A DNA stretch of 64,000 nucleotides from Candidatus Bathyarchaeia archaeon (GCA_050012755.1 JBEKGO010000022.1:14885-78884); one strand, 5' to 3'; positions 1 to 64,000 are shown, numbered from the stretch's first letter. Numbers and translations: made by a program. Notes: a model not told the origin generated them from the letters alone.

Positions 1-309
1 ATAGAGGGCAGAAGTTATTGCTCGAATGTAGGGTGTAAGAATTAGAATTATAAGCCCTAATGTTATGTACAAGAGAGCGTTTTGGGAACCAAATAAGTTT
101 CGGAACTGGTCAATTATGAAGGCAAAAAAGTTTTGTCCACTAATAAACACGCTTTTGTCCTGTGAAATCTGCACATTTCCATATGTTCTATAGAAGAGCG
201 CCATGCCGATAACTTCGAACACTACGCTGACTAGAACGCCGATTATCAGTATGTAGCTTATGATTGTTTCCAGTTTTGATTCGCCGCTACCCAAGCTTGG
301 TGTGGTCAT
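1..309 (-). CDS. DUF1634-like membrane protein (partial, runs off window start)
   Basis: Hand translation from ATG at 309 gives MTTPSLGSGESKLETIISYILIIGVLVSVVFEVIG...LGLIILILTPYIRAITS. ATGA overlap with the TSUP gene stop; LxTPxxR motif and TSUP pairing are typical of DUF1634. Confidence 0.75.
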   Translation of the reverse strand, partial: MTTPSLGSGESKLETIISYILIIGVLVSVVFEVIGMALFYRTYGNVQISQDKSVFISGQNFFAFIIDQFRNLFGSQNALLYITLGLIILILTPYIRAITSALY

Positions 310-1133
310 AAGGCGGTTACTCCTTTGTAGAGCATCTGAATAATCAGCAAGGCTACAACTATGAGGAATAATATTCTGAGGTTTCTGTCGCGGATTTTGT
401 TTAAAACTCTTCCGCCAACCACTGCACCAACTGTTACGCCTACAGCCATTGGCGCCATCAAAGTCACATTTAAAAGACCAGAAAAAAGATAAACGCTTAC
501 GCCAGCCAACGCAGTCATTCCTATTATGAAGGTGCTCGTAGCACTTGAGACTTTAGCAGGCATTTTTAGGACTTTTTCATGAACGATAACTTTGAAAGCA
601 CCTGCGCCGATTCCAAGCATTCCCGCGGCAAACCCAGCCACAAACATGCCTAAGCCACCCAACATCGAGTTTGTGCATCTGTACTTGATTACTTGTTTTG
701 TTGATTGGTCGTAGTAGCTTCCTTCAAGGCCAAGCCACCTTGAAATCCTATCTTGTTTTTCAGGGAGCTTGTAGGCTTTGAATGAGCTTCTTATTTTGAC
801 GAAGGAAGTAAGCAGAAAAGCTGCGAAGAGGAAGTACAGGAAGATTGGCGCAATTATAACGGTTATTGTTGCTCCTGCGATGGCGCCGATGATCGTAAAC
901 ATTTCGAGGTACATAGCGATTTTGATGTTGGTTATTTTCTGTTTGACAAATGATGAGGCTGACCCACTAGATGTAGCGATTATAGCGACCATGCCGCATG
1001 CCACTGCCTCCTTAACGGGTATGCCTAGTAAAACCAAGATTGGCGTTAAGATACTGGCGCCGCCTAGACCTGTAAGAGAACCTAATAGTCCAACAGCGAT
1101 AGAAATTAGGAGCAGCGAAACCATGTCAAGCAA
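306..1133 (-). CDS. Sulfite exporter TauE/SafE (TSUP) family transporter
   Basis: GSLTGLGGASILTP and AGMLGIGAGAFKV repeat motifs; about 8 TM helices. Confidence 0.9.
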   Translation of the reverse strand: MLDMVSLLLISIAVGLLGSLTGLGGASILTPILVLLGIPVKEAVACGMVAIIATSSGSASSFVKQKITNIKIAMYLEMFTIIGAIAGATITVIIAPIFLYFLFAAFLLTSFVKIRSSFKAYKLPEKQDRISRWLGLEGSYYDQSTKQVIKYRCTNSMLGGLGMFVAGFAAGMLGIGAGAFKVIVHEKVLKMPAKVSSATSTFIIGMTALAGVSVYLFSGLLNVTLMAPMAVGVTVGAVVGGRVLNKIRDRNLRILFLIVVALLIIQMLYKGVTAL

Positions 1134-1276
1134 AGCATTTTCCCGCCATTAAATTGAATATTGAACTTATTAAATGCACAATTCAGTTTCTATATAGGAA
1201 CAAACCGATTTAGTTTTTGAATCGAGACGTGCAGCAATAAGAGAATATTTCCTCTTTTTGAAAAGCTTAATTCAAA

Positions 1277-1590
1277 TTGCTTTTTTGGTTTAGGGTTTGT
1301 TTTGTTTGTAGGTTGCGTCTCTAAATGTAAGGAAATGTAAGAATCTGTAAAAGAATGTAAAAATTTGTAAAAAAATGTAAGAAAAAGGAAGAAAAACGGT
1401 TGGTCTATTGTGTCTCGAATCAGTTATTGACGGGTTTTTGTGCAGTTTCTGTTCTGTTTGTTTTGGGTTGCTTTTTTGATTTGGATCTTAAATTGTTTGC
1501 AGGTTGAGTCCAAAAAAGTCGGAAAAAGTCCAAAAAAGTCTAAATAAGTCGAAAAAAGTCAAAGAAAGTGAACAAATAAAGAAAAAGTCT
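1277..1590. repeat. Duplicated 43-bp leader, each copy followed by a 10-bp-period tandem array
   Basis: 1277-1319 and 1468-1510 match at 33/43 with no gaps. Array 1 is NNNNNTGTAA x6 (1321-1380). Array 2 is NNNNNNAGTC x6 plus a degenerate unit (1501-1570), with further copies to about 1590. Confidence 0.85.
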
Positions 1591-1599
1591 AGCCACAAG

Positions 1600-3204
1600 T
1601 CAGGCTTGTTTGAATTCCTCTCGGATTTTCATCTGTCTTCGTTTAAGGTTGTAACTTAGCGAAAAGTCATGTGTCGCATCGCGGATTTTTCTCAGCAAAA
1701 GCATCATTCGACTGTTCCGGTCAAAACTCTTTGGTGCAGGATCATCTGGCAAGTAAATTTCTTCATGTTCCTTAGCTAGACCGATCAGCGGAATCTTCAA
1801 TCCCAAAGTATCAAGTGCCGCTTTTGCAGCGCTCACTTGCCCAGGTCCACCATCAATCATCACTAAGTCAGGCAGCGGGCTTTTCTCCTCAACCGAACGT
1901 TTGTACCTTCGCGAAACAACCTCGTTCACCGACGCAAAATCATCCTGCCCCACGAAGGTTTTGATTTTGAATTTTCGGTAGTTCTTCTTGTCAGGCTTCG
2001 TATCCCTGAAAGCAACCATACCTGAAACTACATGTTCTTGCCCCAAATTGGAAATGTCAAAAGACTCAATCACACGCGGCAACACTGGAAGATTAAGCGC
2101 TGCTTGCAAATCCACTAGGGCACTGTCAACTTCTAAAGTAGACTCCAAATTCTTCTCCGCCAACTGCACAAGCGCCAATTTATCAGCTCGCCGAGGAATT
2201 GTCAATGAAACAGGTGCATTCCGTTTTGCTGAAAGAAATTCTTCAAGAGCCTTTTTCTCTTCTGCACCCTCCCAAACGGGTTTGTTTAACAAAATCTCTC
2301 GGGGAATCTGGCTAGTCGCGTAAAAAGCTTTCAAAAATTCCTGCTCAATCTGAGGCTGCAGATCAACGGTAAACTGGTTTTTGCCACGCAAAACGCCTTT
2401 GCGGACACCCATTTGGACTGCCAACATTTTCTCGCCAACCCGCTTGAAAGCCATAACATCTTGGTCAAACCGCCTTTCATGGTCAACGATCTGGTGCTGA
2501 GTCAGAAGCCTAATCGATGCAACTTGGTTGCGAAGATCAAGCGCAGTTTCATATTGCTTTTGTGCTGACGCTGTATGCATTTGAGAGGTGAGTTCCTCGA
2601 TTGTTTTCTGGTAATTGCCATTAAGTAAGGAACGTGCACCCTTAACTTGCTCTGCATATTGTTCAGCAGTGACTTTGTCGATGCATGGTGCAGTGCAAAT
2701 ATGGATGTGAAAGTTTAGGCAAGCACGTTTATGCATTGTCTTGCATGTACGCAGTTTAAACACTCTTACTACCAAGCGCTGGAGGTCTTGCCGTATGAAA
2801 CCTTCAGTGTATGGCCCAAAAGATTCAAGTTTACGTGAAACCTTGCGGCTCATCAATATTCTCGGGTATGGTTCTCTTGTAAGTGAGATATATGCGAAGG
2901 TTTTAGCGTCTTTAAGGTCAATATTATATTTTGGCGTATGCTGCTTAACCAGCTTGTTTTCCAAGAGCAGCGCTTCAACTTCGTTGTTGACGATAATCCA
3001 GTCGATATTTCTAATATGGGAAACTAGTTGTCGGGTTTTTGCTGGTTGATCTGAAGTTGAAAAGTAGCTTTTGACTCGTGAGCGGAGACTTTTAGCTTTG
3101 CCAATGTAGAGGATTTCGCCTGTTTCGTCCTTGTACAAGTAGACGCCGGGATTGGTTGGTATGTTTTGGCTTCTAAAATCTTTAGGGCACGTGATTTTGA
3201 TCAT
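1600..3204 (-). CDS. uvrC: Excinuclease ABC subunit C (no C-terminal HhH domain)
   Basis: GIY-YIG (GVYLY...YIGKAKSLRSRV), Cys cluster, UVR domain, RNase H-like FDIS/DDF/IDGG motifs; downstream of uvrA. Confidence 0.95.
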   Translation of the reverse strand: MIKITCPKDFRSQNIPTNPGVYLYKDETGEILYIGKAKSLRSRVKSYFSTSDQPAKTRQLVSHIRNIDWIIVNNEVEALLLENKLVKQHTPKYNIDLKDAKTFAYISLTREPYPRILMSRKVSRKLESFGPYTEGFIRQDLQRLVVRVFKLRTCKTMHKRACLNFHIHICTAPCIDKVTAEQYAEQVKGARSLLNGNYQKTIEELTSQMHTASAQKQYETALDLRNQVASIRLLTQHQIVDHERRFDQDVMAFKRVGEKMLAVQMGVRKGVLRGKNQFTVDLQPQIEQEFLKAFYATSQIPREILLNKPVWEGAEEKKALEEFLSAKRNAPVSLTIPRRADKLALVQLAEKNLESTLEVDSALVDLQAALNLPVLPRVIESFDISNLGQEHVVSGMVAFRDTKPDKKNYRKFKIKTFVGQDDFASVNEVVSRRYKRSVEEKSPLPDLVMIDGGPGQVSAAKAALDTLGLKIPLIGLAKEHEEIYLPDDPAPKSFDRNSRMMLLLRKIRDATHDFSLSYNLKRRQMKIREEFKQA

Positions 3205-6098
3205 GCAGTCTGCTTCACTGTCAAAATAGTTTCTTCTTGCTGATGGTTAAGTATTTTCTTCAAAAACATTCCAGTGTAAGAAGCATCGTTTTGTGCGACT
3301 TCTTCAGGTGTTCCCTGAGCCAAGAGCTCGCCGCCAGCAGCTCCACCTTCGGGACCCAAATCGACCAGGTAGTCGCAGCTCTTAATCACATCTAAGTTGT
3401 GCTCGATGATATAGACGGTATTGCCGTTGTCAACTAGCCGATTCAAAACTTTAATCAACCGTTTAGTGTCATCAAAATGCAGACCCGTAGTCGGCTCGTC
3501 AAGCATGTAAACTACATGTCCCTTCTTGTTTTTGCTTAGTTCACGAGTGATTTTTATGCGTTGACTTTCTCCGCCTGACAAAGTCGTTGAGCTTTGCCCC
3601 AGCTTAATGTAACCTAACCCAACTTCCAGCAATGTGCCAAGTTTTCGTGAGACTCTTGGAGTGTTCTCGAAGAATTTGGCTGCTTCCTCCACGGTCATAT
3701 CCAACACTTCAGCTATGTTTTTGCCCTTGAAAAGAATACCAAGTGTTTCTTTGTTGTATCGTTTACCTTTACACTCACTACATTGAACATAAACATCTGG
3801 AAGGAAGTTCATTTCAATACGCAGAACACCGTCACCTTGACAGGTTTCGCATCTGCCTCCCTTCACGTTGAAACTGAATCGCCCTTCTTTGTATCCTCTT
3901 GCTTTTGCCTCTTTGGTTGAAGCGAAAATACGCCTAATCTCATCGAAAAGTTTAGTGTAGGTTGCTGGGTTACTTCTTGGAGTTCTCCCGATTGGGTCTT
4001 GATCGATAACTATAACATTCCTGACGATTTCAGGAACTTCAATTGATTCGTGTTTCCCGATTTTATCGGTTTGTTCACCAAACATTTGCTTCAACGCAGG
4101 AATAACTGTCAAATTCATCAATGTGCTTTTGCCTGAGCCGGAAACGCCTGTAACTCCACATAGAACGCCCAGCGGCAGTTGCAAGTTTAGGTTTTTGAGG
4201 TTGTTTTCTTGTGCACCTTTAACGGTGATGTAACCGACGGGTTTACGCCTTGTGTCGGGGACTTCAATTTTTAGTTCGCCTGAGAGATATTTGCCTGTGA
4301 GGCTTCGCTTATTGAGCATAATTTCTTCAGGTGGTCCTTCGGCAACTACATGCCCACCATGGACTCCTGCACCCGGTCCCATGTCTACAATGTAATCAGC
4401 TTTACGTATGGTTTCCTCATCGTGTTCCACGATAATCAGTGTATTGCCTAAATCGCGTAAACGGTGAAGCGTGCTTATCAACTTGGCATTATCTCTTTGA
4501 TGTAAACCGATGCTGGGTTCATCAAGGATATACAGTACACCCATCAGGTTACTGCCAATTTGTGTGGCTAAACGAATTCTTTGGGCTTCACCGCCTGAGA
4601 GTGTTTTTGCTGCTCTAGAAAGCGAAAGGTAGCTTAAACCAACATTTTTGAGAAAACCAAGTCGTTCATTGATTTCTTTGAGCACCTGTTTGGCAATGGC
4701 TAATTCTTTCTCGTTAAGTTGCTCTGCCAGATTGCCAAAGAAGGTAACTGCTTCCTCGATTGAAAGGTCTGTGGCATCAATAATGCTCTTGTCCAAGATT
4801 TTTACAGCAAGCACTACTGGCTGCAGTTTCTTGCCTTTGCATGAGTTGCAGGGCTTAGAAGTCATATAGTTCTCGATATCTTCTTTTCGCCATTGGCTCT
4901 CCGTTTGACGATAAAGCCTCATTGTTTGAGGAATTACGCCTTCCCAGCCGTCACGCATCCACATTGTTGCCCCATTTGACCATTGACCACTGACAGGCTC
5001 TCGGTCTCCGTACAAGAGCACATGCTGTTGCTCTTTTGTAAAATCTTTAATTGGAGTGAAAACGTCAAAGCCGTGTTTTTTGCCGACCATTGCAAGTTGT
5101 TGTGCACGCCAGCTAAGGTCCATACTTCCGTAAACGGCTAATGCGCCATCCATAATGGAGAGGTTTTTGTCTGGAATAACTTTGTCTTCTGAGATTTCTG
5201 TTATTTCGCCTAAGCCGTGACATGTTGGGCAAGCGCCAAAAGGCGAATTAAATGAGAACATGCGAGGCTCGAGGCTTTCAAACACTATTTCTGGATGGTT
5301 TGGGCATGCTCCAAAAGTGCTAAACATCGTTTCATCGGCGAACCGCTCAAGCTCCTTCTTTTCTTCGTAAGCTTTTTTGGCATCTATGACTATCATGGTA
5401 CCTTTGCCAACTTTAAGTGCTTGCTCAACGGCTTCAGAAATGCGGGAACGCTCATCATCAATAATGCTCACGGTATCAATGACTGCTTCAATCCAATGTT
5501 TCTCATAACGCACAAGCTTGACTTCTTCTTTGATGCAGTCTGAATCATAAATTTTCTGGTCTGCCCGGATTTTAGTGTAACCTTGTTTTTTTAAGTCATC
5601 AAAAATTTGCTCATGAGTGCCTTTTATGCCCCTTATTATTGGCGCCAAGAAAGTGAGGGTTTTTCCTTTTTCAGCCATTATTAAGCTGGTGATGTTTTCG
5701 GGACTTTGGGGATGAATTGAACTTCCACATTTTGGACAGTGATGTGTACCGATACGTGCAAAGAGCAATCTGAGGTAATCGTATATTTCTGTAACTGTGC
5801 CAACCGTTGAGCGGGGATTTTTGCTAGTGCTTTTTTGTTCGATGCTAATTGCCGGAGATAACCCGTCAATTGAGTCAACATCTGGCTTATCCATTAAACC
5901 TAGAAATTGTCTTGCATAAGCTGAGAGACTTTCAACATAACGCCGTTGCCCTTCAGCATAAATGGTGTCAAAGGCAAGGGTTGATTTCCCTGAGCCTGAA
6001 AGCCCAGTAATCACTATAAACTTGTTTCTGGGCAACTCCACATCAATATTTTTGAGGTTATGCTCCCTTGCGCCCTTAATTGAAATATTATCTCTCAT
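3201..6098 (-). CDS. uvrA: Excinuclease ABC subunit A
   Basis: Two ABC cassettes ([27 protein letters not shown]), GAREHNLKN, zinc fingers. Confidence 0.98.
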
Positions 6099-6155
6099 AA
6101 CCTAAACCAGTTTCCTTCTCCGCTCGTAAATTATCCTTTTTACGCTTGAGGCTTT

Positions 6156-8135
6156 TCAACCTTTTTGCTTCAAAACCCTCAATTGCTGGGTATAATCTTC
6201 GCTTTCTAACTTATTTGCCAAAGCCCTATTCAGCTCTGCAATTGTATCTCTGAGTTCAATTGCCCGCTCAAAGTTTAATCGCTCTGCCGCTTCCCTCATC
6301 TGCGCATCCAACTCAATTAACTGCCGTTTGATGTCTGTTTTCGCAAGATGTTTTATCCCCTTTATAGTGCCCTCTTTCAAAGACACACCCTTAACGATCG
6401 TAGTCGGCGTGATATGATGAATTTCGTTGAAACGTTTCTGGAATGAACGCCTGTAACTGGTAATTTTCATAGCTCGCTTAATAGACGATGTTTCCACATC
6501 AGCGTAAAGAATTACTCTGCCGTTGACGTTTCTCGCGGCTCGACCAATAGTTTGGATAAGACTTCGCTCGTCCCGTAGGAAACCTTCCTTGTCAGCGTCC
6601 AAAATGAAGATGGTGGCAACCTCAGGAATGTCTAAACCTTCACGCAAAAGGTTAATGCCGACTAATATATCAAATTCGCCCACTCGCAGTTGCCGTACAA
6701 GTTCAATTCGGTCTAAGCTTTCAATTTCTGAATGCATGTATCTGACCCGGAAGCCTTCCTTTACAAGATAATCTGTTAAATCTTCAGCCATACGTTTTGT
6801 CAAGGTTGTGATTAGCACACGGTCGCCAGTCTCAATTGTTTTTTTGGCTTCAGTCATTAAATGTTGCATTTGTCCCGAGATTGGATGAACTTCAACCTCA
6901 GGATCCAAAAGACCCGTTGGCCGAGTAATTAATTCAACAGGCGGACCGCTTTTCTCCAGTTCATATTCGGCTGGAGTTGCTGAAACAAAGAGAACTTTGC
7001 CCATTTTTCGCTCAAATTCCTCAAATTTCAAGGGTCTGTTGTCTAGGGCGCTTGGGAGCCTAAAGCCGAAGTCGACGAGGTTCTTTTTTCTGGAGAAGTC
7101 ACCGTTGTACATGGCTCTTGATTGAGGAATAGTCTGGTGACTTTCATCAACAATTAAGAGGTAATCCTTTGGGAAATAATCAATCAAAGTGAAGGGTGGC
7201 TCCCCGGGTCTGCGTCCATCAAAGTGTCTGCTGTAATTTTCCATTCCAGCGCAGAAGCCGACTTCACGTATCATTTCTAAATCATAGTTTGTTCGTTGTT
7301 TGAGCCGTTGAGCTTCAAGTGGAGGAAGTTCAGGTAATCTGGATTCTAATTCTTGCTTAATAGCTTCAAGGGCGAGTGCATGCTTCTCTTCTGGAACCAC
7401 GTACTGTCGTGCGGGATAAAGCGTAACCTTATCAAGGGTTCCTTTAACATCGCCCGATATCAAATGCACTTCTTTGATTTTGCTAATTTCGTTTCCTGCA
7501 AGCTCAATTCTTATAATATCATTCTCGTAGGATGGCACGATGTCCAGGACGTCGCCGCGCACACGGAATCTGCCGGGTTCAAGTACCATGTCGTTGCGCT
7601 CGTACTGCATGTCCACTAGGGCATGGATGAGTTGTTGTCTTGTGTTTTGCTTTCCAACCTCCAACTGAATTGCCATGGTTCTGAAGTCGTCGGGGTTTCC
7701 AAGACTATAGATGCAGCTTATACTTGCAACAATTATGGTGTCGTTTCTGCTAACTACGCTCGATACAGCGTGCATCCGCATTTTTTCTATTTGCTCATTC
7801 ACGGACGAATCCTTTTCGATGTACATGTCTTGCGCTGGCAAATACGATTCAGGCTGATAAAAATCATAAAAAGAAATGAAGTATTCAACTCGATTATGTG
7901 GGAAAAGCTCTTTTAATTCCCCATAAAGCTGAGCAGCTAAAATCTTGTTGTGTGCAAGGACAAGGGTTGGTTTTTGGAGTTTGTTGATTAGGTTTGCCAT
8001 GACAAAGGTTTTGCCGCTGCCAGTGATTCCAAGAAGGGTTTGTTTTTGATTTGTAGCGAAGTTTTTCACTAACTTTTCAACTGCTGCAACTTGCCCTGGC
8101 GAGGCTTGAAATGGAGCGATAAGTTCAAACTGCAT
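6156..8135 (-). CDS. uvrB: Excinuclease ABC subunit B
   Basis: GITGSGKT, YQPESY, DESH, GINLLREGLD, QTIGRAARN, C-terminal UVR coil. Confidence 0.98.
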   Translation of the reverse strand: MQFELIAPFQASPGQVAAVEKLVKNFATNQKQTLLGITGSGKTFVMANLINKLQKPTLVLAHNKILAAQLYGELKELFPHNRVEYFISFYDFYQPESYLPAQDMYIEKDSSVNEQIEKMRMHAVSSVVSRNDTIIVASISCIYSLGNPDDFRTMAIQLEVGKQNTRQQLIHALVDMQYERNDMVLEPGRFRVRGDVLDIVPSYENDIIRIELAGNEISKIKEVHLISGDVKGTLDKVTLYPARQYVVPEEKHALALEAIKQELESRLPELPPLEAQRLKQRTNYDLEMIREVGFCAGMENYSRHFDGRRPGEPPFTLIDYFPKDYLLIVDESHQTIPQSRAMYNGDFSRKKNLVDFGFRLPSALDNRPLKFEEFERKMGKVLFVSATPAEYELEKSGPPVELITRPTGLLDPEVEVHPISGQMQHLMTEAKKTIETGDRVLITTLTKRMAEDLTDYLVKEGFRVRYMHSEIESLDRIELVRQLRVGEFDILVGINLLREGLDIPEVATIFILDADKEGFLRDERSLIQTIGRAARNVNGRVILYADVETSSIKRAMKITSYRRSFQKRFNEIHHITPTTIVKGVSLKEGTIKGIKHLAKTDIKRQLIELDAQMREAAERLNFERAIELRDTIAELNRALANKLESEDYTQQLRVLKQKG

Positions 8136-8212
8136 TGTACTTTGTCACAAACCAACAAGAAATGACTTCCAACTAGTAGAATTAATAAGTTTATTCTAGA
8201 AAGTCCAGAATT

Positions 8213-8520
8213 TCAGGCTTTATTGTTGTTTTGAGACGTTAACTTGTGGTTGTTGGCTCTTTTTCTTATTCGGTGAAACTGCCAGCGTTTTAAAACGAAA
8301 GCTGTCAATGCAGCTGCAAAGAGTGAATCATAGATTATCTGAATCGATAGGCTTTGAAAATTAGTGCCTCGCAGATTAGCATGGACCACTCCCATGAACA
8401 ACGCCAGGTACATTAGCGTGTGGAATGGAGGCTAGTATGATGAAATTTTTCTACGCAGAAGTACCGTTCCAAATGCTAAATAAATGAGAAGTAAGGCTAT
8501 GATGTTGCCAACAAAAAGAA
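8213..8520 (-). pseudogene. Remnant of a ferric-reductase-like (MsrQ-type) transmembrane protein
   Basis: Frame reads LFVGNIIALLLIYLAFGTVLLRRKISSY*PPFHTLMYLALFMGVVHA. TAG at 8432-8434 falls at the conserved Trp of the WxxLHxLxY...H motif; no intact 5' part found. Confidence 0.55.
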
Positions 8521-8609
8521 GAAACTACGAACAAAAATCAAAAATACAAACAGGCAAAGCAACAATCGCTTACCAAGAAAATAAAGAAAAGCGCTCTTAA
8601 CTAAGCGTT

Positions 8610-8909
8610 TTAGCCAACGGCTAGTTTTCCAAATTTTCCAACGTTAAGTTGAAGTTCGCCTTTAAAGCTGGTTATGTATCCGTTGTCAATTTTAACATTG
8701 TCACCGACGTTGACTTGGTCAATTTGCTCATTCCATAAAGTCAGTTTTATGCTACCTGACTCATCGGCAACCACAGCATCAACTATTCTGTAAGTTTCAT
8801 CTTTAAAACGTGATTTGACTTCTCGGGGGTCGCCTTTTTCAACAACTTTCGCTTCAACGCTAACCCGTTTCATTCCGTTCTGTAAATCTTTAATTGGTGT
8901 CACACTCAC
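8610..8909 (-). CDS. ssb: Single OB-fold single-stranded DNA-binding protein (SSB/RPA-like)
   Basis: IKDL...VADESGSIKLTLWNEQI...VGDNVKIDNGY...LNVGKFG. GTG start at 8909 follows an AGGTGA SD (ORF track starts at 8918). Confidence 0.9.
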   Translation of the reverse strand: MSVTPIKDLQNGMKRVSVEAKVVEKGDPREVKSRFKDETYRIVDAVVADESGSIKLTLWNEQIDQVNVGDNVKIDNGYITSFKGELQLNVGKFGKLAVG

Positions 8910-8971
8910 ACTTATCACCTAAATTTGATTTTTCCCTCTCAGGGTTTTCACTTGCAAAAGTGCCCTTCAAT

Positions 8972-8986
8972 CATATAAATCTTGCT
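8972..8986 (-). promoter_or_regulatory. BRE/TATA promoter of ssb
   Basis: Minus strand AGCAAGA-TTTATATG about 63-77 bp upstream of the start. Confidence 0.6.
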
Positions 8987-9151
8987 AACTTCGGTTCTGT
9001 CAACTCTTCGGTTATTTGTTTTCCATGTAAACTTTCGGTTACGTTCTGTTACCCTCTCCGACTGTTCCATCTTCATGTTTCTTTTCGTCTGCTAATTCAT
9101 GAAAGTAATAAATACTGAAACTAAACCATATTTCATAATTTGGAAATATCA

Positions 9152-9526
9152 ATGCCGAAATGTGAATTATGCGGAAAAGAAATACACTATCCCGAATTTC
9201 CATTCCGATGCCCTTACTGCCAAAAAACATTCTGCGCCGAACATCGAATACCTGAAAGTCACGCATGTACAAATACACCTTTTTTAGCGCCTACTCTAAC
9301 TTCGACAAAAACATGGGAACCATTTATGTGCCCAAATTGCGAAGCTCAAGAGAAAGATTGCGACATCACATATTATGATGCGGAAATAGTTACTTTCAAG
9401 TGCCGAGAATGTGGTAATAAATGGACTCAAAAAAAGGGCAATTATGAACATGTTGAATTAAGAGAGCATTTAGATAAGAAAGAAAATGAAACTGAAAAAC
9501 CGAAAAAGAGATTTCATTTCTTTTGA
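9152..9526 (+). CDS. AN1-type zinc finger plus zinc ribbon protein (transposon cargo)
   Basis: CELCG...PFRCPYCQKTFCAEHRIPESHAC fits the AN1 consensus; second CPNC...CRECG ribbon. ATG at 9152 (ORF track starts at 9140). Confidence 0.85.
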   Translation: MPKCELCGKEIHYPEFPFRCPYCQKTFCAEHRIPESHACTNTPFLAPTLTSTKTWEPFMCPNCEAQEKDCDITYYDAEIVTFKCRECGNKWTQKKGNYEHVELREHLDKKENETEKPKKRFHFF

Positions 9527-10650
9527 GTTGTTTTGGAGGAGCACGCGTTTTGAATGAGCGTTAGCCATTTGTTTTTTCCTTCTATTGCTATTCCACATGC
9601 TTCGCTCGGAGTTTTTCCGTCTAATGCTTCATGCGGTCTAATGAAGTTATGATAAAGTTGGCAACCTTGAAGAATTGCTGTATCAGTTGTCTTTAGTCCT
9701 CGCATAGTCTTTTCTCTATCTCGGATTTCTCCGTTCATGCGTTCCATTTTGTTATTATTGTGATTGCCTTTTAAAGTGATATGCCTAATGTGTTTGGTTC
9801 TAGGTCCTTTCATTGTCCACCACTCTTTGCCATATGCAACATGGTAAGAGTGTAGTCCATCAGTTATGAAAGTCATGGGTTTTTTTCCCATTAGTTCTTG
9901 AGACATACGTAATAGATTTCTTGCGTCATGTTTGTCTTTGGTGTCAGCTACTTCTTGGGCTATCCAGAAACGTGTTTGGTCATCCATCATTGAAAAGAGA
10001 TATTTCATGTTGCCTTTTACCTTTAGATAAATTTCGTCTGCTCTCCAAGTATCGCCAACATTAGGAACCAGTTTATCAGCGTAATTCTTCATTAAAGCAA
10101 CATATTTTTTAATCCAATTAAAAACCGTTTGATGCGAAACTTCCACTCCTAAAAGTTTGAGTGACTCCATTGTATTTCTTAAGCTCTCTCCAGAGAAATA
10201 AAGTTGCATAGCAGAGGTTATCGCTTGAGGATTATGCTTCATCCGTTCAAAACCAAGATTCACACTAAAGGTTTTACCGCAATCTTCACATAAGAACCGT
10301 TGAATATTTCCACTCTTGTTTTTTCTAACACTAAATTTTTTGATGTTTGCTGAGTGGCAAAAAGTGCAAGATGAAACATTAACCTCTTGAATGACAACAT
10401 TCTTTCTGACCTCTGCCTTCAGTTTTTGGCTAAAGTCTACTGCAAAAATATGTTTACACTTGACATGGCGATACATAGCATCTGGGCAATCACACATCAA
10501 TTCACCGTTGACTCTATTAACGGTATATTCGCCATTGTTGGATTGTGATTTGACAATATAGAGGCAATCATCGATTTGTTTTACTTGACCGTTTAATTGT
10601 GCGATTGTTTGACCTCGTTCTTGTCTTGTGGTTGTTAGTTGGTTTGTCAT
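9514..10650 (-). CDS. IS6-family (IS240-like) DDE transposase with N-terminal SWIM and Zn-ribbon domains
   Basis: CDCPD...CKH (SWIM), CTFC...CEDC, HTH SHQTVFNWIKKY, WRADE / ITDGL / NNKMER triad, HNFIRPHEAL..KTP. Confidence 0.92.
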   Translation of the reverse strand: MTNQLTTTRQERGQTIAQLNGQVKQIDDCLYIVKSQSNNGEYTVNRVNGELMCDCPDAMYRHVKCKHIFAVDFSQKLKAEVRKNVVIQEVNVSSCTFCHSANIKKFSVRKNKSGNIQRFLCEDCGKTFSVNLGFERMKHNPQAITSAMQLYFSGESLRNTMESLKLLGVEVSHQTVFNWIKKYVALMKNYADKLVPNVGDTWRADEIYLKVKGNMKYLFSMMDDQTRFWIAQEVADTKDKHDARNLLRMSQELMGKKPMTFITDGLHSYHVAYGKEWWTMKGPRTKHIRHITLKGNHNNNKMERMNGEIRDREKTMRGLKTTDTAILQGCQLYHNFIRPHEALDGKTPSEACGIAIEGKNKWLTLIQNACSSKTTQKK

Positions 10651-10750
10651 TTTAGGCACCTAAAACATAATTAGGTACCTAATAATATAAGCATTTCGGT
10701 ACCTAAAATTATATAAAGGTCTAATATCTATTAGCCTAATAGGTGCCTAA
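10651..10750. promoter_or_regulatory. Divergent promoter with four copies of palindromic operator TTAGGTACCTAA
   Basis: TTAGGCACCTAA (10652-10663), TTAGGTACCTAA (10671-10682), TTCGGTACCTAA (10695-10706), ATAGGTGCCTAA (10739-10750), around TATA-like elements on both strands. Confidence 0.8.
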
Positions 10751-10752
10751 AA

Positions 10753-10917
10753 ATGAGGTTACAGAAGCAACTATCAAGAAAAGTGGATAAAATCGAATAC
10801 CCAAAATATGTTGTGACAATTCCACCGAAACAAATTCAAGAAGCAGGGTGGAAAGAGGGAATAGAACTTATAGCCGTTGTAGAAGACGGAAAAATTATTT
10901 TAAGACCTAAACAATGA
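10753..10917 (+). CDS. AbrB/MazE/SpoVT-family small DNA-binding protein (54 aa, not in ORF track)
   Basis: MRLQKQLSRKVDKIEYPKYVVTIPPKQIQEAGWKEGIELIAVVEDGKIILRPKQ shows the vTIP...GW..G..l...V.dg.I.l.P swapped-hairpin pattern. Confidence 0.85.
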   Translation: MRLQKQLSRKVDKIEYPKYVVTIPPKQIQEAGWKEGIELIAVVEDGKIILRPKQ

Positions 10918-11679
10918 ATGTAGATGTTCATAAACTGCCTTAACTTCTTTATCAACGTCAGCCATTATTGTGCTTAAAGGAACCCCTATTATTTCTTTGG
11001 TTTGTCCTCCATCTGGAATACACCATATTTGAGGCAAGCCCTTTCCTACACCAACATTTTTTGTAATTTCATCTGTCTCTACGTATTTAATTGCGAATGC
11101 ACCAATTTTTGCGGATTGCACCATATTCATCGATTTATTCCAACATTTTCGGAAAATCTCAACGATGGGATTATACCCTATGAATACTGCTTCAGGCACT
11201 TCGACAGGTAAACAGTTAGTCGATTCTAAGTAGTACAGTTTGGCTAGATCATCTCTAGCGTTAACAGCAATTAAAATTTGAAGAGCACATTCATCATCGT
11301 TTTCAAACGCAACTGAATATCGTTTTTTCATATCTGTAAGTAATTCTACACAATCTTGCTTAAAGTCAACAACAGAATATTCAAAATAAGGTGGGTTGGG
11401 GGCATCAGGATTATTTCCGAATGTATCTTCTCTATCTTTTTTTAATTTAGCGTTTTGATAAGTAATCCAAGATAAACGGCGATTTACATTTTGAGGAAGA
11501 ATTGTTAGAAATTCTTCAAAGAGATTTTCCAAACCTGCTGCTCCAAAAATTGCCCATGGGATATTTTCACATTTCCTAACTTTCTCGGCATTATGTCCAA
11601 CAAATTCGCCAGATCTAACTAATCTATCGCTAACAAGTACTACGCCGTCAGTGCATCGTGCACCGAAAATTAAGGTCAT
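10900..11679 (-). CDS. Proteasome-subunit-like Ntn hydrolase (transposon cargo)
   Basis: Probable start MTLIFGARCTDGVVLVSDRLV...EKV with Thr1, Asp and Lys equivalents; GAAG; late helix AKIGAFAIKYVE...VGVG. ORF track extends to 11787. Confidence 0.75.
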   Translation of the reverse strand: MTLIFGARCTDGVVLVSDRLVRSGEFVGHNAEKVRKCENIPWAIFGAAGLENLFEEFLTILPQNVNRRLSWITYQNAKLKKDREDTFGNNPDAPNPPYFEYSVVDFKQDCVELLTDMKKRYSVAFENDDECALQILIAVNARDDLAKLYYLESTNCLPVEVPEAVFIGYNPIVEIFRKCWNKSMNMVQSAKIGAFAIKYVETDEITKNVGVGKGLPQIWCIPDGGQTKEIIGVPLSTIMADVDKEVKAVYEHLHSLFRS

Positions 11680-11935
11680 GTGTTTATTTCCTCGCAGTCT
11701 TTTCCATTGCTCTTTTAGGTACCGATTACGTTGATTCTTGTATAAAGCATTTTGCTCTAGCAAGTTTAACCGACTCTTTACAGCCAAAAATTAAGCCTCC
11801 TTTTTACCGAAGACTTGACAGAACCCTAACTTCGGCACAGTTACCTCTACGGTTGCTGTTTTTCCCAAAATCTTTTGGAAACTTTCGGTTGCTGGAGGAA
11901 TTCCAGTTGGGCAAATAATAAATCTGAAGTGACAC

Positions 11936-12814
11936 ATGTTAATGAACATGGATACTCGCAAGATTGCACAAGCAATATTGGATGCAATCGGTCACATCGG
12001 TTCAATCTTATGGCTTTTGATATTGCTAGGTGTGATCCCCGAACCAATGTTCCGAGGAGTTAACGTCATGCAAGAATACTCCCTAGTCTTCATTTTTCTG
12101 GCTCTGTTGATATTCTTTCTCTCTGCCCTTTGGTTGGGTTGGCAGATTCACACACGATATGTAAGGATTCCAGCATTCTCTCGAAAGGCAATTCCAAATG
12201 TGGATGAAAGATTTCATAATCTGAAATTTCATTTTTCTCGGAAAACGGACACAGCAAAGGGTTCTCATGAACCGCCTAATTTCGTGGTGTATCAGGAAAT
12301 TTACAAAGACACAAAAGAAGCCTATCCGATTCCTAATTATCTAGAACCTTATTTGAAAGCCTTTGAGACTAATTGGCAATCATACGATGGTATTAACAAA
12401 ATAATGGAATATTTTGAAATTAACAAAATTCATCTGAACATCAAAGATCCTAGTTATGAAGATTTGGGTCTAGTGTTAGGTTGGGATGGATTACTCCATC
12501 TACCTGATTTGGACTGGGATATATTATTGAAGAAAATTGGCGGAAAAAAAATCAAAGGCGCAGTTATCTTCAATTTTCACTCGGTACGCTATATTTTTAG
12601 TTCCAAACCGTTTCTCACACCTAACCGACTTCTAATTATAGAAAGAGAAGCATTTTGGGCTCCTCATCACGATATAGACTTGCTTTTTAGTCACAAAATA
12701 GAGCATAGAGATTGGACTAAAATCAATTATAAGCTCTGGTGTTTGATTCATCATTACCATTATCATCCAGAGTACTATGATGAGGAAAAATTGCTTGAAC
12801 TCTTAAAAGATTAG
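11936..12814 (+). CDS. Hypothetical membrane-anchored protein (2 N-terminal TM helices), cargo of element B
   Basis: 292-aa ORF with two hydrophobic helices then a soluble domain; no family recognised. Confidence 0.7.
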   Translation: MLMNMDTRKIAQAILDAIGHIGSILWLLILLGVIPEPMFRGVNVMQEYSLVFIFLALLIFFLSALWLGWQIHTRYVRIPAFSRKAIPNVDERFHNLKFHFSRKTDTAKGSHEPPNFVVYQEIYKDTKEAYPIPNYLEPYLKAFETNWQSYDGINKIMEYFEINKIHLNIKDPSYEDLGLVLGWDGLLHLPDLDWDILLKKIGGKKIKGAVIFNFHSVRYIFSSKPFLTPNRLLIIEREAFWAPHHDIDLLFSHKIEHRDWTKINYKLWCLIHHYHYHPEYYDEEKLLELLKD

Positions 12815-12975
12815 TAAACTGATTGCTGTCTTTTGTTTGCACTTGCGTTTTGTATTAGGGTTTTCCACTTGTTTTGTCCTTCAATGGCTATCCCACATGC
12901 TTCACTTGGAGTTTTCCGTCTAAGGCTTCATACGGTCTAATGTAATTTTGGAACAATTTGTAACCTTGAAGAACC
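12811..12975 (-). pseudogene. IS6 transposase C-terminal remnant with frameshift
   Basis: VLQGYKLFQNYIRPYEALDGK/TPSEACGIAIEGQNKWKTLIQNAS... parallels the C-terminus of the 9514-10650 transposase; 1-nt deletion near 12912-12916. Confidence 0.88.
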
Positions 12976-13168
12976 AAATAGAAGCGACAAGAGTTATTGA
13001 AGAGTTCGAATCGGAAAAGACTCAAAAAAGTTTTTCAGACTTTCCACTTTAGTTTGCTATCGACCGATTTTTCACAGAGAAAATCGTCAACGGACAACTT
13101 CACAGAACCCTAACTTTCTGTGAGCTGAAGCAAAAAAGAAAAAATTTAAAAAAAGACGAATTGTGGGG

Positions 13169-14458
13169 CTAAACAAAACCCACGAACAGCACTAAGACAA
13201 ACCACGTAACTGCTACGCTAACAGCTGCAATCAAAATTCGTTTCATCATTGAAAACTCTGGTTGAAGTGTTCCAACAATTATTGTGCAGAGAGCGCCTAA
13301 CCAAACGTAGGATACTAAGAACATCGCTTCAACGACAAAGTCGAAGCCTGAGGTTACTGCCACTATATTGTTGAGAACAGCTTGGGACTGCGCTGTATAA
13401 GTGACTGCTGCTTGGACAGGCACATATATTGCCCCATAAGGATTAGACGTAACCCCAAGTGAGACGTCAAATGGATAATAAACTGTGGGCAAGGTAAATG
13501 CTACCGCAATGTTTACTACTGATCGAATGACCATAACAAACAAAGCAAAAACTACTGCAACAAAAAGGGGTTTCCAAGTGATATTGGCTTTTAACCCTTT
13601 GAAGAAGAGGTAAATTAGCCCTGTTAACAACAGCCAACTAAAAATGAACTGTAGAGAGAAAGCCTCCAAGAAGGATAGTAGAGCATTGGGTCCATAGGTT
13701 TGAATGAAAGTTTGATATTCCCCATGGAAGAATAAAGCGCCAATACGAATGACGAAATTTGAGCCAGATGGATAATTGAAGTCTAACTTTAATGCTGTAA
13801 TATTACCCCAAGAAGGTGCTCCGCCAACGGCCCAGCCTTGAGCAGATGGACCTACTGGAATTGTTAGGTTGTTCCACTGGTTAATGTCTGAAGAGTTTGA
13901 CATAAGTGAAGTTAAGTCATAAGTGTAATAGTTAGAGTCAGCAACTGAGTAAAGAGTAATAGTTGCGCTTGTGGGCACGATTTGAGGTTGAACCTGTTTT
14001 AACGTCATTGATAAGTTCTCAAAGCCGCCAGCAGCGCAGCTAACATTGAAAGCATTGCTTAAAGCAGCGGAAACGGCGCTAGCGTTGTTGGCATCAATTT
14101 CCAAGCTGCTATTTCCAAATAAACTGTAGTTTCCTATAATCGCTGGAACGTAAACGCTGTAGTTGAAGTAGTCATCAAAATTGTTGCTAATCGTTACGCC
14201 AGCACTGGCTCTCCATAATGTTGAGTTTGGTTCAGAGGACATCGCTGCTGTTGCGTTGATATAATCTGATAATTGACCGATCGCAGGTGATGTGTTTTCG
14301 GTGTATGTTTTTGAGAACTGTGCATATGCATATCCCATTTGTAAGCCTATGAAAAGAAGCAGAATAATTATGGCACCCAGATACTTTGGATTTTCAATTA
14401 TCTTCTTGAATGCTGTTGCTGGTGCATAAATTACTCTTGCAATGTCATCTAGAATCAA
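13169..14458 (-). CDS. Yip1-domain membrane protein with a large inserted extracellular domain
   Basis: N-terminal VIYAPATAFKKI motif, one TM, about 200-aa Asn/Ser-rich beta domain with many NxS/T sites, then 4 TMs. Confidence 0.7.
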   Translation of the reverse strand: MILDDIARVIYAPATAFKKIIENPKYLGAIIILLLFIGLQMGYAYAQFSKTYTENTSPAIGQLSDYINATAAMSSEPNSTLWRASAGVTISNNFDDYFNYSVYVPAIIGNYSLFGNSSLEIDANNASAVSAALSNAFNVSCAAGGFENLSMTLKQVQPQIVPTSATITLYSVADSNYYTYDLTSLMSNSSDINQWNNLTIPVGPSAQGWAVGGAPSWGNITALKLDFNYPSGSNFVIRIGALFFHGEYQTFIQTYGPNALLSFLEAFSLQFIFSWLLLTGLIYLFFKGLKANITWKPLFVAVVFALFVMVIRSVVNIAVAFTLPTVYYPFDVSLGVTSNPYGAIYVPVQAAVTYTAQSQAVLNNIVAVTSGFDFVVEAMFLVSYVWLGALCTIIVGTLQPEFSMMKRILIAAVSVAVTWFVLVLFVGFV

Positions 14459-14509
14459 TCTCTCGACTCCCGTGGCTATCTGAGATTCACTGGGATTTAT
14501 AAGTATTTG

Positions 14510-16018
14510 TTACATGCCAAGTTTAAGCCGACGGTAGGTAGTGTAATCCACGTACTCTATGAAGGGGTTTTCAGTTTGGAATTTAACCGTAACTTTCTGG
14601 CGTTTTCGCTTGTCAAGAAGCTGATTTGTGGTCCTAAGCAAATATGCGTCGCTTCCTGCGCCTGAACCGTAACTTGCGACCAAGATTCTGTCTTCAGGCT
14701 TTGCTATATCTAACACCGCGGCTAAACCCGTAAGTGAGCAACCTGAATAAGTGTTGCCAATTTTGTTAATTTGAAGCGAGGGTAAGTACTGTTCATCTTT
14801 AAAACCGAGCTCTTTTGCGATTTTAACTGGAAACGTTGGGTTTGGCTGGTGCGCTACAAAATAGTTTATGTCACTTGGTTTGAGATTTGAACGTTCCATG
14901 ATTTTAGTAGTTGACTTGCGGACGTGCTTAAAGTAAGCTGGGTCACCTGTGAATCGTCCACCATGCATGGGAAAAGTCTCGCCGTCTCTGCGCCAAAAAT
15001 CAGTGGTATCGGAAGTACATGAGTACCAACTTTCAACTTCAGCAATAACATCCTGTTTGCCAAAAATATATGCAGCACCACCGAAACCGACAAAAGTATC
15101 TAATTCGCCGCCAAGGCAACCTCTGGGGGCGGCTTGAGAGTTATCTGCGCCGATAACCATTGCGTATTTTACTCCTGACTTTGGATAGTTAACAAGAGCT
15201 GAGGCGTCTTTGAACATGCTTGAAGCAGCTTTACACGCAAACTGTGTGTCAACTGCATCAACACCTTGAATGTCGCCGTCTTCTTCTCCAAGCTTTAGAA
15301 CCTGAGCAACCTTTGATGAAATTGGCTTAACAGCGTACGGGTTAGATTCAGAGCCAACATAAACCTTACCAACCAAAGTACTGTCAACGCCTGAGTGAAT
15401 CAACGCCAATTTTCCAGCTTCAACCGAAGCTGTTACCGCATCTTCATCGATAAATGGAACAGCACGTTCCAACCCGCTTTCTTTAATTCTGAACTTTGAA
15501 GTGTAAACGCCATAACCTACCACTCCAGGCATCTCATATTCTTTGGTTGGCGTAAAAATTTTGTAATCTTGATGTGGATAATATTCATCGGCTAAAGTGA
15601 AAGCCAAAGAGATAGTTGGAATCATGTCGCTTTTGCCGACGGAATAGCGCCGTCTAAAACGGGGAACCACTTCTCTGCCTTCAAGGCTTGAAAAATCAAC
15701 ATCGGCGCCGTCACATATCAATTGGTCTGTTAATCTTGCTGGAACACGGATTTTGCCATCATGGAAAGAAACGATTCCATAAATAAAGCTTGAAAGTTTA
15801 ATGAATTTGTTTGTAGGTTCGTTGATGTAGGTGCATAATTCAAGTTTGCCTTTATCATAAAATAGGTCGATGCTGTCCATTTTTCCGAAGCTTTTTCTGC
15901 CGCAGTTAGTGCAGTAATCTCTTACTTCAAAGTATTCTTTCCCGCAGCTTTGGCATCTGCTTGCTTTTAATCTGTCGCCTAAAAAAGAAACTCGTCGCTC
16001 TATGGGTTCACTACTCAA
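14510..16018 (-). CDS. DUF35 (Zn-ribbon/OB-fold) fused to hydroxymethylglutaryl-CoA synthase
   Basis: N-terminal RCQSCG...YCTNCG plus OB fold; then DEDAVT, GSES.PYAVKP, FACKA (catalytic Cys), HQPN, GNTYSG, SYGSGAGSDA. Confidence 0.9.
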   Translation of the reverse strand: MSSEPIERRVSFLGDRLKASRCQSCGKEYFEVRDYCTNCGRKSFGKMDSIDLFYDKGKLELCTYINEPTNKFIKLSSFIYGIVSFHDGKIRVPARLTDQLICDGADVDFSSLEGREVVPRFRRRYSVGKSDMIPTISLAFTLADEYYPHQDYKIFTPTKEYEMPGVVGYGVYTSKFRIKESGLERAVPFIDEDAVTASVEAGKLALIHSGVDSTLVGKVYVGSESNPYAVKPISSKVAQVLKLGEEDGDIQGVDAVDTQFACKAASSMFKDASALVNYPKSGVKYAMVIGADNSQAAPRGCLGGELDTFVGFGGAAYIFGKQDVIAEVESWYSCTSDTTDFWRRDGETFPMHGGRFTGDPAYFKHVRKSTTKIMERSNLKPSDINYFVAHQPNPTFPVKIAKELGFKDEQYLPSLQINKIGNTYSGCSLTGLAAVLDIAKPEDRILVASYGSGAGSDAYLLRTTNQLLDKRKRQKVTVKFQTENPFIEYVDYTTYRRLKLGM

Positions 16019-17243
16019 GTTTCTTGTCTCCTAGAACAGTAACGTAAGCTTTGGTTCCAAAGCCCTCGTACTCTAGAACACAACCATTCTTCTGCGAACT
16101 ATTAATCTTAACTTGACGCTCGCCAGCTTCTCCTCTTAGCTGACGGTAAATTTCGAAAATCTGTGCTCCACCTGTGGCGCCCAACGGGTTTCCATCAGCT
16201 TTTAACCCACCATTAGTGTTAACGAAAAGTTGCCTGCCATCTATTTCGTAGCAGTTTTGATCATTTTGGCAGCCTTCATTTATACTCTTCCAAGCCGTGC
16301 CTGGTGCGCAGAATCCTAAATCTTCAAGAGAAACAAGCTCCATCATAGTGGACTGATCATATACCTCGATGACCTGCATATCAGATAAGGCTGTTTTAGC
16401 CTTTCGAGAGGCATTCTTCATAGCCAATTCCGCAGCAACAAAGTGGGATAGGTCCTCTCTTGCAGGATAATTCAGGTAATCAGTTGCTGAAGTGCAGTCT
16501 AAAACGTAAATTGGGTGATCATTTAACTTTTTGGCAACTGCCTCGCTTGTAAGAATTAAGGCTGAAGCGCCGTCGGAAATTGGGGCAAAATCATAGAGTC
16601 CTAGGGGTTTATGCGCTTTTTTTCTTGCAGTTAACACCTGATCAATAGTAATTTTTCTATGATATTGGGCATACTTGTTTTTGGTTGCGTTTGCATGATT
16701 TTTGACCGAAATCTGAGCCAATGCGAGATTGAGTTTGTCGAGTTTTTCTCCAGTGATATGGTGTTTTTTTATGTAGGCTCTAAGCATAAGTTCGTGGTTT
16801 GATTCTGGAGTTCCGCCTGCAAAATAGCTCCATGGATCATCCAGAAGCATTAGGTCGTCTCGTATTTTGTCCCAGCGATCAGTCATTTTTTCTATGCCAC
16901 CCACAAGGACAGTGTTGTAAACTCCAGCCTGTATTGCGTGGCAAGCGGTTAACAATGCAGCGCTAAAAGAGCGAGTTACCTCCATAGGTACATGAAGTTG
17001 GGTAAGTTCTGAGAGGAACCCTTCTTCTAAACCCAATTTATTGGTGATGGGTAGAAAACAATCTGACATGTAACAAGCTTCTAGGTTTTTGCGTTCCATG
17101 TTACATTCATTAGAAGCGCCAAGCCATGCTTCCTCAATCAGCTTTTCCGGTTCTTTGCCGTAATGTTCTCCAAACTTGGTTCTGCCAACGGCAACTATCG
17201 CTGGACGACTTTGCAAGTTGTTTTCTTCCTTTTTGGATAGCAT
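16011..17243 (-). CDS. Thiolase-family (archaeal acetyl-CoA acetyltransferase-like) protein with degenerate catalytic motifs
   Basis: GRTKFG, GGIEKMTD, KNHANA..N.YAQ, PISDGASA, NTNGGLKADGNPLGATG, QLRGEAGERQV; overlaps the HMGCS start. Confidence 0.88.
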   Translation of the reverse strand: MLSKKEENNLQSRPAIVAVGRTKFGEHYGKEPEKLIEEAWLGASNECNMERKNLEACYMSDCFLPITNKLGLEEGFLSELTQLHVPMEVTRSFSAALLTACHAIQAGVYNTVLVGGIEKMTDRWDKIRDDLMLLDDPWSYFAGGTPESNHELMLRAYIKKHHITGEKLDKLNLALAQISVKNHANATKNKYAQYHRKITIDQVLTARKKAHKPLGLYDFAPISDGASALILTSEAVAKKLNDHPIYVLDCTSATDYLNYPAREDLSHFVAAELAMKNASRKAKTALSDMQVIEVYDQSTMMELVSLEDLGFCAPGTAWKSINEGCQNDQNCYEIDGRQLFVNTNGGLKADGNPLGATGGAQIFEIYRQLRGEAGERQVKINSSQKNGCVLEYEGFGTKAYVTVLGDKKLE

Positions 17244-17694
17244 CTAACCTTTTCTGAAAAGACTATTAAGGGTTTGCCATATTTCGCATGAATAATCGAA
17301 GAGTCAACATATAGATATTAAGTTACTTTATTGGCGGAGGGGGATCGTATGGGGACTACAAATGAAGTAATTGGTCTTCAGGAGAGAATAAACTCAGTTT
17401 TTTTGCTAATGTGAATTTTTAAATAACGTCGCTGTCATAGCAATGGACACGAGGTAATAGTCGTGTTATTTGTGAAAAAGGTGTCCATTAACGTCTTCTT
17501 TGTTTTTCTTCTGCATTTCTGAATTATTTGCAAATTATAGAGAGACATTGGTTTGTCTATTCTATTTGGGTCGCGAGTTTGTGCTCAGTATTCTAAATTC
17601 ATAACTGATTTATTATCATTTATCGAGTATTTGAGTTGGGGTATGGCTAATAGAACCTGCCAACCAGAGTACAATAGCTGTAGAAGTAACCGAT

Positions 17695-20600
17695 TTGGTT
17701 GCGTCAAACAAAAAGAACGTTATTCGAGTTTTACATGTTGACGATGACCCATCTATTCTTGAAATTTCAAAGTTAATCCTATTGGATATGGGCAACTTCG
17801 AAATTGACCAAGCCGGCTGTGTTGATGAAGCCTTAAAGAAACTATCAAGTGAGCACTATGATATTGTTGTTTCTGATTATGAGATGCCCCAAAAAGACGG
17901 ACTCCAATTTCTAAAAGAGTTACGTGAAAGCAAGAATGAAATTCCTTTTATTTTGTTCATTGGAAAAGGCAGAGAAGACGTAGCCATACAAGCCCTAAAC
18001 CTTGGCGCCGACGGATACCACCACAAACAAGGCTCACCAGAAACGGTCTACGGCGAATTGTCTCACCTTATGCATTTATTGGTAGAAAAAACCCGTAGCA
18101 AAACCCAGACAGCTAGGGATTCGGTTGCTCTTCAAACCGTTGAAGACGCCATTTTGACATCTGACCAAACACAAACTATTGTTTCATGGAACAAAGCAGC
18201 CGAAGAAGTCTTTGGATGGTTAGAAAAGGAAGCTATTGGAAGAAATATAACGGACATATTCGTTCCCATGCAACTTGATGTTACTTTACAAAACGTAATT
18301 CAAACACTTCAAGAGAAAGGACGGTTCAGTGGCGAAGTACAGTATAAGAATAAAAAAGAGCAGCTAAGACACGGGGAACTGACCATCATTAACCAGACAA
18401 GTAAAAACGGCGAATTCTTGGGAAGCACAATTGTATGCCACGATACAACTGAACGCAAGAAAGCCGAGCGCGCCTTAGAGGATTCCGAAGAGAAGTACAG
18501 GAAGCTATTTGAAGAGTCTATGGACGCAATATTTGTAGCGGACACCGCGACTGGCATAATAGTTGACTGCAACCCTGCAGCGTCAAAGCTAGTTGGCAGA
18601 CAGAAATCAGAATTGGTGGGTCAACATCAATCAATAATTACTCCTCAAGAGCAAATGGACGGAAGATTTGCAAGAGTTTTTAAGGAACACCTCAAAGACC
18701 AGACCAGCACTCTTGAAACGAAAATTATCCGGAAAACGGGCGAAATTAGATATGTCGCGGTCAAGGATAGTGTTTTTGTTCTGAACGGAAAGAAGCTGAT
18801 GCAAGGAACACTCCGAGACATCACCGAACGCAAAAAAGAAGAAGAATTATTAAAGGAATCTGAGGAGAAGTACAAGAATCTTTTCGAAAACGCACCAGAC
18901 GTTATTGTTACCGTCGATTTGACTGGGAAAATAACTTCGGAAAATAAGGCTATCACGCACTACGGCTTTAAGGAAAATGAAGTCGTTGGGGAAAGCATAT
19001 TCAAGCTTGTTCCAATAGAATACAATCAAAAAATGCTTAAAGATCTCAAGAATCTCGCTGCCGGACATCCAGCTCAAGGTGAAACCGAAATACTCACTCC
19101 TAAGGGAAAGAGAAATGCAGAGTACAGTAGCAACCCCATATGGCTAAATGGGAAAGTCGTTGGTTATCAAACGGTGTTAAGGGACGTTACTGAACGCAAG
19201 ATAGCTGAAGATGCATTAAGGAAAAGTGAGGAAGAATATAGTTCTCTTTTCAATAATATGATGGATGGCTTTGCATATTGCAAAATGGTATTCGACGAGA
19301 CTGAAAAGCCTGTTGACTTTATTTATTTACAGATTAATGATGCATTTGAAAAAATAACAGGTTTAAAAAAACAGTCAGTTATTGGAAAGAAAGTGACCGA
19401 GGCAATTCCCGGAATTAGAGAAGCCAATCCTGAACTTTTTGAAATTTACGGAAAGGTCGCTAACACGGGTCAAAAAGAGAAGTTCGAAATTTTCTTTAAA
19501 CCTCTTAGTCTTTGGTTATCCGTTTCAGCTTATTGTCCAAAAAAAGACTATTTTGCAGCCATGTTTGAAGATATCACTGAGCGCAAAAAAACTGAGGATT
19601 CCTTGAAAGAGAGGGAAGAGAATTTTAGGAACCTCGCCGAAGAATCGCCTAACATGATCTTCATAAACCAAAAGGGTAAAGTGGTTTATTCCAACAAGAA
19701 ATGCGAAGATACTATTGGCTATACTGAAGAAGAGTTCTATTCTCCTACCTTCAACTTTCTTTCAATCATTGCACCCGAAAGCGTTGAGAAGTTGAAATCG
19801 TCTTTTGCTATGCACCTGAGAGGGGAAGAGGTACCAGCGTACGAGTACTCGCTCATCAGTAAAGATGGTCAAAGGATCGAGGCAATAATCAATACAAAAT
19901 TGACAGAATACAACGGAGAGAAGGCTATACTGGGAATAGTGACTGATATTACTGAACGCGAAAAAGCAAAGAGGGAATTACAAGAGAGTGAAGAACGTTT
20001 CCGCTCGCTCTTTGAGCAAGCTCCCCTTCCTGTTGCAATCACAGCTTTAAATGGAACAATATTTGACGCGAACGTTTCTTTGCAAACATTATTGGGCTGT
20101 TCTTTAGAAGAGCTGAAAAAGACATCTGCAATTCATTTGTATGAAAACCCCCAAGATCGAGAAACGTTGTTTGAAATCCTCGAACAAAATGGTGTTGTGT
20201 CTGATTTCTCCACACGGTTAAAACGCAAAGATGGCACCTGTGTTGACGTCGTTATGAATGTGTCAAAATTTCAAATTGGACAAGAGAGCTTTCTCCGAAC
20301 AGCCTTTCAAGATGTGACTGAACGTAAGAAAGCGGAAGAAACGTTAGACGAGGTTATGAATCAGCTGGTGTTGGTTAACGAAAAATTGGGCGTTGTAGGC
20401 AGCTTAACAAGACACGACGTTCGAAACAAGCTTTCAGCGATTACCGGTTATGCATATTTACTAAAGAAAAGACACCCAGACCAGACTGATATTGTTGATG
20501 GTTTGAGCAAGATGGAACAAGCTGTTAAAGATTCGATGCAGATTTTTGATTTTGCTAAAATGTATGAACAGTTGGGCGTTGAAGAGCTATCTCTTGTTTC

Positions 20601-21042
20601 CTTGGAGAACGCAATCAACGAGGCAGTTGCTCTTTTTTCTGGCTTAAACATTAAGGTGGTTAATGATTGTCATGGATTAACTGTGTTGGCGGACTCGTTT
20701 GTTAGGCAACTTTTATACAACTTTGTGGATAACACAAGAAAATACGGCAAAAAAACCACAACCATCCGTATATACTATCAATCGACTAATTCAAACGAGT
20801 TGCGATTGATTTACGAGGATGACGGAGTAGGAATATCTGCAGAGAACAAATCTAAGCTCTTTTCTGAAGGGTTTAGCACAGGGGGCAGCACAGGTTTCGG
20901 ATTATTCTTGACCAAGAAGATGATAGATGTTTATGGCTGGGAAATTGAAGAAAATGGTGAACCCGGCACAGGAGCAAAATTCACCATAACCATTCCAAAA
21001 TTAAACAAGAACGGAAAAGAAAACTATCAAATCATCTCATAG
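17695..21042 (+). CDS. Hybrid sensor histidine kinase (REC, 6 PAS, HisKA, HATPase)
   Basis: LHVDDD...SDYEMP receiver; six D[ITV]TER[KE] PAS-PAC ends; RHDVRN phospho-His; DDGVG and GSTGFGLF boxes. Confidence 0.92.
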   Translation: MVASNKKNVIRVLHVDDDPSILEISKLILLDMGNFEIDQAGCVDEALKKLSSEHYDIVVSDYEMPQKDGLQFLKELRESKNEIPFILFIGKGREDVAIQALNLGADGYHHKQGSPETVYGELSHLMHLLVEKTRSKTQTARDSVALQTVEDAILTSDQTQTIVSWNKAAEEVFGWLEKEAIGRNITDIFVPMQLDVTLQNVIQTLQEKGRFSGEVQYKNKKEQLRHGELTIINQTSKNGEFLGSTIVCHDTTERKKAERALEDSEEKYRKLFEESMDAIFVADTATGIIVDCNPAASKLVGRQKSELVGQHQSIITPQEQMDGRFARVFKEHLKDQTSTLETKIIRKTGEIRYVAVKDSVFVLNGKKLMQGTLRDITERKKEEELLKESEEKYKNLFENAPDVIVTVDLTGKITSENKAITHYGFKENEVVGESIFKLVPIEYNQKMLKDLKNLAAGHPAQGETEILTPKGKRNAEYSSNPIWLNGKVVGYQTVLRDVTERKIAEDALRKSEEEYSSLFNNMMDGFAYCKMVFDETEKPVDFIYLQINDAFEKITGLKKQSVIGKKVTEAIPGIREANPELFEIYGKVANTGQKEKFEIFFKPLSLWLSVSAYCPKKDYFAAMFEDITERKKTEDSLKEREENFRNLAEESPNMIFINQKGKVVYSNKKCEDTIGYTEEEFYSPTFNFLSIIAPESVEKLKSSFAMHLRGEEVPAYEYSLISKDGQRIEAIINTKLTEYNGEKAILGIVTDITEREKAKRELQESEERFRSLFEQAPLPVAITALNGTIFDANVSLQTLLGCSLEELKKTSAIHLYENPQDRETLFEILEQNGVVSDFSTRLKRKDGTCVDVVMNVSKFQIGQESFLRTAFQDVTERKKAEETLDEVMNQLVLVNEKLGVVGSLTRHDVRNKLSAITGYAYLLKKRHPDQTDIVDGLSKMEQAVKDSMQIFDFAKMYEQLGVEELSLVSLENAINEAVALFSGLNIKVVNDCHGLTVLADSFVRQLLYNFVDNTRKYGKKTTTIRIYYQSTNSNELRLIYEDDGVGISAENKSKLFSEGFSTGGSTGFGLFLTKKMIDVYGWEIEENGEPGTGAKFTITIPKLNKNGKENYQIIS

Positions 21043-21270
21043 GCAAATAGTAGCATTAATTTGCCGAAGACCAAATGTGGCTCTTGACCTTATTTATTTG
21101 GTGAACTATATGGAAAAATCAAAGTCTCCCTTTAGAGAAGGGAACTATACCCGAATAGTCCGTGTCTACGGCTTATTGCACTTAAAAGAATGTGGAAATA
21201 TTTCGCCTCAATGCAGAGAAGGCGGAAACAGCTATTGCGGTTTGTATAAAAAGAGAAGCAGGCAAAAACG

Positions 21271-22677
21271 TTAATCTTGTATTTTAGTGGCACCGTTAAT
21301 TTCGTTTGTTGTTAATTGGCGCTTCAAAGTTTTTATTAGGTTCTGTAGTTTTTTGCTTATTTCAACTGGATAAATTGGGGCATCTGTCAATGCTTTATAT
21401 CCGTCTGGAAGTTTAGCCAAGTTCTTTTCAGTGTTGGCTCGAATTTCATGAAGCGACGGAAGTTTATAGATTATTTTGCCCTTTTCCATGACTTGGATCA
21501 GCAAAGGTTCACCTTGCACCTTTTCTTCGGCCAAAGCGATGATGTCTTTTTCGTACTCGCCGATTTTATTCTTTAAGCGGTAAACTTGTTTTCTACCCGG
21601 CAGTGTGATTTTATCTTTGCTCAACTTCATAATTGGCAAAGACCCCCCGTCTTCACCAATGGTTTCGCAGAGTTTGTAAATTACATCTAAATATGGCTTA
21701 TCTGCGGAAGTACCCATTTTTGTTCCTACGCCGAAAGAGTCAATTTTTGCGCCGTTGGCAAGAAGTTCACGTATTTTGAATTCGTCCAAGTCGCCGCTAG
21801 CAAAAATCTTCACATAAGCCAAGCCTTGGTCATCAAGGATTTTTCGAACTTTTTTGCTGTCTTCCGCTAAATCGCCGCTGTCTAAGCGAACGCCTCCAAG
21901 TCTAAAGCCGCTAGCTTCAAGCTCTTTCGCTACAACGGCGGCTTTTTCAGCGCCTGAAATGTCATTGTAAGTATCTATAAGAAGGGTAGATTTGTTTGGG
22001 AATGTTTTGGAGAAAGCTCGGAACGCATCAATCTCTTTTGGGTAAGACATAATAAATGAGTGCGCCATGGTTCCGAAAACTGGAATGTCATAGGTTTGCC
22101 CTGCAAGTACATTGCTTGTGCCTTGACATCCCGCTATGTAACTGCTTCTTGCAACTTTCATTCCAGCATCGATGCCGTGTTCTCTACGTAAGCCAAATTC
22201 AATTACTGATTTACCCTTAGCTGCATGTACTACCCGTGAGGCTTTGGTCGCAATCACAGTTTGCAGATTAACTGTATTGAGCAGGAAAGTCTCAACCAGT
22301 TGCGCCTCAATTATCGGCGCAGTGACGCGGATTAACGGTTCATTTGGAAAAATAACCGTGCCTTCTGGAACAGCCCAGACCTCGCCTGTAAACCTGAAAC
22401 CACGTAAATATTCAAGAAAATCCCATTTAAACCCCTGTTTTTTGAGGTAAGCCAGCTGTTCCTCAGTGAATTTTATGGTTTCTAGATACTGGAGGGCTTC
22501 TTCTAGGCCTGCAAATAGGAAGTATGAGCGGTTTTCAGGCAGTCGTCTAATAAACAAGTCAAAAGTTGCTATCTCGAAGTCATTGTTATCAAAATAACTT
22601 GCACACATCGTTAACTCATAAAAATCCGTGAATAAACTCATGTTTCCCTCTTTTAAGTAACCGAGAAAACTTTTCAT
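21271..22677 (-). CDS. pncB: Nicotinate phosphoribosyltransferase
   Basis: LFTDFYELTM, EFGLRR, GTSN, GTMAHS, LIDTY, RLDSGD, SGDLDE, FGVGT. Confidence 0.95.
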   Translation of the reverse strand: MKSFLGYLKEGNMSLFTDFYELTMCASYFDNNDFEIATFDLFIRRLPENRSYFLFAGLEEALQYLETIKFTEEQLAYLKKQGFKWDFLEYLRGFRFTGEVWAVPEGTVIFPNEPLIRVTAPIIEAQLVETFLLNTVNLQTVIATKASRVVHAAKGKSVIEFGLRREHGIDAGMKVARSSYIAGCQGTSNVLAGQTYDIPVFGTMAHSFIMSYPKEIDAFRAFSKTFPNKSTLLIDTYNDISGAEKAAVVAKELEASGFRLGGVRLDSGDLAEDSKKVRKILDDQGLAYVKIFASGDLDEFKIRELLANGAKIDSFGVGTKMGTSADKPYLDVIYKLCETIGEDGGSLPIMKLSKDKITLPGRKQVYRLKNKIGEYEKDIIALAEEKVQGEPLLIQVMEKGKIIYKLPSLHEIRANTEKNLAKLPDGYKALTDAPIYPVEISKKLQNLIKTLKRQLTTNEINGATKIQD

Positions 22678-23041
22678 ACGTTAATACTAAAAGTGAAGGG
22701 GATTTAATGCTTTCTCACTGCTATGAAATCATGGCTGACGACCAAGTATCGTTTAATCCCATTGAATAGGGAAATTCGTTTTGTCCAGCCCAATTACATT
22801 CAGTTGAGCGTATAAAGAGCTGATTTGTTTCAAAAGTAATTGAAATAGCAAAGTGGGTTGAGCTATCGTTTACTTTAAAATAAACATTAGTAAAAGTTTC
22901 TCGTTGGGCATGTAGGCTAATTGATAGTTGGGCTTCAGTGCCGTTCATTAGCTCGGAGGGCGTCGTGAAATTTTGTGAGAAGGTTGCGTTTGCGAATAGT
23001 TTTTGTTTGCCGTCAAATTATTAGTTAGTAAGGGAAGTCAG

Positions 23042-23914
23042 GTGCCGTTAATTACAAATTTTGACCCTTGGCGATCAGGCCTATGCACATGTCCGCCGAA
23101 ACTCACGTTAAACCCTTACACTGGATGCGACCACCAATGCACCTACTGCTACGCTTCCAGCTACATCCCAAACTTCAGCGATTGCAGACCCAAAAAAGAC
23201 CTGCTTGCAATTTTGAAACGCGAAGCAGGAAAACTCAAAGGCGAAACCATCTCAATAGCCAACTCATCAGACCCATACCCGCGTGCAGAAGCATCTACAG
23301 GGTTGACGAGGAGATGCCTAGAAATTCTATCTAAAAGCAACTGCAAAATCCAAATAATCACCAAAAGCAACATCGTAACCAGAGACGACGACTTGCTAAC
23401 AAAAATTCCTTCAACAGTAGCGTTAACCATAACCACGGACGACGACAACTTGGCAAAACTGATTGAACCGTGGGCACCTTCACCGTCTCAACGTCTTAGG
23501 GCAGCCCAAGACTTGATCAAAGCAGGAATACCCGTCTCGATTCGAATCGACCCCATTATACCCTTGGTAAACGATCAGCCGCAAAAACTCATTGCAGAGC
23601 TAGCCAGTATAGGTGTAAAACACTTAACATGCTCAACTTACAAGGCTAAAGCTGATAATTGGATGCGTCTCACCCGAGCCATGCCAAAAGTAGCGGACAA
23701 GCTTAAGCCACTCTATTTTCAGCAAGGCGAAAAAATCGCCGGCAGCACGCTTTTGCCAAAAGACCTAAGATATAAGCTTCTTAGAGACATACGAGATTTG
23801 GCAGAGGCTAACGGGATGAAGTTTGGCGTTTGTAGAGAAGGCTTAGCTCAACTAAACACGGCAGCATGTGATGGCTCATGGCTTATGCCGAAGGGCAAAA
23901 GGAGCACGCTGTAA
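23042..23914 (+). CDS. Radical SAM protein, spore photoproduct lyase-like family
   Basis: LNPYTGCDHQCTYCYA (CxxxCxxC), SDPY, TKS, RIDPIIP. Likely GTG start at 23042 (ORF track 23003). Confidence 0.85.
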   Translation: MPLITNFDPWRSGLCTCPPKLTLNPYTGCDHQCTYCYASSYIPNFSDCRPKKDLLAILKREAGKLKGETISIANSSDPYPRAEASTGLTRRCLEILSKSNCKIQIITKSNIVTRDDDLLTKIPSTVALTITTDDDNLAKLIEPWAPSPSQRLRAAQDLIKAGIPVSIRIDPIIPLVNDQPQKLIAELASIGVKHLTCSTYKAKADNWMRLTRAMPKVADKLKPLYFQQGEKIAGSTLLPKDLRYKLLRDIRDLAEANGMKFGVCREGLAQLNTAACDGSWLMPKGKRSTL

Positions 23915-25017
23915 TGCAGAATCGCGTGGTTATGCTGGCAGATTTTGACTATTTTTTTGCCCAATGCGAAGAGCTACGCAATCCAGCCCTGAAGGACAAG
24001 CCTGTTGTTGTCGGCGTCTACTCAGGACGCACTGAGATAAGCGGAGCAGTAAGCACAAGCAACTATGTTGCCAGAAAACACGGCGTCAAATCAGGAATGC
24101 CTCTGTTCCTTGCAATTCGGAAACTGGAAGGAACTGAGGCTATTTTCTTGCCAGTTGATCATGAATATTACGAGCAAATAAGCGAGCGCATTATGCAGAT
24201 TTTCCGCGGCTACGCAGGCAGTATGGAACAGGTCAGCATTGATGAGGCTTATTTGGATGTTACGGAGCAAGTTCAAGGCAGCTTTGAAAGGGCAAAAGAT
24301 TATGCTCAAGAAATCAAAAATGAAGTGAAAAAGCAAGTGGGCATCTCTTTCACAATCGGTATCGGACCCAACAAGCTTGTAGCCAAAATTGCGTGTGACA
24401 GCCAAAAACCCGACGGCTTAACAATTATAACCCCAGAGGAAGTCAGATGCTTTCTGTTGCCGTTGCCCGTTGATCGCTTGTTGGGAGTCGGCAAAAAGAT
24501 AAATGCCAAAATGGAATCTATGAGCATAAAAACCATAGACGACTTGTCGAAAATTGATGTTCAAAAGTTGATTGCAGTTTTCGGAAAAAGCCTCGGGCTA
24601 TATTTTCACGACGCTGCTAGAGGCATCGACAATGAGCCTGTACAAGAAGCAGGCGAAGCTGGATCAATGGGGCGAATGGGTACGCTCAAAGAAGACACCC
24701 GCGACATATCAGTAATAATGGCGAAAATTCACGAGCAGATTGAGGATATTTATGAAGAGTTCACAGCAAAAAACATTAGTTATCGGCTTGTAGGAATAAG
24801 TGCAGTGATGACTGATCTTTCGAGCAAAAGCCGCTCTAAAACCTTAGATAAACCAGCAAAAGACCAAGAAACCATCTACAAAGAAGCCCAGGAACTCTTC
24901 GAGAAATATCTATCAGAGACGGAACTCCCAATCCGGCGCGTAGGAGCCAGAATTGGCAGTTTTGTCAAAGAAGAGCCGCGACAGAAACAGTTAACGAGCT
25001 TTTTCCAAACAAAATAA
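23914..25017 (+). CDS. dinB: Y-family DNA polymerase IV (DinB/Dpo4)
   Basis: ADFDYFFAQCEE, SNYVARKHGVKSGMP, SIDEAYLD, AKIACDSQKPDG; C-terminal PIP box QKQLTSFF; TAATG overlap with the radical SAM gene. Confidence 0.95.
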   Translation: MQNRVVMLADFDYFFAQCEELRNPALKDKPVVVGVYSGRTEISGAVSTSNYVARKHGVKSGMPLFLAIRKLEGTEAIFLPVDHEYYEQISERIMQIFRGYAGSMEQVSIDEAYLDVTEQVQGSFERAKDYAQEIKNEVKKQVGISFTIGIGPNKLVAKIACDSQKPDGLTIITPEEVRCFLLPLPVDRLLGVGKKINAKMESMSIKTIDDLSKIDVQKLIAVFGKSLGLYFHDAARGIDNEPVQEAGEAGSMGRMGTLKEDTRDISVIMAKIHEQIEDIYEEFTAKNISYRLVGISAVMTDLSSKSRSKTLDKPAKDQETIYKEAQELFEKYLSETELPIRRVGARIGSFVKEEPRQKQLTSFFQTK

Positions 25018-25069
25018 GCCTAAGCAAACTTTTAGTTCATGCAAAACAATATTTTTGTAGGTAGTTTTC

Positions 25070-25663
25070 TTGTCCAACGAACTTGATAAAAAGAAGTTGC
25101 CGCCTAATCAAGAAGCAACAGATCGCATTTTACGTTGGGGCACTGATCACCCAGGCATAAAATCAACTAACCCTCAGCTCAAACTGGAAACCTACACGCT
25201 AACAATTGATGGCGAAGTAGAAACTCCTGTGAAGCTAAGCTGGAATGACTTCATGAAACTGCCAAAAACGGTTTCAACCAGCGATTTTCATTGCGTTGAA
25301 GGCTGGAGTGTTTTAGATTGTAAATGGGAAGGCGTTCATATCCGTGAAATCGAAAAGCTCGTTAAACCCAAAGAAATTGCGAAGGCTGTCACTTTTGAAT
25401 GCGCCGATTCGTATACTACTTCGCTTTTCCGAGAAGAACTCTACGGCGACGATGTGCTCTTAGCTTACAAACTTAATAATGAAGTGTTGGAAGAAGGGCT
25501 GGGGTTTCCAGTACGCCTGATAGTTCCGAACAAATATGCATACAAAAGCGCTTTGTGGGTGGTTCATTTACGTTTCACACGCAACAAAGAACTGGGTTTC
25601 TGGGAACGACGAGGATACAATGACAACGCTGACGTCTGGAAGAATCAGCGTTTTAATTTATGA
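25070..25663 (+). CDS. Molybdopterin-dependent oxidoreductase (sulfite oxidase/MsrP-like catalytic domain)
   Basis: DFHCVEGWS, WEGV, GFPVRLIVP, YAYKSALW, GFWERRGY. Confidence 0.9.
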   Translation: MSNELDKKKLPPNQEATDRILRWGTDHPGIKSTNPQLKLETYTLTIDGEVETPVKLSWNDFMKLPKTVSTSDFHCVEGWSVLDCKWEGVHIREIEKLVKPKEIAKAVTFECADSYTTSLFREELYGDDVLLAYKLNNEVLEEGLGFPVRLIVPNKYAYKSALWVVHLRFTRNKELGFWERRGYNDNADVWKNQRFNL

Positions 25664-25907
25664 CGTTCATTATTACTAAGACTCTTTGCTTAGGTTTTTT
25701 AATTTTTGATTTCGACTTCAATTTGTTTCAGCGCGACCGTTTCGGAGTTTTGAGTTTGACGAACAAACGCTGTTTAAACACAATCAATCGCTTTTCATTT
25801 TTTATGTTAACAATAAACTCAGTGATTTAAAAATTGGCGTTTAAACTCGGGACAAGATTTATAAGGGTACTTTGATACTCACTGGACTCTTCAAGAGGTT
25901 GAAAAAT

Positions 25908-26057
25908 ATGGCTCAGAAAAAACAAGCAAGGCACCCTTCAAACTGCCAAATAACCGCCGAAAAGGCAGTTATCACGACACAGTGCAGCATATCAAACGTG
26001 CCTTTGCAAAAACGAAAAGAAGACGCAAAAAAGATTCTCTACATAAACAGAATATAA
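25908..26057 (+). CDS. Small hypothetical protein (49 aa)
   Basis: ATG preceded by GAGGT SD and a TTTATAAG TATA element near 25858. Confidence 0.4.
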   Translation: MAQKKQARHPSNCQITAEKAVITTQCSISNVPLQKRKEDAKKILYINRI

Positions 26058-26226
26058 TCAACTGTTGTTAACGAGTTTTGTTAGGGTCCTCAGCAATTTT
26101 TAAACTGCACTTAAGCGACATCATTAGAATGAGAGGCAAAAGTGGAAAGTTTTATACTCAAAGTATATTCAAAGAAGATAACAAGAAATCCTTTGGACAT
26201 AAAGGGTTCCACTAAAATGAGTATTT

Positions 26227-27603
26227 ATGTTTGGCAAGGATGACGTAAAAAAACTAGTAAGCGAAAATTACCCGCTTTTAAGCATCCTAATCGGAATTAC
26301 GTTTATTTCTCTTTCAATAGGTCCTTTCCAAAATGGGGATACTGACTGGGAATTTGCAGCTGCAAAAGGCGTTTTGAAATGGGGCATGCCCTACGTTAAC
26401 AGTATTGGTAACATAATTAATCAGCCTCCTCTAGGCTTCTACCTTGAAGGATTATTTTTCAAAGGCGTTGGCACATCGGTGTACAACGGCACAATTTTAG
26501 TAACGTTGCTTGGGCTCGGAAGCACGATTATTATCTATAAAATCGGTAAGGAATTATACAGCAAACCTACTGGGCTGGTTGCGGCGGCACTTTTTGCATT
26601 AAGCCCATGGGAACTCGTTCTGTCAAGAAGCTTTTTGATAGACGTACAATGCTTATTCTTTAGCCTTCTTTGTTTATACGTTGGAATCTTAGCTATCCGC
26701 AGAGGTTCAATTAAGCTTTCCATGGTTTCAGGTATTTTCTTTGCAGCCGCGCTGCTAACCAAGTATTTTGCTGCCTTTATGCTTATCCCATTATTACTTT
26801 TTCTTCTCTATTCAAAACCAAAGAAAACCAGGCTGTTTCTCAGTCAGGTAACTGCTTTCTTGGTACCTGCACTATTGTCTTCTTTGCTGTGGTATCAAGT
26901 AATTTTAGGAAAAAACTTGTTTTATATGTTTCAACACAGCGACTTTAGCGATCTTAATAATAATGGCGTTAAATTGTCATACTCGTTCGTCGGCGTCTTT
27001 TTATGGAATTATGGTTTAGGCGCCTTCTTTATAGTTGCAACTGCGTTTTCTTTGATTTTGCTTGCTGCATTCAGAAAAGAATTACCAAAGACATTTCGTT
27101 TCGACCTTATTTGTTTGGCAACAATTCTCCCTATTTTAATCATTAATATGATCTTGGGAGCAGGGCTAAATCTTAAAGCTCCATACCTCAACGCCATCAA
27201 ATATGATTACGAAGCGTTGCCTTTCTTCTGCTTGATTGCAGCTTCATTAGTAGGCAAATGCCTTTCCCTAATTAGTTTAACAAAATTCAAAGCTGATCTT
27301 AACGGGAAACTGGTTTTGTCGGCTGTTATAACTGGGTTTTTTCTGTTAGGGGCAACTATATTTTCCAGCATTAATTCTTCTTTCTGGCTATCTACTTCAG
27401 ATTATTTGCTTTTTAGAGTGACCTTGGACCAAGCGGTCGGCTATTCTCTTTTTAATTATGCGCCAATTAGCCAAGGTAGCCTTCTATTAAGCCTTCAATA
27501 TGCGGGGTTGTTTGTTCTTCTGTCTGGACTTCTATGGTCAAGCAGGGTCAAACTCCACGACTTCTTTAACGCAGTTTTGAAACTAACACACCATTCCAGT
27601 TGA
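26227..27603 (+). CDS. GT-C fold glycosyltransferase (family 39/PMT_2, ArnT-like)
   Basis: N-terminal TM, NQPPL, ALFALSPW...SRSFLID, ALLTKY; polytopic. Confidence 0.85.
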   Translation: MFGKDDVKKLVSENYPLLSILIGITFISLSIGPFQNGDTDWEFAAAKGVLKWGMPYVNSIGNIINQPPLGFYLEGLFFKGVGTSVYNGTILVTLLGLGSTIIIYKIGKELYSKPTGLVAAALFALSPWELVLSRSFLIDVQCLFFSLLCLYVGILAIRRGSIKLSMVSGIFFAAALLTKYFAAFMLIPLLLFLLYSKPKKTRLFLSQVTAFLVPALLSSLLWYQVILGKNLFYMFQHSDFSDLNNNGVKLSYSFVGVFLWNYGLGAFFIVATAFSLILLAAFRKELPKTFRFDLICLATILPILIINMILGAGLNLKAPYLNAIKYDYEALPFFCLIAASLVGKCLSLISLTKFKADLNGKLVLSAVITGFFLLGATIFSSINSSFWLSTSDYLLFRVTLDQAVGYSLFNYAPISQGSLLLSLQYAGLFVLLSGLLWSSRVKLHDFFNAVLKLTHHSS

Positions 27604-27685
27604 GACAAAACGCCAAGTCATGCAAAATAAGAGACAGACTTTTATACTAATCAACCAGATTTCAATCGCAAGCAAGGCCAAAACT

Positions 27686-28132
27686 ATGGACTTTACCGAA
27701 GCAAAACTCGGAAGAATCTTCATACTCAGACTTCACCAGGACGAGCGACTAGATGAAGTTATAGAAAAATTTGCTTCCAAAAAACAACTTTCAAGCGCGT
27801 TATGTTTCTTTTTAGGTGGCGCAGAAGACAAAAGCAAAGTTGTCGTTGGACCAAAAGAGGGAAAAGGATGCACAATTGACCCCATGGTGACTCTTTTGAA
27901 GGGTGTGCATGAAGCCTGCGGAGTAGGAACCATCTTTACCAACGAAGAAGGCAAACCGAAACTTCACATGCATGCAAGCTTTGGACGAGATAACACCGCA
28001 GTTACAGGCTGTGTACGGATGGGAGTTAACATTTGGTTGATAGGCGAAGTAGTCATTCTGGAGCTGGCAGGTTCCACTGCTAAAAGGGCAAAAAACAAAG
28101 AAACCAGTTTTGAAGTCTTAGATTTAAGTTAG
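27686..28132 (+). CDS. PPC domain (DUF296) putative DNA-binding protein
   Basis: GRIFILRL, EACGVGTI, KLHMHASFG, GEVVILE. Likely start MDFTEAK. Confidence 0.85.
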   Translation: MDFTEAKLGRIFILRLHQDERLDEVIEKFASKKQLSSALCFFLGGAEDKSKVVVGPKEGKGCTIDPMVTLLKGVHEACGVGTIFTNEEGKPKLHMHASFGRDNTAVTGCVRMGVNIWLIGEVVILELAGSTAKRAKNKETSFEVLDLS

Positions 28133-28135
28133 CGT

Positions 28136-29794
28136 CTAACCTAAAAAGCGAACGAGGAAGAGTCTGTAACCTTTGTTGTTAGCAAAATCGCCAAAGAAAG
28201 GTTGATCAAGCGGATCGCCAAATCTGTGAGTATTGTAAATCATTGTCTCGACCTGCTGGTAATCCAAAGTAGAATTGAAAAATAATGTGTGAGGTCCATA
28301 GTCGAAGAGTATAATATATTTTACGTTTCGTTGTTGGCATAGAATGACGAATTCTGTTATGTTAAAGTTAGGCGTGAAGGCGTCAACTGCTAGGTCAGGG
28401 TACTGCCAAATCTGGTCTGCTGACATGTTCGCGGGCAAATAAAACCTAAACATATCTTGGTCCAAAAGGTTGGAAGCGCAAACCAGCACTGCTGACTGAT
28501 TTCGGTCAAGGTGATGAACCAAGTAGTTTGTAGCTTCATCGATGGGAATGTGGATTTGGTCTCTGGCAGTCATAAGGTAGGAATCACAACTAGCATAAGC
28601 AATTGTAGAAGCAATAACTACAATGAAAATCACTGAAGCAAGTTTTTTGACTCGAACATCCTTGGCATCAACCAAATGGGGTTTCCATGCGCGGACTCTG
28701 CCGTAGAGGAAAAAGATGAAGCTTGCCGCTGAAATCGCCAAGATTGGGAAGAGTGTGTCTACATATCGCCACTGCTTGTTTGGAATTGCAGTGAAGAAGA
28801 GGTAAATTACTATGAACCAAGTGAGCAGGAAAAGGTCTTCTTTTTTGCGGCGGTAAGCAAAAAGCCCTAAGCCGCATAAGCCTAAGATGATAATTGGCAA
28901 CGAGACGGGATGAACCGCTGCGTAGTTGTAGGGCCAGGTTATTTCAATCAAGTAGAAAACAGGCGCAAAAAATCGGTTGCTATATTCTAGTCGATTTTCT
29001 GCTCCGCTTTGCACTACATAACCAACGGTCTCAAACTTTGTCATACCATTAAGTTGATAGACCATCAGAAACCATGGAGCGGCCACCAAAACAGCGATTA
29101 CGAGAATGACGATGACCTTTGCTATGCTTATTTTCAATCTCTTGCGCAGAAGCAACAGAACAGTTGCTAACATGGCGATAGCTGCAATTAAAATCTCATA
29201 TTTTGCAAGAATGCCTATGCCTAAAGTTAAGCCGCTGAAAAAAAGCGCTTTGTAACTGTTATTAGTTATCCACGAGTAAAAGAAAAACATTACCAAAGTA
29301 AAAAAGAAAATGAGGATTGTTTCTAACATAGTTATTCTCGAAACCCAAAAGAACCCTGGCATAGTTCCGAGCAGTATGCTTGCGAGCAGCGCGTTTTTTG
29401 GTCCATACATTTTGCTGGAAAGTTCGAACACAACCCAGACGACAAGCACGGCAAAAGTAACTGAAACGAGCCTGCCCGCAATGGATGTCATCCCGAAAAT
29501 TTGCATGTACCCAGTTGTTATCAAGTCGAATAATGGCGGGTAATAGCCATAAGTTGTCATGTAGAGGCTTGTCTGTCCTCGGCTTAACAGCAAACCGCCG
29601 TACAGATGAGGCATTTCATCCCATTGAAGCGACATGTACCCCAAATTCCACAAAAGAAAAACAACATAGACTATAGCGAAAACAAGGAAAGCAAGCCGCC
29701 ACTTCTGTGTTTTAACTACAAGCTTCAGCCTTGACCCTGCAGAGGCGTCAATTAACGGCGTCGTTGCATTGGGGGATATGCTTGGTTCTTCTAT
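28136..29794 (-). CDS. GT-C fold glycosyltransferase (family 39/PMT_2), probable non-canonical ATA start
   Basis: WDE, YYPPL, GRLVSV, LAKY, QWRY motifs. Frame stays open upstream of the ORF-track start (29653), encoding the first TM up to an ATA preceded by AGGAGAGAGGT. Confidence 0.82.
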   Translation of the reverse strand: MEEPSISPNATTPLIDASAGSRLKLVVKTQKWRLAFLVFAIVYVVFLLWNLGYMSLQWDEMPHLYGGLLLSRGQTSLYMTTYGYYPPLFDLITTGYMQIFGMTSIAGRLVSVTFAVLVVWVVFELSSKMYGPKNALLASILLGTMPGFFWVSRITMLETILIFFFTLVMFFFYSWITNNSYKALFFSGLTLGIGILAKYEILIAAIAMLATVLLLLRKRLKISIAKVIVILVIAVLVAAPWFLMVYQLNGMTKFETVGYVVQSGAENRLEYSNRFFAPVFYLIEITWPYNYAAVHPVSLPIIILGLCGLGLFAYRRKKEDLFLLTWFIVIYLFFTAIPNKQWRYVDTLFPILAISAASFIFFLYGRVRAWKPHLVDAKDVRVKKLASVIFIVVIASTIAYASCDSYLMTARDQIHIPIDEATNYLVHHLDRNQSAVLVCASNLLDQDMFRFYLPANMSADQIWQYPDLAVDAFTPNFNITEFVILCQQRNVKYIILFDYGPHTLFFNSTLDYQQVETMIYNTHRFGDPLDQPFFGDFANNKGYRLFLVRFLG

Positions 29795-29976
29795 GGTGAA
29801 CCTCTCTCCTCTTAAACAACCATTAATTCAATCATAATAAAAAAGCGTTTGTTAAAATGCAGATAATTTTTAGCGCAAGAGCACCAAGCTGGAGTCTATT
29901 TCGCGTCAAGGGAATTTCGTAGGTATAACTGTATTTACCCAAAAACAATCCCAGCCAAAAGATATGTTCCGCATGG

Positions 29977-30699
29977 ATGGCAAACGCTAAAATGAAGTTA
30001 TCAATCGTAATACCAGCGTACAACGAGGAAAAACGAATCAAGACCACCTTGGAGAGCTTGGTTGAACGATTTGATGGTTCATGCGAAATTTTGGTAGTTT
30101 CAGAAAGCACTGATAAAACAGATGATATAGTCAGAGAATTCCCAAAGAACTCAGCAATTATCAAACTCTTAGCATCAAGCAAAAGGCTGGGAAAAGGCGG
30201 CGCTTTCAAAAAAGGCGCAACACAGGCCAATGGACAAATTGTAATGCTGCTTGATTCAGACCTGCCTGTGCCAGTGTCAGACGTTGAAAAAGTTGCAGCT
30301 TACATTGGGCAAGTTGATGTTGCGGTTGCTTCAAGAGAACTTAAAGAAACAAAAATCTTAATTTATCCTCCTCGTGCAAGAGTTTTCGCTGGAAAAGCCT
30401 TCTCAAGAATATTCAATGCCTTATTCAACCTCAATGTTAAGGATACTCAATGCGGCTGCAAGGCATTCAGAAAAGAGGTATTAGAAAAAGTCATAAATGA
30501 TGTTGAAAGTAATGGATTTGAGTTTGATGCAGAGCTTTTGTTCAAATGTAAAAGAGCTGGTTATAAAATAATAGAAGTCCCAGTGACTTGGAGTTATAAG
30601 CCTGATTCAAAGCTTAGTCTCTTTCAAGATACTTTAAAGATGGGCAGAGGGGTGCTCAAATTATGGGTGAAAACTTACATAGTCACGCAGAAGACTTAG
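29977..30699 (+). CDS. GT2 polyprenyl/dolichyl-phosphate glycosyltransferase
   Basis: SIVIPAYNEE, GKGGA, LDSDL, DTQCGCKAF, FEFDAELL. Confidence 0.9.
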   Translation: MANAKMKLSIVIPAYNEEKRIKTTLESLVERFDGSCEILVVSESTDKTDDIVREFPKNSAIIKLLASSKRLGKGGAFKKGATQANGQIVMLLDSDLPVPVSDVEKVAAYIGQVDVAVASRELKETKILIYPPRARVFAGKAFSRIFNALFNLNVKDTQCGCKAFRKEVLEKVINDVESNGFEFDAELLFKCKRAGYKIIEVPVTWSYKPDSKLSLFQDTLKMGRGVLKLWVKTYIVTQKT

Positions 30700-31349
30700 A
30701 GCGTTTTGAAGAATCAGATTTTTGGAGCAAAGTCAAGGTTAAACTGATTTTGAAGCTGGTTGAGGGCAAAAAAGTCTTAGATGTTGGCAGCGGCTCCGGG
30801 CTTTTATCCAAAACCCTGCTAAATAAAGGCTACAATGTAACGGTAATTGACAATGATAGTAAAGCAATTGAGATTGCAAAAAAGAAAGGAATCAACGGAT
30901 TTGTTGCTGACATAAATACTTGGCAAACCCAAGAAAAATTTGATTGCATAATTCTTGGCGACGTACTTGAGCATATTGAAGATGATGAGTTGGCTATCAA
31001 GAAAGTTCATGAAATGCTGGAACCTAACGGCTGCATCATTGTGAATGTGCCTGCATATCAAACATTATTTAGCAAACATGACATCGTCTTGGGTCATAAA
31101 CGGAGATATTCCAACACAGATCTCGAATCTAAACTTCAAGATTCTGGTTTTACAATCGAAAGATTAAGACATTGGAATCTGCTGGCACTTCCAATTACCG
31201 TGTTCATTAAGATTTCCAAAAAAGATTACCCACATGAAAAAGTGTCAAATGTAACGCTGCTGTCAAAACTTCTCGAAAAATGGCTGTTAGCAGAATCAAA
31301 AGTGAATTATTGGTTTGGGATCTCTATTTTGTGCAAAGCAAGAAAATAA
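30663..31349 (+). CDS. Class I SAM-dependent methyltransferase
   Basis: VLDVGSGSG, DVLEHIEDD, VPAYQ...HD...GHKRRY. Confidence 0.88.
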   Translation: MGENLHSHAEDLERFEESDFWSKVKVKLILKLVEGKKVLDVGSGSGLLSKTLLNKGYNVTVIDNDSKAIEIAKKKGINGFVADINTWQTQEKFDCIILGDVLEHIEDDELAIKKVHEMLEPNGCIIVNVPAYQTLFSKHDIVLGHKRRYSNTDLESKLQDSGFTIERLRHWNLLALPITVFIKISKKDYPHEKVSNVTLLSKLLEKWLLAESKVNYWFGISILCKARK

Positions 31350-31374
31350 CAAGAAGGCATCTTAAAATTTTGTA

Positions 31375-32037
31375 TTAGACGTGGCTCAATTTTTTAATCA
31401 TCCTTACGACCCGATGGTACTCTTGTTGAATGTTTAAAGTAACGGGTACAGCTTTGCCGAAGGGCTGGCAATTGCCTTCTACAATGGCTTTGGCGATGGC
31501 TTCAACATTTGGCTCCACAGCCTCAATAACTGTGTAAGCATAACCTATTTGCGGTCCGTAATGTGAATCAGTGCCCGCCACCCGAACAAGCCCCAGCTTC
31601 TTGGCGGTTTCCTCTGCTTTTTTAACGCTACGTTTGAAGGGGAAAGCTCGGGAATTTATAACTTCCACTGCGTCAAAGGTGCTGCATACATTTTCTTTTA
31701 GGCACCCTTTGAAGTACACGTAGGGGTGGCAGGCAATTGCGACTCCACCTGCCTTATGAATGCGCTCGACAGTTTCAGGAGCGCTTAAACCTCGGGGGAT
31801 AAGCTCATGAACGTTAAGTGCGACGATGTGTCCGTCTGCGCTGGAGACTTCCATTCCTGGGATAATTAGGAAGTCTGTTTCTTTAGCTATTTTATACGCG
31901 CCATCCAACTGGTCATGGTCTGTGACAGCTACAGCATTTAAACCCCGCTTTTTCGCATAATAAACAAGGTCTTTTGGCGTTATCAAAGAATCTTTCGAGT
32001 AGGTAGTGTGTACATGAAGGTCAGCTGTAATTCGCAT
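31375..32037 (-). CDS. PHP-domain metallophosphoesterase
   Basis: DLHVHT.YS.DS, VTDHD, GMEVS...GH, HPY, GTDSH. Confidence 0.9.
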   Translation of the reverse strand: MRITADLHVHTTYSKDSLITPKDLVYYAKKRGLNAVAVTDHDQLDGAYKIAKETDFLIIPGMEVSSADGHIVALNVHELIPRGLSAPETVERIHKAGGVAIACHPYVYFKGCLKENVCSTFDAVEVINSRAFPFKRSVKKAEETAKKLGLVRVAGTDSHYGPQIGYAYTVIEAVEPNVEAIAKAIVEGNCQPFGKAVPVTLNIQQEYHRVVRMIKKLSHV

Positions 32038-32051
32038 AGTTAGCCCCGTTC

Positions 32052-33752
32052 TTATTTTGGCTGGCTTTCCAGTTTAGCTCTAATCTGAGCCAACTGCTCA
32101 TCCAGTTTCGCCTCGTCAGCATCAATTTTGTGAAACAGTGGCTTTGGCTTAGCTATTTTATGCCCAGCTCCAAGCGGTACTAAAGCTTCAGTCCAGTTGG
32201 TTTTGGCTGCGCTTCCTGGGAGGTTGAGTGTTTGCCAGAGCTGCTCTGCCGTTTCTGGAATGAAGGGTGCTGAAACAACTGCGATGGCTTTCACAACTTG
32301 CGCGGTTACGTAAAAGATGGTTCCAGCTTTTTCTTTGTCGGTTTTCATTAAGTTCCATGGTTCTTTGTCGTTGAGGTATTGGTTGCCGATTCGGCTTATG
32401 CCGATGAGCGTGTTTGCGGCGGATTGTAACCATGAACCTTCGATTTCTTTAGCGGCTTGTTCAACTTTTTCTTTGACCGCTTGCAATATTGCCTCATCGT
32501 CTCTGTCAAGTTTGGTTGGTGCTGGAATTTGCCCATCAAATTTACTGTTAATGAATGAGAGGGTGCGGTGGATGAAGTTGCCGAAGGTGTCGTTGAGGTC
32601 AGCGTTTATTTTGTCTATGAAGGCGCTCCATGTGAAATTGGTATCTTTGCTTTCCGGTCGCGTTGATACTAGGAAGAAGCGCCAGTAATCTACGGGAAAC
32701 ATTTCTAGGGCTTCATCTATCCAGATGCCGATGCGTTGGCTTTTGGAAGCTTTTTGCCCTTTGAACTGTAGAAATTCGGTGGCTGAAACATTCCAGGGTA
32801 GATTGTAGCCTTGTCCTGAAGCCAGCAAGAGGGCGGGTAGGATTATGGTGTGGAAGGGGATGTTGTCTTTGCCGACGAAGTATAAGGTTTTGGCTTCCTT
32901 GCCAAACCAGAATTCACGCCACAGCTCAGGTTGACCCATCCGTTCGGATAGCTCTATCGTTGCTGAAATATAGCCTAAAACCGCGTCAACCCAAACATAG
33001 ATTGTTTTGCCTTCTGCCCCTTTGAAAGGTGCGGGGATGCCCCATTCGATATCGCGGGTGACGGCTCGTGGTTTTAAGCCTTCTTTTATCCAGTTCAGGC
33101 TGAAGTTTTTGACGTTGACTGGTAACTGCTGGTTACCTTTTAGGTACTCTGTCAATGGCTCGGATAGTTTTGAGAGGTCGATGTACCAATGCCTAGTGAC
33201 TTTTACGGTAGGCTTATTTTTGCAGATCACACAGTACGGCTCAACAAGCATAGTAGGCTCAAGTAGCCTGCCACATAGGTCGCACTGATCTCCGCGGGCT
33301 TTTTCACAACCGCAGTAAGGACATTTGCCTTCCACAAATCGGTCGGGTAAGAAGCGCTGGTCATGCTCGCAATAGAGCATCTGGGTTTCTTTATCGAAAA
33401 TGTAACCATTTTTTTCGATTTCCAGCAGTGTTTTTTGAACAAACGCTCTGTGCACTGGGCTTTCTGTGCTTGTGTAATTGTCAAAAGAAGCTCCCCATCG
33501 CCGGAAGAGTTCGGCTACTCTGGCGTGGTTCCGGTCAGTCAATTCTTTAGGTGTGATGCCCTGTTTTATCGCTTCTACCTCGATGGGTGTACCATGCGTG
33601 TCTGAACCGCTCACCATCAGCGTATCGTCGCCCTTTAGCCTGTAATATCTGGCTGTAACGTCGGCTGAAAGGACGGAACCAACAAGGTTGCCCAGATGGG
33701 GTGTGACATTAATGTACGGCCAAGCGGATGTAACTAAAACTCTTTCAGGCAA
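32052..33752 (-). CDS. metG: Methionine--tRNA ligase
   Basis: TSAWPYIN..PHLGN, GSDTHGTPI, Zn knuckles, YVWVDA, GKDNIPFH, KASKS. Confidence 0.96.
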   Translation of the reverse strand: MPERVLVTSAWPYINVTPHLGNLVGSVLSADVTARYYRLKGDDTLMVSGSDTHGTPIEVEAIKQGITPKELTDRNHARVAELFRRWGASFDNYTSTESPVHRAFVQKTLLEIEKNGYIFDKETQMLYCEHDQRFLPDRFVEGKCPYCGCEKARGDQCDLCGRLLEPTMLVEPYCVICKNKPTVKVTRHWYIDLSKLSEPLTEYLKGNQQLPVNVKNFSLNWIKEGLKPRAVTRDIEWGIPAPFKGAEGKTIYVWVDAVLGYISATIELSERMGQPELWREFWFGKEAKTLYFVGKDNIPFHTIILPALLLASGQGYNLPWNVSATEFLQFKGQKASKSQRIGIWIDEALEMFPVDYWRFFLVSTRPESKDTNFTWSAFIDKINADLNDTFGNFIHRTLSFINSKFDGQIPAPTKLDRDDEAILQAVKEKVEQAAKEIEGSWLQSAANTLIGISRIGNQYLNDKEPWNLMKTDKEKAGTIFYVTAQVVKAIAVVSAPFIPETAEQLWQTLNLPGSAAKTNWTEALVPLGAGHKIAKPKPLFHKIDADEAKLDEQLAQIRAKLESQPK

Positions 33753-34006
33753 GCTTAAATCTCCAACAAATCGTTCAGCGCCAACCTTATTAAAATTACT
33801 ATCCCGCCAAATCTTAACCGTAGAATAATTGAAGAAAGCTGCCCACGAACACGAGACATTGCTGCCCTTAGATTAGCGCCAATTTCTCTTACCAAAATCA
33901 ATCGATAGAAAATCTAAAAATGTTAAAACCAATATCAAACTGATGATTTTCTAATAAATGCTTAAATTAAAAAGTGCAATAACCGTAACATGAGGATTCA
34001 TAACAG

Positions 34007-34324
34007 TTGCCTTACTGTCGAAATTGTGGAACTAAACTTGAAGAAAATGCAAGGTTCTGCCATAAATGCGGAACCCCAGCTGCCACCCTGCCGCCTCCAT
34101 CTCCGCCGGCAACAATGAAACCAAATAGAAATGACCCGCTCTTTGTTACAAGCATCGTCATAGCTGCCGTTGTGATCTCAGCTATAATTATTGGCGCTAT
34201 AATTCTTCTTGCTTTTTTTCACGTTAATTTCGGCACAAACAATTCAAACCAGCCAAACCTCAACACTTTAAATCTAATTTTCAGTACGATAGTGCATAAA
34301 CAAATGCCGTTACTAACTTCATAA
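34007..34324 (+). CDS. Zinc-ribbon membrane protein
   Basis: YCRNCG...FCHKCG, Pro-rich linker, one TM. Confidence 0.75.
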   Translation: MPYCRNCGTKLEENARFCHKCGTPAATLPPPSPPATMKPNRNDPLFVTSIVIAAVVISAIIIGAIILLAFFHVNFGTNNSNQPNLNTLNLIFSTIVHKQMPLLTS

Positions 34325-34393
34325 CTCTGAGAGCTAAGGCGTAAACCATTTAAAACACAAGTCTCTAACTTTTTAATATAAGAAGGAATTTTT

Positions 34394-34633
34394 TTGACTG
34401 AAACAAAAAAAGTGACTAAACAAGAACTTGAAGCAAATAACGGAAAAAACGGCAAACCAGCCTACTTCGCCTATAAAGGCAAAGTGTATGATGTTTCTGA
34501 AAGCAGTTTTTGGCTTGATGGAGACCATTTGGGAATGCATGAGGCTGGCAAAAACTTAACTGAAGAGTTAGAGATGGCTCCTCATAGGGAAGAGAATTTT
34601 CAGAGAGTAAAACTTGTTGGCGACTTAGTTTAG
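34394..34633 (+). CDS. Cytochrome b5-like heme/steroid-binding protein
   Basis: ELEANNGKNGKPAYFAYKGKVYDVS...W..G.H...H.AG..LT..L..APH. Confidence 0.9.
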   Translation: MTETKKVTKQELEANNGKNGKPAYFAYKGKVYDVSESSFWLDGDHLGMHEAGKNLTEELEMAPHREENFQRVKLVGDLV

Positions 34634-34645
34634 GCAAATATGCGC

Positions 34646-35881
34646 CTAAAAAATACATTGCAGCACAGAGTCTATACTGTGTAAATCACCCATTACGTTT
34701 TTCACATCTTTTTTGCTTAAAGATTCAAAGTTTTTATGCAGTTCACTGATGGTTTCGTAAAGTCTATCGAAGGCTGATTTTACAGATAAATCATTGCTCA
34801 TGGCGTTTTCAAAGTCAGACCTAAGTCTGCCTGTAAGCACAGCCACTTTAGGGTGGGAACGGTCAGATTTTTGCTCTTGCAACTTCCTAATAATGTGTTT
34901 GAAAGAATCGAGTTTGCGGCTTGTCTCACCAAGTTTTTCCATGGTGAAGTTTAGTTTCTCTCTGTAAGATCCATAGATTAGAAAGAACCTTAAATGCTCG
35001 CCGCTGAATCCTTTTTTTAACAGGTCGTTTGGGTAATACACGTTGCCTGTGCTTTTTGACATTTTTTTCCCATTTACGAAGAGATGCCCGCCGTGAAGCC
35101 AATAACGCGAAAAAGGTTTGCCTGAAACGGCTTCTGCAACGGCAAGCGTATAATCATGATGTCTAACCAAATTATCAATTCCCCCGCAAGCAACATCGAT
35201 TGAGAAACCCAAATGCTTAGTTACAATTGCTGCATCCTGAATATTCCAAGCTGGCCTGCCGCCGCCAATCGACGTTTGATAACAAACATATCCTTGTTTG
35301 CAACCATCCCAAATGATAAAATCTCCCTTGTTCCATGGTGTGCCAGGGTAAGTATCCTTATGAAAGCGCCGTTTCTTTTTAGGCCACTTTGTCATATCCA
35401 AATGCGACAGTTTTCCGAAGCCTTTGAATTTTAATGGGTCAAAATAGACGTTCTCCGTTCCTTCATACTGGTATCGGTAAGCGTATCCTTTCTCCAAGAG
35501 TTGAGCAATCAATTTTGCCGCTTGATCCACAGCTGAAGAAGCCCTTATGGAGTAATCGGGCGTTTTGATTCTCAAAAGCTTGAAATCTTTGAAGAAGACG
35601 GCTTCATTCTTTGCAGATAACTGCTCGACAGTTATGTTTTCTTTTTTTGCTTGAGCTATAGCTTTGTCTTCTACATCAGTTAAGGTGATTAGACGCGTCA
35701 CCTTGTACCCTAAGTATTCCATGTAACGTTGAAGTACGTCTTCAAAGAGAAAGGTGCGGTAGTTCCCGATGTGAGGTCGTAAGTAGGTGGATGGGCCGCA
35801 AGTATACATTTTAACATGCATGTCTGCGGAGGGCTGAAACAGCTCAATTTTTCTGCTCAAAGAGTTGTAGAGATTCAGCAA
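34646..35881 (-). CDS. Cysteinyl-tRNA synthetase/MshC-like class I ligase paralog
   Basis: YTCGPS, HIGN, TDVEDK, GRPAW, KMSKSTGN, DALR-like helix; substituted Zn ligands and no anticodon-binding domain. Confidence 0.85.
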   Translation of the reverse strand: MLNLYNSLSRKIELFQPSADMHVKMYTCGPSTYLRPHIGNYRTFLFEDVLQRYMEYLGYKVTRLITLTDVEDKAIAQAKKENITVEQLSAKNEAVFFKDFKLLRIKTPDYSIRASSAVDQAAKLIAQLLEKGYAYRYQYEGTENVYFDPLKFKGFGKLSHLDMTKWPKKKRRFHKDTYPGTPWNKGDFIIWDGCKQGYVCYQTSIGGGRPAWNIQDAAIVTKHLGFSIDVACGGIDNLVRHHDYTLAVAEAVSGKPFSRYWLHGGHLFVNGKKMSKSTGNVYYPNDLLKKGFSGEHLRFFLIYGSYREKLNFTMEKLGETSRKLDSFKHIIRKLQEQKSDRSHPKVAVLTGRLRSDFENAMSNDLSVKSAFDRLYETISELHKNFESLSKKDVKNVMGDLHSIDSVLQCIF

Positions 35882-35897
35882 CCTGTGTCTTCTTCCT

Positions 35898-36374
35898 CTA
35901 CGTTGTAAGCGACTGCTCTTTTTGAAGTTCCTGTAGTGTTTTTTTGGCTTCTTCTACATGGCGGGGAGCTTGGGATTGGGAAGAGAAAATATTCCTGACA
36001 ACACCTCGTTTATCAATGATAAAAGTGACTCTTCCAGGAATTATGCCCATGGTTGAGTGCACACCATATAATTTGTGTACTTTGTTATCTGCATCGCTTA
36101 GAAGCAAAAAAGGCAGCCCATAGTGGGATGCAAAAGACTTGTGCGACGCTATACTTTGAGCGCTGACGCCAAGAACTTCAGCGTCTAAATTTGTTAATTC
36201 CTCGTAGCTGTCTCTGAAAGTGCATGCTTCTTTTGTACAGCCAGGTGATTCATCCATCGGATAAAAATATAAAACCACGTTTTTCTTACCGAAGTATTCA
36301 GATAGAGTTACGTCATCGCCCATTTGTGAAGGAAGCGTAAAATCAGGCGCTTTATCGCCAACATTAACAGACAA
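35898..36374 (-). CDS. bcp: Peroxiredoxin (BCP/PrxQ)
   Basis: GDKAPDFTL, YFYPMDESPGCTKEACTFRD. Confidence 0.92.
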   Translation of the reverse strand: MSVNVGDKAPDFTLPSQMGDDVTLSEYFGKKNVVLYFYPMDESPGCTKEACTFRDSYEELTNLDAEVLGVSAQSIASHKSFASHYGLPFLLLSDADNKVHKLYGVHSTMGIIPGRVTFIIDKRGVVRNIFSSQSQAPRHVEEAKKTLQELQKEQSLTT

Positions 36375-36472
36375 GAAATCACCAATGAAACAAACTTTTG
36401 AAAGCTATTATTCTTTTCGCATTTCTGCGATAGCGACTAACTGTTATAAGAAACGAAATCCAAGTAGAATCC

Positions 36473-37072
36473 ATGGAAAAAACATTAACCGCAGCTGAAC
36501 ACAAATGTGAAGCCCTATACTCCACTGCACCGGGCACCCCAATTGTTTTCCTGCACGGATTATCGTACACGAAAGACATTTGGGAGCAGATTGGAGTAAC
36601 AGAACTGTTAATGGAAAAACATGTGCCGTTTTTAGCCTTAGACATGCCTTACGGTTTGAGAAGTAAATGTCAACCTAAAAGCCGAAACCCCGAAACCAAT
36701 GTTGAAGTTGCAGCTGAAGCTATTAAGAGTCAGTTCGGTTCAACAGTGCCAGTTCTTGTCGGCGCAAGCATAGGGGGACACATCGCGTTGAGGTACGCAG
36801 CAAGGTTTCCTGTCAAGGGTTTGTTTTTGGTTGCACCTGCCCGAGCATTCACAGAGGACCTGTTGCAGTCTTATAAGAAATTTAATTTTCCAGTCAGGAT
36901 CATTTGGGGTTCGCAAGATAATGTTATTTCTGGTGAAGAAATGCGAACTTTGGCTGACAAATTGCCTAAAGCTAAACTTTTAGTCTACTATGGCGCTACG
37001 CATTCAGCCTACAAAGATAAGCCTGAACAATTCAAACGCGACCTGCTAGAGTTCTACGCCAACGCAGAGTAA
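36473..37072 (+). CDS. Alpha/beta hydrolase (ABHD14-like)
   Basis: LHG, DMPYG, GASIGG nucleophile elbow, WGSQD, ATHSAY. Confidence 0.88.
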   Translation: MEKTLTAAEHKCEALYSTAPGTPIVFLHGLSYTKDIWEQIGVTELLMEKHVPFLALDMPYGLRSKCQPKSRNPETNVEVAAEAIKSQFGSTVPVLVGASIGGHIALRYAARFPVKGLFLVAPARAFTEDLLQSYKKFNFPVRIIWGSQDNVISGEEMRTLADKLPKAKLLVYYGATHSAYKDKPEQFKRDLLEFYANAE

Positions 37073-37084
37073 ACTTAATCTTCA

Positions 37085-37645
37085 CTATGGCAAAGGTTTT
37101 CCAGTAACAACATAGTGGTAATTTCCTGCAGCCTTGATGTTTTCAATTTGAAAACCTGCATTTCTAATCAAATTTGATGCTTGCTCCTCGCTGAATCGAA
37201 TTTTACCGGGTGGACCAAAAGGTATTTCTTGTTTTTTCCAGTCCAAATCAATCAGTCGTCCATCAGCCTTCATCATTTTTTTAGCATTTTCCAAAACTTT
37301 AACAGGATCAGCAAAGTCATGAAGCACCATACTATAAAAAACAAAATCAGCGCATTTATCGCAGAAAACAGTTTCCTCACCCATGCCAATTTTGGCAGTG
37401 ATGTTTTTCAAGCCTTCAACTTCGGCTCTAAAGTTGAGTTTCTTGATGGCTGATGCATCTGCATCCACAGCGTAGACTTTCCCGCGTTCGCCAACTTTTT
37501 TTGCTGCTAAAATAGTGAAGAAGCCATCGCCACAGCCAATATCAGCAAATACCATGCCAGAGCGTAAGTCTTGCAGAATAGCCTCTGGATTATACCATGA
37601 GCGTCTTGTAGCTTCGTCGAGGGCAAAGCCGCCGTGACAAGTCAT
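37085..37645 (-). CDS. Class I SAM-dependent methyltransferase
   Basis: ADIGCGDGFF, VYAVD, VLHD, DWKK...GPP. Confidence 0.88.
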   Translation of the reverse strand: MTCHGGFALDEATRRSWYNPEAILQDLRSGMVFADIGCGDGFFTILAAKKVGERGKVYAVDADASAIKKLNFRAEVEGLKNITAKIGMGEETVFCDKCADFVFYSMVLHDFADPVKVLENAKKMMKADGRLIDLDWKKQEIPFGPPGKIRFSEEQASNLIRNAGFQIENIKAAGNYHYVVTGKPLP

Positions 37646-37664
37646 ATGTGGAGACCGACGTTGA

Positions 37665-37961
37665 CTATGGCTTAAGCAATTCTCTTATTTGTTTTTCATG
37701 CGTTTGTCGAGTTGTTAGAGGGTAGATTTCTCGTTCACATTCAAAAAATAATGGATCTTGACCGATTATTTTTGAGAGTTTCTCGTCTGAATCAACATTA
37801 ACTACGATCATAGTGCCTTGGTGCCCTATTAGGTGGTAATTAACTTCGATAGTCTTTTCCTTTTCCAAATTTTCAAAATACTTGAATTGTAGCGGAAGCA
37901 GTTTTGCCCATTTTTCGATGGGAACTTCTCTTTTTACTTTCTGTATAATCAAAAATTTCAT
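37665..37961 (-). CDS. Muconolactone isomerase/DUF3303-like small protein
   Basis: MKFL start, NVDSDEKL...DPLF...EIYPL ferredoxin-like pattern. Confidence 0.55.
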   Translation of the reverse strand: MKFLIIQKVKREVPIEKWAKLLPLQFKYFENLEKEKTIEVNYHLIGHQGTMIVVNVDSDEKLSKIIGQDPLFFECEREIYPLTTRQTHEKQIRELLKP

Positions 37962-38061
37962 AATTATCAATTAATACAAAGTTGAGACTATTTTAAAATG
38001 TTTCTTAAATAGCATAAGTTCAAAAAAAGAAAAATGTGAGAGGTATTCTGATTGCCATTTT

Positions 38062-38214
38062 TTATTCTTTCTTTTCTCCGTGTCCTTTGAACATTTCGGG
38101 CAACTTCATTGACATCTTGGACATTGACTCTTTGGCTAATTCCATCAGTTCCTCGTTTACTTCAAATTCTACGGTTATTTTCAATTTTCCTTTCTTTTCG
38201 GGCATTTCAGTCAT
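38062..38214 (-). CDS. Small hypothetical protein (50 aa, not in ORF track)
   Basis: MTEMPEKKGKLKITVEFEVNEELMELAKESMSKMSMKLPEMFKGHGEKKE; strong SD AGGAGGTG; overlaps the upstream gene stop. Confidence 0.7.
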   Translation of the reverse strand: MTEMPEKKGKLKITVEFEVNEELMELAKESMSKMSMKLPEMFKGHGEKKE

Positions 38215-38509
38215 GGAACCACCTCCTAAATCGGCTTAATTGTTTGGGGAATAGGTTACCAAGAAGATGAATAGCTTGCATGCCGGTTAAGTCTAAATCA
38301 ATTTGAATTCGGTAATGGAACTTTCCTAAGCGTTTAGTTTTGGTTTTGTAATTTCCTATCTTGCCTGATTCTTTGAATCGGTGAAGCTGCTGATTCACTA
38401 CTACAGTAATTGCCGTTGGAGCCAGAGGTTCAAAAACAAAAACAACTTTTGAAAAAACGCGTATGGCACTACTGATTAGCGCTTCAGTTACGGACTCTTC
38501 CTCTGTCAT
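38207..38509 (-). CDS. Hypothetical protein
   Basis: 100-aa ORF with an upstream purine-rich SD-like element, coupled to the 50-aa ORF. Confidence 0.6.
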   Translation of the reverse strand: MTEEESVTEALISSAIRVFSKVVFVFEPLAPTAITVVVNQQLHRFKESGKIGNYKTKTKRLGKFHYRIQIDLDLTGMQAIHLLGNLFPKQLSRFRRWFHD

Positions 38510-38643
38510 TTTTTACCCTTCAGAAATCTTCAGAATTCTTGTTTTCGCTCCTATAGAAGGGAGCCTGAACTTAATAATAAGAATAACGGAGCCATTTTTT
38601 TAAGGTTGTGTGACTGTCAATACCCAACGACGAGGCGATTGGT

Positions 38644-39153
38644 TTGGCACTTGAAGATTTGAATTTCCAAATTTATGGTTGCAAAAAATGTAGGCTTTGG
38701 CAGGGAGCGAAGCACGGGGTACCCGGAGAAGGACCACTAAACGCTAAGGTTATGCTCATAGGGCAGAACCCAGGAGCTGACGAGGACGAAACAGGCAGAC
38801 CTTTTGTTGGCAGAGCTGGAAAATTCTTAACAAAAATCTTAGCTGAGAACGGCATAAAACGCGAAGACGTCTTCATCACCAATATTGTGAAACATGTTTC
38901 TCCAGAAAACCGGAAACCGTACCCTGATGAGGTAGCTGCATGCTTACCCTACTTGAACACACAAATCAGCATTATCAAACCAAAAATAATTGTACTGTTT
39001 GGTGAATCGGCAAAAGAAACCCCACGAATTGAAGGCGCCAAATATATCCAAATTATTCATCCTTCAGCTGCCATGCGCTTCACCAAAATGGGAGAAAAGT
39101 TTAGAGAGCAAATCACACAATTATCAAGTTTAATAAATGAAATGAAAACTTAG
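38644..39153 (+). CDS. Uracil-DNA glycosylase, family 4-like
   Basis: CKKCRL, GEG, GQNPGADEDETGRPFVGRAG, TNIVK, NRKP, HPSA. Confidence 0.9.
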   Translation: MALEDLNFQIYGCKKCRLWQGAKHGVPGEGPLNAKVMLIGQNPGADEDETGRPFVGRAGKFLTKILAENGIKREDVFITNIVKHVSPENRKPYPDEVAACLPYLNTQISIIKPKIIVLFGESAKETPRIEGAKYIQIIHPSAAMRFTKMGEKFREQITQLSSLINEMKT

Positions 39154-39195
39154 AGGTAATAAAAGCGGTAGCTATAAGCAAAACTTGGCCCGGGT

Positions 39196-39801
39196 TTATT
39201 TCATGGGTTGTCTTAGGATGGTTCTTAATTTTTCTGGCGCAGTTGTGGCGGGGTTATTTAGGTAGATTTCGTGGTGTTTGCCGCTTAGTGTGTGTCCACT
39301 GTTTTGGATGAAAGCATGTATTTTTGCTATGGTTGATCCTTCAGCCGAAAACGGTCCAACATACATTATTTGCGCAGCAAGTTCTTCATTGAAATTTTCA
39401 AATTGAACCTTAGGCAACGCAGGCAGATTCTTTTTCTTTTTTACCTGTTCAATCGCCAATCCAACGTCGTTAGCAGTAACGTACTTGGGCTGCATAATCA
39501 TGGCTGTCCACTTCCATTCATCTTTTCGGTCTGAGTTGAACTTTGTCATGTCATCGACCCACCATAAACCTTCTAGTGGCATAACCGAGAAATCAATGCC
39601 AATGTTTTTCTTAATCATAAATTTGAGTGTATAAGAAACACTAAATAACGCCTCAATAGCCTCGCTATATTGCGGTGATGTGGGTGCACCTTCGCCGTTA
39701 ACTAACAGATAATTCATTGCTGGAACATCAACAATGCTTACCTCTTTGGCGGATGGATTGTAGAGATGCTTTAATTCTTTTCTTAAGTCGATTTTCTCCA
39801 T
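39196..39801 (-). CDS. GyrI-like small-molecule-binding domain protein
   Basis: KIDLRKELKHLY, PLEGLWW, WKWTAMIMQP, HHEIYL, LRTILRQP. Confidence 0.9.
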   Translation of the reverse strand: MEKIDLRKELKHLYNPSAKEVSIVDVPAMNYLLVNGEGAPTSPQYSEAIEALFSVSYTLKFMIKKNIGIDFSVMPLEGLWWVDDMTKFNSDRKDEWKWTAMIMQPKYVTANDVGLAIEQVKKKKNLPALPKVQFENFNEELAAQIMYVGPFSAEGSTIAKIHAFIQNSGHTLSGKHHEIYLNNPATTAPEKLRTILRQPMK

Positions 39802-40019
39802 TAACCTTCAACCTTTAAACACTAATCTGAATCCTGTTTTGTTTCTTTGGCAATAAAATAATTACGGTCTCAAGTGGAAAGAGAACGCAATAGCCAAAGA
39901 GTGCTCAACCTCTGGAATTCAATTTAAACAGTCTTAGAAGCATTTCATTCGGTTTAATGAATCCATTTTGGATTTTGAAACTCTTATATATTTCAGATGA
40001 TAATTGACTGTTGAATATC

Positions 40020-40328
40020 ATGGCTGAAGTTTGTTCAACATGTGGGCTTCCTAAGGACTTATGCGTTTGTGGAGAAATAGAGAAAGAGCAACAGCGAATC
40101 CGCGTTAGACTTGAAACACGAAAATTTGGCAGACCAAGCACTGTAATCGACGGTATGGAAGATAAAAACATCAACTTGGCAAGCATTGCACAAAAACTCA
40201 AGACATATTGCGCATGCGGAGGAACCAGCAAAAACGGTCAAATTATGTTGCAGGGAGATCATCGGGACAGAGTTCGTGATTTCTTAATCAAATTGGGTTA
40301 TCCAACAGAAAACATCGAAGTACAGTAA
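40020..40328 (+). CDS. Translation initiation factor aIF1 (SUI1/YciH)
   Basis: CSTCGLPKDLCVC, LKTYCACGGT, LQGDHR. Confidence 0.95.
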   Translation: MAEVCSTCGLPKDLCVCGEIEKEQQRIRVRLETRKFGRPSTVIDGMEDKNINLASIAQKLKTYCACGGTSKNGQIMLQGDHRDRVRDFLIKLGYPTENIEVQ

Positions 40329-40358
40329 GCCCAGTCAAAAGATAGAGATGCATACATC

Positions 40359-40580
40359 ATGAAAAAAATAGATGATATACGTGAAGTTTTCAAAGCAGCG
40401 AAGCATCAAAAACCCACACAGATTTTCTGTCCAAGATGTTGCAGCCCAAAAATTCGCCTAACAACCAGTTTAGCTATTTGGTTAACTCCTAAACAATATT
40501 ACTGTGAAGATTGCCACTACGTCGGCATTGTTGTTATGGAACTTGAAAAAGAAAAAGAAGAAAATAATACGCCTAAATAG
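40359..40580 (+). CDS. Small zinc-ribbon protein
   Basis: CPRCCS...YYCEDCHYVG. Confidence 0.75.
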   Translation: MKKIDDIREVFKAAKHQKPTQIFCPRCCSPKIRLTTSLAIWLTPKQYYCEDCHYVGIVVMELEKEKEENNTPK

Positions 40581-40588
40581 AAAAAGCC

Positions 40589-41527
40589 TTAATCAGGCAA
40601 CTCAAGGTTTAATTGTTTTTTAAGTGTCTTGTAGCGATTGCGCACTGTTACTTCTGTTACGCCAGCAGCTTCAGCGATGTCTTTCTGAGTCTTTTTCTCG
40701 CCATTCTGCAAACAAGCAATGTAGAGGGCAGCAGCAGCTAATCCCATGGGGTCTTTTCCGGCAGCAGCACGTTTACGTCTTGCTTCCCTAAGAATTTGGA
40801 TGGCTGCACCTTGAGTTTTTCCTGAAATCCCGGTTTTCTCTGCAATTTTGGATACGTAAGTCAACGGGTCAGCGATGGGCATATGCACATCAAGTTCGCG
40901 TAACAGTAGCCTGTAGCATCTTGCAACGTCTTTTTTGTCAACGAGACTGGCTTCAGCTATTTCCCGTAGTGTGCGTGGTGTTCCGCTTCCGCGGCAAGCT
41001 GCATAAAGCGCAGCAGCAGCGATAGCAGCGATTGATCTTCCGCGAACTAAACCTTTGTCCAATGCTTTACGATAAACAACAGCGGCTTTCTCTTTAATTG
41101 GCGGAGGAATGTAGACCTTGTCTGAAAGACGGTCAAGTTCCGCCATGGCTTGAGCCAAATTGCGGTCAATAGATGAGTGGACTCTACTGCGTATTTGCCA
41201 TTTCCTAAGGCGCCACATTTGAAGTCGTGTGGACAGGGGCAGTTTTCTTCCGAATGCATCTCGGTCGACTTGGCTAATGGCTGTAGATAATCCTTTGTCA
41301 TGAACTGAGTAGGAGGTTGGAACACCAACTCGGCTTCTTGACGCTTTCTCTTCTTGAGTGAACGCACGCCATTCTGGTCCTTTGTCCATCATTTGCTCGT
41401 ATAGGACCAAGCCACAGTCGCCGCATACGGTTTCGCCTGTGTCATAATCGTGAACTAAATTTTCGCTGCCGCACTCTGCACACTTATCGGATAAGCGCGC
41501 CTGTGTTTTAACTTCTTTTTTGCTCAA
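40589..41527 (-). CDS. tfb: Transcription initiation factor IIB
   Basis: CAECGS...CGDCG ribbon, GPEWRAF, two cyclin repeats, GVTEVTVRNRYK. Confidence 0.98.
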   Translation of the reverse strand: MSKKEVKTQARLSDKCAECGSENLVHDYDTGETVCGDCGLVLYEQMMDKGPEWRAFTQEEKASRSRVGVPTSYSVHDKGLSTAISQVDRDAFGRKLPLSTRLQMWRLRKWQIRSRVHSSIDRNLAQAMAELDRLSDKVYIPPPIKEKAAVVYRKALDKGLVRGRSIAAIAAAALYAACRGSGTPRTLREIAEASLVDKKDVARCYRLLLRELDVHMPIADPLTYVSKIAEKTGISGKTQGAAIQILREARRKRAAAGKDPMGLAAAALYIACLQNGEKKTQKDIAEAAGVTEVTVRNRYKTLKKQLNLELPD

Positions 41528-41998
41528 ATTTTTCTCTCCATTTCAACATGCGCAGAACCGTCACCATATCCATTTTGGGAGAAATAGTACATTCGGCCCG
41601 CGTAAACTAAGCTGATGAACGTCACTACTATTTAAGTTTTGTGGTCTTAATAAAGTTATTGCACACAATACTTTCGATTTATCCACCACAAGTCAAATGG
41701 ACTAATGGGAAATAGCATAAGAAATTGCTTAAGCGCGGGCAAGGCCTATGACGAGAATATCCACAAAGAAGAGTCGGCATTCTACAGTCATAAGCGAATT
41801 CTCAATCGCCCATAATCCTCCAGCCAATATGATTGCATTTTTTGTTTTCCAGTGACTTATTCTCTAAAGGTACAATTTAGAATTAATTGATTAAATAAGA
41901 CGTTTTTGTTTTTTTGATGGACATTATTATGCCGGTGCAAGAACGCTTATTAGATAAAAAATTGTCCTTAGATTTAGCATAAAGTCAAAAAACGTTGA

Positions 41999-42071
41999 AG
42001 CCCGGTGGTGTAGTGGTCAAGCATAGAGGGCTTTGGACCCTCCGACGAGAGTTCGAATCTCTCCCGGGCTA
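41999..42071 (+). tRNA. tRNA-Gln (TTG)
   Basis: AGCCCGG/CCGGGCT acceptor stem, GAGGG-CTTTGGA-CCCTC anticodon arm, GAGAG-TTCGAAT-CTCTC T arm; no intron, CCA not encoded. Confidence 0.96.
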
Positions 42072-42632
42072 CTAGGTAAAGACGCAGCGCTGTCTATTCA
42101 AGAAAGGGTAAAAACTCGATTTGGGAAAAGCCAAAGGCTTTACACCTAAATAGGTAGCTTTATTCTACGATTCAAAAAATAGTTTCCAGAACAAGCTCGA
42201 CTTTTTACGCAGCTTTGTCCCGACATTACATATTGAAATACGCATTGCACCGCTAATCATGTCTAGTCAATTACGCCAATGTTTTCAGCTATTTCTTGGT
42301 TCAGAATCGAACAAATAATATTGAAGAGTAAGTATGAGGCTATTTTACCCAAGCAGACTTATGCATACGCGTTTGCGCAGACGAAGCCTCTAGCACTTCC
42401 AGGATTTCCTATTTTGATACCGTTTAGGAAGAGCCAAACCAGAAGTTAAAGCCATTCTTTGTAGGAGAGTCTACTAATACAGGAGTATTTCAGATTTGAG
42501 ACTTGTTAGCGCAGAGCGAAAGACACTCTTACTAGCATCTGCAAGAGTTGGGGGTACGAGGTTTGTTTTTTCCCATCGACTAAAGTCTCTATTCTTCGAA
42601 TATGCAAAAGCATAAAAGGAGAGCTGGTCAAA

Positions 42633-43715
42633 ATGAATCCTCACATTACAAGGGGGTCATCATACACGAAAGGCAAAAAGGTTCTCGTAACTGGAGGAGC
42701 TTCTTTCATAAGCAGCCACTTGGTAGATACACTTCTCAAGGGAGGGGCTGAAATTTTGGTTGCTGACGATTTTTCTAGCGGGAAACTTGAAAATTTGAAT
42801 TATCCTTTCATCAGTAAGTCTTCGGACAAATGGGAGTTTGATCGTCTGACCGTCTGCAAGGGTGACTTGAAAGACAGGGAATTTACAAGGCGGATGGTCA
42901 AGGGTGTGGATGTCGTGTTTCATCTTGCTGCGCTCCATGGAGGAAGAGGATATATCGATACTCACCCCGCTGAATGCTGTTCAAACATGATTTTGGATCA
43001 ATTGGTTTTTGAAGAATCATGCAAAGCTGGAGTAAAGAAGATTTGTTTTGCAAGTTCAGCTTGCGTTTATCCTTCTTTTCTTCAGGGGGAAATAGGATCC
43101 AACTATCTGCTTAAGGAAACAGACGCAGATCCGTTTGTAAGAGACAAGGCATTTGCCGATCTAGAGTATGGGTGGGCTAAGTTCATGGGTGAAATGGCAC
43201 TAAAGGCATACCATAGAGAGTACGGACTGAAAACGGCAGCCGTACGGATTTTCACGGCGTATGGACCTAGAGAAAATGAAACGCATGCGATAGTCGCTCT
43301 AATTGCCAAAGCTTTCATCAAAATGGACCCTTACGTTATTTGGGGCAATGGAGAGCAAGATCGAAACTTCACTTATGTACAGGATATCGTTGATGCTTTG
43401 GTGGCTGCTTCAGAAAAAATTGAGGATGGTTCAGCAGTAAATGCTGGGCGCAGCGACCGTCTAACAATTAATGAGGCTATGAATTTGGTGTTTGATCTGG
43501 TGGGTTGGAAACCTAAACAGATTGAACGTGACTTAAGCAAGCCCCAAGGTGTGGCATCACGAGCCGCAGATTTAACCGAAGCAAATAGGGTCATAGATTG
43601 GGCGCCGAAAGTCACGTACAGAGAAGGCTTTAAGAAAACCATAGACTGGTACTTCGCAAACCACAGCATTGAAGCAGTCAAGAAAAATTTGGAGAAACTG
43701 CTTTTGGAGCGGTAA
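42633..43715 (+). CDS. NAD-dependent nucleotide-sugar epimerase/dehydratase
   Basis: TGGASFISSHL, HLAA, SSACVY, YGWAK (YxxxK), YGPRE. Confidence 0.92.
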   Translation: MNPHITRGSSYTKGKKVLVTGGASFISSHLVDTLLKGGAEILVADDFSSGKLENLNYPFISKSSDKWEFDRLTVCKGDLKDREFTRRMVKGVDVVFHLAALHGGRGYIDTHPAECCSNMILDQLVFEESCKAGVKKICFASSACVYPSFLQGEIGSNYLLKETDADPFVRDKAFADLEYGWAKFMGEMALKAYHREYGLKTAAVRIFTAYGPRENETHAIVALIAKAFIKMDPYVIWGNGEQDRNFTYVQDIVDALVAASEKIEDGSAVNAGRSDRLTINEAMNLVFDLVGWKPKQIERDLSKPQGVASRAADLTEANRVIDWAPKVTYREGFKKTIDWYFANHSIEAVKKNLEKLLLER

Positions 43716-43754
43716 ACCCCGGATTCACAACAATAGATCAAGGAAAGGGAAAGA

Positions 43755-44540
43755 ATGAACGTGCAAGTTGACCGCAAGCCCGATGAGATCGAGAACCCTG
43801 TTTCAGAAATGCATTGTCGAATAGCGGTGATAATGCCTGTTTATAATGAGGCAGACATAATAAAAAATACGGTCAGAGAATTCTACAGGAAAGTAGTTGA
43901 CAAAATGGGCAATGTTGACATATGGGTTTTCGAGGATGGAAGTACAGACGGAACCCGGAAGGCTTTGGAAGAATTAGAAGTTGAGTTCCCGCTTTTCCAT
44001 GCTGAGATGACAGCGAAAAGGAAAGGCTATCCTCGAGCTATGAAAGAAGCCTTTCTCAACATCAACTCAAGCGACTATGATTACGTGGTAGCAGTGGATT
44101 CCGATGGACAATATGAACCAGACGACTTCTTCAAGCTATGGAGCATCATGCAACGTGACTCGCCAGATATAGTAATGGGAAGACGAATGACTCGGCGGGA
44201 GCCTGCCTATCGCCGTATGCTTTCCCGTGGGCTGCAGCTTTTGGAGAGAATAATGTTTCCTATAAAGTGTAGGGATGTTACGAGTGTCATGAGGCTTATG
44301 AAAGTTGAACTTGCACATGAAATAGCTGGAGAGGTTAAGTATTCTCCTTATAATTTTTGGCTGGAGTTCACCGCGAGAATGTCTTTGAACGGTTACAGTA
44401 TTGTGGAGATTCCGATTGTATATCGAGAGCGGGCGGGTGGAAGCAGAGTTTACAGTGCAAAGAAGATGCCCACGGTTATCCTATCAGAGTTTCGCGCTCT
44501 AAGAGCCGTAAGAAGAGAACAAGCGAATCATAAGCGATAA
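43755..44540 (+). CDS. GT2 glycosyltransferase (polyprenol-phosphate type)
   Basis: VIMPVYNE, EDGSTDGT, DSDGQY, RAGGS. Confidence 0.9.
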   Translation: MNVQVDRKPDEIENPVSEMHCRIAVIMPVYNEADIIKNTVREFYRKVVDKMGNVDIWVFEDGSTDGTRKALEELEVEFPLFHAEMTAKRKGYPRAMKEAFLNINSSDYDYVVAVDSDGQYEPDDFFKLWSIMQRDSPDIVMGRRMTRREPAYRRMLSRGLQLLERIMFPIKCRDVTSVMRLMKVELAHEIAGEVKYSPYNFWLEFTARMSLNGYSIVEIPIVYRERAGGSRVYSAKKMPTVILSEFRALRAVRREQANHKR

Positions 44541-44760
44541 AATTCTTTTTATTAAAAAAGGAAAACACATAACAACTTGAGAAAATACCTCTATTCCATT
44601 TTTTGGGCTCAAAACTATTCTATTTTCAAAAATAGCTTGAAAATAACTAAAAAAAAAGGCAGTTTTAGATTAACGATAATGCATGGCAAGAGGTGTGGAT
44701 AGAAAACCATTTAAGCAAATTGAACAGAATGAGACACTCAGATTAAAGGAGCAAAATAAA

Positions 44761-45591
44761 TTGAAAAAAATGAAAATTGCAATAATTTGCGCATTAACAA
44801 TTGCTATTATGGCATTCGCAGGAACAGCATCAGCTTACAACGCTGCCTACACAGCCACGTGTTACCTTTTGTCCAATCCGCCAACTATCGATGGAAAATG
44901 GACTGGAACAGAATGGAGTGAGACTGGAACGAACACTTTCGGAACGAACGGTGTTTGGGCAACGGGATGGACTGTGTCACCCACTGTCTACGCATGCTTC
45001 ATTATTGAAACCGCGGACAACACTAACGATCCAGGCGATTACTGGGTAATCACCTTTGACGGAACCGCCGCTGGAACAACCACAGAGCCTAACGGAGGAA
45101 CAGCACCCCAAACCGACGACTTCAAACTAGTTGTCACAGGACATGATTCGCCTACTGTGCAATGGTACCAAGGAACAGGCTCGGCTTGGAAAACAGTTGC
45201 TACGCCATCAGCATGGACTTCCGCCGTCTTCTCAGAGGCACAATCATTAAGTTCATCACCGCAGATTAGCGCACCACACTACATATTGGAATTTTACTTT
45301 GACAAGACAGACACGTCATTCGGTCAAACTATCGTGGGCTATGATTGGGCGAGTTACGTTGCCTACTACGACGCACATGCAGGCGGAAATGGACTTCAAT
45401 CCTGGCCTCCAGCACCTGCTAACGATACGGACCCAGACAGTTGGGGATATGTGCCATACCAATATGCCGCAATTCCTGAAACACCAAACATCGGCATAGT
45501 TATAGCATTGTCTTCCGTTGCAGTCGTGGCTGGATCAGTAATCTTTAGCAAGCGACCGCTTACAAAACTAGCGAAGAAACACAGCCTGTAA
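44761..45591 (+). CDS. Secreted surface protein with C-terminal IPE-TM-basic sorting signal
   Basis: TTG start after AAGGAG; signal peptide; PTIDGKW...EW DOMON-like start; ends AIPETPNIGIVIALSSVAVVAGSVIFSKRPLTKLAKK. Confidence 0.82.
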   Translation: MKKMKIAIICALTIAIMAFAGTASAYNAAYTATCYLLSNPPTIDGKWTGTEWSETGTNTFGTNGVWATGWTVSPTVYACFIIETADNTNDPGDYWVITFDGTAAGTTTEPNGGTAPQTDDFKLVVTGHDSPTVQWYQGTGSAWKTVATPSAWTSAVFSEAQSLSSSPQISAPHYILEFYFDKTDTSFGQTIVGYDWASYVAYYDAHAGGNGLQSWPPAPANDTDPDSWGYVPYQYAAIPETPNIGIVIALSSVAVVAGSVIFSKRPLTKLAKKHSL

Positions 45592-45642
45592 ACAAAAAAC
45601 TTTCTTCTTTTTTTTTCATTTTTAGCATTATTTAAGACCATT

Positions 45643-46224
45643 CTATAATGCCACTTCTGAGATCACCCTTTCCGCTACTGGGATGGGAGGCAATTTATCT
45701 TTTTTTCTTTCCAAACGAGAACTTATTTTCTTAAAACCGTCCCTCGCCTTTTCTACTAAAGTGAACCTTTCAATGCAGACGATCAGTACGATAAATGAAC
45801 AAATCCAGGTAAAACCGAATAGTTCTCTATATGTATTGTGAAATATCATGCCTACAACGAAAAAAGTCCCGAAAAGTCCAATAACAAAATAAAGCAAATT
45901 ACGGAAACCCGAAGTTTTTGTTCTCTTAAAATAAAGAAGAATAATCAAAACATATAATAGTAAACTGTAGATCCCTGCACAGGCCCAAACTATTGCGAGA
46001 CCTGCTCCCTTATTGCCCATACCAACTGTTAAGCTTGGCATTAAAGAACCACCAGTATGAACGGGATACGTCAACATCACTCTGTATCCAAAAAGGTCAA
46101 ATACAGTGCAAAGAAGACGCCGTCGGTTGTCCTGTCGGAGTTTCATGCGCTGAGAGCTGTGAGGCAAGAGCAGATAAAAGGCAAGTGAGAAAGCATACTT
46201 CACTTCGCGGCAATTCCTTTGCAT
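45643..46224 (-). pseudogene. Truncated, internally deleted second exosortase/archaeosortase copy
   Basis: Aligns to the C-terminal half of 46257-47366 (WACAG, FHNTY) but lacks the segment containing the catalytic Arg and the N-terminal half. Confidence 0.8.
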
Positions 46225-46256
46225 TTTCCAACCAAAAATCCAGACGATAACCGCGC

Positions 46257-47366
46257 TTAGCCTGGCAAACTCTCACCATTTGTTGTTCCAAATCGAGAGC
46301 TTATTTTTCTGAAACCCTCTCTTGTCCTTTCCACCAGCATGAATCGCTCAATACAGACGATTAGGATGATGAACACGAAGACCCATGTGAAACCGAACAA
46401 TTCTCCGTATGTGTTGTGGAAGAACATTCCAGCTTTATATCCGCTCTGCAAAGAAATAACGAAGATTGTGTAGACTCGGAGGACGGCGGAGCAAAATGTT
46501 CCGAAAAGACCTATGACAAAGTATGACAGCTTTCTGAATCCTGAAATGTTTGTTCTCTTAAAGAAAACCAGAATTATCAGCAGGTAAAGCAGCAAACTGT
46601 AGACTCCCGCGCAAGCCCACGAGATTGAGTATTCTGCAACTCTTCCTCCAGCGCTAACCATCAAACTGGGAAGCAACGATGGCCCCAAATGCACCGGATA
46701 AGTCATCGTCACGCTGTAGCCTAAAGCATCGAAAAGGGCAGCGGCACTGGCGGTTATGGGAAGAGCAACTTCTTGGAGCGGTCGAAAAACGCCAAAAGGG
46801 TAGACGGTGTCAAGCATGTACGCAACGCTGATTGCTCCTAGCAGAGAAAGGGAAATCGAGAATATCTTCAACCCTTTTGTTTTGTAAGCCAAGATGATAG
46901 CGGCTAAAAAGGCTACGAAGAAAACCATGTATTCCACCGACAATGGCCATTGAAGATGCAGAAAATCCGATGGCTGATTGTTAGCTGCCACGCTTATGAT
47001 GCCGAGGCTATGGCCCACTTTCATTATTGACAGGTCTAATCCAAAAAAATTGGTTGCCAAGACATAAATCGTCGGAATCAAGGCACAGACGAGAGATGCG
47101 ACAACCAAGTTTCTGTTTCTCGGTTTCTTTTTTACGAGTTCATTCCAGCCGATTGCAGATTCGATCAGTAGGAACCACGCGAAAAAAAGATAGAATAGTC
47201 TGCCTTTCCACGTTACGTCGAAGCTGAAGGTCTGGGTGAAATACGTGTTCGTCCAATGTACGAATGTGTTGGTTACGCCGTCATAGCGGTAATTGAATCC
47301 TTGAAGGTGGTAAAAGTCAAGAAATATCAAAAGCACAATGGGCAGACCTATGCATATCATTAACAC
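46257..47366 (-). CDS. Exosortase/archaeosortase (thaumarchaeosortase-like)
   Basis: Polytopic; WKGRLFYLFF, WACAG (Cys), VLRVY (Arg), FHNTYGE (His). Confidence 0.85.
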   Translation of the reverse strand: MLMICIGLPIVLLIFLDFYHLQGFNYRYDGVTNTFVHWTNTYFTQTFSFDVTWKGRLFYLFFAWFLLIESAIGWNELVKKKPRNRNLVVASLVCALIPTIYVLATNFFGLDLSIMKVGHSLGIISVAANNQPSDFLHLQWPLSVEYMVFFVAFLAAIILAYKTKGLKIFSISLSLLGAISVAYMLDTVYPFGVFRPLQEVALPITASAAALFDALGYSVTMTYPVHLGPSLLPSLMVSAGGRVAEYSISWACAGVYSLLLYLLIILVFFKRTNISGFRKLSYFVIGLFGTFCSAVLRVYTIFVISLQSGYKAGMFFHNTYGELFGFTWVFVFIILIVCIERFMLVERTREGFRKISSRFGTTNGESLPG

Positions 47367-47624
47367 GATGTGGAACCAGTATTTTTTGAAGTCTATCGAA
47401 CCCCATCCCTCGCTTGTTTATAACCCATTTGGGTGCACCACTGTCTTTTAGGTTTTTGCCAAAGAAAACCCAAAAAGTCAACTTTGCCTATTTGAGCAAA
47501 GTTTGGAAATTCAGGTGCATCTGGCACGTGATTTTGGTAAGTGTTTTAATACATCCTGCAATAATAATGGGAAACACATTTACAACAGATTCAAGTCAAC
47601 GGTAAACTGATTTCGGGATACAAA

Positions 47625-50597
47625 ATGGTGAACGAGGGGTTGGAAGACCACGAGGTAGAAAATAGAGAAGACTTCCTAGTTCCCATCCTAATATTAACTT
47701 TTGTGGCTTGTGGCTGGTTGGTTTACGCTTACGTAAACAGAACATGGTTACCAGCAGTTCAACAAGTTGCGTCTTGGATAATTCACCCAGTAGTCATCTA
47801 CACTCCCGCCCAAATCGTGGGCGTTCCACTGGCCTTTTTGGCAACTGTTGAGGTTCTGATTCTGGGAGCAACCTGCTCCTACGCGTTGCTCTACAATGAA
47901 AAAGACAGAAGTATCAGGCTTCTGAGCTCGCTGGGATTAGGATTTGGCCTCACAGGATTTGTAACTGTCGTTCTCGGAATCTTCGGAGCCCTGTATCAAC
48001 TGCCCTTAAACTTAGCAATAGTGCTTCTCTGCACAGTTTTCCTGTCAGTTTTTGCATACCGAAAAACGCAGGTGGACAAACTTAAATTGAGAGAATGCTT
48101 CACCCCGCATTTTTCCTTCAAGTTTAAGTTGCCAAATAATTTCAAGTTCTGGTTCCCCGCGTGTCTTGCAATCGGCTTAATCTTTTTCTTCACTTTTTAC
48201 CACGCGCTTCTAACGATCATCGTTCATTGGGATGCCATCGTTTACCATGCAGCAATGGCTATCATAATGTACAGAGACCATGCAATTCCAGTAATAGCAG
48301 GTCCCTCAATCGGGCTTGAGATGAGCGCAAATTTCCCGCCGCTCTTTTCTGCTCTGGGGGCATTTTACTACATTCAAATAGGTACGGTAGAGGATTTCTT
48401 TTTAAGGGCAATTCCTCCTGTGATGGGAGTTCTAACGGTCTTGGCTACGTACAAGATTGGCGAGATTCTCGCTGGAAAAAAATTCGGGTTGCTGTCCGCG
48501 GTTTTCCTTGCAGTTACGCCGTTATTTTTCCGATATTCGATGTACACAACAAGCTATTCTGCACTAACTTTCTTCTGCACAGTTTCAATTCTTTTTCTAT
48601 TGCTCGCTATGGAAAAAGGAGAAGCCAAGTACTGGCTTAGTTGCGGACTCTTTTTTGGATTTGCGCTATTAACCTCTTATGAAATCCTCTATCTTGCCCC
48701 TTTTCTAATCATAGCTCTGATAGCCTACTTGGCACAAAAGAAAAATTCTCTCAGGTTAAACATGAAAAAGGTTTCAGTTTTGCTTTTATCAGCTTTGACA
48801 GTTGGCGGCGTCTGGTATCTGCGGAATTATCTTGAAGTAGGAAACCCGATTTATCCTAACGCCTACACGTTGCTGGGAGGAATCAAAATTGACCCAGTCA
48901 TAGAACAGGCGACTTTTGACAGCATAAAAATGAATGCAAATATAAATTTCTTCGGCGGATATGCTTCACCATTCGACAAACTTATGATGCTACTTACCTA
49001 CAGATCATACTTCCCTGCGTTATCGCTGTTCACGGTGCTGGGTCTTGTGTTACTCTTAACTGTCCGCGACAAAAAATTTCTGCTATTAGCCCTGTGGCCT
49101 CTTACTCTGAGCGGGTTTGTTCTTGGCGGAATTTCATGGGCTTTCCCTCACCATTTGGACTTTGCGATGCCGGGTTTTGCACTAATAAGCGCAGTCCCAA
49201 TCATGAAAGTACTGGATATATGCAAAAAATACGACGTTTCCAACTCCAAAAACGCGATTCTAAGAATAACAAGACGCTTGCCTTCCATTCGCAAAAGCAA
49301 CTTAATCAGGGTGGGCATCGTAATAATTCTCCTCGTGGCTTTTCTTTTTCCAAGCTTGACGCTCAGTATGGCAGGCAAAATAGCTGAAGACAACCTCAAC
49401 GACACGATGCCGGATAATTATCTCTGGTTTTTGGAGCACCCAAACGCCGACACTTGGACCGTTCTAAACAGGTTGTATCCTCAATCCGTCGCTTGGGAAT
49501 TCATGAATGAAAACTTGAGTTACGGTGAAAAAGCCGCCACGGTTGAAAACAACATTTACTACGTCAAGAACTGCAGTAACGATTATTTCTTCTATCTCGA
49601 CGGTTGGGAAGCACGACCGCTGTACAACATGACTGATCCAGCGCTTATGGTTCAGTTCCTTCGTAGTCAAAATGTGAAATACGTCATTGAAGTCAGCTGG
49701 GCTCAGACAGACCCTATTTTTAAATTATTGCCATTGACTAAGTATCTCGGTTCGCCATCTCCGTATTTTCCCATTGTAGTAGATGACGGGGGCAACCCCA
49801 ACATATACAATGTTGGTCCCCTAGAATCTCCATTGACCGATAATTCTTCTACAACAATTTCCTTAAGTGAAGCAGGCTGGAGCTCTGTGCAATCGATTGA
49901 TGGGGTGAATACGCAATCGGTTATCGCTGGAAACGATTCAGCGCGGCTCTACGTCGCCACTCCCAGCTTTACAGATGTGAACATAACTTACCTCGATGTG
50001 GGCAACGGCACATTAGGCATAAATGTGAATAATCCTTTCACTCGAGAATGGATCAATGATTACGCCACTATTCAAAAAACGGATACAGGTAAGTGGAAAA
50101 CCTATGAATTTCTTGCACCATTTTTCAATAACACAGAATTCGTTGAATTGGGCTTCCACGCTTATGATGAAAACTTCACCGTGAGCAAGATAGAGGCTAC
50201 GCCGTATCAATCGGATAAAGGAGTCTTTATGGATTCGTTCAACCGCACCTTGAGCTTTGACATAGCAAACAAGACGTATCCGCCAACCTTAATGGTGTAT
50301 CTTCCGATTATGAATGAGAGCGAAAACATCAGTATTAGCACGGCTTCGTATGGAAAGGGAATGTGTATTGAACTCTATGACGGCACGATTCAACCTTTTG
50401 AAAACACGAACTGGTGGCTAAACCACACCTTAGTTGCAAGGTCGTCTGGCTCGCTTCTAAACGGTGTGAAGAACCCGTTTCTAGTTTGTGAAACCAAGCA
50501 GGCAGGCATATACACAATCGTCATAATCTTAAGACAGGACTACGACTACCAAAACACGAAAATAGAATTGCAAGTAACTAATGGAGACTCGAAGTAG
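47625..50597 (+). CDS. Large GT-C fold glycosyltransferase (family 39-like) with extracellular C-terminal domains
   Basis: HWDAIVYH, NFPPL, WYLRNYLEVGNPIYP; more than 12 TM, then NxS/T-rich beta domains. Confidence 0.8.
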   Translation: MVNEGLEDHEVENREDFLVPILILTFVACGWLVYAYVNRTWLPAVQQVASWIIHPVVIYTPAQIVGVPLAFLATVEVLILGATCSYALLYNEKDRSIRLLSSLGLGFGLTGFVTVVLGIFGALYQLPLNLAIVLLCTVFLSVFAYRKTQVDKLKLRECFTPHFSFKFKLPNNFKFWFPACLAIGLIFFFTFYHALLTIIVHWDAIVYHAAMAIIMYRDHAIPVIAGPSIGLEMSANFPPLFSALGAFYYIQIGTVEDFFLRAIPPVMGVLTVLATYKIGEILAGKKFGLLSAVFLAVTPLFFRYSMYTTSYSALTFFCTVSILFLLLAMEKGEAKYWLSCGLFFGFALLTSYEILYLAPFLIIALIAYLAQKKNSLRLNMKKVSVLLLSALTVGGVWYLRNYLEVGNPIYPNAYTLLGGIKIDPVIEQATFDSIKMNANINFFGGYASPFDKLMMLLTYRSYFPALSLFTVLGLVLLLTVRDKKFLLLALWPLTLSGFVLGGISWAFPHHLDFAMPGFALISAVPIMKVLDICKKYDVSNSKNAILRITRRLPSIRKSNLIRVGIVIILLVAFLFPSLTLSMAGKIAEDNLNDTMPDNYLWFLEHPNADTWTVLNRLYPQSVAWEFMNENLSYGEKAATVENNIYYVKNCSNDYFFYLDGWEARPLYNMTDPALMVQFLRSQNVKYVIEVSWAQTDPIFKLLPLTKYLGSPSPYFPIVVDDGGNPNIYNVGPLESPLTDNSSTTISLSEAGWSSVQSIDGVNTQSVIAGNDSARLYVATPSFTDVNITYLDVGNGTLGINVNNPFTREWINDYATIQKTDTGKWKTYEFLAPFFNNTEFVELGFHAYDENFTVSKIEATPYQSDKGVFMDSFNRTLSFDIANKTYPPTLMVYLPIMNESENISISTASYGKGMCIELYDGTIQPFENTNWWLNHTLVARSSGSLLNGVKNPFLVCETKQAGIYTIVIILRQDYDYQNTKIELQVTNGDSK

Positions 50598-50712
50598 CCA
50601 TGGCTGTATGGACGAACAGGTCTTTCCGCGTTTTTTGGCGGTGCTCAGCTGGATTGACTTTTGATTCAACACAGCCGGTCGCTTTTACAAAAAGTCTGGG
50701 GCGAAGGGAAAG

Positions 50713-53070
50713 ATGAGCACACGCAAGTATACAGTACTAATAGGAATCGTAGTGGCCATTTCGATAGTAGCCGCTTTTGCGATTCTTAACATGAGCAAAT
50801 TGCTGCAGGCACCCATGGAATCGATTCCTGTGGACGGTGGATGGCTAGGTTTGCTCTTAATATTCGTTAACGGGTTCTTTCTTTCGTACCTTATGAGCCC
50901 GCAAAAAAAGGACTTTCTGGAAATGTTGCTTCTTACAATCGGGTTAGGCTTTGGTCTAACCTTCACAACTATGATTCTACTTGGGCTTTTCTGGGATTTC
51001 TCACTGTTCTCGGTGTTTCTGACCCAAGTAATTCTCCTAGCTGTTTTAAGCGGCGCTGCAATCCTTCGAGGGTTCCGAGTAAAAACGGACACGTCGCAAT
51101 GGCCCAACAAAAACGATTTTCAGTTGTCAAGACTCAGCCTCCTCCATTTGGTTTGTATAGTGATTATTGGAATACTCGCGTTTGTTGCGGTTTATGATGC
51201 AGTTACACTTCCTCCTACAGAGTGGGATTCGCTAGCTTACGGGGTAAACTACGCAAGAATAATGTTCCAAAAAGGCACTATCCCGCTTATTGCGGGACCG
51301 TCAATTGGAATAGAAATGAGCGCAAGCTATCCACCGGGCGTTCAACTTGTCGCCGTCTTCCTATATGTGTTCGCGAGAAACGCAAATGACTTCTACTACA
51401 GGCTACTCTCGCCGATCTTCGGTTTAGCAACTTTAGCAGTCACATACAAGTTTGCCATGTTGGTCAACAAGAACCGAACAATTTCTCTTTATGCTATTGT
51501 CGCTTTGAGTTCTATCCCTGTTTTCTGGGACCTCTTTGTTGTGGAAAGCTATCTCATTGGGTTAACTTTGATGATTACCCTGTGCGGCTTCTTCTTATAC
51601 AAAGCGTATGTATCAAATCCTTCTGATACCAAGAAATACGAAATCCTCGGCGCCTTGTTCTGCGGTTTTGCGTCACTTATTAGCTACATTGGACTGTTTT
51701 CATTCGGCATTTTGCTGCTTTATTCGGTGCACAAAAAGTTGACCGCGAAACACGTTGGTTTGTTGGCGTCGTTGGGAATCATCGTCGTTTTGCCGTGGTA
51801 CTCCCGCAACTTGATCTTGCTCGGGAACCCAGTTTACCCCTTTTTCGGCGTCGGCAAATACCTGTATCCTTTGTTGGAAAAGTCAACGTCGCTTAGTTTT
51901 CAACAGTACAATATTATTCCCCAATTTGAGTGGATTAGCACAATTTGTAAAGTAGGCGTCGGCGTCTCGATTATCGCAATTGGCTACTTTACCGTTTCCA
52001 AGCGAAAAAATTTCCTCACGGTTTTGCCTATTTATTTTTTGTTCGCAGCTTGTGCAATAATGGGTACGCATATAGCCTTCATAAGATATGCAATAATATC
52101 TTTGCCCGTTTTGGCGGTGGTTTTCTCTTATGTCATCAATTTGATTCCAAAGAAGCGCAGGTTTTCGTTGTACGTTTCCATCGCGCTCCTAGGTTTCATT
52201 GTTCTTTCAAGCGCGTTTATGCTTCCGTACATAAACTCTGCTAAACTTGAGAGTAAACCAGGCGAAACCAAACCTCAGTACTTGTCACGTGTATTTGAAG
52301 AAGGCGACGCTTGGCAATGGATTAACCAAAACACTCCACTGAACGCTACTATCGCCACTTACGACATCAAAGAATACTACCTTAACCGCAACATTCTTGC
52401 ACTTGACGGAAACGAGTCCGTGCCACTTTACCAAATGAACACCGTTCAAGAATGCATAAGCTTCCTCCAAGAAAAAGGCGTATCATACGTCATGAGCGTC
52501 CCATGGGCTAGCCCCGGAGACACTCGAATGCCGCTTGCCTACACTTGGTGCCCCTTCACAAAATACTTAGGCGATCCAAGCTTTTTCCCTCCACTCTTTG
52601 TTGGAGAGGCTGGCACAACTGTATATCACGTGGGTCCCCTCGACAAAAAAATGGTTGATCAAGCCTTCGCCGAAAACAACATGGTTCCACCCACGAGAAA
52701 TGTGACTTTCAATTTTACCTTGACAAACAGTACCTATCCTCGCGAGGGTAAATTCTGGCTGCCCGTCCCTGTTGATTATCGGAAAGGTGTGATGACAGCT
52801 TCATTTAACAGTTCTGACCCTCTTGACATCCAATTATGGTATGGACAGGTTCCAGCAGATCAGATTGAAAAACCCTCAAAAAGCTACGTGCTCCTCGCAC
52901 ATTGGTCAATCCAGTGCGGAAACAACTTAAACGCTGGAAATTCCTCATTTACATGGCAAGTCACCTATGCTGGATACCTGACCTTCATAGTCTTTGATAA
53001 AGAAAAAAGCTTGCAGCCTGCAATCAACGCTACTGTAAATCTAAGTTTTCAAAACCAGTTAGGAAACTAA
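50713..53070 (+). CDS. GT-C fold glycosyltransferase, paralog of 47625-50597
   Basis: EWDSLAY, IAGPSIGIEMSASYPP, WYSRNLILLGNPVYP shared with the upstream gene. Confidence 0.8.
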   Translation: MSTRKYTVLIGIVVAISIVAAFAILNMSKLLQAPMESIPVDGGWLGLLLIFVNGFFLSYLMSPQKKDFLEMLLLTIGLGFGLTFTTMILLGLFWDFSLFSVFLTQVILLAVLSGAAILRGFRVKTDTSQWPNKNDFQLSRLSLLHLVCIVIIGILAFVAVYDAVTLPPTEWDSLAYGVNYARIMFQKGTIPLIAGPSIGIEMSASYPPGVQLVAVFLYVFARNANDFYYRLLSPIFGLATLAVTYKFAMLVNKNRTISLYAIVALSSIPVFWDLFVVESYLIGLTLMITLCGFFLYKAYVSNPSDTKKYEILGALFCGFASLISYIGLFSFGILLLYSVHKKLTAKHVGLLASLGIIVVLPWYSRNLILLGNPVYPFFGVGKYLYPLLEKSTSLSFQQYNIIPQFEWISTICKVGVGVSIIAIGYFTVSKRKNFLTVLPIYFLFAACAIMGTHIAFIRYAIISLPVLAVVFSYVINLIPKKRRFSLYVSIALLGFIVLSSAFMLPYINSAKLESKPGETKPQYLSRVFEEGDAWQWINQNTPLNATIATYDIKEYYLNRNILALDGNESVPLYQMNTVQECISFLQEKGVSYVMSVPWASPGDTRMPLAYTWCPFTKYLGDPSFFPPLFVGEAGTTVYHVGPLDKKMVDQAFAENNMVPPTRNVTFNFTLTNSTYPREGKFWLPVPVDYRKGVMTASFNSSDPLDIQLWYGQVPADQIEKPSKSYVLLAHWSIQCGNNLNAGNSSFTWQVTYAGYLTFIVFDKEKSLQPAINATVNLSFQNQLGN

Positions 53071-53363
53071 CCTAGTTTGAAAATGGCTGACAGCATCTTC
53101 TCCGCGACTACACCTCAAGCGAGGAATCAAAAGAAGGGGTTACTTTCATAGTTCTCGAATCTAAAAAGATAGATGCCATTTTATGCCGTTTCGAACGAAA
53201 AGCATCATGAGAAGAGAACAAGCGGAAATTTGGGGTTGGAAGAGCTATTTTCTGTAATTCCTTCAAATTTGGCGAGTGTCGACAGATTAGGGCTATAGAA
53301 AGACCTTTAAAGAAAACGCATAGAAATAGAAAGCCATCAATTCAAAAGGAGACAAAAATTGAA

Positions 53364-54073
53364 TTGAAACGGACAGTAATTGTAGCTTTTTGCATTCTGA
53401 CATTGTGTTTGCTGACATGTTTAGCTACTCCAAAACTTGCAAATGCACAAGCAGCTGGCTATACACACACGTGCTATACGCTAACAAATGCTCCCACAAT
53501 AGATGGAAAATGGACATCCCCCTCGGAATGGACTGATGGCCAAAGTACTATCAGATATGCCTAGACGGCAGCATGGACGGCGGAACAGCCCCGCAACTCG
53601 ATGATTTCTTGATAAACATTACTGGTCACACGACCGCTACATGGTACGAAGGAACCGGATCAGGTTGGGCTGCAATAAGTACACCTCCAGCCACCACCTT
53701 CTCATGGAATGAAACATTAAGTACATCGCCAGTCTATAGCACGCCGCATTACATACTCGAAGTCCATATCATAAAAACAGATCCTGCAGGGAGCCAAACA
53801 GGAATTATGGGTGCAGAATTCTGGATGAGAGTAGCAGCCTACGACGCACACTCTGGAGGTTATGGGCTTCAGGCTTGGCCGCCCACGAGCAGCGCTAATG
53901 TTCCATCTGGCTGGGGAGACATACCATACTCTTCATCTGCAATTCCGGAAAGCTTGAACATCAGCCTCATAATGGTCATGTCTGCTGTTGCGGTTGCAGC
54001 TGGCTCAGTAATTTTGAAGAAACGATCCAGCATAACGGATCTTGTAAGCAAGCGAAAGCCAACATTATCGTAA
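53364..54073 (+). pseudogene. Paralog of the 44761-45591 surface protein, frameshifted by an internal deletion
   Basis: 5' part ...TCYTLTNAPTIDGKWTSPSEWTDGQ; another frame resumes YYQICLDGSMDGGTAPQLDDF...AIPESLNISLIMVMSAVAVAAGSVILKKR. Roughly 35-40 codons present in the paralog are missing near 53545. Confidence 0.82.
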
Positions 54074-54141
54074 GAATGCTGTTCCCTTTCCCCTTCTTTT
54101 TTTTGTTTCCACATCTTAAGATGACGATCGTTAACTCAAGC

Positions 54142-55593
54142 TTATAGGGTTGAGCGGAATCCGCTGAGCACTTCTTTGATGGATTGAATAAGTGGATGCT
54201 CAACTTGTACGGGCTCAGTTAGTTTTTTCAGACGTTCCACGCGCCAGTAAATGGGTGGGTGGCTGTCTAATCCAAGCCATTCTTGGAAGCGGAAACTGGG
54301 TGTACGTTCGAATAGCAGGCGTCGGAACCCGATTTTTTCTAAAGAGTTCGCCAAGATTTTAGGGTGCCCAATAATGATGCCTGAGGTTAGGTCAGCGCGG
54401 GCTTCGAAGAATTTGGCGATGAAGAAAATGAGGGTCATGACTGCGAAGAAGTAGACAAAGAACAGTAAAGACAAAAATATTGCAGGGAACAATGCAAGCA
54501 ACACGTAGAATCTAAATATGAATTCTGCGCTTAGAAGTCCGAAGAGGATAAGTGGATCTCTGCCTTTGAGGTGACCGAATTCGTGTCCTAAGACACTTTC
54601 AACTTCAGGTTCGTTGAGTTGCACAAGCAGCCCTGTTGTTATAAGTACTATGCCTCGGCTGGGAGAGGGACCTGATGCAGCAGCGTTAGGAACCATGGTG
54701 TTAGAAACAACGATTTTAGGCACTTTGTAACCAAAGCGGTCAGCAACCTTCTTCACTAGATCGTATACGTTGATTTTTTTGGATGACAAGCTTCCCTGTC
54801 TACAGGAAACATTGTATTTGGAGAAGACGCCCTCAGCTTCAGTGCAATCGATTTCGCCATGTTTAGCTTTTATTTCCTGGTAGACCTCGTTTTTGATAGC
54901 TACCAGTTGCTCAGGAGGAATTTGTTTGTAATCATCCAGCGTGCCTAGTGAGCCAACTGGCGGCTTATACTCTAAGAAATGAATGGAAGGGTTATCTTTG
55001 GTTATGGTCCAGTCGCCTGACCGCGCTATGATTTTATCGGAGTAAAAAACAAAAACAAACTGTGAGGCGATTAATATTATTGGAACAGTCCAGAAATACT
55101 TGGGGTAAAGTGTGGTAACCACGAAAAACAAACCTAAGCCCATTACTATGAATACGAATGAGAGGAGGACTTGAGTTTCCAGAAAGATCCGTTGAAAACT
55201 TTTTTCGTGAAGCCTCACCTTTTCAGGGACAATTTTTTCTCCTTCTTGCCAAGCAAAGTACCATGTTATGTTGCGGGCTTTTTCTTCAAACATCTGAGTG
55301 GCAATAACAACATCTTGTCTGGCTTCAGCAATAACAGAGTCGGGTACCTGCCCTTCAAGAGGCGTTATGGTTACGTTAACAGAATCAGTGCCTACTATTT
55401 TCACTTGCAAGATTCGTTTACCTTGAGCGTCAAGGACATCGTAGGATATGTGGTAACTATTCGGTGCCATTTCTTGGGAGATGCTGGTGAACCGTTGCTT
55501 CTGCGATATCAAATATTGTTTGTAAATGAAGTCAAATAGTTTTTCATAATAGCTGGAAGGAACTTCAGTGTCAATTCTGTAGGAAACAGACAA
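54142..55593 (-). CDS. M48 family (HtpX-like) membrane zinc metalloprotease with N-terminal extension
   Basis: PNAAASG, ITTGLL, LGHEFGH, EARAD, SHPP..R. Confidence 0.9.
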
Positions 55594-55804
55594 TACAATG
55601 TAACCTTCTGAAACCTAGAAGTGGTTAAAATAAAATATGTGTGTCATTCATTATTAACCCTACGGTTGGATTTAAGTTAGAAAATATGGCTTCATCGACA
55701 AGATATTAACAACTTTTGAGCTTAACGACTTTTAAGCTGAAGGCGATTTAATTTCAGCGGACAACCGGCATAAATTATCTTAGATTTTTAGAACAACTAG
55801 CAAA

Positions 55805-56860
55805 TTAAAGTTGAGTTGAAGCTAACTTTTCTATTCTTATTGTAATTTCGTCGATAACATAAGGTATTAAAGCGATAAGGAAAGTAGCTCCAGGCAAGAA
55901 GTAGTTCCAGAAACCATTTACAGGAAGAATAAACGCTCCTAATAACAGCAAAGTCCCCATTAGTGGAACAGGAAACACTGTTTTACGCCTAAGACATATT
56001 ACCGCTATCAAAGTCGCCACTAAAAACAGCGTTACTCTTATCCAAGATGTTAATGATAACCCTGTGGTGGTGTTGATTAGCTGTAGAGGCTAAAGACTCC
56101 ATTGCTTTGAAGTGGTCTTTGAAATTGAAACAGAATGACATCATATATGAAGCGAAAAGTGTCTTGCAAAAAAAACGGAAGAACTATTCCAGCGGTAACT
56201 ACTATAGAGCCAAAAAAATACGAGATTTTACGTTCCCCCAATAGATAAAAAACGATCAGAGGAAGTGCGAGAAACATTAATTGGTTCGTTGCCAAGCGCC
56301 AAACCAAGGAATATTGCAGACACCAGATGTTTTTTCTTAAGCAATGCTACTGTAGAAACAGTTAGAAAAGATGTTCCAATCATGATATTTGTCGAGGCCA
56401 CGCTCGTTAGCCAGATAGAAAAAGGAAGAAGAGCATACGTTAAGGGCGCGAAAAATGCTGCTGCTCCATGATTAATTGATTTAGCAATATAATATAATGA
56501 AAACATTATGAGAATATCAGCAAATATGCTGCCAAGTCGAATGTCTCCTAAAAGGTAAAAGGGAGCATAATATATTGGCACCATAGGAAGATAAGCAAAC
56601 ATATTCAATGCATATCCCTGAGTAATAAGATTTTGAGAATATGGATTTTGAAAATTTAGAATTAGTTTTGCAGCTTGATTATCTACAAAGTAGACATCCA
56701 CTGGATAATAAGATGCATTTGCGAATAAAGGAATTGAAATTACCCGAAGAAGCACACCAATCACAACAATAACAAAAATCAAGTATTTTGTTTGATCTAG
56801 CTTTTTTTTCCAAGAAATTAGTAGTCTTATAGAGTTTGAAGTCGAAACCGTTACACGCAT
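55805..56860 (-). pseudogene. GT-C (family 87-like) membrane glycosyltransferase split by two frameshifts
   Basis: DVY...NPY...FAYLP, GDIR, LGLAL/ATNQ, FQFQRP. Frameshifts near 56293 and 56080 join ORFs 56228-56860, 56077-56307 and 55805-56020. Confidence 0.72.
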
Positions 56861-56975
56861 TTCTCCAGAAATATTATTTGCTTGCCCATAAATAAAAGCC
56901 GATTTGTAGATTTATTAACATTTTCAAAAAGATAAAGCAGAATCAAGTCTCTTTTGTTCAATTAGCGCTGGTTAT

Positions 56976-58307
56976 TCATGGTGAATCTTTTGATGTTTGA
57001 ACTCTTTCAACCATAACAACCAAACCCTTCAAAGCCTTTACGCTCACTTGCTCGCCTTTTGCTATGACTCCAGATACCGCTTCGGCCCTCCAGATTTCCC
57101 CTTCCACTCTGACTTCTCCTTTAGGGCTAAGATCAGTAATGGCTACTCCTGTTTTGCCAATCAAGGCTTCTGGGCCCGTGAGCTTAGAGCGTCGCCTAAT
57201 TGGTCCAATCACCCATCTGATGTATAAGCCGATGATTACTCCAAAAACCACCAGTAAACCAAGTTCGATTTCTACAAGCTCAGTAATCGGCGATGGTGAA
57301 TACTGCAGCCCTAGCGAAAGATAATAAATTCCAAAAGCACCGAGCACTGCGCCTGCCATCAGTGCAAACCCGTGTCCAAGCTTTAACTCCGCGACAATCA
57401 GTGCCGCCGCTATGACCAATATGACGATCCCGAGCAGAGAGGCGCCAATTATTTCAGCTCCAACCAAGCCGGCAACAATAGCGATAAGACCCAAGATTGT
57501 GAGCACTATGGTTGGATGATAAATATCCAGCACAATTGCGATAACTCCTACCAGAAAAAGAATCCCATCCAAAGTAGCATTGCTCAAAGCGCTAATTATT
57601 TGCTCGTATAAGTCTTCACTTAGATGTACCTGAGGATTTTCTGATAAGCCCAGTTGGTTAAGCGCGTCAGATAGTGAATTTGCTGAGCCATCTGCTACGT
57701 GAATAGCTACTGCCTGATTGGCTGTAAACGCTTGATTAGACTGAACCATATCAAAAACTGCAGTGGTATTGCGTCCCCAATTCTCAGCAAGACTCGTTAG
57801 CAGGCTAAGCATGGCAGCTTGGGTGTGATTTTGTTCCAGCGCTGTACCACCGATTATGTATGGTGTACTTGGACCAATTATTGAACCAGGAGCCATAAGA
57901 ATTCTGTTTGTAGCCATGGCAATGTAGCTGCCAGCAGAAGCACCTAAGCCGTTTGGCACAATAAACGTGTAGGTTGGAATGCTGGATTGATTTGCCGCTG
58001 TAATAGAGGATATTATGGAGAGCATATCATTGAGGCTTCCGCCAGGCGTGTTCATTTCTACAACTATGGCGGCAGCATTTTGGCTCTGCGCAGTTGATAC
58101 GACACGGGACATGAAAGCAACTGAGCCAGGATCTACCTGAACGTTAAAATCGGCAATGACCACGACGTTTCCGCTGCCAGATACCGGTTGAGCAGAAGAA
58201 GCAGAAACATAAGCTGAGAAACAGTTAAGGACAAGCAGAAATAGTGCTGTCACAAGCAAACCAGAGATTATCGAAGCACCAAAAATTCTTCTTTTTGGTC
58301 TAAACAA
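56976..58307 (-). CDS. nfeD: NfeD family membrane-bound serine protease (long form)
   Basis: NTPGG, ASAG, MAPGSIIG, TM bundle, C-terminal OB TG.EALIGK.G...G.VRVEGEIWRA. Confidence 0.9.
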   Translation of the reverse strand: MFRPKRRIFGASIISGLLVTALFLLVLNCFSAYVSASSAQPVSGSGNVVVIADFNVQVDPGSVAFMSRVVSTAQSQNAAAIVVEMNTPGGSLNDMLSIISSITAANQSSIPTYTFIVPNGLGASAGSYIAMATNRILMAPGSIIGPSTPYIIGGTALEQNHTQAAMLSLLTSLAENWGRNTTAVFDMVQSNQAFTANQAVAIHVADGSANSLSDALNQLGLSENPQVHLSEDLYEQIISALSNATLDGILFLVGVIAIVLDIYHPTIVLTILGLIAIVAGLVGAEIIGASLLGIVILVIAAALIVAELKLGHGFALMAGAVLGAFGIYYLSLGLQYSPSPITELVEIELGLLVVFGVIIGLYIRWVIGPIRRRSKLTGPEALIGKTGVAITDLSPKGEVRVEGEIWRAEAVSGVIAKGEQVSVKALKGLVVMVERVQTSKDSP

Positions 58308-58403
58308 TTTTCGTCCTTTCTTCGCTATCTAGTAGGCTGCCTATAAGCTTTGGCATAATAACAAAGCGTCAAAACTACATGTTAATCTATTAGACAAAAA
58401 AAA

Positions 58404-59084
58404 CTACTTTTCTCGATGCAACTTTAGTCGCCAAATCGAAATTGCCGAAAAAGCTACTAAAATGATCATTATAGCGGTTAGAAGTACATAAAATACGGTT
58501 GAATCTAAGCCTAGAATTTGTGGTTGCCATAGGTTTGTTTGACTTGTTTTTGTAAACATAGAAAATTCGTTGAAGTTTGACGTTGCAGCAACCATAATGC
58601 CTGTTTGCTTGTCCCAATAATAAGTGGTCTGGTTTGCAACTCCTGAAAGAACGGCCCGTTCGGCGCCTCCAGTTTCGAGTTGCTCAACACCTGTTATTGT
58701 TATGTTGCCTTCGTATTCGCTGTTGTATTTATCGCCTGGATTCAGATTTGTTGGTATGAAGAAGCCGTCTCCTATGGCTCCAGTCGCTAAGTTGAGGGTT
58801 ATCCCATTTTCCGGATAAATTGTTCCGTTTGCATATGCCGTCACTACATCGATGTATATGGTTTCTCCTTTAACGCCAGTTATGTCCATTCTTGCCCAAG
58901 TAATGTTGAAGTCTGAAGTTGGATTGCCTGTTTCAGTTACCTGATATTTTATCCAGTCGCCTTCTTTTACGCGAACAGTTTCTTCGGCTGAAGCTGGAGA
59001 AAATAATGCTGGCGCCAAGAGCGTAATTAAAGCAATTACAAGGAAGACGGATTTCTTCATTGTCAGGTCACATTGTTTTGTCAT
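58404..59084 (-). CDS. Secreted protein with C-terminal membrane anchor
   Basis: Signal peptide, VKEGDWIKY, YYWDKQTGIMV, C-terminal TM plus basic tail. Confidence 0.75.
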   Translation of the reverse strand: MTKQCDLTMKKSVFLVIALITLLAPALFSPASAEETVRVKEGDWIKYQVTETGNPTSDFNITWARMDITGVKGETIYIDVVTAYANGTIYPENGITLNLATGAIGDGFFIPTNLNPGDKYNSEYEGNITITGVEQLETGGAERAVLSGVANQTTYYWDKQTGIMVAATSNFNEFSMFTKTSQTNLWQPQILGLDSTVFYVLLTAIMIILVAFSAISIWRLKLHREK

Positions 59085-59203
59085 TTTTGTGCTTTTAAGA
59101 GTTGTTAATAGTAAAGTTACCGTTGCAGAAAATGGTCATAAGCAGGAAAAAGTCTTCAGCTTTTTATGTAAGAGTCAATTCAAAAGCGTATTTTATTTTT
59201 TTA

Positions 59204-59542
59204 TTATTTCTTTCCAAATGTTTCAGGATCAATCTGCTTACGCTTACCATCCTTATCCACCACGTAAAAGTGAAAGTCATACTCATCGCAGTAATTCTTA
59301 AACTCAACGTACCGTGCCTTGTTGCCCTCAAACATTTCAGGGGTTGCCACTTCACAAATACGTGTCAAACAGCCTTTCTTTTCTGCTTTAACATCTGGAA
59401 GGTATCCCTTGCCTATTTCGGTTGGCTTCTCGTAACCTTCCAAATCCGCTTTAACTGTCCAATTATCACGTTTCAATTCATCGGCAACAGCCCTAACACA
59501 TTCATCATGACTATTTTCGGTTTTACTCTTTTTCTCAATCAA
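59204..59542 (-). CDS. Small PD-(D/E)xK-like fold protein
   Basis: HDECVRAVADEL...YLPDVKAEK...ICEVAT pattern; probable TTG start overlapping the upstream stop (ORF track starts at 59596). Confidence 0.55.
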   Translation of the reverse strand: MIEKKSKTENSHDECVRAVADELKRDNWTVKADLEGYEKPTEIGKGYLPDVKAEKKGCLTRICEVATPEMFEGNKARYVEFKNYCDEYDFHFYVVDKDGKRKQIDPETFGKK

Positions 59543-60359
59543 GACCAAACACCTCAAAGTGGCAAGCCTTTTTGAATTTGACTTTGCCTGACACAATTAA
59601 CGCTAAGACGGTTGTAATAGCAATGAAAGATAGAATTATGGAAGATGCGGGGAATTCGGATATAACCCAGAGAGAAGATGATGTTATTTTCATCATCTGT
59701 GTACTGTTAGTTTGAAGATTTCCACTGGTCTGAATAGCTTCTTGTCGCCACTGTACCATCATGCCAGTGGCTTGGTCAAAATAGTAATCAGAATTAACCG
59801 TGGCCCCGTTTTGATTTGTGCTTGTAGCAAGATGATTGGCCAACCGGGACACGCCGGCATAATTCATCATAAGGGTGCCGTTTACAGTGGGACTCATTAG
59901 AGATGACGGAAACATCCGTCCCATCATGCCAACATTACGTGCCATGAAGTAGAAGTTGCTCGCATCGGTAGGACCTGCATATCCAGAAATTGAAGCCATT
60001 CCAGTTCCAACATTCATGGCGCAGACTCCAAAACTGCTTGAACCGTTAAATCCAAGCAACATTGTGTTAAAACTAACTGATGAACCAGAAACTCCAGTCA
60101 CATTAATCATGAAATAATTTGTCTGGTTTATCCATGAAAATGAAGCTGGAGACACGGCGTGGGGATCATTTGAATTGAAGTAGCAGGTATAGCTGTAGCG
60201 AAAGACATTGCCTTTTGCCACTCCTATTGGTGAAGACATCATTTCTCCAAGAGCACCGCTAAGACTCCCAAAGACCAATATTCCTAAAATTATTAGGACC
60301 AAAATGAAGTTTTTTTGCAATGAAAATAACCAATCAAGAATAGGTTTGAAGAACTTCAT
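59535..60359 (-). CDS. Secreted protein with a PEF-CTERM-like C-terminal signal
   Basis: GVAKGNVFRY and YYFDQATGMMV as in 58404-59084; ends VISEFPASSIILSFIAITTVLALIVSGKVKFKK. Confidence 0.7.
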   Translation of the reverse strand: MKFFKPILDWLFSLQKNFILVLIILGILVFGSLSGALGEMMSSPIGVAKGNVFRYSYTCYFNSNDPHAVSPASFSWINQTNYFMINVTGVSGSSVSFNTMLLGFNGSSSFGVCAMNVGTGMASISGYAGPTDASNFYFMARNVGMMGRMFPSSLMSPTVNGTLMMNYAGVSRLANHLATSTNQNGATVNSDYYFDQATGMMVQWRQEAIQTSGNLQTNSTQMMKITSSSLWVISEFPASSIILSFIAITTVLALIVSGKVKFKKACHFEVFGLD

Positions 60360-60394
60360 AAACCTTATCCAACCAAGCGTTTTTACTCATCCAG

Positions 60395-61342
60395 CTACAA
60401 AGAAGGATTTTCTTCGTCATTCTTATGTGCAAAAAGCAAAGGCAGCCCAAGCAGAGGCAGTGAAAGCATCCACAGGTCCAAGTTGTGCCCGAGGAACCAC
60501 GCATACCAAACTTGGTCGCTGTTCCACAGATGGATACTGCCGAAGAAAATCCAAGTCAGATAGTTCCACAGAAAGAACAGCCCAAACGCGGTGATAGCGA
60601 CGCCTGACCTTTTCAGATGCACCGCAGTTAAGGATGTGGCTTTTCGAGACGTCACCGTAAACCAGGACACGTAAATTGCCAGCGCTAGCAAACCGACCAC
60701 GGTTGAAGCGAAAGCAACTGTGTTTGCCGCATAATTTGTTATCGCTTTTATCCCATAAGCCTGCAATGAATAAACCCAGATACTAGAGTTAGTTAACCAA
60801 AATACAAAAACGAGAAGCGTTCCCGTTATTAGTCCCCATTTAATGCCTTGGTTTAACTTGTTGGAGTTGAGTTTGTAAGCTAACACTAACAGGATGATGG
60901 GCAATACAATTGATTCTACAACATCAGGGATAATATTGCTAGCTAACGAATTCAGGATACCTGTTACTGTTAGATGATGAGCCACTACAAAATTGCGGAT
61001 GTCCACACCTGCAGTTGTGGCAAGCCCAAACCAGTAAATAGCTTCGAAGACAATTATGACCTTCAAAATCCTGTACAGTTTGACAGTTGAAGGCAGCCCT
61101 TTTGAGAAATAGTAGATAGCTGCTAAAACGGCGATAATGCCTGCAGCAAATCTGAATGCAACGCCCACTGCTGCAGTGACATCTTCAACATAAATTTCAA
61201 ATGAAAGCGTTTGATTAGTGGTTAGGCGGTTCCACTCGCCAACCCAGGATAAATTGAATAAACTATGTACATTAAATAGGAAGTATGCAATTGCAACGAT
61301 TACCAAACCTATTTTTAATGGAGTGAATTTCTGCATGGCCAT
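60395..61342 (-). CDS. Polytopic membrane protein of unknown function
   Basis: 315 aa with about 8 hydrophobic helices. Confidence 0.75.
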   Translation of the reverse strand: MAMQKFTPLKIGLVIVAIAYFLFNVHSLFNLSWVGEWNRLTTNQTLSFEIYVEDVTAAVGVAFRFAAGIIAVLAAIYYFSKGLPSTVKLYRILKVIIVFEAIYWFGLATTAGVDIRNFVVAHHLTVTGILNSLASNIIPDVVESIVLPIILLVLAYKLNSNKLNQGIKWGLITGTLLVFVFWLTNSSIWVYSLQAYGIKAITNYAANTVAFASTVVGLLALAIYVSWFTVTSRKATSLTAVHLKRSGVAITAFGLFFLWNYLTWIFFGSIHLWNSDQVWYAWFLGHNLDLWMLSLPLLGLPLLFAHKNDEENPSL

Positions 61343-61472
61343 AAAAATCTTCCTGAAATCAATTGATAATAAATTCTCGATATAGGTATAATATATTTGC
61401 GGTTGTAAGGTTGTCGGGCAATTTATCCTTAAATATCAAACTTTTGTTATTAAAAATAATAGTGAGCACTTT

Positions 61473-61706
61473 ATGATAACCGATAAAAGATTGACAAATT
61501 ATTTGTTTATAGTCGAAGGCGTAGGTGCTGTGTTTGTCGGCGTTTTTTTGGCGGCCTATTTAGGTGGATTATTTTATACTCCTCAAACAACAGTTTTGCA
61601 TTCAGATTGGACTTGGACATTTAGGATTCCACTTTTTATTTTTGGTGGAATATTCGCGGAACTTGCGTTGGTAGCGATTGTCTTGGCGGCTTTAAACAAA
61701 AATTAG
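61473..61706 (+). CDS. Small 2-TM membrane protein
   Basis: 77 aa with two hydrophobic segments; divergent from 60395-61342. Confidence 0.65.
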   Translation: MITDKRLTNYLFIVEGVGAVFVGVFLAAYLGGLFYTPQTTVLHSDWTWTFRIPLFIFGGIFAELALVAIVLAALNKN

Positions 61707-61722
61707 AAAACTGAGAGAACAG

Positions 61723-62352
61723 CTATAGTCTACGTTTTTTTCCGTTCTCAAACAAAAATACTTCTCCAATGAATGAGCAAGCACAATCCTCGTAAACAAT
61801 CGCTGAGCCCATCGGCACGGCAAAAACTTTTTCGTGCTTTGACAAGTGTTCTAGAACAACATCTTTTTCAGGTTTATAATGGACTTTAAGGGTAAGATCC
61901 GCCAAGCCTAAGCCAAAGATAATTTTTGTTTCAAAACTCGTCCGGCAAGTAATTATGCATCTTCGGCAAAGTGCCAACGCTCCTGCACTTCTTCCAACGA
62001 TGACTCCATGATAATCATGCATTGGGCGATGTACACCGACGTTTTTTAGTCGTTCAATTAGAATAGATGTTTGTCCCCCCGTCAAATAGATTAAATTTGA
62101 ATCAACCATTTTGCTAGCAATCATTTTATTTGAATCAGAGTAGTCCGCGACGGAAATTGTGTTGGCGCCTAGATTTCTAAAGTAATCAACCAGATTTTTC
62201 CTTTTTTTATAAGAATTATCGAATGATGCTCGTGCCCAAGAGAAAACAAGAATATCTAACGGGTCTCCTGCATCTTGGAAGGCACGCTCATTCACTTCTC
62301 TTGCGCTTCTTTTAAAGACGTTTTCTCCGCCTAAAAGATACAGCTTAGGCAT
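61723..62352 (-). CDS. Peptidase S51 (dipeptidase E) / class I glutamine amidotransferase-like protein
   Basis: YLLGG, IYLTGGQT, GRSAGA nucleophile, GLGL...VHY. Likely start MPKL (ORF track starts at 62376). Confidence 0.85.
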   Translation of the reverse strand: MPKLYLLGGENVFKRSAREVNERAFQDAGDPLDILVFSWARASFDNSYKKRKNLVDYFRNLGANTISVADYSDSNKMIASKMVDSNLIYLTGGQTSILIERLKNVGVHRPMHDYHGVIVGRSAGALALCRRCIITCRTSFETKIIFGLGLADLTLKVHYKPEKDVVLEHLSKHEKVFAVPMGSAIVYEDCACSFIGEVFLFENGKKRRL

Positions 62353-62568
62353 ACTAGCAAAACAAATTGAAAACAAAGCTTAAAAGCATACCATTTGCCG
62401 CAGAAAAAGATGAAAAGATGGAGGCTTATCCGAAAATAACAAAAGCAGCACTTAGTTTATCTAAAAGATACAATTTTAATCATATGTTTAATTATTTGAT
62501 AAACTGCAAAAAAAGAAGCGAACTAACTGAATTCGACCTTTTCCTTTAAGCCTTTTTGTCTTATTTTT

Positions 62569-62844
62569 CTAAAGTTTATTCATTTCTTTTCTATATTTCT
62601 CCGTTTCATTTATTTTACTAAGACCCGCAATGAGTAACGCAACAAACAAAAGAAACGTTGCACCGACTCCAACGTTCTTTAACAACTCGAAGTTAGAAGC
62701 AACAGAAGTTAGCATCAATTGAATTGACGCTATTAAAAGACCACCACTTACAGCAAAATAAGCCAAACCAAACGCAAGGGATGTCTGAACGTCAGTTTGA
62801 AGTTTAGCAAGTTTAATCTGCAGTTCTTTTTCTTCTTCATCCAT
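62569..62844 (-). CDS. Small 2-TM hypothetical protein
   Basis: Charged N-terminus, two TMs; own TATA-containing leader. Confidence 0.7.
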   Translation of the reverse strand: MDEEEKELQIKLAKLQTDVQTSLAFGLAYFAVSGGLLIASIQLMLTSVASNFELLKNVGVGATFLLFVALLIAGLSKINETEKYRKEMNKL

Positions 62845-62904
62845 GTTTAGCCTATTTCTACGCTATTCAAATTTAAGATTTATTCTTGCTTGCTTTTGGA
62901 TGTT

Positions 62905-63255
62905 TCAAAAGTTCGCTGTGAAGTTGCCAGCATCTATTGGCACATATAGAGAATAATTGCCGAAATTAACACCCTTGTTACTCTCGATTGTGACTTTATA
63001 CGTTTCTCCGCCTGTGAGAACCACGCTATAGCGACCATTGTCAATGGGCAAAGTTTGATAAGAGTTCCTGTTGGCAGAAGAAAAAGTTATTATGCCACTT
63101 TGCGTTTCGCTAACCAAACCTGACACTTGGACTTGATTGTTGCTGGTTCTGTTTCCATTAAGTAATTGCGGTATGAAAAAAACACCAACTAAAGTAATGA
63201 GTACTAAACCAACGATTAATCCAATTGTAACCCATGTCACTATTTTATCATTCAC
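62905..63255 (-). CDS. Membrane-anchored protein with carboxypeptidase-regulatory-like beta domain
   Basis: N-terminal TM, VSGLV...NGRYSVVLTGGETYKV. Confidence 0.65.
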   Translation of the reverse strand: MNDKIVTWVTIGLIVGLVLITLVGVFFIPQLLNGNRTSNNQVQVSGLVSETQSGIITFSSANRNSYQTLPIDNGRYSVVLTGGETYKVTIESNKGVNFGNYSLYVPIDAGNFTANF

Positions 63256-63377
63256 TTAATTTTCCCTATTCTATTTTTCCATGCCGCACAGATTTAAGAC
63301 TTATCATGTATTAGTTTTCCAAAAAATGCGCCCATATTTTTGATAATTAGGTACTTGTTACCCTCGTTAGAAGACTG

Positions 63378-63851
63378 TTAGAGCAGACGTTTGCAGTAAT
63401 TCTTCATATCCATCATTTGAACATTCAAGCAAATCATACTTGTAAGCGCGTTATCCCCTGTCTCAAATTTAAGTGTTAACTTGGGAAACAATTTGTCAAA
63501 GTCTTCATCCTTTATATCGATATTTCTCTGTAAGTCATAACGGATTGATTCAAATGTTTTTACAAGAGTGCTCATTCCAGTTATGTCGTTTAAACCTTCA
63601 TACACCTTTACTTGAAATAAATTAGGAGACGTTTTTTTTAGTTCCGTTAGACTCTGATAGACTCCGTATATCAAACCACAATGGGTATCAATGCGGTCAA
63701 TTATTGATATAATGGCGGGCTTTTTCCGCGCTTTTTCGGCTTGCTCAATTTCCATGTGCGCTTGTTTCATTCTAACAACGGACATACTGCGCTCAATTTC
63801 GGCTTCCAGTTTTTCTTTTTCTTCAAGACGCTTATCTTTGTTTTTTTCCAT
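63378..63851 (-). CDS. Hypothetical protein
   Basis: 157-aa ORF with coiled-coil N-terminus and its own TATA-containing leader. Confidence 0.65.
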   Translation of the reverse strand: MEKNKDKRLEEKEKLEAEIERSMSVVRMKQAHMEIEQAEKARKKPAIISIIDRIDTHCGLIYGVYQSLTELKKTSPNLFQVKVYEGLNDITGMSTLVKTFESIRYDLQRNIDIKDEDFDKLFPKLTLKFETGDNALTSMICLNVQMMDMKNYCKRLL

Positions 63852-64000
63852 ATTTAGGCTATTTCTACGTTATGCCGATTTAAGACTTGTTCTGAATCTC
63901 TTTTTTCTCTTCCGATATGAAAGCTATAAGGGTGTCTTTAGTCTTTTTTTCCAAATCGTTAGCGAAAATAGCAGCCAATACTTCCAGCAATCCCAGATTT

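Follow-up and report, generated by a model that had tools for sequence, protein, structure and literature searches.

Insertion sequences of the IS6 family are characterised by terminal inverted repeats (TIRs) of 15–20 bp with GG tips and conserved cTGTt and caaa motifs, and the known members covered in the sections of the family review drawn on here measure 789–880 bp, encode a single ORF of 213–254 aa and show no marked target choice (PMC7986276). In the same sections, ISDsp3 is the sole passenger-carrying member named ('tIS' denoting insertion sequences with passenger genes), the transposases of Clostridia clades h and i are extended N-terminally by a CxxC zinc finger, and inverted-repeat targeting by IS30 and IS911 is among the works cited (PMC7986276). 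Tandem copies have been described for casposons, whose targets are ef-2 or tRNA genes in the portion of that literature used here (PMC6563490).

In a 64,000-nucleotide stretch of Candidatus Bathyarchaeia archaeon DNA (the window), a preliminary description had placed two cargo-carrying IS6-like transposons, A and B, in tandem at one 8-bp site beside the ssb promoter. Direct reading and a repeat search bear out this layout, in the order CTAACTTC, A (8993-11825), CTAACTTC, B (11834-13109), CTAACTTT, with copies of the target-site duplication at 8985..8992 and 11826..11833 (both CTAACTTC, the latter forming the A/B spacer) and at 13110..13117 (CTAACTTT, 7/8). Logan contigs of other runs cross from A through the 8 bp into B with 0–1 differences in three cases (X1, X4 and X6, X1 being possibly the source sample itself), a fourth (X5) provides a marginal bridge with 30 letters inside B, and the B right end is joined to its flank in X1 and X4; the ssb/A junction (8992/8993) is covered by none of the listed contig pieces. 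The stack is bordered by an ssb-like OB-fold gene directed away from it (8610..8918, minus strand, 102 aa; Pfam Ssb-like_OB, 4.7e-15) and by a Yip1-like membrane protein gene with its stop towards the stack (13169..14458, minus strand; Pfam Yip1, 5.4e-4, below the cut-off). Yip1 orthologues occur in 56 of 61 genus genomes, and of 30 loci examined in relatives, 26 have an ssb orthologue (80–96% identical) next to Yip1. The putative ssb promoter core (8972..8984, minus strand) comprises a TATA-like box at 8972-8979, which reads TTTATATG on the strand of ssb, and five A-rich bases (8980-8984) that directly adjoin the duplicated 8-mer; its promoter role is suggested by position, the ssb start being ~50 nt downstream, and by conservation, since genus members with an empty site keep CAATCATATAAATCTTG.

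Element A (8993..11825, minus strand) is an intact, cargo-carrying IS6-family transposon of 2833 bp with an 8/8 duplication, and its arms, GGTTCTGTCAACTCTTCGGT and GGTTCTGTCAAGTCTTCGGT, agree at 19/20 positions, as claimed earlier; both ends are recovered by end model R1, and the terminal 20-mer is present at just two places in the window at ≤3 mismatches, with 0 expected (100 shuffles). The left end (8993..9040, plus strand) is bipartite, combining terminal repeat GGTTCTGTCAACTCTTCGGT with subterminal repeat TGTAAACTTTCGGTT, an arrangement common to 24 aligned ends, and the right terminal repeat was located by repeat search at 11806..11825 (minus strand). The 381-aa transposase (9514..10659, minus strand) has an IS6-type DDE core at residues 137-341, matched by Pfam DDE_Tnp_IS240 (2.8e-18, 66.8 bits, cut-off 27) and narrowly by NCBIfam NF033587 transpos_IS6 (126.2 bits, cut-off 125; profile 1-202 on 137-341), and an N-terminus with two zinc modules, CxCx9CxH at 56-70 and CxxC..CxxC at 98-127; C56, C58, C68, H70, C98, C101, C124, D208, D267 and E306 are invariant across 30 transposase homologues. 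Cargo is found on both sides: a 128-aa zf-AN1 protein convergent with the transposase (9140..9526, plus strand; Pfam zf-AN1, 9.4e-10), a 54-aa AbrB/MazE-fold protein serving as cargo or regulator (10753..10917, plus strand; Pfam MazE_antitoxin, 1.1e-7), and a proteasome-beta-like protein (10900..11787, minus strand, ORF of 295 aa; Pfam Proteasome, 4.4e-5, residues 38-75) that is without an NCBIfam match and probably starts at Met-Thr, 11679. Palindromes of the TTAGGTACCTAA type, putative operators, cluster in the gap between the transposase and AbrB-like genes (10649..10752; repeats D3, I12, I20 and I21), with one further example at 11713-11725.

Unit B (11834..13109, minus strand) is a decayed, non-autonomous relative of A with diverged, mismatched ends. 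The left end belongs to the GTTACCTCT subtype, carries a mutated tip, GGCACAGT, and is 75% like the A left end over 40 nt; the right end belongs to the GTGAAGTTGTC subtype and is 85% like that of A. The two agree at ~11/20 positions only, while intact elements whose duplications match reach 15/20 or more, and R1 misses the left end while detecting the right (13059..13109, minus strand, terminal plus subterminal repeat; 26.1 bits, E 4e-6). A transposase 3' remnant (12845..12973, minus strand; residues 345-379 by tblastn) is 82–83% identical to A 9545-9674 and oriented as in A. Between the left end and this remnant, the slot of the zf-AN1 gene in A, lies a different plus-strand ORF of 292 aa (11936..12814) with predicted N-terminal hydrophobic stretches and zero Pfam or NCBIfam matches; among 119 other genus genomes, 2 contain relatives, which are weak or partial. 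Only the ends and the ~130-bp remnant are common to A and B, in agreement with the earlier view of two distinct relatives at the same base pair, the newer nearest ssb: A is intact with identical flanking 8-mers, and B is decayed with its far 8-mer one base off. B is probably hybrid, derived from two older elements, and may stem from the collapse of a stack.

Within the IS6 family, A and B fall in a clade with ~40 relatives in Bathyarchaeia MAGs (2.4–6 kb, each with cargo), recognised by the profile-matched DDE transposase, GG-tipped TIRs with conserved motifs, and 8-bp duplication; the family's usual ~0.8 kb with transposase alone is not seen in these elements, which measure 2434–6051 bp and have extra DNA and ORFs flanking the transposase on both sides in 36/36 examined. 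Across the 24 ends aligned, the terminal repeats read GGTTCTGT(n)AA(g), with G1, G2, C5, T6, G7, T8 and A10 invariant, and the transposases, at 370–400 aa, have two added zinc modules. Perfect 8-bp duplications flank ~40 insertions (by survey set 10, 2, 13/15 and 17/24 loci, one a duplicate locus), and all differ except in orthologous copies. Recent activity is indicated by two identical 2434-bp copies at different sites of one genome. When 160 non-transposase ORFs of 36 elements were clustered, 108 were singletons, the largest cluster spanned at most six elements, and no conserved accessory gene or target-selection protein emerged; a Tn7-like scheme with an encoded target selector was discarded, no ORF cluster exceeding 6 of the 36 elements.

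The ssb site has been found both empty and occupied. At 25 of 30 Yip1 loci, ssb lies 99–274 bp off, and in at least 24 of these 25 intervals one CTAACTnn-like 8-mer comes after the conserved promoter, the single-copy empty site anticipated for relatives. The junction of CTTG, CTAACTnn and an element end is present in 5 of 120 genus genomes, and seven units share one base pair: A and B, two in G036, those of G020 and G063, and a solo end in G135. These share just their ends and a 44–194-bp transposase remnant, A and G020 sharing the transposase gene; G020 is oriented opposite to A and G063, the last bases of the 8-mer differ (TC, CG, GT, TT, AA), and G018 and G009, whose site is empty, branch among occupied genomes. 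Independent insertions have repeatedly entered the same base pair. An unrelated DDE_Tnp_1 IS lies at almost the same spot in G071, so that the spot may be generally fragile or permissive, and not read by the transposase.

Across the clade, the insertions appear to be targeted by position beside a TATA-like box, and not by the 8-bp sequence. Sites were scored for at least a 6/8 match to TTTAWATA, which we take to be the TATA-like consensus, beginning 1–7 nt past the duplication. In the discovery set 15 of 25 sites match (null 0.23) and 10 fail; the offset window was set after this set had been viewed, and only the second test, on 60 new ends, is clean. In that pre-specified test, 31 of 57 non-redundant single flanks match against 0.12 expected (P=2e-14; one of the 57 is homologous to a discovery site), and about half miss; at ≥7/8 the figures are 9/57 against 0.017. 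Matches peak at offsets 3–7 (~6.4 per offset, 1.2 further out) and fall to background by offset 9, the box beginning ~5 bp past the duplication, and a matrix of 127 unselected flanks has signal at +2 and at +6 to +11. At the psmB promoter, one base pair has received three subtypes with different 8-mers, GCTGGGCG, TTGAAGCG and TAAAAGCG. The boxes may be working promoters, a reading well founded just for ssb and psmB: outward genes lie near 11/25 motif flanks and 21/46 motif-less flanks, no difference, so most boxes are no more than putative promoters. The overall outward bias is 49 versus 22 of 71 flanks by crude ORF calls, and A-richness between 8-mer and box is only loosely like what true upstream sequences in the genome show. 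Such a targeting rule is not described for IS6-type elements in those parts of the literature drawn on here.

Stacking, too, recurs in homologous elements, with 11 junctions of right end, 8 bp and left end at 10 loci, including one triple in which TTGAATAT occurs three times, and the spacer equals the outer duplication in 8/8 loci open to checking. By the preset criterion, the transposase-bearing end unit has a TATA-like box on its free side in 5/7 stacks; the L187 right flank is without a box, and the L205 box, CTTATAAG, fails the criterion. The 8-mers of the promoter-proximal unit in G036 differ (GT/TT) and those of the distal unit agree, a misfit with simple age order. Piles of ends in the same orientation were observed at L059, L060, L057 and L058.

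We consider it probable (roughly 0.7) that whole transposons have piled up in this region and that these elements pick their target by position near a TATA-like box, where the transposase may read DNA shape or sequence, or bound TBP/TFB. A staggered cut would leave the duplicated 8 bp ending ~5 bp upstream of the box, at the upstream edge of the would-be BRE; the TATA-side copy of the 8-mer would retain its geometry after insertion, and the site would therefore remain a target. The next element would enter between promoter and resident and duplicate the same 8 bp again, the outcome being 8mer-new-8mer-old-8mer with the newest unit closest to the promoter. At ssb, we infer that the ancestor or ancestors of B came first and A afterwards. 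Old units would decay via internal deletion, and their recombination with stacked neighbours would probably give rise to hybrids such as B.

Stacks could instead reflect attraction between elements and not a site, if the transposase synapsed with the end of an element already in place and inserted beside it, in the manner of IS30 and IS911 at inverted repeats or of IS26 in its targeted mode. The frequency of stacks (11 junctions) and the same-orientation end piles would suit such behaviour, and IS26-type targeting beside a resident copy is documented in the sections of the family review used here (PMC7986276). However, elements arrived at a vacant ssb site in distinct lineages (those of G020 and G063 point opposite ways, and G135 is from a distant clade), TATA-like adjacency is also seen for single, unstacked elements, and IS26 targeted integration proceeds without new duplication, whereas an 8-mer is present at every junction here; we regard this account as unlikely, although attraction by resident ends and site targeting could act together. 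Less credible still is random insertion with survivors only in the harmless gap that separates the ssb promoter from the Yip1 terminator, or at a fragile or permissive spot: intergenic spacers are indeed short (99–274 bp), and the G071 IS lies almost there, but seven units share one base pair despite tens of free bases, psmB behaves likewise, and selection for harmlessness does not predict the sharp genome-wide peak at offsets 3–7.

Recognition of CTAACTTY itself, as an att-like site, is very improbable. All seven ssb-site units follow CTAACT, but this is the conserved promoter-adjoining sequence in all empty sites, ~40 other insertions have unrelated 8-mers, and three different ones occur at psmB; the site-specific targeting proposed earlier is real in its positional sense, beside a TATA-like box, and fails as recognition of the octamer. 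The preliminary description had also envisaged an integron-like capture array with swappable cargo slots. A platform of this kind, exchanging its cassettes through site-specific recombination at the shared 8 bp, would account for the cargo gene differing from unit to unit within one slot, yet we give it scarcely any credence: a tyrosine or serine recombinase domain is absent from the eight region ORFs scanned, no IntI with attI/attC sites accompanies these TIR-bounded units, each unit has two ends of its own and is delimited by inverted repeats and duplications rather than attC-like sites, the transposase has cargo to either side, and the ORFs are mostly singletons (108/160) with no conserved accessory gene. 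Swappable cargo stands as an inference from units with mismatched ends and matching 8-mers, which resemble collapsed stacks, and not as integron-like capture. An IS26-type array or pseudo-compound transposon was considered as well and set aside, A and B having two ends each and the spacer being a third copy of the duplication. Finally, derivation of B by partial tandem duplication of A or by misassembly can practically be dismissed, since the ends and transposase 3' piece that the two hold in common, in register, are just 75–85% identical, their cargo is unrelated, contigs of several runs bridge A to B and B to its flank, and the same architecture occurs in other genomes.

More tentatively, and at less than even odds, positional targeting by these elements may be explained by analogy with Ty3 and TFIIIB: the zinc-finger-extended IS6 transposase might be guided to the upstream promoter edge by TBP/TFB on TATA/BRE (the archaeal pre-initiation complex), or by the DNA distortion which that complex produces, with stacks recombining into hybrids. 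If true, stacking would be a route for reshuffling cargo, including defence, methylase and toxin–antitoxin-like genes, in Bathyarchaeia and related archaea.

Among known systems, IS6/IS26 elements (IS26, IS257, IS6100; archaeal clades Ai-Aiv) share the profile-matched DDE transposase, GG-start repeats with CTGT and AAA motifs, and 8-bp duplication, and the elements described here depart from them in size (2.4–6 kb), cargo on both sides, a 370–400-aa transposase with two zinc modules, bipartite ends and TATA-like adjacency. Transposition in the IS6 family proceeds via replicative cointegrates, which host recombination then resolves. Passenger cargo is shared with ISDsp3, but is here the rule (36/36 elements); the zinc-finger extension is shared with clades h and i, but here the hosts are archaeal and a CxCx9CxH module is added. 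Successive arrivals also build direct-repeat cargo arrays at one place in IS26 arrays and translocatable units, although neighbours there share one IS copy without new duplication, whereas here each unit has its own two ends and each junction an 8-mer. IS30 and IS911 target inverted repeats via end-to-end synapsis, leaving 2–3 bp spacers; the abutting ends are alike, but a complete 8-bp duplication separates the units here, and empty sites are also entered. Tn7-like elements form tandem arrays at attTn7, and with casposons they resemble the present stacks in target reuse, head-to-tail whole elements and repeated duplication, but they use one conserved gene, via Cas1 or TnsD, in contrast to the many promoters and lack of a conserved accessory gene among the ORFs clustered here. 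Ty3 and other yeast retroelements integrate at a fixed distance from TFIIIB/TBP-bound promoters, and archaeal TBP/TFB are homologous to TBP/Brf1. Ty3 employs a eukaryotic retrotransposon integrase with a proven protein tether, which would have at most a hypothetical counterpart in the present elements; in both, the initiation region, and not the duplicated sequence, appears to set the position, here at a set distance from TATA that peaks at 3–7 nt and includes two conserved promoters.

Two related transposons lie end to end beside the ssb promoter: an intact 2833-bp IS6-family element, A (8993-11825), on the ssb side and a decayed relative, B (11834-13109), behind it on the side of Yip1. Copies of an 8-bp target-site duplication frame them, with CTAACTTC at 8985-8992, directly before A, CTAACTTC again at 11826-11833, as the spacer between the two, and CTAACTTT at 13110-13117, directly after B; this layout, put forward in the preliminary description, was confirmed by direct reading and a repeat search. 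The terminal arms of A match at 19/20 positions, and the 20-mer is absent from the rest of the window at up to three mismatches (0 expected). The left end of B, with the tip GGCACAGT, is homologous to that of A (75% over 40 nt), the right ends are 85% alike, and a 129-bp piece of B (12845-12973) matches the 3' end of the transposase gene of A at 82-83%, in register. B contains a 292-aa ORF without a family match and no transposase; a search for an intact B-like element yielded only partial or weak matches to the B cargo in 2 of 119 other genus genomes, and none in the fetched loci.

An assembly artefact, one refuting case named in the preliminary description, can be set aside, since contigs of several sequencing runs bridge the A-8 bp-B junction (X1, X4 and X6 with 0-1 differences, X5 marginally) and that of B with its flank (X1 and X4), X1 being possibly the source sample itself; the ssb-A junction is covered by no listed piece. 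Contigs of X1, X4 and X6 also link 8985 to 13245 across undetermined letters, their shorter side being only 19-30 letters; they may stem from co-resident relatives that have a different allele. As the empty-site reads proposed earlier as a check they are too weak, and no circular form was seen.

Element A encodes a 128-aa zf-AN1 protein (9140-9526, plus strand), the 381-aa transposase (9514-10659, minus strand), a 54-aa AbrB/MazE-fold protein (10753-10917, plus strand) and a proteasome-beta-like protein (10900-11787, minus strand), the last with Met-Thr at codon 37, as in an N-terminal threonine hydrolase. The stretch that separates the transposase start from the AbrB/MazE-fold gene (10649-10752) holds five TTAGGTACCTAA-type palindromes, and a sixth (11713-11725) is upstream of where the proteasome-like cargo gene probably starts; judged by sequence, they resemble a set of operators at which a repressor encoded by the element would act. 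Against the curated IS6 model NF033587 the transposase scores just above threshold (126.2 bits against a cut-off of 125, residues 137-341), and it passes Pfam DDE_Tnp_IS240 clearly. Two zinc modules precede its IS6 core, namely CxCx9CxH at residues 56-70, on which Pfam made no call and which we take to be a SWIM-like pattern, and CxxC..CxxC at residues 98-127, where an IS1/IS1595-type domain match falls just under the cut-off; the cysteines and histidines of both modules, together with D208, D267 and E306, are invariant across 30 homologues.

A Yip1 orthologue could be located in 56 of the 61 genus genomes; among 30 fetched loci, 25 have ssb at a distance of 99-274 bp from it. At least 24 of these 25 intervals hold a conserved CAATCATATAAATCTTG followed by one CTAACTnn-like 8-mer (for example, CTAACTTC in genome G028 and CTAACTGC in G003), as had been predicted for the empty site. 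A pattern search of 120 genus genomes for the junction of promoter CTTG, CTAACTnn and element end recovered the window's own genome (G000), G020, G036 and G063, and G135 with a degenerate tip. The ssb site of G036 holds a second stack (CTAACTGT-unit-CTAACTTT-unit-CTAACTTT), that of G020 a single 3-kb element that encodes a full transposase and is flanked by CTAACTCG at either end, that of G063 an 892-bp derivative, and that of G135 a solo left end of ~70 bp. Common to the seven units at this site are the ends and a transposase remnant of 44-194 bp, or, for the pair A and G020, the transposase gene itself; their cargo is unrelated, and the G020 element is inverted with respect to both A and the G063 unit. 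A tree of Yip1 and HMG-CoA synthase places the four occupied genomes that it includes in a seven-genome subclade with the empty-site genomes G018, G009 and G019, G018 falling in a trio with G000 and G036 (99% support) and G009 as sister to G063 (99%). A single ancestral insertion cannot explain unrelated cargo, mixed orientation and empty-site genomes nested among occupied ones; we count at least five separate insertions at one ssb base pair, and probably seven. In G071, an unrelated IS, frameshifted and carrying a DDE_Tnp_1 transposase, occupies nearly this position relative to the ssb TATA box, on its upstream side (locus L092, ~90-1300), so the place may be insertion-prone in general; a CTGTAAAGTTCTC string resembling a family end lies further inside that locus.

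The site-specific targeting claimed in the preliminary description stands as a rule of position beside a TATA-like box and falls as recognition of the 8-mer, which is itself no signal, since duplications elsewhere are unrelated. In many flanks a TATA-like box follows ~5 nt outward of the duplication, the ssb site reading 8-mer, CAAGA and then TTTATATG. Under a criterion of at least 6/8 matches to the consensus TTTAWATA, starting 1-7 nt beyond the duplication, 15 of 25 discovery sites pass, against a fraction of 0.23 for random intergenic-like genome positions; the criterion was chosen after seeing this set and fixed before a second test, for which 60 further ends were fetched from the genus scan and 57 non-redundant single flanks, one of them homologous to a discovery site, were scored. 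In that test 31/57 flanks pass against 0.12 expected (P=2e-14), and 9/57 against 0.017 at 7/8 or better; a box is expected on just one side of each element, so that about half passing is near the ceiling. Box offsets peak at 3-7 (~6.4 matches per offset against 1.2 farther out), and a matrix from 127 unselected flanks carries signal at +2 (A), +4 (T) and +6 to +11. A second conserved promoter shows the pattern seen at ssb, in that three subtypes occupy one base pair upstream of the proteasome-beta gene psmB in G018, G015 and G003 (the G003 copy being shared with G025), with 8-mers that all differ (TTGAAGCG, TAAAAGCG and GCTGGGCG), and both copies on contigs labelled Nitrososphaerales have a box at offset 5. 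The host proteasome-beta promoter is thus a repeated landing site (loci L218, L219 and L220), and A itself carries a proteasome-beta-like gene.

It tells against the positional rule that flanks with and without the motif did not differ in having an outward ORF nearby (11/25 vs 21/46), and an earlier gene-orientation test did not separate them (11/21 vs 19/45); overall, outward-facing ORFs exceed inward ones (49 vs 22, n=71). Compared with the sequence upstream of 1248 long ORFs in the genome, 206 of which have a box, the flanks show only a loose likeness in A-richness. TFB is encoded three times and TBP twice in the genome (G000:C3, C50, C25 and C6), with one TFB gene in the window (40589-41527); such paralogues would be relevant if promoter factors guide insertion.

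Stacking recurs in the family, with 11 junctions of right end, 8 bp and left end at 10 loci: the window, L048 (G019:C75), the G036 ssb site (L056), L060 (G025:C147), L149 (G003), L184, L188, L200, L205 and L187, the last with two junctions and three successive copies of TTGAATAT. Spacer and outer duplication are identical in 8/8 checkable loci; for the stacks in L060 and L149 the outer ends were not located. L067, with a 6-bp spacer, was left out of the count, its two family ends facing each other across AATTTG (2822-2829, G025:C77). By the fixed criterion, the end unit with a full transposase has a TATA-like box on its free side in five of seven stacks (window, L048, L184, L188 and L200); the L205 flank CTTATAAG fails it, and that of L187 has no box. 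Same-orientation heaps of four to six family ends within 0.7-1.4 kb (L059 5667-7012, G070:C1; L060 6938-7598, G025:C147) resemble graveyards in which insertions and truncations have accumulated.

In the simplest reading, the cut would be placed at a set distance upstream of the TATA-like box. The 8-mer copy beside the box would retain this geometry after insertion, so that the next element would land there, duplicating the same 8 bp and shifting the older unit outward. The box could be read out directly from the DNA, through DNA bendability, or through TBP/TFB on the promoter. The proposal that the newer unit lies nearest ssb is supported in the window, where A is intact between identical 8-mers and B is older, its far 8-mer being one base off; the 8-mers of G036 are at odds with a simple age order. 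The ends of B are of different subtypes, matching at ~11/20 positions against at least 15/20 in elements with matching duplications, and mismatched ends between matching 8-mers are also found in the proximal unit of G036 and in L066. From their sequences we infer that such units may be stacks collapsed by deletion or by recombination between neighbours, which, if true, would put the number of arrivals in the window's lineage at three or more and offer a route to cargo recombination.

Homologues of the transposase occur in 32 of 60 relatives searched (the window's own genome left out), labelled Candidatus Bathyarchaeota/Bathyarchaeia MAGs, with remoter copies (53-62% identity) on contigs labelled Nitrososphaerales and Methanomethyliaceae. 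Full elements, both stacked, also lie on two contigs labelled bacterial (L184 and L205; Saccharibacteria and Limnocylindrales), which is probably a matter of mis-binning, or possibly of transfer. Inverted repeats together with duplications served in four rounds to set element limits, delimiting 10 loci, one two-copy element (identical 2434-bp copies at different sites of a single genome), 13/15 pairs and 17/24 loci (one a duplicate locus). The delimited elements span 2434-6051 bp, with a terminal repeat GGTTCTGT(n)AAgTCTtCG and, ~35 bp further inward, a subterminal repeat CTGTAAAnnTTCG at each end; their duplications are perfect 8-mers, all different save in orthologous copies, and for L073 a matching duplication was not found.

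Extra DNA flanks the transposase gene on both sides in 36/36 elements (73-3939 bp on the 3' side, 137-3700 bp on the 5' side). Clustering of their 160 non-transposase ORFs left 108 singletons and a largest cluster of at most six elements, and found no conserved accessory "targeting" gene. Pfam-named cargo is scarce (26 families in 117 ORFs) and mostly defence-like or toxin-antitoxin-like, including N6 and N4 methylases, Eco57I/MmeI-type enzymes and type I R-M parts, and HEPN, SocA/Panacea, NYN, ParB-like, GNAT and Fic domains; a Fic/DOC-family gene lies in the older unit of the G019 stack (L048 8996-9595; Pfam 8e-12). End pairs without a transposase, of 525, 573, 1105 and 1144 bp (G000:C18:43285-43809, L065 5278-5850, L064 5559-6663 and L066 5841-6984), have perfect 8-bp duplications in all three relatives' cases and are MITE-like or small cargo-only derivatives, presumably moved in trans. 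Decayed copies very often retain just the final 30-100 transposase codons beside the cargo-side end, and C-terminal-only remnants (~38; for example, 12845-12973 and G000:C7:31279-31632) outnumber N-terminal-only ones (~10) in the relatives' match table, an excess that could be detection bias or a recurrent deletion pattern.

Passenger-carrying DNA transposons were undetected in archaea as of 2019, according to the portion of PMC6563490 available, a gap that a large archaeal clade with cargo as the rule fills. Full-text literature searches, with the available portions of PMC13343696, PMC7986276 and PMC6563490, turned up neither archaeal IS6 elements with cargo nor targeting linked to TATA boxes, and deposited, undescribed relatives are possible. 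The new part is the targeting rule, of which the window stack is the visible consequence. A duplication ending ~5 bp upstream of a TATA-like box would amount to transcription-signal-linked targeting by a prokaryotic DDE transposon, tying archaeal transcription initiation to transposition in a directly testable way; the rule explains the piling of mobile elements at housekeeping promoters (ssb, psmB) without their destruction, suggests how cargo modules could recombine, and might lead to tools for position-defined insertion in archaea.

The integron-like array of the preliminary description is excluded, as the eight ORFs scanned contain no recombinase domain and there is no attC, and IS26 arrays, in which neighbouring segments have IS copies in common and no duplication is added, are not a model for these stacks. 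IS6 elements are minimal insertion sequences. Members are listed at 789-880 bp with one ORF, ISDsp3 being the sole carrier of a passenger gene in the portion of PMC7986276 available. Set against these, the clade, at 2434-6051 bp with cargo, agrees with the IS6 family in enzyme, ends and duplication, and departs from it in size, cargo, extra zinc modules and target choice. Its nearest counterparts in behaviour are Ty3, whose integration is guided by a promoter complex, and Tn7-like elements, which reuse a single target in tandem. The same reuse is described for casposons (PMC6563490, in part), which the present stacks resemble in this respect.
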